Of a stretch of 32,000 nucleotides of DNA, positions 1 through 32,000 are shown one piece after another. The notes under the pieces were generated by a model. It did no database searches. It was given only the letters and a program-made list of their open reading frames with translations, and was not told the DNA's origin. This DNA comes from Paramicrosporidium saccamoebae KSL3. Lineage: Eukaryota > Fungi > Cryptomycota. How positions within the stretch are numbered: position 1 is the first letter of the stretch; every line of letters begins with the position of its first letter. The stretch covers positions 148,915-180,914 of the forward strand of contig MTSL01000065.1 of the NCBI GenBank assembly GCA_002794465.1, given 5' to 3'. Both the position numbers and the translations under genes were made by a program.

Positions 1-813
1 CTGTTGTGGACAGAGTGGTTGCTCGTCTTAAGAAGTGAATCTGGTCCCGAATCCTCTGAGGAGAACGAAGATGACATTGCTGCCATCAAGGTTGCCCTAC
101 TAGCTGCCTACCAGCAGGATTTCAATATTTGTCCGCTTCCACCAGTGATGCGCATTTCCTCAATGAGTCAGCCCACAATTTACCATGACGGCAAGAGTTC
201 CAAAGAAATGGATCCCGAAGTGTTCCCCTTTAACACCAAGGAAGAGACCCTCACTGCCCCATCCACCATGTTCCCTGCGCAGCCGCTGGACAAGTTTGAC
301 GACTACAGTCGTGCCACCATAATGTATCGACTTTGCAGGTTCTTCCAGGATCACCTCCCCGAAGTGGAAGACCAAGTTCTGGTTGTCTATGGCTTACTAA
401 TTGTCCGGCTTGCCACCATGGGCACCCCGCTTGAGCAGCCCGATCTGCAACATCTCCTCCAGTCAGGTTCAATGTTCTCCAGCGTCTCATTCCGAGAGCG
501 TGCAATCACGCAACGATTCTCAGACCTCTCCTTTGAAGTGTCTAAGCTCGACGTTCAAGACATGGAGGTTCATGTAAATGAAGAGTTCAAGCTCGACCAT
601 GTCCGATTCATACAGTCTTGTTTCTTCCCAGAAATCAAGGAAAAGTTTAGGAGGCGGTATCCGCTGCCTGAGCAGCTTGCTCTCTTGTGGTCCGACGCAC
701 TGGCTCCGATCAAGTGTCGTTTTCCTACTTTGGAGGAACATGTCAAGTCTTGCCTATTAGCACGAGTCAGGCATCTGGGCTATCCAGCAGCAATTGTAGC
801 CCTATCAGCATGA
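1..813 (+). CDS. Hypothetical protein, 5'-truncated by the window edge
   Basis: Frame open from base 1 to TGA at 811-813 (270 codons without a stop). No motif recognised. Confidence 0.55.
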   Translation: MLWTEWLLVLRSESGPESSEENEDDIAAIKVALLAAYQQDFNICPLPPVMRISSMSQPTIYHDGKSSKEMDPEVFPFNTKEETLTAPSTMFPAQPLDKFDDYSRATIMYRLCRFFQDHLPEVEDQVLVVYGLLIVRLATMGTPLEQPDLQHLLQSGSMFSSVSFRERAITQRFSDLSFEVSKLDVQDMEVHVNEEFKLDHVRFIQSCFFPEIKEKFRRRYPLPEQLALLWSDALAPIKCRFPTLEEHVKSCLLARVRHLGYPAAIVALSA

Positions 814-870
814 CCGTACGTATTTATCTACATGACCGTGCACATTTATCTGCATAACTGTACATCTTTA
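809..870. repeat. Degenerate 22-bp tandem repeat, about 2.7 copies, overlapping the stop codon of the first ORF
   Basis: CATGACCGTACGTATTTATCTA / CATGACCGTGCACATTTATCTG / CATAACTGTACATCTTTA. Confidence 0.7.
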
Positions 871-1160
871 CTAATACATTCCTACTCATGATATTCCAAA
901 TTACACGGGCTTCGTCACTGTTACGCCATAATACATCATCTTATTTACAGGAGCTCGCTATCAAATATCAAGAATAGTGTGTCGTTTTGTTGCGCGGTGG
1001 GAGTATTACCATTACCACGGTGTCAGTATAGATGGGTGGCAGGGAACTAACGGTTAGTAAGGACTCACCCGACATGTCCAAGCATTAGAAAGTCTATATC
1101 TTTCAGCACCCAGCTAAACATTCCACCACAGGCCAATTACCATGTTATTAGGATCGACCG

Positions 1161-1168
1161 CCAGGGTA
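1161..1168 (+). promoter_or_regulatory. Candidate ribosomal-protein promoter motif CCAGGGTA
   Basis: Lies 25-32 nt upstream of the RPS23 ATG. The same octamer sits 29-36 nt upstream of the RPL43 ATG. Confidence 0.35.
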
Positions 1169-1192
1169 GGCCCTAGTAGAACTTGACTCACA

Positions 1193-1788
1193 ATGGGTAC
1201 GCCTTTCCCGTCCCATCCATCCATTAACATATAGGCAAGTGCAAGCCCCGTGGACTTCATGCCGCGCGCAAACTGCGCACTGACCGCCGTCTCTCTCGCT
1301 GGGCTGATAAAACCTACCGCAGCCGCGGCCTCGGTACCGTCTGGAAGTCCTCCCCTTTCCAGGGAGCCTCTCACGCCAAGGGAATCGTTCTGGAGAAGCT
1401 GTAAGATTAACGGGGATGATGACGACACAGAATAGGGACAGCGTAGCTACGGCGATGCTGAGAAAATTCTGATGGGATGACTGACCCACTTTATATGGTT
1501 TGGAAGATATTAATCTTTAGTGGTATTGAGTCTAAGCAGCCCAACTCTGCCGTCCGTAAGGCCGTCCGTGTGCAGCTGATCAAGAACTCGAAGAAGATTA
1601 CCGCCTTTGTGCCCAACGACGGCTGTCTCAACTTTGTCGAGATCAACGACGAGGTGCTTATTGCTGGTTTCGGTAACAAGGGCCGCAGTAAGGGAGATAT
1701 TCCCGGAGTCAAGTTCAAGGTTGTCAAGGTCTCTGGTGTAGCCCTCTTGGCCCTGTGGAAGGGAAAGAAGGAGAAGCCTCGTTCTTAA
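1193..1788 (+). CDS. RPS23: 40S ribosomal protein uS12 (S23); exons 1193-1196, 1235-1400, 1521-1788
   Basis: Spliced product [17 protein letters not shown]...[24 protein letters not shown]...[13 protein letters not shown]...KKEKPRS. GT-AG introns of 38 and 120 nt. Confidence 0.97.
1412..1487 (+). ncRNA. Probable intron-encoded box C/D snoRNA (snR64/SNORD74-like guide)
   Basis: Inside RPS23 intron 2: box C ATGATGA 1416-1422, box D CTGA 1481-1484, terminal GGG/CCC stem, and 10-nt ATAGGGACAG complementary to the conserved LSU rRNA segment CUGUCCCUAU. Confidence 0.75.
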
Positions 1789-1830
1789 GCTCTGATACAC
1801 AATATTACTAAATACATGTTCATCCGGTAT

Positions 1831-2797
1831 TTATTGCTGTTTCTCCTGAGCCGCGCTCTCCATAGACATGGCAATAGCTCGAGCCAACATGGCCTCTTCA
1901 TCATCCTCATCAACCACCATTTCATTTTCCGCCGGCGGGTTCGTCGCCGATGAATTTGCACCCTTTTCCCTCTCCATTCGGCTCTTCTCGTCCTCCAAGG
2001 ACAGCTTGAGCGCCATGGCCAGCTCTGGGTCCATATCCCCATCCATTCCAAAGTCGCCACCCATCGGAACGCTTCCATCTTCGCCCAGCAATATGGGAGA
2101 GGTCATTAGCATCTCGGATAGACTCTCTCCCGCTCCCACTTGTAGGACATGGCATTCACAACCGGGCGCAAGTAGTGCCTCGTGCAGATTGGATGCATTA
2201 GCCTCAACGGCTGCAGCGGCTGCCAGTACCTGCGCTACCGCAGTCGCATTAGCTTCTTGGCTGCCAAAGGAAATGATATCGAGAGCCACGCCATTCTTCT
2301 TGAGAAGCTTTCCAATAGAAGCAAGTGATGCTTGTGCAGACTCTTCTAACGGCGAGCCGAGAAATGCAATAATTCGTTGTCTCTGATTTGAATTCTGGCG
2401 ATTCTTCAGGACAAGCTACGCAATGAGACATTATCATGGCTCCTACTTGGGCAACTTGGAGGGCGGAGGCAAAATTACAGGCGGCATGACCCTCCAGCCT
2501 TGTCGATGCGAGTGCATGTTGTAGTTTGCTTTGCTCTGACGTCAGGGTCACCAAAACCTTGGGTCTACACCATCAGAAAGGAAACTATTCGTACGACGAG
2601 CCACCCATTGTCATTATGGCAACGACATTTTCCACGTTAGATTGGCGCTTTGCATTCACAATTAAGTGTGCTGCGTCTTGCTGCGCGTCCAGCCGCGTGG
2701 GATGAAAGTCGCCATTCCTCATCCATTCGCAATTATCAAGACTAAACCATTACGTCTACGGACAGGCCTACATGACAACAGTCGCTTCCAGCACCAT
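1831..2797 (-). CDS. RPN10: 26S proteasome ubiquitin receptor Rpn10 (vWA + UIM); introns 2742-2771, 2565-2594, 2416-2446
   Basis: Spliced [26 protein letters not shown]...ALQVAQLVLKNRQNSNQRQRII; UIMs DPELAMALKLSLEDE and EEAMLARAIAMSME. Confidence 0.95.
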
Positions 2798-2822
2798 AAA
2801 ATGAAACGAAACTATTTATTGG

Positions 2823-4637
2823 TTAAATTGCTTTGGATATTTGCTCAATGAGGAGATTGGACTCGTCCTCGGCATTGACCGGGACTGCAGAGAGCACATT
2901 ACAGCGAAGCTTCATCTCTCCCTGGTAGCTTTCTTGTTTGGCACGGATGCGGAAGACGTATGGCTTGAAGATGGCGTCTTTGAACACGGCCGAATAGGCA
3001 GCGTCGTCGTTGATCTTGAGATGGTACATTTCCTCAGCCGTCTTTCCGAGCAGCTGTTCGCCCGTCTCGTTAAAGGCATTCACCCAGGTCTGGCCAGTAT
3101 GGTCACCAATCTGCAAACTCATAATGTATCGATGGTCGCAACGATCAAAGACTTTTTGGCACTTTTCGCACCGCCACATATTGGGTCCCTCTTCGAGCAC
3201 CTTTTTGTTACAGCCCTCAGTGGGACAGGCCATGTATGAAATGGTAGCATCCGACTTTACATATGCAATGGTTCCCAAAATGGAGAAAAAATCTGGCTTA
3301 TCGCCAGAGCCAAGGAACTCGTCCTTGATTTGTGCCACCGTTTTGCGGTCATCCTTCTTTGCAGAAACGGCCAGATTGGCTGCAGTCGACAGAGAACGAC
3401 TGGCTTCATTGATTCCCTGAGAGTCAAACCAACCACGGAGTTCGTGTGCCTCGCGGATATCAGGATTCATGGTAATGGTCGACATGGAGCTGGTGGACAA
3501 AGTCCTCCCGTTGTAATCCGACACTCGGGCTCCCTTGATTGCTACAATCGGATAGTTGCCAAGGTCGTTAAAGTTTTCCGCCTGCTGACCCCACAATGTC
3601 ACCTTGATGGAACAATTGCTCGTGTCCACCAGTGTGAGATCACGCTTGCTTAGATTTTTTTGAGTAGTTTTAGTGACAATGTTTGCCAGCTCGCCAACCT
3701 CTCGGACAATTCCAATAATGTCGCAGTTATTGTCCTTGTCCAAGTTGGAGACGTGCGAGATTGGAATAAAACTGTACCGGACCGATGGAAGTGCCTCGCC
3801 GCCCTCACGAGCCATAGATATCAAGGACGATTGCTCCAAATGGACCTCATATTCATTACGAACCCCAAACTGGCGCTTGGCAATCTTGACCTGGGCATTC
3901 GAAATGAAATAAACTTGGCCCTCCTGAATCATGTCAAAGAACTTGTCCACCACGTCTCCAAATGCAGTCATTCTAATTTCGCCCGAATTATCAATACAGG
4001 TCGCGCTGAAGAGCTTCCCCTCCCCCTTGGCATTGGCAAATTTCTTGATATCAGTCTTGTTGATGATCCTTGCCTTGATGGCCCATCGGTTGTGATATGG
4101 GCTGAGATTGGCAATTGGCTGTAAAGATTCTGGCTCCTCGCTGCCTCCCGTCGGGGGTGCAACTGCAGGACGATTTGCCATTGTGGCGTTGCCAATGTTA
4201 CTCTGGAAGGGGTTGGGACGAGGGGCATTGTTGACAGCAGGAGGCGCTGCGGGAGGTGCAGTGCGGACGGCAGCATTTCCTGTGGAGGCAATATCCGGAT
4301 CATGGTCAACATTCACCGGTTCTCCAATCTTGGACCGAATGCTCATCAAACTTTCCATCTCCAGGCTGCCGAGGACGAGAAAGGTGTGTCCTTTGGACGA
4401 GTTGAGGTTGTATTGGGTCACCTTGAAGACGTCGTTAAGCTTCAACTGATCGCTCGAGAGGAGCTGTGACATGGGCGACACCACCACAGACTGAATGTAG
4501 TGGGTCGAGTCGGACACTGCAACCTTGTACCGACCGCCCTCCATTGGCTTGATAAATATCAGTTGGACCCATAGAAATGAAGGTCTCTCTCCCAACAATG
4601 CTTCCTTAATGGAACCTGGAACCAAGGGATGTGTCAT
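2823..4637 (-). CDS. RFA1: Replication protein A 70-kDa subunit, intronless
   Basis: N-terminal OB fold, PIANLSPYHNRWAIKARI (OB-A), DIIGIV (OB-B), C4 zinc motif YMACPTEGCNKKV...WRCEKC (OB-C). Confidence 0.97.
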   Translation of the reverse strand: MTHPLVPGSIKEALLGERPSFLWVQLIFIKPMEGGRYKVAVSDSTHYIQSVVVSPMSQLLSSDQLKLNDVFKVTQYNLNSSKGHTFLVLGSLEMESLMSIRSKIGEPVNVDHDPDIASTGNAAVRTAPPAAPPAVNNAPRPNPFQSNIGNATMANRPAVAPPTGGSEEPESLQPIANLSPYHNRWAIKARIINKTDIKKFANAKGEGKLFSATCIDNSGEIRMTAFGDVVDKFFDMIQEGQVYFISNAQVKIAKRQFGVRNEYEVHLEQSSLISMAREGGEALPSVRYSFIPISHVSNLDKDNNCDIIGIVREVGELANIVTKTTQKNLSKRDLTLVDTSNCSIKVTLWGQQAENFNDLGNYPIVAIKGARVSDYNGRTLSTSSMSTITMNPDIREAHELRGWFDSQGINEASRSLSTAANLAVSAKKDDRKTVAQIKDEFLGSGDKPDFFSILGTIAYVKSDATISYMACPTEGCNKKVLEEGPNMWRCEKCQKVFDRCDHRYIMSLQIGDHTGQTWVNAFNETGEQLLGKTAEEMYHLKINDDAAYSAVFKDAIFKPYVFRIRAKQESYQGEMKLRCNVLSAVPVNAEDESNLLIEQISKAI

Positions 4638-4689
4638 GCCGCAACTCCCGCCGAATTAAATGATTTTTATCGTTAACCTTGATGCTTGC

Positions 4690-4737
4690 GGGATGGGTTT
4701 GTGGGGTCTATGCGGGGCTGCTGTGGGTTGCGTGGGG
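4690..4737 (+). other. G-tract cluster (potential G-quadruplex) upstream of RFA1
   Basis: Six runs of 3-4 G with loops of 2-7 nt. Confidence 0.35.
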
Positions 4738-5002
4738 CTTTTGTAAGCTGTGTGTGAGGACTGTATAAGGCGAGTGGAATTTTTGCAAAGTATGTGGAAT
4801 TGTATACAAATTGTAAGAGGTCTGTGGTCAAGACTCTATTGAGGGTTATTTGCCCCCTCGCAATAGGCCCTTTAGAGGGTTTTAATCCGGCATTTATGTA
4901 CCCTCTGGCGATAGACTATTTACTGGGATTTCTGATCCACAAATATATCTTCTCATAGTATCTATCCTAACTAGTTTGACACATGCATAAAGAATGAGTA
5001 GT

Positions 5003-5770
5003 TTATTCACCACGGCCATATCCCTTAGAGGGAACAAGTAGCTGTACGACAGCACCCAAAACTGCAAGAGCGGCAGTGCCAGAGAGTAGCCAATACATCA
5101 GAGGGTCATAAGTTTTGTTGAGCGCGAATCTATCCCCGACTGCAATGTTGTATAAGTGCTCCTTGAATCCAATCTTTAGGTAAAAGTCTGCTCCTAAGAC
5201 GACAAGCAGAGCACCGGTGATGGCGCTGGCCGCAATGATGGCAATATCTTCCAGGAAGACAGCAGCTACGACGGCCAGACCCGCACCAACAACAAGAGCA
5301 GCACTGCGGCCAATGGCGTTTTGAATGATACCGCCAGCCCTCAGGGACAGAATGTAGGTCATTAGAGAATATCCACCTAGCCCAGCCCCAATGTACACAC
5401 CAACCTTCCACATCCACATACTGAGTGCTGCAACCACCACGCCGAGAAGAACGATAGCGATCCAGGTAATCATGGTCAGGTTTTCGGCAGCAACGTGAGG
5501 CTTTACGAACTCGGCACCCATCAGCCCAAGCAGTCCACCCGCAAGGAACCCGACACTACCGAGGAATAACTTGAAGAACCTCTTTCCAGAGAAGCACATG
5601 AGAATTCCCATGGCTATGGCGATACCACTGGCAATGCCATTAGCAAGAGTCAACTTTGCAGTTTCCACAAGAGTATCAATTTCCGGTGGCGGCGGGAGAC
5701 CACCACCATTAGGCTTGCTCGCAGCATCGACAGCCGCGACTAAAAGAGTTAAAAGTGCCTTGTGCATCAT
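5003..5770 (-). CDS. DUF4203 / TM7S3-TMEM198-family multi-pass membrane protein with signal peptide
   Basis: Hydrophobic N-terminus, CFSGKRFFKLFLGSVGF, about 7 Gly-rich TM segments, SAITGALLVVLGADFY. Confidence 0.8.
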   Translation of the reverse strand: MMHKALLTLLVAAVDAASKPNGGGLPPPPEIDTLVETAKLTLANGIASGIAIAMGILMCFSGKRFFKLFLGSVGFLAGGLLGLMGAEFVKPHVAAENLTMITWIAIVLLGVVVAALSMWMWKVGVYIGAGLGGYSLMTYILSLRAGGIIQNAIGRSAALVVGAGLAVVAAVFLEDIAIIAASAITGALLVVLGADFYLKIGFKEHLYNIAVGDRFALNKTYDPLMYWLLSGTAALAVLGAVVQLLVPSKGYGRGE

Positions 5771-5960
5771 TCTAGCAGATACGGGGGCAAGTTTCCAGGA
5801 TTTTTGTAGAAGTAGCGACCACGCTGGTATGCCCTCGAGGATATATCATGCTGCCCCAAGAACCAATCAGCCACTGAACGCCACGAACCAATCACCGCTG
5901 ACTTGGGGGAGAGGGGAAATCTATCGCAGTACATGTCGAGTGTATTTTATTCACCGAAGA

Positions 5961-6411
5961 TTATTGTATGGATGGCTGGATATATTGAGCAACGTTTTGC
6001 AGTCGAAAACCGTTCCTCCTAGAATTAGGGAGTGGGTTCCAGACGCTCGGAATTATGTTTACATAGGTTCGCTTGGTGTCATAGTCCTTGGAAAACTTGA
6101 CGATGCCGTTGACCTTGGCATGAAGGGTGTGATCCTTTCCGTAATGAACCTAAATTGAGCAAAAATCCTTAGACACTTACATTACTACCAGGCCAGTATT
6201 GGAAGCCACGCTGACGAATTATAATCTGGTTCTTGTGTGCGGTGGCACCATTGCCGAGCTTGACTCCGAGACGACGACCGGCAGAGTCGCGGCCATTTTG
6301 TGTATTACCTCCTCCCAAATTGGTTGCCCATCTTTTAAAAAAACCGAGGGGAGATGCAACAGAGGGCAGATTCGGAACGGACAATCCACTGGCTCCGAAC
6401 CGAAAAATCAT
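5961..6411 (-). CDS. MRPL27: Mitochondrial ribosomal protein bL27m; intron 6150-6180
   Basis: Presequence-like N-terminus, then RWAT..GGGNTQNGRDSAGRRLGVK...IIIRQRG.QYWPGSN|VHYGKDHTLHAKVNGIVKF. Confidence 0.92.
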
Positions 6412-6869
6412 CAAACCGCAAAATAATAAACTATTCGTTAACACGACTAAGACAAATAGACCATTTTTATCGCTTTATTAGTCACTCGGTCCATTGCATT
6501 GGTTATTGCCACTGGTTTGGTTACTATTATTGCGTGATGATATAACGTCCCACATACAGGGATTCACTATCGAGTGCTTTAAACAAGAGCTCCGTTTACT
6601 AATTACTTCCTGTAGGTTAGGGGGCAGGTCCCGTCATTGACCATGCTCTAAATAGGGATTACCATTTCACTAATTCACAGGCCCACCACATATCAATTAT
6701 AGCTGCCGTGATAATTTTTAGAAAAAAAGAGTGAATTTTTGTTTTCGCTATAAATTGGCTTCCAGGGCGGGAATAATTTCGCACCAGACTTTATGTCTTC
6801 AACTCCGCTAAGCTCCACTCAGTGCACCTACTGTCCGTCTGTCTGTACCCATCATGGCGTTTTTATTTA

Positions 6870-7798
6870 ATGGCTATAGCAAAGTATAGCGACTTTGCGC
6901 GCACCACCACCGACTTTTTCACCAAAGACTTTCCCTCTGGCGTAGTCAAGGTTGAGGCCCGCACTCAGTCCCGCAGTCTGTTGGCATCGCGCAGCAGTGG
7001 AAAATGGGAAACCTTTTCGGATGAATTCAAGGTGACTGCCTCGCGCGACCTGGCCACCGGCGCCATTGCTGCGGACGTAAAGAACACCACTCTCTTCCCC
7101 ATTGCAGGAACTAAGACGGGTAGTTTTTCAAGAGAGACTGATGGCGTTTAGAGGCAAAGAGCATTACCACCCTGACTTCTAGCAACCTGCTGACTCAGCA
7201 GTTCATCGTCACTAATGCCGTGTTGGATGGATTGAAGCTCGACGTGACGGGTACCCTGCAGCCGAACGGAACCAACAGCACCAAGGCCAACGTGGAGTTG
7301 AATCAGGGCTGTTTCTTGACTTCCACCTCAATTGACGTTTTCCGCGGCCCCGTTCTGACCACAGACCTGGCCACTCGCTTCCGCTTCCTCCAACTGGGCG
7401 GAGAGGTAGGCTATGATGTTTCCAAGGGCACCCTCGACAGATACTCCGTCTCGCTTTCCATTGACCGTCCGCGTGAAAAGATGGTGTTGCAGGCTTTGAC
7501 CGGCTTCAAGACGTTCACTGCCTCATACTTCCAAAAGTTCAACGACCAGCTGGAGGTGGCCTACCGTTCCTCATGGAACGCCAAGGTGCCAAGTCTGACA
7601 ATGGAAGTTGGTGCTAAATGGAATCTGATTGGCGGTGGATTCATCAAGGCCAAGCTGGACAATGTCGGTCGTCTTGGACTGGCGTTGGCGTCGGATCTGC
7701 GTCCAGGTGTCCAGATGACCCTCGGTGCCACTGTCGACACCCAGAAGCTGAACGATAATGCGCACAAGCTGGGCCTGGAGCTCGTCTACTCTGCCTAA
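6870..7798 (+). CDS. POR1: Mitochondrial outer membrane porin VDAC; intron 7120-7151
   Basis: N-terminal KYSDFARTTTDFFTKDF helix, alternating beta-strand pattern, C-terminal KAKLDN...LRPGVQMTLGATVD...HKLGLEL. Confidence 0.93.
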
Positions 7799-7873
7799 AT
7801 AGTAGACAATAGTTATGTCATGCTGCTTCATGTTCTGAGCTTATTTTATTAAATAGTCAAAGTGTGATAACGC

Positions 7874-8410
7874 ATGACCTCGCTGGGCCGAAAGACATTG
7901 TACGACATGTTGGGCGTCTCTCCCCACGCCTCCCGCCAGGAGATTAAGACGCAGTTTTATAATCTCTCCATGCTCTATCATCCCGACACCTCAACCTCGA
8001 CCGACGCCTCCACAGACAGCTCCGCCCGACAGCATGAACGGTTTATCCAGATTAGTCATGCCTACTCTATCCTGTCCAACGACCTACGTCGTCGCATCTA
8101 CGACCGCGAACACAACCTGGTGGCAGTGAAACGGGAACGTCAATGGCGTCCCCATCCAGGCGCACGTCACTCGACCACAGAGCGACCGGTATGGACACGC
8201 AACCCTCGAGAATTCGCCACAAATGAGACGGTCCGGAGGTGGACACGGTGGGCGGAAGAGTCCAATACCGAACGAGATGCAAGAACAAAGGAGAGGGTTC
8301 GGAGCGAGATGGACCAGAAACACGAGTCTGCAACAGTCCAAAGACGATTAATAGCGCTGCTTGTATCTGTAACAGTTTATTGGTTTCTGAATAATAACAC
8401 GCGTCAATAG
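7874..8410 (+). CDS. Small J-domain protein with C-terminal hydrophobic segment
   Basis: TLYDMLGV...EIKTQFYNLSMLYHPD...FIQISHAYSILSN..RRRIYD; C-terminal LIALLVSVTVYWFL. Confidence 0.9.
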   Translation: MTSLGRKTLYDMLGVSPHASRQEIKTQFYNLSMLYHPDTSTSTDASTDSSARQHERFIQISHAYSILSNDLRRRIYDREHNLVAVKRERQWRPHPGARHSTTERPVWTRNPREFATNETVRRWTRWAEESNTERDARTKERVRSEMDQKHESATVQRRLIALLVSVTVYWFLNNNTRQ

Positions 8411-8489
8411 CAGCTGGGACAATGTGCCAGACTGACTGCAATTTTGGCTACCAACGAATAGCAATGTGAAATGACCACCGCGACTATTG

Positions 8490-9602
8490 CTAGCGATTGA
8501 GAGCAACCCGTTGAGCATTGAGTCTGGCGACGGCCATGTTCCGGTCAACAAAGGTGCCGATCAGCTGCGCCAGCAGATTTGGCTGGTCTTCCTGGATTGC
8601 ATGGCCCGTGTTTCGAATAATGCTATTCTGAAACTTGCCTTGCATGGAGGCAATCATTAGAGTACGATCCAGATATTCTCGTTCAGCCAGCACGAGTACT
8701 CGCGGGATTGCACAGTCTACAAACGCTTGAGAGAGCCCGCGGAACCAGTCTTCCCAAAAAGGCCGACATTGTAGAAGATTGACCTTCCATTGAAAAATCC
8801 CCTCCGTTCGGACGAGCTGATCGGGGATTGAGATGGATGCCGATTCCGTGTTTCGACACGTACCAGACATGAGAGCCCAGTAAATTGCATCTTCCAACGT
8901 GGAGAATGACACTGGCCTTCGTGCCAACGTTGCCGGCATGGAGCGCAGAGCCAGAAGAGCAGCCTCCTCCACAATATCAATGACTATCACCCCCGCCACA
9001 TCTGCCAGCAGATTCTGTGTGGCAATCCGACAAACGACTGCTCCGCCGAGACTATGACCTGCCAAGAAGACGTAATGCGGTGCACTGAAGCTCCGACAGA
9101 CATTCTCCACCACGGTAACATAATCGGACAGCAAACAATCCAAGGAGAGGTCGCATTCGTCCCCGGAGGAGGATCCGTGTGCCCGTGCATCAATGCTAAC
9201 GACAGCAATGTGGGGATATTCGAGACACAGCTCCCTCGTCAGTGTGGCAAAGGAGAGTGCAGAGTATCCTGCGCCATGGTGGGTGAATAGGACAGCCTGC
9301 TCCTCGTCTGGCTGTAGACCTCGGGTGTATAATGAAAACTCCTACATTGAGTCAGCGGCCTTGTTCAATGTACTCCCCGCTCCGTGGTCTCGATATGATG
9401 CTCATCAAAATAGTCCTGCCATTTCCCTCTACTCGTTACAATTTCATTAGCCAGTTTACGGGGTGACTGTGGTGGATAATGACTCCTGTTGGTGTTCGTT
9501 CTCTGTCTGGTTTTCATGTTCCGGCTGGCGCTCATATTCCGGTTGACGCTCATAGTCCGGCTGGTGCTCATATTCCGGTTGGTACTCGTATTCGTCGACC
9601 AT
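8490..9602 (-). CDS. PPE1: PP2A methylesterase PME-1 with N-terminal acidic repeat; introns 9429-9459 and 9342-9373
   Basis: Spliced MVDEYEYQPEY...TPGKWQDYFDE...HHGAGYSALSFA...DARAHG; GHSLGG nucleophile, VIDIVE, GHAIQED. Confidence 0.9.
9492..9581 (-). repeat. 18-bp coding tandem repeat, 5 units (QPEYEH/QPDYER/QPEYER/QPEHEN/QTENEH), in PPE1 exon 1
   Basis: CAA CCG GAA TAT GAG CAC / CAG CCG GAC TAT GAG CGT / CAA CCG GAA TAT GAG CGC; early units vary mostly at third codon positions in this frame. Confidence 0.85.
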
Positions 9603-9618
9603 GACCGGGCCAGCTGGG

Positions 9619-10351
9619 ATGTCTGGGCGTGGCCGAGGACGTGGTCGCGGCAAGACTGTTGCTCCACCCAGTGTTGCTAATGCACCGGGATTTGCCGTTC
9701 CCATACCCGCCGTCACGGTCGAGCCGCCACAGCGGTTTCCGGTATATTTTTTGAATCACGACTGACAGTAAGACACAGAATTTGACCGTGCCCAAAGACC
9801 CTTCGGAAGGCGACCAGGCAGCACTGCGGTTTTCCGAAGAGTTGTCACACTTTGCACGCACCTCGCCCTACCATTTGGTGGAAAAGGTGGTGATTACTGA
9901 CAACAAGATTGACCGGTATTCGGACAAGTACGTTGCGCATCTTCGTCCCAAAGACCAGAAAGGCTCTATTCATGCCATAGTCACTGGTATTTCAATCCGT
10001 ATGATTAATGCGTAGACTTGTCCTTTTTTCCAGAAGAACTCTACTCGGTCTACCATCCAGAGCGGTCCCAGAAGCCATCCAGGACGCAGAGTCGGTCTTC
10101 CTCCTTCCTGGACACGCTGGCCAAGCTCAAGGACCTGGAAAAGGCTGACGATGAGAAGCTAAAGTCTCAAGACCAGGACGGCGACACGGACGAAGACGGT
10201 GACGAGGTTGTGTATGAGGAGGAGGAACTAGAAGACGAGACTGACTATAATCTGACATATTTCGACAACGACGACGAATACGGCGACAATGATGACGGCG
10301 ATGGTATTCACAAGTACTGTATTCATATTTGTAGAGGGGCCTGTGTACTAA
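9619..10351 (+). CDS. RPC31: RNA polymerase III subunit Rpc31 (RPC7); 3 short introns; alternative in-frame ATG at 9601
   Basis: MSGRGRGRGRG...EPPQRFP, IDRYSDKY, FFPEEL, acidic tail with DYNLTYFDNDDEYGD. Confidence 0.88.
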
Positions 10352-10613
10352 TAGAGTAGTTTATATTAAAATGTTACTATAAGACTGTTGTGTGGTGGGA
10401 GCATGTCCGCGGTGTCAATATGTAAAGTAGTAAAATGTTTATTACCAACTGCCTTTTATGGATTCACCGGCACAATATCCAAACATTGGCAAGGCAGTGT
10501 TTCCATGCCTCGCCTTGTATAGTGTTGCGTAGTGGAGTTCAGTTTAATAAGACATTAAATCCTTTGTATTCTCCACACACCCCACTCATTAACCAATCCG
10601 CCACTTTACATTA

Positions 10614-11523
10614 TCACCGCTGCTTCTGTGTCTGCGTCTCCCTCAACAGGAACGAGATCCACACATCCGAAAGCCCCTGCTTTATGGCAGGCTGGATTTG
10701 TTCCCCTCTCACGCCCACTCGCTGCAGCTCTTCCGCTGTCATGCCGAGGGAACGCCCGAGGATCATCCAGACTTCGGTGTGAGGGATCTTTGGTGATGGG
10801 CCGAGGAGTGAAAGGAGCAATGATCGGATGTAACCCCTATGGTGTCAGAATATGGAAATACGTACTTGTCAATAGAACCATCCCGTCCCTCCTTGTTCTC
10901 GCCCTTGATCAGAGCGGATATTTCACCACGCAGCATATTCACTATGATAAATTTAGTCTACAGCTTTAGTGTACCTTCTTCATTAAGCTGATCAATCAGA
11001 CAGTTGCGGGAATTCAGATCCTTGCTCAGCTTGGCAACAATTTTACTTTCTTCGGGGCTAGCATCACAGACAGTCTTTTCCGCCAGTCGCTTTTCTAAAT
11101 CCAAAACCTTTTTCCGCGCCTCTAAGAGTCCAACTGAAACTTCCTCTTGCACATCTACGTCGTTATAGTCTGTATTCAGTGTTTACTTGATTGCAGCATG
11201 ACGAGGGCGGTCTGTAGATTGTTGTTCTTCTCAGTGAGCTCCTCGATACTTCCCTCCTGTCTCATGATAATCTCCTTTAATTTTTCATTCTCAGCATGAA
11301 GCTGCTCCACTATTAGCGCAAAGTCCGGCTCCTCCTCACGCTGCAGTTCGCGAATAATCTTGTCTCGCTCTGCGAGATTGGCCTCAAGCTCTTCGATGTT
11401 CTGCCGAGTCTTGACAGAATCTTCATTAATTTCAGCATCAAGTTGGAGCAGGAACGACTTTAGTCTCTCAACCTCATCGCGGTACTTGCTGAAATCCTCT
11501 GCGGGTGGAGCCGCCGTTGACAT
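10614..11523 (-). CDS. Short coiled-coil golgin with GRAB domain and GA1 motif (Rud3/GMAP-210-like); 3 short introns
   Basis: Heptad-rich exons, then IDKGYIRSLLLSLL...EVWMILGRSLGMTAEELQRVGV and LSDVWISFLLRET, resembling GRAB and GA1. Confidence 0.7.
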
Positions 11524-11547
11524 CTAAAAGAAAAATAATTTCCATGA

Positions 11548-11619
11548 TGCGTTGGCCGGGAATCGAACCCGGATCCCATGCTTGGAAGGCATGGATGCTA
11601 ACCATTATACCACCAACGC
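11548..11619 (-). tRNA. tRNA-Gly(TCC)
   Basis: GCGTTGG/CCAACGC acceptor stem, CATGC-CTTCCAA-GCATG anticodon arm, CCGGG-TTCGATT-CCCGG T arm, downstream T-run. Confidence 0.97.
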
Positions 11620-11667
11620 TCTTATTAAAGGTGCAATGGGTATCTAAATATAAATAAATTTGTTAAA

Positions 11668-13628
11668 ATGAACGGCTCGACCAAGACTGATACAGAGACC
11701 ATCAGGCTACTCGACAACATCAACAATGAACTTCAAGCCTCAATCGAGAATCTCAATGCCATTCACCAATCGGCGAGGTCGCTTCAAGTCAAATCAAACC
11801 GCGTCAGCTCTGGTCTCGCCAACCGCCATGTAAACACTCCTTAGCACACTCATCATAGCAAGTCCATGCTGAGCTGCAAAGTGTACTGGACACTCTGCAG
11901 ATTCCCGATTCTGTTTCCCGGTAATTATTCAGCGTCCCTGATTGAATAGTGTGATTAGGTCGGGAGTGGTGGACGTGGAATTTCAAGAAGCCGCGGCTGA
12001 GCTCGACACCCGAATGGGATTCGCATCCGATGCTCAGGCACAGGGCATCCGCTGTGCCGGCGAGACTCTGGTCTCTGGTGGCGAGCTGTTGCGCCAAGCA
12101 TGCCACAAGACGGACCGGCACTTTACCGCTCGCCTGAACGGACTCGGCACAGAGATAGGAAACTTGGGCGCGTTGCAACAGTTGGTATTTATAAGGTTGG
12201 AGGGATTGTATGGAATCCTAGACAAGTATGACAACCCAAAGGCGGGATCGTGGAGGAGAGGATATGTCCAGGCCGCACGGATATACTATTACCGGACATA
12301 CAGAGACGCAGTGGAACAATTTAGTGTCAAGAAATCAGTGCCGTTGCCCGCCACACCACTTATCGGCGAAACTAAATCCACAAATGGTATTAGATCACGA
12401 ATAATGACCTAATATGTGTAGCACTATTTAGCAAGCTGAAAGACGTCTTTGGCGCTTCATCTGCACCAACACCCCAATCAAAGTCTCCCATTGAAGCTGT
12501 CGAGCAATCCGAGCTGGTGAGCCGACTCATTGCCATATTACAGGTGCTATTCGACATGATTGAGAGGGAATGTCTGTTCGCGCGCAATTTCTTCAAGATC
12601 CGGTCGGAAGATACCAAGGCTTACTTGAAGGAAATATTTGTTCGTCCAATTGCGTCGTTCCATCGAAGAATGCAAGAGCAACTCATTGTGGCTGCGAATG
12701 TGAGCGAGGTGATGCAGCTATATGGTCGGATATGTGAACTGGACGCACGGGTAGACGAAAATGCCTATCTAGCAGGAACCTTTAAAATGTACAGGTCGTT
12801 TGTGTGCACCCGAATCGAGGTGCTCCTGATCAACCAAGTGAAGAGTCTTGACATGGCCATCAGTCAAGAGACTGCACAGACTAATATTTCTTTGGTTACT
12901 CGTCGCTTTGCAGACTTTTTGGTTGGGATTGTCGCCTCGGCGGGAAATTTCATCGATTCGACTGAATTAAAAGACAGGTACATTTGACGATAAATCAAAC
13001 TGTTAGGTTGAGTCCGACACTACAATCGATGGAAAAGTATCTTAGCCAAGTCGCTGCTACCTCGATGAATGCGCGATCGCAGTCCATTTACATGATCAAC
13101 AACTATGACTATCTCATGACGTTTTTCGAGGTAGCTGGAAGACATCTTTGTGACGTTTAGAGTTCATTGCAAAAACTCAAGGTTGGACAGGTGTTTTTGA
13201 CCGACTTGATTCACGAGTATGACCAGAAACTCGAGCAAGTCGTAGGAATTTTTGTCACCGAAGAGCTTCGACCGTATTTTTCGCAGCTTTTCGAGTTTCT
13301 GGCTGCCGACGATCTAGGCCATCCCGTCGAGGATCCTGCCATCATGACGCCCATAATATCCGATTTCAATGGCCAGGTCTCAGTGCGGATAAAGGCGATT
13401 AACAATGCGGTGATTCAAGACTTTTCCGATTATCGCACGGCCATTTTTGTCGTCAATGTCATTTTTACCCAACTATTGACGGCCTACCAGCAATTCCTCG
13501 AAATCCATGACCAGCTCATTGGCAAGTGCGCCCAGCCAGAAGACGCGCCGCTACCCCTCAGTCCTTCCGAGGTGGAGCAGATCCTGCGTCACTTCCATCC
13601 GGCCTTTGCACCGGCTCGTCGTAAATAA
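11668..13628 (+). CDS. VPS52: GARP complex subunit Vps52, divergent; 5 short introns
   Basis: Exons join in frame through GT-AG introns; MIERECLFARNFF and IYMINNYDYLMTFFE resemble Vps52 motifs. Confidence 0.72.
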
Positions 13629-13636
13629 AATTTATT
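13624..13636. terminator. Back-to-back polyadenylation signals AATAAA-A-TTTATT fused with the stop codons of VPS52 and UNG1
   Basis: Plus-strand TAA 13626-13628 and minus-strand TAA 13634-13632 each lie inside an AATAAA; 3-bp intergenic gap. Confidence 0.7.
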
Positions 13637-14687
13637 GAGGCAATTGCCAGTCGATTGGTTTACGACCATGGCTTTGGAGATATTCGTTTGCTTTGCTGAA
13701 ATGCTGACACCCAAAGAAGCCCCGTGAGGCGCTGAGCGGGGAGGGATGGACACCCGTCAGTACCAAATGCCGTTTTCGGTCGATCATGCTGGCCTTTTTT
13801 TGGGCATGATTTCCCCACAGGATAAATACGACATTCATGCGCTCCTTGCTAATGGCACGAATGACTGCATCCGTAAATTGCTCCCATCCTCGTCCAGAAT
13901 GCGATGCCGGTTCGTGGGCTCGCACCGTCAGCGCCGTGTTCAGCAATAGCACGCCCCTCTGCGACCAGCTCGTCAAATCGCCATGTGCTGGTGGCACAAA
14001 AGAGACATCCTTGGCGAGTTCCTTGTAAATGTTAAGCAGACTTGGTGGGATGGCGGTTCCGCGAGGAACGGAGAAGCAGAGTCCCATGGCCTGCTTGAAA
14101 TTGTGATATGGATCCTGGCCGATGATCACCACCTTGAGAGTGGAAAAGGCACATTGTGTCCAGGAGTAGATGAGAGGAGAGGGGGGAAACACTGTGTGAC
14201 GACGTTGCTCCTCCAAAAGAAATTCTTTGAGACGACGGAAGTAGGGCTTTGTAAGCTCTTGATGTAGAATTTTGATCCATTCGGCAGGCAATTGTTCAAT
14301 CTCCAAGGCTAAAAATTCTTGTTCTTCGGGGGTGAGATTGATAGACACTACTGAAGTATCCGAGTTTAAAGTGTCTTTGAGAGGGGGGGTGGAATCCAGA
14401 GTGACGCTTTGGGGAGTAAAATTAAGAGTCTCGCTATCTAAATCGGTGCTATTCACGCCTCCATTCACACGGTCATTCACCCCGCCGCTATTCCCACTAC
14501 TGGTAGATTCTTTAGTGGAATCGAAAGTTTGAATTGGTATGGGTGAGGATATAATGTCTGCACCAGTCTGTTTCTGCACCTTTGAAAAATGCGCCAATAT
14601 CGATGACTGCACCTTTCCCTTTTTCGCCGATCCCATCTTGTCATTCTGTTCAGTAGGCCTCTTTCCATCATGGTTTGCAGTCGTCAT
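13632..14687 (-). CDS. UNG1: Uracil-DNA glycosylase, family 1, intronless, with disordered N-terminus and PIP-like QSSILAHF
   Basis: VVIIGQDPYH, GLCFSV, GVLLLNTALTV, HPSPLSASRGFFGCQHFSKANEYL. Confidence 0.97.
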   Translation of the reverse strand: MTTANHDGKRPTEQNDKMGSAKKGKVQSSILAHFSKVQKQTGADIISSPIPIQTFDSTKESTSSGNSGGVNDRVNGGVNSTDLDSETLNFTPQSVTLDSTPPLKDTLNSDTSVVSINLTPEEQEFLALEIEQLPAEWIKILHQELTKPYFRRLKEFLLEEQRRHTVFPPSPLIYSWTQCAFSTLKVVIIGQDPYHNFKQAMGLCFSVPRGTAIPPSLLNIYKELAKDVSFVPPAHGDLTSWSQRGVLLLNTALTVRAHEPASHSGRGWEQFTDAVIRAISKERMNVVFILWGNHAQKKASMIDRKRHLVLTGVHPSPLSASRGFFGCQHFSKANEYLQSHGRKPIDWQLPQ

Positions 14688-14857
14688 GCCTGGATATCCT
14701 GATGTCTGGATTTATAATGCTTTCTATCCAGTTATTTCAATATTTCAAAGGTGTACTACCCCAATATCGCAATAGCCTGACCAGGTCAAGTTTAAAACTT
14801 GGAAATGATTTTGTTCGTTTGAACCCTGGCTCGATCTTCGTCTTTGACAGGCCCGAG

Positions 14858-17800
14858 ATGATGGCGTCTCCTGACTTGTCCTCTCTCTATTATCTGCTGA
14901 CCAGCTCACTCAGCCAGCAGGAGCAGCTTCGTAAGGAAGCCGAGACGCAACTTGAACAGGTAGACGAGTGTGGCGACTAATATGGGTGTAGGCATCGACA
15001 GCGGCTGGGTTCAGTGTGGCGCTACTTCAGGTGGCAGCGGGTCAGAGCGGAGATGCGTCGGCCCGTCAGGCGGCAGCAGTCTATTTCAAGAATCTGGTGA
15101 ACAAGCGCTATGATCCGTATGAGGAAGGCAAAGTCCCAGCGCTGAGTGACGAGGATAAGATCCAAATTAGGACGCTTGTGGTGAGAGCGGTGATGGAGTG
15201 TTCCCCCGTAGTCCGGCCGCAGCTGATCGCGGCAACGCATAAAATAATCCGTGCAGATTTCCCAAAGCGATGGCCCAACTTGGTGGAGGAGCTGTATCCT
15301 CTGATCACCTGTGGTGAAGCAGAGCGAGTTATTTCAGCGTTGGCAATTTTCCACGAGGTAGTCTCCTGGCACGGCGGAACAGCCGTGGATGACACCCGCG
15401 AGCTGATCCACGGAAGAATGTTCCCAGTGCTTCTGTCCATTCTGCAGACCCAAATGGAGATGGCAGCCAAGCTCGACAAGGAGGCAGTTATTATTGTCAA
15501 ATCCATTTTAAAGAGCTTCCACGCCGCCATCCAATACCGCTTCAGCACGCATTTGCTGTTAGGTGATGCTTTTAGCAATTGGTGCACAGCCGTGACGCAC
15601 GTCATCCAACTCGCCCCACCGGCCGAGATTTTGGCACTGAGCGGCGAGGAGACGGAGGCGCATATTTACTGGAAAATGAAGAAATGGGCGGTGCGGATCC
15701 ACAACAAAATCTTTCAGCGTTATGGGTGCGCCAAATTGGACTCGTTTAACAATCCCGACAATATGCCGTTTGCTAAATTCTATATGGAGCAGGTGGCACT
15801 TCCCGTCCTTGGCGTCTATTTGGGTCAGATTGAGCTGTCTCTGCAAGGAAAGAATCCCTTCAGTGAACGTATCTTCAGTCTGCTGACCGAGTTTTTGGAA
15901 AGTTGTATCCGTCACAAAAAGACATGGGAGGTGGTGCAGAAACACGCCATGGACTTGGTGACGCATTTCATGTTCCCACGCATCTGCTTCACTGAGGAGG
16001 ACCAAGAGATGTGGGATGCGGATGGAGAGGAGTATGTACGCACCAAACTCGATCCATTTGAAGAGATTTATTCGGCGCAGTCAGCCAGTATCAACTTTAT
16101 CCTCGATCTGATCAAATGCCGCAAGAAGACAATGTTTGTTCCAGTCTTGCAATTTGTGAATCAGACCATGTCGGCCTCCACATCGGATGTTGCCTCCCAA
16201 CGGCGTAAGGACGGTGCCCTCTTCATTATGGGATCTATTGCGACAGTGCTGATGGCGTCTGACTTTAAGAGCCAAATTGAGCCGGTGGTGGCTTCGTTTG
16301 TGATTCCCGAGCTGGCCAGTCCGCAGGGTTTCCTGCGCATGCGAGCCTGCTGGACGTTGGAGCAGTATGACGAGATGGAGTACAGTCAGACTGTGTGTAT
16401 GAGTGCCCTTCAGGGGGTCCTTACCTGTCTGACTGACAAGGAACTGCCCGTAAAGGTGGCAGCTACGGGTGCTCTTGGAGCGCTGCTGGATAATGACACG
16501 ACGCAAAAGGCATTGCCTCCGTATTTGGGTAAAATCATGGAATCGATCCTGGCGTTGGCGAATGAGATCCAACTAGACTCATTGTCGTTTGTGCTAGAAC
16601 GTCTGGTGCAAATGTTTGCCGACGAGTTGGCGCCATACTCTGTGCAGCTGTGCGTGCAACTGCGCGACACGGTGGCGCGTCATTTGGAGGGCTACCAGAA
16701 CGTGCTGGACGTGGACGCAGCTGACGACAACTTTGGACAGAATGCGGACAAAATGATGGCAGTGGTGGGAATGTTCAAAGCCATTGAGACACTGATTGAT
16801 TCGATGGGAAAGACCCCCGAGTTGGTCACTAAGATGGAGGAAATTGTGTTGCCGCTATTAGCCATGGTCTTGGATCGTCGCATCATTGACGTGTATGAGG
16901 AGACCTTTGAGTTGATTGACTCGATTACCTTTTCACGGAAACAGATTAGCCCGACATTGTGGACTCTGTTCCCCTATATCCATCGCGCCTTCCAAGACTG
17001 TGGAGCTGACTATATCCAGGACATGCAAACGACTCTTGATAACATCATCTCCTACGGCAGTGCCGCCTTGATGGCTAACCCTGAATATATGCGCATGCTC
17101 ATGGACATTGTACGCACCACTATGACATCCGACGAGTTTAGCGAATACGATCGCGTCTACGGCTGTCGATTGATGGAATCGCTAATGCTGAACTGTCGCG
17201 GCCACGTGGATGCCGTCCTAGGCGAGTTTATTGCGGCAGTGGGCCCCACAATCTCTGATCCTGAAGAATGCTCGCAATCGGTGGTAGTGCATCATCTGGA
17301 AGTGATCATTAATGCATTGTATTACAATGCTGGATTAGCATTGCAGCACTTGGAGCAACTGCAATTGACAGCACCCTTCTTCACCTTGTGGTTTAGCAAG
17401 GCGGAGCGCTTCTCCCGAGTCCACGACAAACGTCTTATTATTGTGGCATTGTCAACGCTCATGACGCTGCCTTTGGCGCATTTGCCGCCGTTCCTGCAGC
17501 AAAACTGGCGTTTCGTACTGCCCGTCTATCTGACTGCCATCCAAACTCTTCCCAAGGCGCTGGAGGAGCGACGCAAGCTGGAAGAGGAGGATCAATCGGC
17601 TGATGATTCGGAATATGACGAACTCAGTGACGGTGACTATGACGAGATCAACGACGACGGACCCGGAGAGGCGGAAGAGGAGTTTGTGCCAGCAACCCGC
17701 AAGGTAGACGAGTACAATTACAATGACTACAGCGACGACGAGTCCTATGAAGATGATCTGGAGGAGGAAGTGTTCTTTGAGACACCGTTGGATACGGTTG

Positions 17801-17928
17801 ATGTATCTGCATTGGTGCAGCAATCGCTTGCCCAACTTCAGACCCAACCCGAGTCATTCCAGCAACTGACCCAAGCCCTATCCTCGGAGCAGGCTGTCTT
17901 TTTACAATCTCTCCTATCTGCCCATTAA
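14858..17928 (+). CDS. Importin-7/8 family karyopherin (Nmd5/Sxm1-like); intron 14960-14991
   Basis: IBN_N motif RQAAAVYFKNLV, DFPKRWP, YWKMKKWA, RMRACW, acidic C-terminus. Confidence 0.92.
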
Positions 17929-17940
17929 TAAACTGCAAGA

Positions 17941-18000
17941 TAGTTATTGGTAGCGTTAATGGTATTGGTAGTGTTAGTAATGTTGGAGCATTAGCAGTTG
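17941..18000. repeat. Degenerate 9/18-bp GT-rich repeat after the importin stop
   Basis: TAGTTATTGGTAGCGTTA / ATGGTATTGGTAGTGTTA / GTAATGTTGGAGCATTAG. Confidence 0.45.
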
Positions 18001-18076
18001 TCGGTGACTGAGATTGATGGTTGGAATCGTAGTCGTTATATCATTGGTATCACCTGTAGCACCTATGTATACTCAT

Positions 18077-18196
18077 ATCAACTACACCATTTATACCCAC
18101 TCTCACATCAACTACACCATTTATATCCACTCTCATCACAGCTATATCGTTCAGATCCCACATAACATCAACTACACCATTTATATCCGCAATACA
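18077..18196. repeat. 30-bp tandem repeat, 4 units (third degenerate), between convergent importin and RRP3
   Basis: ATCAACTACACCATTTATA(C/T)CC begins at 18077, 18107 and 18167. Confidence 0.85.
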
Positions 18197-18207
18197 TAGA
18201 AGTAGGT

Positions 18208-19571
18208 TTATTCAGCATATTCGGGGCGAGAATCAGCATCAACAGTCTTGCGCTTGGACCGGTCTTTGGCACTAGCCTCTTCCTCGCGGATCTGCTGCAT
18301 GGCAATCCTCTGGGCCTCATAAACCCGCGCCTGTAATAGACCCACAGCCTCTTTGGGAACATCATAGGCCGGTAGACGCTTTCCAATCAGCTGCTCAATG
18401 CGCTGATACCCCTCCACATCATATTGAGTGACCATAGACACGGATTTTCCGGTCCGGCCTGCTCGAGCTGTGCGTCCCACTCGATGCACATAGTCCTTGG
18501 AGTTGGCAGGAATGTCGTAATTAAGGACACAATCTACCGCAGGAATATCAAGGCCACGTGACGCCACGTCTGTAGCAATCATAATTCCCCGTTCACCGGC
18601 ACGGAATTTGGCCAACGCGCCGATGCGTTGTGGCTGCGGCATTTGGCCATGCAGCGGCACTGCGGCAAAGCCCAAATTGCGCACCATAAGCGCCAGTCGT
18701 TGGGCTGTGGCGCAGGTGGCCACAAAGACAATCGTTGTCCTCCCCGCCATCTCATTTAACAGCCAAACCAAGTAACAGTCCTTCAGCTTAGCCGGTAGGA
18801 ATACGTAATATTGCAACAACGTGTCCACTGTCGAATACTTTGTGCTGACTTCTACTTTAACCGGATCCACCAATGACGCCCGTTGCAGTTTGGCTACTTT
18901 ACTTGTCATTGTGGCCGAGAACAAGAACGTCCGACGCGTTGTTGGTATTACCCGCAGGATTTTGTCAATTTCCGGCCCAAAGTCCATGTTCAGCAGACGA
19001 TCTGCCTCATCAAGCACCAAAAAACGCAGTTTTTTCAAATTAAAGCCGCGTGTATTCTCCAAATGGTCCACCAGACGCCCCGGCGTTGCCACTATGACAT
19101 GCGGTTTCTTTGACAGTGCAATCGCCTGCGCCATCATATCCACTCCGCCTACTATTACTGCTGCCCGTACTCCTATCGTCGCACCCAACGCCTCTGTCTG
19201 TTCGGCAATCTGCATCGCCAACTCTCGTGTCGGTGCCAAGATGCACGCACTTAGCGGCTGAGGGTTTTCCAATAGTCCTTGCAGGATGGGCAGCGCAAAT
19301 GCCGCCGTCTTTCCCGATCCCGTCTGTGCCAATCCAATAATATCGCGGTCTGCAACGTTAGTCATTCTCAAATGGTACTTTTCAGAGCAAACGGAATGGC
19401 TTCCGACTGGATCCGCGTCGGTCGGTGAAAGCCCAGCTGTTCACACGCAGTACACAGTGCTTCTGTGAGTCCCTATAAATCAGTTGCGCTGCATCCCGCC
19501 CTTACCAAAGATGCAAACGTCGCCGTTTCGGCCACATCAGCCGTCTCATTTTCGTTTCCTTCCAAAGTCAT
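18208..19571 (-). CDS. RRP3: DEAD-box rRNA-processing helicase Rrp3/DDX47; 2 short 5' introns
   Basis: [68 protein letters not shown]. Confidence 0.95.
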
Positions 19572-19644
19572 CTTGACCCCACCCCGGTCGCCCACTGCCA
19601 TTTTCAGTCTCCCCCTCCCTCCAATACAATTTGACAATATTATT

Positions 19645-22080
19645 TTATTGGACGCAGAGCGCAGCAGGGTATTCTTCAGAAATAATCAGGGTCACAAGGG
19701 CGCTCCACCCAGTAAATGGATGAACGCCCTTGCCCTGGCCGTCCACATCGGCATACCGCTCCCAGATAAAGCCAGATTGCATATATTGCTATCGTGAGCC
19801 ACACATCACCATCATAATACCTTTGTCATATTTGAGATAATGTTGGAGCGCAGTCGAGTGTAGATAGATGTGGCACGTTCGTGGTGGGGACAATTCTTCC
19901 CCATGTAGTTGAGCTTGAGACTTGCCAGTAGCAAATAGTTAATGTTTATCCAGATCGGTCCTGTCCAGCGCTGATCGCCCTTCATATAGAAAGAGTCTGA
20001 GACGGACAGCGAGCGGATCCCGTAGCTACACTTTCCAGATAGTCAAAGTTAACTACCTGCTCCACAGCCGTGTCTCGTCCTCGATAATTTCAAAGAGGCT
20101 GTTAAGACGGACAGAGTCCGGTGGCACCAGTCCCAAGATGAGAGGAAATATGGCCACATATCCAATATGCTCCACAAACATAAAGTTGTCTACAATGCAT
20201 GACATATCCCTCTAGGCCTACCTTCTTGATCAATGGTGCGATCCTGATAACAGCCAGCTCTTTCATTCCAATGGACGTTTTCAATGGCCCTCATTGCATC
20301 CTCTTCAATCTGTGCCAATGGAGCACCTGCGAGCCGAGTCCATGAAACATCTCCTGCCGTCCCTGTAATCTCTCGGAGACGTCTCAGTGTACGAGCAGCA
20401 AATGCCATCCAAGCAGCCAAATCCACATGAAGTTCGTACTCATTCGGGGTCGTTCCACGCGGATAATCCTCCAACCCCGAGGTCAGCGTGTAATGTTTGC
20501 TCCTACCCCTCCAGCGGTACAGACCTGCGGAAGATTGTGCTTCCAAGGCAGGATGCAGATTTCCATGCTGGGTCCGTGTAAACCAGCGCAAATTTCGTTC
20601 AAAGTGTGGCAGTAAGAGGGTGATCGAGTCGCTTGTTTCTGGATCCTTGTTGAATGCCAAGACCAACTCATAAAGTGGCAGAAGAAGGCTCGGAGGATTG
20701 CCAAATTTCGGGTTCTGGGGCCAGTGATCAATGGGTACTTGGCCGCGCGCTTCTTCTCCAGCAATCTGCTCTCGCGCCATCCATCCATTTTGATCAATCC
20801 TTTCGGCCCAATTAGCAATAATGCGCAGAGAAATGTGTGGATTCCATTTTTGAATCACAAGGCTGTCGAATCCAGAATCCCACAGGAATCCACAAGGGGA
20901 AGTAGCCCTTGATGGAGTATCCGTCAATAGTTCAAAGGGCTCCGTCTCTTTCAGCCTTCGAATCCCATCGACCCATTCATACACAACTCCTCGGCCATAG
21001 GAATAACCAATTCCCCCTAAAAGATTGCTCAATGCGACCTTTGACATGTTCTTGGTATCCAAATCAATTTGCGGGACTGACAAGAATTCATCAAACCGGG
21101 ATTCAAAGTCATTTAACAATGGCGACCGATTCCCCAGAGTTCTGAAATTTTCTAACCGCCCATCATATTCTATTTCCACTTTAAAAGGGCTATCAAAGAC
21201 AAGTTGGGTTAAAAGCGCATTTGGGGCTGTCACCGTGCTCGGATTACATAACAAAAAGAGATTGGCAGGCGACAGATCCTTTTCGTGCTCAACCCGAGTG
21301 GCAGCGCATTGACCAAGCTCTGCACTTATAATTTCCTTCATTCTCCATTGGTTTGATGGTTCTACTATCATGGAGCTCTGTCGCATTGTCCTTGCATCAG
21401 GATAGCTAATCCTGAGAGTAAATTCGCCCGTATCGCTGGTCCAGCCGCGGAGAAGGGTCTCATGATTGTTATTACTCTTCGTGTTCATGGCATATTCTGC
21501 ACCATTGTAGGCAGCATAGTGCATCCACGACACTTGCATGGAATTGTTCCTCTGCAAAGGTTCGCCAGTCACACTTACCCTCCAGGAATGCGCTATTAAT
21601 GAGACAGACTATAGCGGATACCAGAAGTCTTGCGGTATATGATGGAAAGTGACAGATTGTTGTCAAAATCTTCCACAATCTCCCTCCCATACCGATCACC
21701 ATCATGCTCAACCCACCTCCATCTCGTTGCATCATGCACGCTACACTCGTGTCTAATCCCTACCTGTCACCCACCACCTCTCTTTTACGTTTGCAACTGG
21801 CAAAGTCTTGCGTCCCGAACCACATAATCCCCGTCAGCAACGAATTTGGGCGCGCCATCCTCATTCCAAAGTACAAATGGCTACGATAGGTGCCCCAGAG
21901 ATACTGTTCGTCCCCCCGTATCTTCTTCAAGAGTCCACTTAGACTTGACATTGATGTGGATCGGAGATGGAGCCAACTCACCACAAAGAACACTGCCACA
22001 ATCCCAACTACCATCAAGTACTTTTCAGGTGTGCGACAATGAGTAGCATTCCCCAAAGTCTTTTGTTCTTTCTTGGCCAT
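19645..22080 (-). CDS. CWH41: ER glucosidase I (GH63, Cwh41/MOGS) homologue with altered active-site motifs; 5 short introns
   Basis: Type II TM anchor, LWGTYRSHLYFGMR, GWMAREQI, NPPSL, HIGYVAIFP, YGIRSLS, GFIWERY, HPFTGWSALV. Confidence 0.92.
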
Positions 22081-22181
22081 CCCGCTGTAACACTGTACAC
22101 TTTGCCTTTATTCGATATTGACGCGTCGGGCCCACTCGCCTGTTTACCGGATTAAGAAGCTTGAGAGCGGTGATTGGTGGC

Positions 22182-24341
22182 ATGGTTGCTTCAGACCACT
22201 TTGCGACTAAGCGCTATGTGCGGAGTTTGGTGCAGGGCGGGGAGTTTGATGAATTGGATTTCCTGAGACAGACAAGTAGGATTGCTCCTAGTGAGCTCAC
22301 AAGAGTGCTGCTGGCAGTGGCAGAGGAGTTGCAGCAAGAATTGACACTCTTGGTAAATGAGGAATTTGAAAGCTTTGTCAAGCTATTTAACGACATTGGC
22401 GATGTGGGACAGGAAGAGTTTCAGGATTTTGAAGAAAAAGTAGCCAATCTCTATCAGACTTCACAGGTACAGCATTCTGTGGGTTGACTGGTCAGGCTGT
22501 TAGGAATAATGCGAGAGGAGAATTGTCCATGTTGCAAGAGTCTATTCATAAATTGCAAGGAAATTCAACGCAGCAGAAGCGATTAAGGCTGTCAATATGG
22601 CTTTCGAAAGATTTGGAACGTCTAGAGACCCTGCTCAACTCTGCATCCATATTTCCGTATTTCCGTGGACTCACTGACAATTGTAGAGACCCCTTAGATC
22701 TTGAAATTGCTGCCGAATTGTTCCTAAAGATTAGCTGGACAGTGAACGGTGTATCAGGAAAGGTGGTCCTTGACGAGACATTGATACAACGACAGGCCAT
22801 TGTCAGTGCAAAGTTTTACTGTGTTCTAGAGGATACGTTGCTGGCTTGTCTAAGGAAGAATGACAAAGAGGGCTGGCTTGGATTGGCGGGGATCTATCTG
22901 AAAATTAAGAAATCGCAGACAGTTGTCGATACATTTGTCAATGAATACTTGAGGCCGAAATTGAGAAAGGTCTTACTCTCGGTTAATTTTTAAGGTTGCA
23001 GATTGCTGGCAAAGGGCGTTATGAAGAATTGAGGAGGAAGGACCCAGCCAATGCCGTAGAGTGCCTGCTCAAAGATATTTTTGGATTGGCCAAGGAGTGC
23101 AAGGAGAGCTGGTTTTCCTCACTACCTCCCAGACAGCACCTGTTTGTGGACTCTGTGTTGCAGCCAATCTTTTCGCAGATTGTCGCTGATCTCAGCGCCA
23201 TCTTCTCGCCTGCACTCCCTGATATATTTTACATGGTAATAGAAGACTTTAGGCTGCATAATTTTAGAATTTTACACTGGGTAACAAGTTTGTTGAAGAT
23301 TTGGTGTCAACTCTTGCTCCATGTGAGCTTACTGCAATGAATCAGTGCGAGCCCTTCCAAATGTACACTAGGTCTTGGCAGTTGAATGTTTACTATCAGC
23401 TAAGGCAAGCAAAGCGATTTTAGTAACTCTGCAGGTTCCGCGATGTAGCTCAAGCAACTGAGGATTCGCTGGTCCCCTTCAACGCCTCTGTCGACATGAT
23501 GGACATGAAGGAAACGGTGCCATTTGTTCCTCACAAGTCATTGGGTCTATTGGAAAAACTTTCAACTGAACTTGCGAGTGGGCGACTAGTTCTCAAGCCT
23601 TTGAGACCAAAATTCTTCCGGCTCCGGCTACAGGTAAGATTCTGTCCGCAGCTGGACTGTGTAGACATTTGCACGAGTGTCCCTTTGGCTTGTAGAGCGA
23701 GGAGAACAAGGATCCATTTCCACTACTTGCATGGCAGTCTGGAATCACCAAGAACTATTAAGATTAGTAGATAGAGTCTTTTCAGATACCGACACAATCT
23801 ACAAAGACTTGCAACGGGAAAAGGCCGAGAAGGTTGCGAAACGCTTCGCATGTGAGCTTGAAACTCGCAATGTCCACATGAGACAAGCGCTGGAGCAGAA
23901 GTTGACGGCTTTGCTTTCTGAGCGGGTCAGCTCATTGCAACTTGGAATAAATTCTACGCCGAATATTGCCGGATTGCTTGGGAAAATTGAGAGCCTCTCT
24001 GCAATGCTTCAATTCTCAGATGGTTACATAAAGAACACTTGGAGTACACTCGTCTCAATGTATATTGTGCATTCTATCGTTGAGCCTGTAGGTTTGTTGA
24101 CAAATCCGCCGACTTGGTTACTCAGTCCAAGAAGGCCGTTGCAAATTATCGCCGTCTAAAGTTGATAATGAAGGATGAGAGTGACGACAATCCTGAGGAC
24201 AAGGAGACTCAACAACAATGTCTCTTCCAGATCATTGCCTCCGAGGCCAAGTCAATTTCTGAATTTGCCGAAAACAGGAATGAACTGAGGGATTCTGCCG
24301 AGCTACAACGAGTCAAGGAGATGCATAACCTTTTACTGTAA
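22182..24341 (+). CDS. COG2: COG complex subunit 2, divergent; 6 short introns including one GC-AG
   Basis: N-terminal ELQQELTLLVNEEFESFVKL, DLSAIFSPALPDIFY, WQLNVYYQLRFRDVA, C-terminal NYRRLK. Confidence 0.78.
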
Positions 24342-24535
24342 AGTTTATAGTAAAGAAGACGCTTTATTGGGGTGTCCAGTCCGTGGACGTACTCTTACAT
24401 TTATAAATCTACAGCGTCTCATCGGATCGGAATACCTTTGCAAAAGAGCCCTCTGCACACATGGCATCTGTGGAATCGCATTCACAGTAGATCTCCTTTG
24501 ATCAAACTGTCGATATGGCGCCAAGTCCTCTCTGT

Positions 24536-25524
24536 TTATGGAATCTCATCCAGGGTGAATTTGCCAATCTCCCCTGATCGAAACGTCTTCATTAGCCAAC
24601 TAACGGTATTTCGGACATTAGGGGTGCTATTGTTGTTGACATTACCCAGTACGCGAGACAAGTGCTCTAAGAAGAGCACCGTGTCTGTGGGTGGGGCTGT
24701 CAATTGAAACTTGTCGAGATATGTTTTGTAGTCTTGCGATTTGAGATAGCTCAGGACATAGTCGGCGAGAAGATGATCACCGATGACCGAGTCCATTATG
24801 GCACCTACATAATGAAAATGCACACTCAATTGAGTTACCAGTGACAGCCAACTTCATTCCTTGCTCTGCACTGGTAATTTTTGGCATCAGAATGCCTGGC
24901 GAGTCATACAAAAATGTCAGCGGTTCATCCAGGATACGCACCACTCCAGATACAGCTCTTGTGATGCCAGGCCGATCCCCAACACACACAGCCTTGGTGC
25001 TCTTATTGATTCCGAGACTGCGAAGTCGGTTGATGACGGTGGACTTGCCAACATTCGGCATGCCCACCACCATGAGACGAGTGCGCTCCCGGTTAGGGAG
25101 TTTTCGGACCATGTAGGCGACCTTATGGAGGAGTTCTCTATAAGACTTTTGTCCTTGCAAAGTAAGATTTTAAATGGACTTTACCTTGTGAAGTAAGCAT
25201 CATACATCGGTCCGGCCACATCCGCTCTCCATATTCCTCCAGCCTCTAAACATTAAAATGTCGCTGCCGGTACGCGGTTGGCTCGCGGATCGGAAATATC
25301 ACATTTGTTGTATATGACTATGCGCTCGTGGCCTTGGAGGAGGCTATCGAGAGCTGGGCTACAGGAACTCAGCGGGACGTAACTAGAACATTAACACGGA
25401 GAATGGCGTGTATCCTTGCGTCGCGAACATCAAGGACGACGTCGCAGCGTTTCAGCAGCCGTTGCATATGCGTGAGGCCAGCTTTCATATGACTTGGGAA
25501 CCAGTGTAAACTGATTTTACTCAT
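24536..25524 (-). CDS. MTG1: Mitochondrial ribosome assembly GTPase Mtg1 (RbgA family); 4 introns, first AT-AC (25379-25413)
   Basis: HWFPSHMK, DVVLDVRDAR|VPLSS, YNKCD, VGMPNVGKST, PGITR, DSPGI, FRSGEIGKFTLD. Confidence 0.93.
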
Positions 25525-25763
25525 GTCATACAAAAATGTCATTTTTGGATACCGTGGCGTCCCTAGAATGTATCAATAGAAACTACAAGCTCGCGCCCTT
25601 GAAATCTGTTCGTGTCATTTTAGCATCTGTAAATTGCCAAATTCGTGACATATCCTTAATGATGCATCTGAAATTTGTGTATTGGCGGTTGTCGTGCATC
25701 CCTAGGACCAGCCGAGAACGGTTTGAGCAGAGTATATATTTATTTGCGCAAACAACAGAACAT

Positions 25764-26142
25764 TTAGAGCTCAACAAGTTCACGCAGACGACGGACGCTG
25801 CTACGGACAGTGGCCGCGGCAGTAGTTCTACAGGTCAATAATCCATGGTTTGTCTTACCCCATCTGCCAGGCACCTCCGGCCACAACCTTTCCACAGCCA
25901 CGGCACTCCCAAATACCAACCGACTTGCGCTTCACGCTGTCCTACACTATAAGCGACATTCACCGGTGCATACGCGTCCACAGAAGGAGCAGGTGTACTT
26001 GCTGTGCTGGGTGATTTCGATCTTCTTGATCTGCTTACGCAGAGAGGCACCATAGCGGGTGCCGTACTTGCCGACTACACCAACTTTCTTTGTGTGCTTG
26101 GCCTAGGATGGATGGATGAGAGGGGGAGGGGAGTTGTACCAT
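25764..26142 (-). CDS. RPL43: 60S ribosomal protein eL43 (L37a); introns 26103-26139, 25942-25973, 25828-25858; not recovered by the ORF track
   Basis: M|[43 protein letters not shown]|[28 protein letters not shown]|[20 protein letters not shown]. Confidence 0.96.
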
Positions 26143-26170
26143 TTGGGACTAGGACGAGGGGCACGCCGGG

Positions 26171-26178
26171 TACCCTGG
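26171..26178 (-). promoter_or_regulatory. Candidate ribosomal-protein promoter motif CCAGGGTA
   Basis: TACCCTGG on the plus strand, 29-36 nt upstream of the RPL43 ATG; matches the RPS23 site. Confidence 0.35.
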
Positions 26179-26388
26179 ACCAATAGTCGTTGTGCGTCGC
26201 CGCCCGTATACATTGAATATATTCCTCGCAATAAATGCCTGTATAATTCTGTTACAAGCGCGTGTGTTAAGAGTCTTTAATAACTAGCCATCTTTGAAAA
26301 TTTGGCGAGTCGAAATATTCTTTGTTAGTGAGATTTCCATTTATAGAAGGATCTCTCAAGTAAACACTACAATTGCCGACTCTTTGCT

Positions 26389-29163
26389 ATGGGAACGCTT
26401 GGATTGACTTTTAGTCATGGAGGTTCCTTCTATCCCCCACTATCGCCGAACAAGTAATCCCATTCATTAATCTTACATTCTAGAAACCTGCCGCTTCAAA
26501 TCCACTCTTGTCAGCCATTTCCTTGCGACACTTGGCTAACCGGCATCGCATCCGTCTCTGTACACAACCAGTAGTTACTCACCAGTAGGACGACCAGTAT
26601 TTTCTTGTGAGCAGCGCGGCAAGACAGCGGTCTGGACTGTTTGCCTTTTCAAACACTACCCAAAAGGGGGATTCCCTGCGGGTAAGCCATGTTATACTCG
26701 ACTGACCTGACAGGGAGCTAACAGACGCATGTGGAATGTCAGTGTGGCCAAATCTGGCCGTGTTCTCATGGCTCTTGATGGCCAGGCGGTGGCGCTAGGT
26801 TCGCTTAGTACAGCATCAGGCAATCTTGAATTATCTGACACTACGGACGTGGTGCTTTCGGTAAAACCCGTGCGGATTTTTCTCATCATGGTAGAGTGTG
26901 GATGATGGTAGAATAGAGCAGTCGTTTTTTGTGGCTGAAAATGAAGACTACTTTGCTACACGGACGAGTAGGTGCGTCAAGCTCTGGGGACTGAGGTCAG
27001 ATCAAGCCGTCTTGACCCGTGAGATTGCTCTTACTCTCCAAGATGACCAGACCACGGGACACTGCGAGTCAAATATGCACGACCCGAATGTTTTCTTGAC
27101 CAGCATTATACAAGATGGATTTTCTCTGTGGGACGTCCGTGCAGCATCTCAGTTGTGCTACTCGCAAAACATGTCAGTGACCCCGCAAACAAAGTTCAAA
27201 TGGAACCCATTCATTCCGTATTGGATTGCTGCTAGTACGGAAAAAAACGTTCAAATATACGATCTTCGATACACAGGCAACAAGCCAATGTGCATACTGC
27301 CGACTCCTCACGCCAATGACGTATTCGCCTCAGCCTCTGCTAATATGTCAGTTCGCCTGGTCCAACTCAAACTGTGAATTACTGATGGCAGTCACTAGCA
27401 GTCGAGTTGATTCTCTCTGGAATCTAAGGAACCTCAAGCATGAGGCGGCGGCAATCCATCACTCTGACTGTGGCGGTGACATTTCGCACGGTAGCATATC
27501 CCTTCCTTAACTAAGACTGCAGTATTCGCCTCAAAGACGGATCTCAATGTGTTCTATGGGCTCACTCAGCTAGGAAAGCTGGTTCGCATTAATGTTCAAG
27601 ATTATTTATTGGAAGAGTGTGCTCCGAGAGAGTAATAATGTTGGCGATATTGACCTGTGTAGTAACGAGAATATGATCGCGCGAGGCATTGAAACCGCAT
27701 TGTACTGTCGCAATTTCGATGCCGTCTACCACTCTCTTTTGGAATATTCTGATTCTGCAGTGCACTCTTCGTAAACGGCGCGTGATTTTCTTGACATTTA
27801 GATTCAAAGAGCTCCAATTGTTGACCAGTCAAACCTTACCTACTGCACCAATTCCAAAAGAGTCTTGGAAGTATAATGAACTGAGTGCCGACAGTTGTAA
27901 TTTTCAAAAAGATTTGCAAACCTTTTCAAGAAGGTGCCCGCCCGGATTCGATGTGTCTCTGTTCGAGGCCAAGTCGGGGATGGTCAAAGAATCTGTAGAT
28001 TATATTCGTTCCAAAGTGAAAATATTGGAACTCATTCAAAAGGGCGACTATTCCAAATTGTCCACTCAATTAGAAAGCATTTTAGGGACACTTGCAGAGC
28101 ATGCTGATTTCCTGAACACCGAGTCTATTCAGATGCTTGTGAATGTCCTCTTGGAAGAGGATCGACTAGAAGCGTTACAATTTGCTCGACACATTCTCAG
28201 CATGGCAGGACCACGGCTAGACGGCGACTCGTGTGCGTTGCTACACACACTCTTGTTTCCGACAATCTTTGATTCCGAAGCTGCAAAACTTGTAAAACAG
28301 TCTGATCGGTCTTCACCCAACAAGCAGCCCGATCGCGGTACTCCTGGCAAGCTAACATCTTCGCATACTGAACCGTCTGATCGTGCCTCTCCCGGTAAGC
28401 CAATACCTCGGCACTCTGAGCAGCCCTCCACACCGCCTGCACCGACAGCTCAGCCAAACATGGCAAGAACACCTATTAAACCAGCAGTTGGCACTGTTCG
28501 TGCGTCAGAAAAGTGTTTGATGGACCTGAACAGAACAGTTCGATTGACCAAGCATGCAATTAGCATGATTGACTTGGAAATGTAAATCCCTCAAAATGAC
28601 TAATATTTAGTCAACTTGAGGAAGCCGATTCGACTGAATATGCAACAATTCTTGTAAACGAATTGGCTATTGAGAAAAGGACTGTTTCTGCAACGCTGAT
28701 TTGGAAATATTGTGAGCTCTTATTGGAGAGATCACAAATGGACATTTATTTTGCACATCTAGGCCAATTTACAACAGTAGTACGCGTTTGGTTGGCTAAT
28801 CCATAGGAGCCGTTGAATGAATTTGGCGCTGCCCTAATGGACCATCTGGATAAGCAAGTTGTGCCAAAACTAAAATACATCCTCGCCCAAGCCATCGACA
28901 CCCAGAGGCCGTCTTTGGTCCTACGTGCCATTCTTCTCATAGCCATCCTTGTCAAGGGCATCCATCCCTTGCCCAGTGATCTCGAGCCATTCCTCGCAGA
29001 TCGTCTCAAGCGCCTTGGCAGATCCATGGCAAGCGAGGATTACACCCACATGTCAGGATATTCCCAGCTCGTCGACACGGTACGTTCCATCTCCATCCCG
29101 GTGAGTGACAATGTTCTTTGGCGTGAACTCTCGAGATTACAGGCCCGTCTGACCACCAACTGA
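26389..29163 (+). CDS. Multi-exon WD40-repeat protein with long helical C-terminal region, family not assigned; start uncertain
   Basis: WD-like ends VKLWG, FSLWDVR, KWNPFIPYWIA...QIYDLRY, SLWNLR. Exons join in frame through about 10 GT-AG introns of about 30 nt. Confidence 0.7.
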
Positions 29164-29278
29164 AAGATGCCAAGTTCCGAGAAGCTTGTAATAATAAAAA
29201 TAGTCCAATTTCTGGTCCATATTATGTATACTCAGTCAAGCTCACATTATGGTCCATCTATATACTGGCTCACAAAAT

Positions 29279-30151
29279 CTACTTTACATTCAAATGCTTG
29301 ACAATCAGTTCATATGTTACAAAGGTTACACCACTGGCCGGGATCACCCTGACAATGTTGGCGTACAATCCTCGGTAGAAACCACGAATCCCTTCTCTCT
29401 TAAAAGTCTTGCGGATCACGTTGAATACGCCCATGAAGCGAGAATGCTGGCTTCGCTGAATTTGTAATCGCGTGCGTATGACTTCGTGCGGATAAGTCAC
29501 CGTACTGGCAAGCACTTTGGCCACCGTGCTGGCCAGTAAAATGTTCAATGGAGAGAGGTCGGCAGGATCACTAACTTGAATTCTTTTCAGCCACTCATAC
29601 AGTGGGAACTGTATGGCAACGTGAGAGACTCCCACTACGGACACGGTTGCGCCCTTGTAAAATCCACGCAATCCCTCCTCTTTCCAGATAGAGGAAAAGG
29701 CATCTAATGCTCCGCTGTATATCCTGTCACCTAGTACATGCTGCGTCATTAGTCGGGTCCTCACTACCCATAAGGGATTCGTGCTGAGATTTCCGGCAGC
29801 ACCAGCTGTCATTGCTGAAATCATGTGCACCACTGCGTCTTCACCAGCCGGCGTCCCTCGCCAGGCAGAGAGACGTACCTTGCAGAAATGGTAGGTCGGA
29901 AAGTAGATGGAAAAGGCGGGCAGATATCCAACCAATGTGGGTCCTAACCCACGGTACATTCCACGTAGTCCCTCCTGTTTCCAAATTGTACCCAGTTGTT
30001 TGACAAAGCCAGCAGACTGGGCTTGTTGGGCGGACTGGACAGATTTCGCCTGGAGCCGTGTCTTGACTACATCCAGCGGACACGTCACAAAAGCAATCAT
30101 CCAACCTGCTGCTGCGCCAGCAACAACGTGCTTCCAAATTTTATCATCCAT
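29279..30151 (-). CDS. Mitochondrial carrier, NAD+ transporter (Ndt1/Yia6) type
   Basis: Three carrier signatures PLDVVKTRLQ, PLWVVRTRLMTQ, YPHEVIRTRLQ, plus HVAIQFPLYE. Confidence 0.85.
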   Translation of the reverse strand: MDDKIWKHVVAGAAAGWMIAFVTCPLDVVKTRLQAKSVQSAQQAQSAGFVKQLGTIWKQEGLRGMYRGLGPTLVGYLPAFSIYFPTYHFCKVRLSAWRGTPAGEDAVVHMISAMTAGAAGNLSTNPLWVVRTRLMTQHVLGDRIYSGALDAFSSIWKEEGLRGFYKGATVSVVGVSHVAIQFPLYEWLKRIQVSDPADLSPLNILLASTVAKVLASTVTYPHEVIRTRLQIQRSQHSRFMGVFNVIRKTFKREGIRGFYRGLYANIVRVIPASGVTFVTYELIVKHLNVK

Positions 30152-30174
30152 CCGGCGGGTCCTCTTCCCCGGCA

Positions 30175-30531
30175 ATGTCCAGCTCGCGGTCCCCCAGTCG
30201 TGCACAGCAGTTTTTCCTCTTCTTTGCGTTAGTGCTGGCGTTTTGGAGATTTACGTTGTACAAGCTGAGCTGGTTTCCTGAACAGTTGCGGTTCTTTGTG
30301 CAGATTGTACACATCAGGCTGTTGCTCATCAATAGTTCCCTCTCTGGCTCGCAGTAACAATTGGAGCGCTTTCGCTGGGAAATATTGGCTATCATTTAGT
30401 CACATTCCGTGATTGTCCCGAAGCATTTGCAGAATTACAGCAGGTATTTCACTATACATAGCATTGCTAATGTTTAGCAAATTAAGGCCGCCAAAACAGA
30501 CTTGTCGTCCAAGGGACTAAAGTTGTACTAA
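30175..30531 (+). CDS. DPM3: Dolichol-phosphate mannosyltransferase subunit 3; introns 30307-30335 and 30444-30477; only exon 1 appears in the ORF track
   Basis: Spliced MSSSRSPSRAQQF...|FPLWLAVTIGALSLGNIGYHLVTFRDCPEAFAELQQ|QIKAAKTDLSSKGLKLY. Confidence 0.9.
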
Positions 30532-30577
30532 GAGCAATAGTTGATAGCAATGTAAATTTATTCTATTCTCTCAAAGT

Positions 30578-31803
30578 TTACGACTGAGCGGCGCTTTCCT
30601 TGGGCGGAGGTGGCGGGGGAGGGCCCTTTGCAAAGAGGTCCCACAATGCCATTTTATGCTCGGCATAATACTCCTTTTCCTTTTGCATCTCCGCCTGCAG
30701 CTGCTGCTGCATAAGCTCCTTGATGCGTCCAAACTCTTTGCGACGCAGTTCAGTGCGTTCTAGCTTTCTTGCACGATACGATGCATCGTTGTTGTTTGAG
30801 CGGTCTGATCGTGTCTTGCCGACGGACAGCCAGCCGCTAATCCGGCTCTGGAGGCTGTTCTTCTGCGCCTCTTTACTAGCGTTGAAAACATCCTCTTGTG
30901 CTCGCTCAAAGGCTTCCGGGAAGGTCTTTCCCTGATACTGGCTAGTGACACGACGGACGTCTTGGAGTCGCGAGAATGCTACCATTTCTAGGAAATCAAT
31001 GCTGTCCTCCAGAACGGTGTCGGTAGAGTCGCCTGACCATGGTGCCGTTTTGATAAAGTTTTCAGGATGGGGTGAGAATCCGGCCTCGTCGTGTCCCAAC
31101 ACGATAACTTTGGATAAATCTCGATTTAGGTGCGAAATGTCCTTGAGATACATTCCCTTTTTGTGCTTTGTGGCAAATCTGTACAGACTATAATTGATGC
31201 AGCCGTAAGGATCCAGCTTCTTTACGATGACATCGCCTTCCTGCTGTGGGAGTGCGGAAAAGACAACAACTTCGTACAGCTGCGCCGCATAGAACAAGAA
31301 CAGTTCGGCTCCGGGACGCTTTGCAATGCGCCACCTTCCTTGTTCTCTCTAAATTGTGAGCATTGGGTCTGTAGAGTACATCCCAGATATGAGACACAAG
31401 GAATTTGTCCAAATCCACGACCAGAGTATACGGGCGCGGATTCTGTGGATCTACCACCGGGTCGGGAAGCAGTTTTTCAAATGCAGGCTCCTCGAAACTT
31501 GTGAAAAAGCCTGCAAGCCTGCACCAAGAACGCCCAAAAAAACCAAGTTGGGAATGCTCCATCTAGGATCAATGGAGACGCGTAAAGAGATACTTTTCCA
31601 TCATCGCGACCAAGAAGATACAGGCCACCGCCAAGAAGAGAGCCGACCCCAAAGTAAAATGGCCAGACTCGCGGCTTTGGTATCTTTGCAGCAGACTCGG
31701 TGGCTAGGGACTAATTGAATCAGTTGATGATGCATTTAGGCAATACTCGAGTAACGACGCCATTTGAGAGCCAGGAACGGAGCGGGAATGCTCGTCTGAG
31801 CAT
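30578..31803 (-). CDS. TIM50: TIM23 translocase receptor Tim50; 3 short introns
   Basis: Presequence and TM, FEEPAFEKLLPDP, PYTLVVDLD, WRIAKRPGA, LKDISHLNRDLSKVI. Confidence 0.93.
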
Positions 31804-31957
31804 CCTGAACGAAAAACTTTTTAGATTTTCGCTTTTTCAAATTGGCTATGAACATGGTGCCTACTCTATATAATGACAGACATTACACCATTATAAAATT
31901 ATCACCGCATACACTCAATAGTAAAATATTACCTGGTGCTGCAAAATTAAAAAGAAG

Positions 31958-32000
31958 CGCCCAGCGTGGGGCTCGAACCCACGACATTGAGATTAAGAGT
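31958..32000 (-). tRNA. tRNA-Lys(CTT), 3' half only (truncated by window end)
   Basis: Minus strand ACTCTTAATCTCAATGTCGTGGGTTCGAGCCCCACGCTGGGCG, followed by a T-run. Confidence 0.9.

Follow-up and report, generated by a model that had tools for sequence, protein, structure and literature searches.

A gene for mitochondrial ribosome-associated GTPase 1 (MTG1), of the RbgA/YlqF family, lies on the minus strand of the window, the 32,000-nt stretch of DNA analysed here. The window is part of contig MTSL01000065.1 of Paramicrosporidium saccamoebae and matches the public contig without a single difference over 17,465 nt. The gene is organised as follows.

24536..25542, minus strand: MTG1 gene, ATG to stop, 5 exons, 292 aa
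25414..25542, minus strand: exon 1, M1 to R43, with the 3' end GAC GCA AGG (D-A-R)
25379..25413, minus strand: AT-AC intron, 35 nt, phase 0, between R43 and V44
25274..25378, minus strand: exon 2, VPLSS...YNKCD...ANR, carrying the G4 motif NKCD
25246..25273, minus strand: intron 2, GT-AG, 28 nt
25154..25184, minus strand: intron 3, GT-AG, 31 nt
24805..24838, minus strand: intron 4, GT-AG, 34 nt

The host gene has the features of the circularly permuted RbgA/YlqF/MTG1 GTPases, namely G4 ahead of G1 and G3, DAR[IV]P and similarity to the family. In the spliced model NKCD (G4) stands at residue 67, GMPNVGKS (G1) at 129 and DRPG/DSPG at 158/182, and the Pfam match is MMR_HSR1 (E=1.3e-11). A protein database search returned 668 homologues, the top named ones being MTG1 or YlqF, including "Mitochondrial GTPase 1". 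D41, A42 and R43 are invariant in an alignment reaching from Bacillus-type RbgA to mammals and are followed without a gap by [IV]P. The spliced model found no protein match above 90% in a 5.8-billion-sequence database except the mis-modelled GenBank entry for P. saccamoebae, in which the 35-nt segment is treated as coding and the G4 motif is absent.

The minus strand from 25413 to 25379 reads ATACACGCCATTCTCCGTGTTAATGTTCTAGTTAC (35 nt), preceded by GAC GCA AGG and followed by GTC CCG CTG AGT TCC. An earlier note on this DNA had claimed that removing exactly this AT...AC segment restores D-A-R-V-P-L-S-S and that the unspliced frame ends at TGA. Both claims hold. Excision gives ...VLDVRDAR/VPLSSCSPALD (slashes mark splice junctions), with the family's invariant DAR/VP motif, and without splicing the frame runs DARIHAILRVNVLVTSR and then stops at TGA. 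The note had also found no frame-restoring GT-AG or GC-AG pair nearby and had regarded a GA-AG cut as the only other in-frame option. This was too strict, as several stop-free canonical pairs are in frame near the intron: GT-AG 25397..25354 (44 nt), GT-AG 25378..25359 and, from donors at 25471-25424, several GC-AG pairs. However, all of these remove or substitute invariant residues, and among the in-frame pairs examined no canonical pair gives DAR[IV]P in any of the five orthologous loci.

In four uncultured relatives (L001, L002, L003/L004 and L005), whose C-terminal domains show 50-69% identity, AT...AC introns with lengths of 37, 43, 47 and 48 nt lie at the same codon boundary. The inserts are mostly not multiples of three, and all are interrupted by stops. 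Because four further independent assemblies have an AT...AC insert at this boundary, chance is an insufficient explanation, and on comparative sequence grounds the 35-nt segment of P. saccamoebae MTG1 is a real spliceosomal intron whose boundaries we count as established. We find it extremely improbable that there is no intron here and that the segment is an assembly error, a frameshift in a pseudogene or a programmed recoding site. The GenBank model, which takes the segment as coding, would suit such a reading. However, the insert recurs in five independent assemblies at one codon boundary with differing lengths and always as AT...AC, the flanking exons are open and conserved with all G motifs included, and the window agrees exactly with the public contig over the length given above.

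In the alignment of the five orthologues the intron interiors are unalignable, and what is kept is A1 T2 A3 Y4 A5, C8, a TAG and the terminal TAC. Positions +6 and +7 vary freely, and the L005 intron still starts ATAT. The exonic G at -1 (AGG/) is kept in 5/5 copies. All five carriers have the codons GCA AGG before the intron; intron-less relatives have GCC CGG, GCC CGC, GCA CGG or GCA CGC. Conservation at +4 and +5 (Y, A) and at +8 (C) exceeds that seen in the orthologous GT-AG intron 2, where the donors read GTACCG, GTAATA, GTTTCT, GTAAAC, GTTAGC, GTACAA and GTAAGA. This extra conservation hints at a recognition requirement that is not explained by U1 or U6 pairing. In a rough neighbour-joining tree the carriers group together as one clade (67% support), and the closest sampled outgroups (L006, L088, L089, L090 and P0005), as well as Diversispora, are intron-less at the site. 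Scanning metagenomes for further orthologues turned up no relative above 38% identity, and almost all of those found were intron-less. One GC-rich metagenome contig, L035, which we take to be probably fungal, has a plain U2-type GT-AG intron at the same MTG1 site (L035:2597-2660).

Outside this clade the site is occupied by canonical minor introns. In pangolin MTG1 the intron that shares this site and phase is of the canonical U12-type AT-AC kind, CGG/ATATCCTTTGG...TGCCTTAATTGTGCCAC/ATC (L091:2973-5361), with the branch TGCCTTAAT 9 nt from AC. The zoopagomycete Thamnocephalis sphaerospora has CGG/ATATCCTTG...AATCCTCAGC...GCAC/ATT at the same site and phase (L093:539-613), with the branch ATCCTCAGC 14 nt from AC. 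Scoring of the orthologous DAR/IP intron, a check that the earlier note had suggested, gave 6/6 for the 5' site and 7/9 for the branch in pangolin and 5/6 and 6/9 in Thamnocephalis, and both are U12-type. The MTG1 genes of human and mouse appear in a catalogue of minor-intron genes, with CGG/ATATCCTTT and AGG/ATATCCTTT (PMC6717393 supplement), the human intron lying at chr10:133395778-133396162 (PMC6717393). The P. saccamoebae intron is therefore positionally orthologous to established U12-type introns in pangolin, Thamnocephalis, human and mouse. Because canonical U12-type AT-AC introns stand at the same site and phase in mammals and Thamnocephalis, the rozellid MTG1 intron is, by this comparison, descended from an ancient U12-type AT-AC intron that lay between the R and I/V codons in the animal-fungal common ancestor. 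U12 ancestry, the premise shared by both readings that the earlier note had offered, is thereby borne out.

An independent gain of an AT-AC intron at the AGG/ proto-splice site in the ancestor of the Paramicrosporidium clade, with a chance match to the U12 intron, is very improbable, even though the five carriers belong to a single clade and the closest sampled outgroups and Diversispora lack the intron. It would require identical site, phase and AT-AC termini in three far-apart lineages, while in surveyed genomes the share of AT-AC introns is well below 1% (PMC1557818 Table 1). Precise loss, as in the outgroups, is moreover a common fate of minor introns (PMC10639083). The intron 2 position is also common to the relatives, pangolin and Thamnocephalis, and old introns thus do persist in MTG1.

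To place the intron among its neighbours, we compared it with a local set of about 30 credible GT-AG introns of the window, which come from codon-scored ORF chaining and were partly selected for GTA. They measure 27-43 nt (median 32) and share a GTA donor, no preference at +4..+9, and a T-N-TAG end with YTNAY 6-12 nt ahead of it. Donors of the GTACA type are found at 26139 and 10974; RPL37a intron 1 starts GTACAA and the intron at 10974..10942 starts GTACAC. The same ORF chaining yielded no second AT-AC intron in the 32-kb window. A census of the 256 terminal-dinucleotide pairs bridging open frames was too noisy at 50% GC, with GT-AG not standing out, and was dropped. Candidates starting with ATATCC at 9219 and 29924 were rejected, lying inside continuous exons or on the non-coding strand. 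The GT-AG intron 27491-27522 contains ATATCC and TTCCTTAAC, which we provisionally treat as coincidence: its donor is GTAGCA, an AT-AC reading breaks the frame, and its CTAAG branch lies 8 nt from AG, like those of local introns.

The AT-AC intron of the window carries the following signals.

25409..25413, minus strand: 5' splice site ATACA; ATAYA across the five orthologues, with C at +8 in 5/5
25390..25394, minus strand: putative branch TTAAT, branch A at 25391, with 8 nt to the G of the internal TAG and 12 nt to the end of the intron
25383..25385, minus strand: internal TAG with T at -5, a complete local-type 3' splice-site signal but not the junction used
25379..25381, minus strand: 3' splice site TAC, invariant in the five orthologues; the first AC to occur 5 nt or more beyond the putative branch A

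The internal TAG lends itself to another reading, that of a U2-type GA-AG intron with its 5' end shifted by one base and its 3' end at this TAG (25414..25383). The exon would then end in AAG/ and the intron in the local T-N-TAG consensus, the cut keeps the frame open in the window, L001, L002 and L005, and GA-AG introns are documented in Blastocystis and Symbiodinium (PMC5608401). Still, we regard this as highly improbable. The product would be DASYVPLSS, in which the invariant R of DAR becomes S in the window (as also in L005) and a Y is added where no family member has a residue; that the cut breaks the motif had been rightly seen in the note. In L003/L004 the GA...AG segment is 40 nt and out of frame, and the base after TAG varies among the copies (T, A, A, C), as an intronic base would.

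With the AT-AC boundaries in place, the rozellid copies have lost the U12 motifs and have a U2-like layout. In place of the U12-type 5' site [AG]TATCCTT, the window copy has ATACACGCC and starts ATACACGC, and the corresponding sites of the relatives are ATACATTCC, ATACAAACT, ATACAGTCA and ATATAGACG. Against ATATCCTTT at +4..+9 every rozellid copy matches 1/6, which is also the median of the 30 local GT-AG introns, and an intron without the U12 donor signature had been the note's own description. The best matches to the U12 branch consensus TCCTTAAC are 4-6/9, no different from the local GT-AG background (4-5/9). YTNAY stands 7-10 nt ahead of T-N-TAG in 5/5 AT-AC copies, within the range of the local introns. 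A TAG lies 4-8 nt before the intron end in all five orthologues (shuffled sequences: 6-15% per intron), with AC 4 nt past TAG in the AT-AC copies (8 nt in L003), and from A1 to the internal TAG the window intron measures 31 nt. In every copy the splice takes the first AC that comes 5 nt or more after the branch. TTAAT and CTCAT also serve as local U2 branches, TTAAT in two local GT-AG introns, in agreement with the note's view of TTAAT as U2-like. As the note had also recognised, the donor ATACAC equals the genome's own GTACAC with G1 changed to A; it fits the local U2-type consensus, although this is a weak test, the consensus being short and the intron set partly chosen for GTA.

We think it fairly probable that the intron underwent minor-to-major conversion with its AT-AC ends kept, and it is toward this, the first of the note's two readings, that the evidence leans; the other was a degenerate minor spliceosome. 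In the Paramicrosporidium clade the U12 elements (5' ATATCCTT and branch TCCTTAAC) have decayed, and the intron has shrunk to local size and gained the local U2-type layout, with a YTNAY branch 7-10 nt before TAG. The major spliceosome would then assemble here just as it does on the other tiny introns of this genome, which seem to need little beyond GTA as a donor, and the first splicing step would take place at the TTAAT branch. Exon ligation would pass over the TAG and take the first downstream AC, because the first intron base is A and not G. The compatibility of first and last base (A1 with C-last) is established in yeast and mammals. The AT-AC pair would thereafter be frozen, since a change at either end alone would block splicing. 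The acting spliceosome, the branch A used and the role of the TAG are what we infer here. U2-dependent AT-AC introns do exist, and G1A is rescued by G-to-C at the last base (PMC1557818; PMC5029451). Conversion from minor to major is a recognised fate, and degenerate major 5' sites have been suggested to facilitate it (PMC10639083). Against conversion, the retained AT-AC termini and the distance of 11-17 nt from putative branch to AC in the AT-AC copies also suit U12-type splicing (about 10-20 nt), +4, +5 and +8 are more conserved than in GT-AG intron 2, and the U2 donor consensus is so information-poor that fitting it says little.

In our view it is unlikely that a diverged or hybrid minor (U12-dependent) spliceosome still removes the intron, recognising an ATAYANNC 5' end and a TTAAT/CTCAT branch 11-17 nt from TAC. 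On that reading no known minor introns would be shorter or more degenerate. Their positional homology to canonical U12 introns, the AT-AC ends retained in five deeply diverged taxa, the branch spacing in the U12 range, the 5' end conserved at five to six positions (above neighbouring GT-AG introns) and the ATAT start of L005 are consistent with it. In addition, the AT-AC-rich minor introns of Blastocystis can be ~39 nt, and minor introns occur in several early-diverging fungal groups (PMC10639083). However, the TCC of ATATCC and the TCCTT branch core are missing from every copy, and the U12 scores equal those of local major introns. A complete U2-type branch and TAG, which U12 splicing does not require, are conserved in each copy. 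In known minor introns +6 and +7 pair with U11 and U6atac, but here these positions are free to vary among orthologues. An Rfam scan of the window (32 kb of a ~7-Mb genome) gave only a tRNA and no minor snRNA, which weighs weakly against this reading, and we found no report of minor splicing in Paramicrosporidium or Rozella in the papers and supplements searched. That the Paramicrosporidium clade, a sister group or near relative of Microsporidia, still has a functional but radically remodelled or hybrid minor spliceosome for introns of 35-48 nt, drifted from the near-universal ATATCCTT and TCCTTAAC, we consider rather doubtful; if it were so, the MTG1 intron would be the first sighting of such a class.

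Known systems resemble the intron in part. It shares with the vertebrate and Thamnocephalis MTG1 U12 intron the gene, the DAR/[I/V]-P boundary, phase 0, the AT-AC termini and G at -1. Those introns have ATATCCTT, a CCTTAAT-, CCTTAAC- or TCCTCAG-type branch 9-15 nt from AC and lengths of 75 to 2389 nt, whereas the window intron has ATACACGC, lacks TCCTT, and has 35 nt with an internal U2-type branch and TAG. With the U2-dependent AT-AC II introns of human SCN4A and SCN5A it has in common the AT-AC ends and remaining signals that are those of the organism's major introns, and A-first/C-last compatibility accounts for the use of AC. In metazoan AT-AC II introns, however, a strong /ATAAGT donor base-pairs with U1 (Sheth et al. 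2006, PMC1557818). The P. saccamoebae donor ATACA is without such complementarity to U1, the genome's major donors consist of no more than GTA, the intron is 35 nt long, and its U12 descent is documented by orthology.

As in minor-to-major conversions (Larue and Roy 2023, PMC10639083), an ancestral minor intron has lost its minor motifs and become major-like. The GT-AG intron of L035 represents the usual end point of conversion at the same MTG1 site, but in the P. saccamoebae clade the AT-AC termini are retained throughout. The converted introns known to us from this literature end GT-AG, and an unsystematic reading gave none with AT-AC retained. Blastocystis likewise has very short AT-AC introns in a genome of ~30-nt introns. 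These have a median of 39 nt and are classed as U12-type, and all four minor snRNAs and seven specific proteins were found there (Gentekaki et al. 2017, PMC5608401; PMC10639083). In the P. saccamoebae intron, by contrast, the U12 motifs are absent. In yeast, an engineered G1A intron with C as last base splices as AT-AC (Parker and Siliciano 1993, as cited in PMC5029451), which shows that ligation of AT-AC introns is possible in a fungus that has no minor spliceosome. The endogenous yeast RPL30 AT-AC junction is seen in 1-2% of transcripts, and the protein does not depend on it, whereas in P. saccamoebae AT-AC splicing is predicted to be the only route to functional MTG1.

Minor introns go back ~1.5 billion years and have undergone repeated loss, and the fate of single introns after their recognition decays is usually inferred statistically. 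Here one MTG1 site can be followed across lineages, from a U12 AT-AC intron in mammals and a zoopagomycete to a GT-AG intron in L035, precise loss in several relatives and a stripped AT-AC intron in the Paramicrosporidium clade, where the U12 signals are gone and the intron is rebuilt as one of the local 30-nt class. It may thus record a possible fate of minor introns in the shrinking genome of an amoeba parasite. If the major spliceosome acts, the intron would be a naturally occurring, essential and long-lasting instance in which the A-first/C-last rule overrides use of the first AG, and conversion need not go via GT-AG. If the minor spliceosome acts, the rules of minor-intron recognition would be looser than thought. 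AT-AC introns also have a practical consequence in that they break gene models: the GenBank MTG1 proteins of P. saccamoebae and Thamnocephalis are both wrong at the intron site.

Read on the minus strand, the segment from 25413 to 25379 is ATACACGCCATTCTCCGTGTTAATGTTCTAGTTAC, preceded by GAC GCA AGG and followed by GTC CCG CTG AGT TCC. Left unspliced, the MTG1 frame runs as DARIHAILRVNVLVTSR and then meets the stop codon TGA; with the segment removed, it reads DAR/VPLSS. Three further introns lie downstream in the gene, all ordinary GT-AG introns of 28, 31 and 34 nt, and excision of all four from 25542..24536 yields a 292-aa protein. The product contains the circularly permuted GTPase motifs NKCD, GMPNVGKS and DxxG and has a Pfam match to MMR_HSR1. 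A protein database search returned homologues named MTG1 or RbgA/YlqF, the best match being the GenBank entry 'Mitochondrial GTPase 1 [Paramicrosporidium saccamoebae]'; the spliced product itself was not found in that database. The sequence of the window agrees base for base with contig MTSL01000065.1 (assembly GCA_002794465.1) over 17,465 nt. Across an alignment reaching from Bacillus-type RbgA to mammal, D41, A42 and R43 are invariant and are followed by [IV]P without a gap.

Contigs of uncultured relatives carry an AT...AC intron at the same MTG1 site, where prokaryote-style ORF calls read through an insert.

AT-AC introns at the MTG1 site in relatives
L001:841-877, AT-AC intron, 37 nt, ATACATTCC...TTTCTAGATAC
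L005:434-481, AT-AC intron, 48 nt, ATATAGACG...TTTGTAGCTAC
L003:2808-2854 (L004 identical), AT-AC intron, 47 nt, ATACAGTCA...CTCTAGTTGGATAC
L002:831-873, AT-AC intron, 43 nt, ATACAAACT...TTTATAGATAC

The carriers share 50-69% identity with the MTG1 of the window over the C-terminal domain. A rough NJ tree groups all five carriers, the window included, in a single clade (67% bootstrap) and places the intron-less relatives outside. The interiors of the five introns cannot be aligned; constant among them are A1 T2 A3 Y4 A5, C8, a TAG and the terminal TAC, and the preceding exon codons GCA AGG are shared too. DAR followed directly by [VI]P is obtained in all five loci by the AT...AC cut only, and by no canonical pair. 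The earlier note had found neither a GT-AG nor a GC-AG pair nearby that would restore the frame. This is not literally true: the GT-AG pairs 25397..25354 and 25378..25359 are in frame and stop-free, and several GC-AG pairs are also in frame without stops. Every such in-frame pair deletes DAR or [IV]P[LIV][ST]S, or adds unrelated residues. A GA-AG intron was also considered and rejected; the product would read DASY in two loci and DARY in another two, and in L003 the frame would be lost.

The pangolin MTG1 gene (L091) has a 2389-nt intron between R59 and I60 (HDAR/IPFSG), the same site and phase as in the window. Judged by its sequence, CGG/ATATCCTTTGGTAG...TTTTTGCCTTAATTGTGCCAC/ATC, it is a U12-type AT-AC intron of the textbook kind. 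At this site Thamnocephalis sphaerospora, a zoopagomycete fungus, has a 75-nt intron (L093:539-613), CGG/ATATCCTTGTGTG...GGAATCCTCAGCTGCAGCGACGCAC/ATT, whose donor is again canonical U12. For human and mouse, Olthof et al. 2019 (PMC6717393 supplementary files 2 and 3) count MTG1 among the minor-intron genes, with the donors CGG/ATATCCTTT and AGG/ATATCCTTT and the branches TTTACCTTAATT and TATGCCTTAACA, respectively. Because pangolin, Thamnocephalis, human and mouse carry a U12-type intron there, the common ancestor of animals and fungi had a U12-type AT-AC intron at DAR/IP. The site has met other fates. L035:2597-2660 (Ga0302226_10001623), on a GC-rich metagenome contig that we take to be fungal, is a 64-nt U2-type GT-AG intron, GTACGT...CAACAG, at the same position (DAR/LP) and is also preceded by the codons GCA AGG. 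DARIP is uninterrupted in Diversispora and in five rozellid-like relatives (L006, L088, L089, L090 and P0005).

For comparison, about 30 credible GT-AG introns of the window were collected from codon-scored ORF chaining and by hand. They are extremely short and of uniform length, 27-43 nt with a median of 32 (for example 7120-7151 plus, 14960-14991 plus and 19378-19350 minus). Their donors read GTA and then show no preference at +4..+9, with almost no information; as part of the set was picked for GTA, the A at +3 does not count as independent evidence. All six introns found by hand in MTG1 and RPL37a, where this filter was not applied, start with GTA. The local branch is YTNAY, 6-12 nt from the intron end, and the 3' end is T-N-TAG, with T at -3 in 26 of the 30.

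Against the U12 consensus, the five rozellid AT-AC introns match at one of six positions at +4..+9 and at four to six of nine in the branch, the same as the local GT-AG introns. The pangolin intron matches at 6/6 and 7/9, and that of Thamnocephalis at 5/6 and 6/9. In sequence tests the MTG1 AT-AC intron was negative for the 5' splice site that defines the U12 type, had a branch no closer to the U12 consensus than the local background, and was weakly positive for the features of U2-dependent AT-AC introns. Under the main rival reading, which we consider rather unlikely, a minor spliceosome in remodelled form continues to remove it. The retention of AT-AC termini speaks for this, as do a branch-to-AC distance of 11-17 nt, which suits U12 splicing, and a 5' end (ATAYA and C at +8) that is more conserved than the donors of intron 2, an orthologous GT-AG intron. 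Within the window, the sole Rfam/ARAGORN match is a tRNA-Gly (TCC) at 11548-11619 on the minus strand, and a literature search found no paper that treats minor splicing for either Paramicrosporidium or Rozella.

Each AT-AC copy encloses a complete 3' region of the local type, with TTAAT or CTCAT placed 7-10 nt ahead of the TAG. The distance from A1 to this internal TAG in the window copy is 31 nt, a typical local intron length. The AC that is used lies 4 nt past the TAG (8 nt in L003); at 5 nt or more beyond the putative branch A, no other AC precedes it. After shuffling, 6-15% of trials per intron show a TAG at the place where these copies have theirs. Given the common ancestry of the five copies, the TAG is not an independent five out of five, yet the remaining interior was not kept.

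The best-supported reading, and one we think fairly probable, is a minor-to-major conversion in which the ends were kept. The major spliceosome of P. saccamoebae would require little of a donor beyond GTA. Having assembled at the TAG and the U2-type branch, it would perform the first step; ligation would then take place at the first AC and not the AG, we propose because the first intron base is A. Such an A-first/C-last rule is established from yeast G1A rescue and from the human SCN4A and SCN5A AT-AC II introns (PMC1557818; PMC5029451), and we infer that it applies to the MTG1 AT-AC intron. Larue and Roy suggest that the barrier to conversion may be lowered by degenerate major donors (PMC10639083), of which the P. 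saccamoebae genome is an extreme case. Unlike metazoan U2-dependent AT-AC introns, the window intron lacks a strong /ATAAGT donor, is only 35 nt long and has a U12 descent documented by orthology. The converted introns known to us, which are not a systematic set, end in GT-AG, whereas this one ends in AT-AC.

Public gene models mishandle the site. The GenBank MTG1 of P. saccamoebae (P0001, 230 aa; 24536-25542, minus) translates the AT-AC segment as DARIHAILRVNVL and then leaves out 62 conserved residues; exons 2-3, which hold the G4 motif NKCD, are skipped, and the model is also mis-spliced near intron 4 (…AVTGNSIECAFSLYYKTY…). The annotation was produced by MAKER and by Augustus with Rhizopus as training set (PMC5701793), a set-up unlikely to model AT-AC or 30-nt introns. 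The Thamnocephalis GenBank protein (P0046) is without VRDARIPFSSINAQ, which its model cuts out with a GT-AG pair around the unrecognised 75-nt AT-AC intron (KZ992629.1). A Manis pentadactyla isoform, P0057 (...HDARISFGRNPLF), likewise mishandles the MTG1 minor intron.

Two other introns of the window contain U12-like strings. The GT-AG intron at 27491-27522 (plus), GTAGCATATCCCTTCCTTAACTAAGACTGCAG, harbours two hallmark strings of U12 introns, ATATCC(C)TT and, 12 nt upstream of AG, an exact TTCCTTAAC. The donor reads GTAGCA. Like local introns, it has a branch (CTAAG) 8 nt from AG, and the frame is lost if the ends are taken as AT-AC. The strings could be coincidence or a relic. The GT-AG intron at 21593-21621 (minus), GTATCCGCTATAGTCTGTCTCATTAATAG, starts with GTATCC, the core of the U12 GT-AG donor. 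Its sole TTAAT, 3 nt from the end, is too near to serve as a U12 branch; at the local U2 distance there is a CTCAT. GTATCC is probably there by chance. On the plus strand, a single continuous frame at 26895-28581 with four GT-AG introns (27321-27351, 27491-27522, 27632-27662 and 27771-27801) links two annotated genes (~26728-27376 and ~27718-28584) across the gap without annotation that separates them. We read it as WD-repeat-like; what seems to be one gene has been divided in the public annotation. Ribosomal protein L37a (eL43, RPL37a; 25764-26142, minus) is modelled here with 92 aa, against 79 aa annotated, and has three tiny introns of 37, 32 and 31 nt, the first right behind the start codon (ATG/GTACAA...). 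RPL37a also lies upstream of MTG1 in L088 and L089, as in the window; the synteny is therefore conserved.
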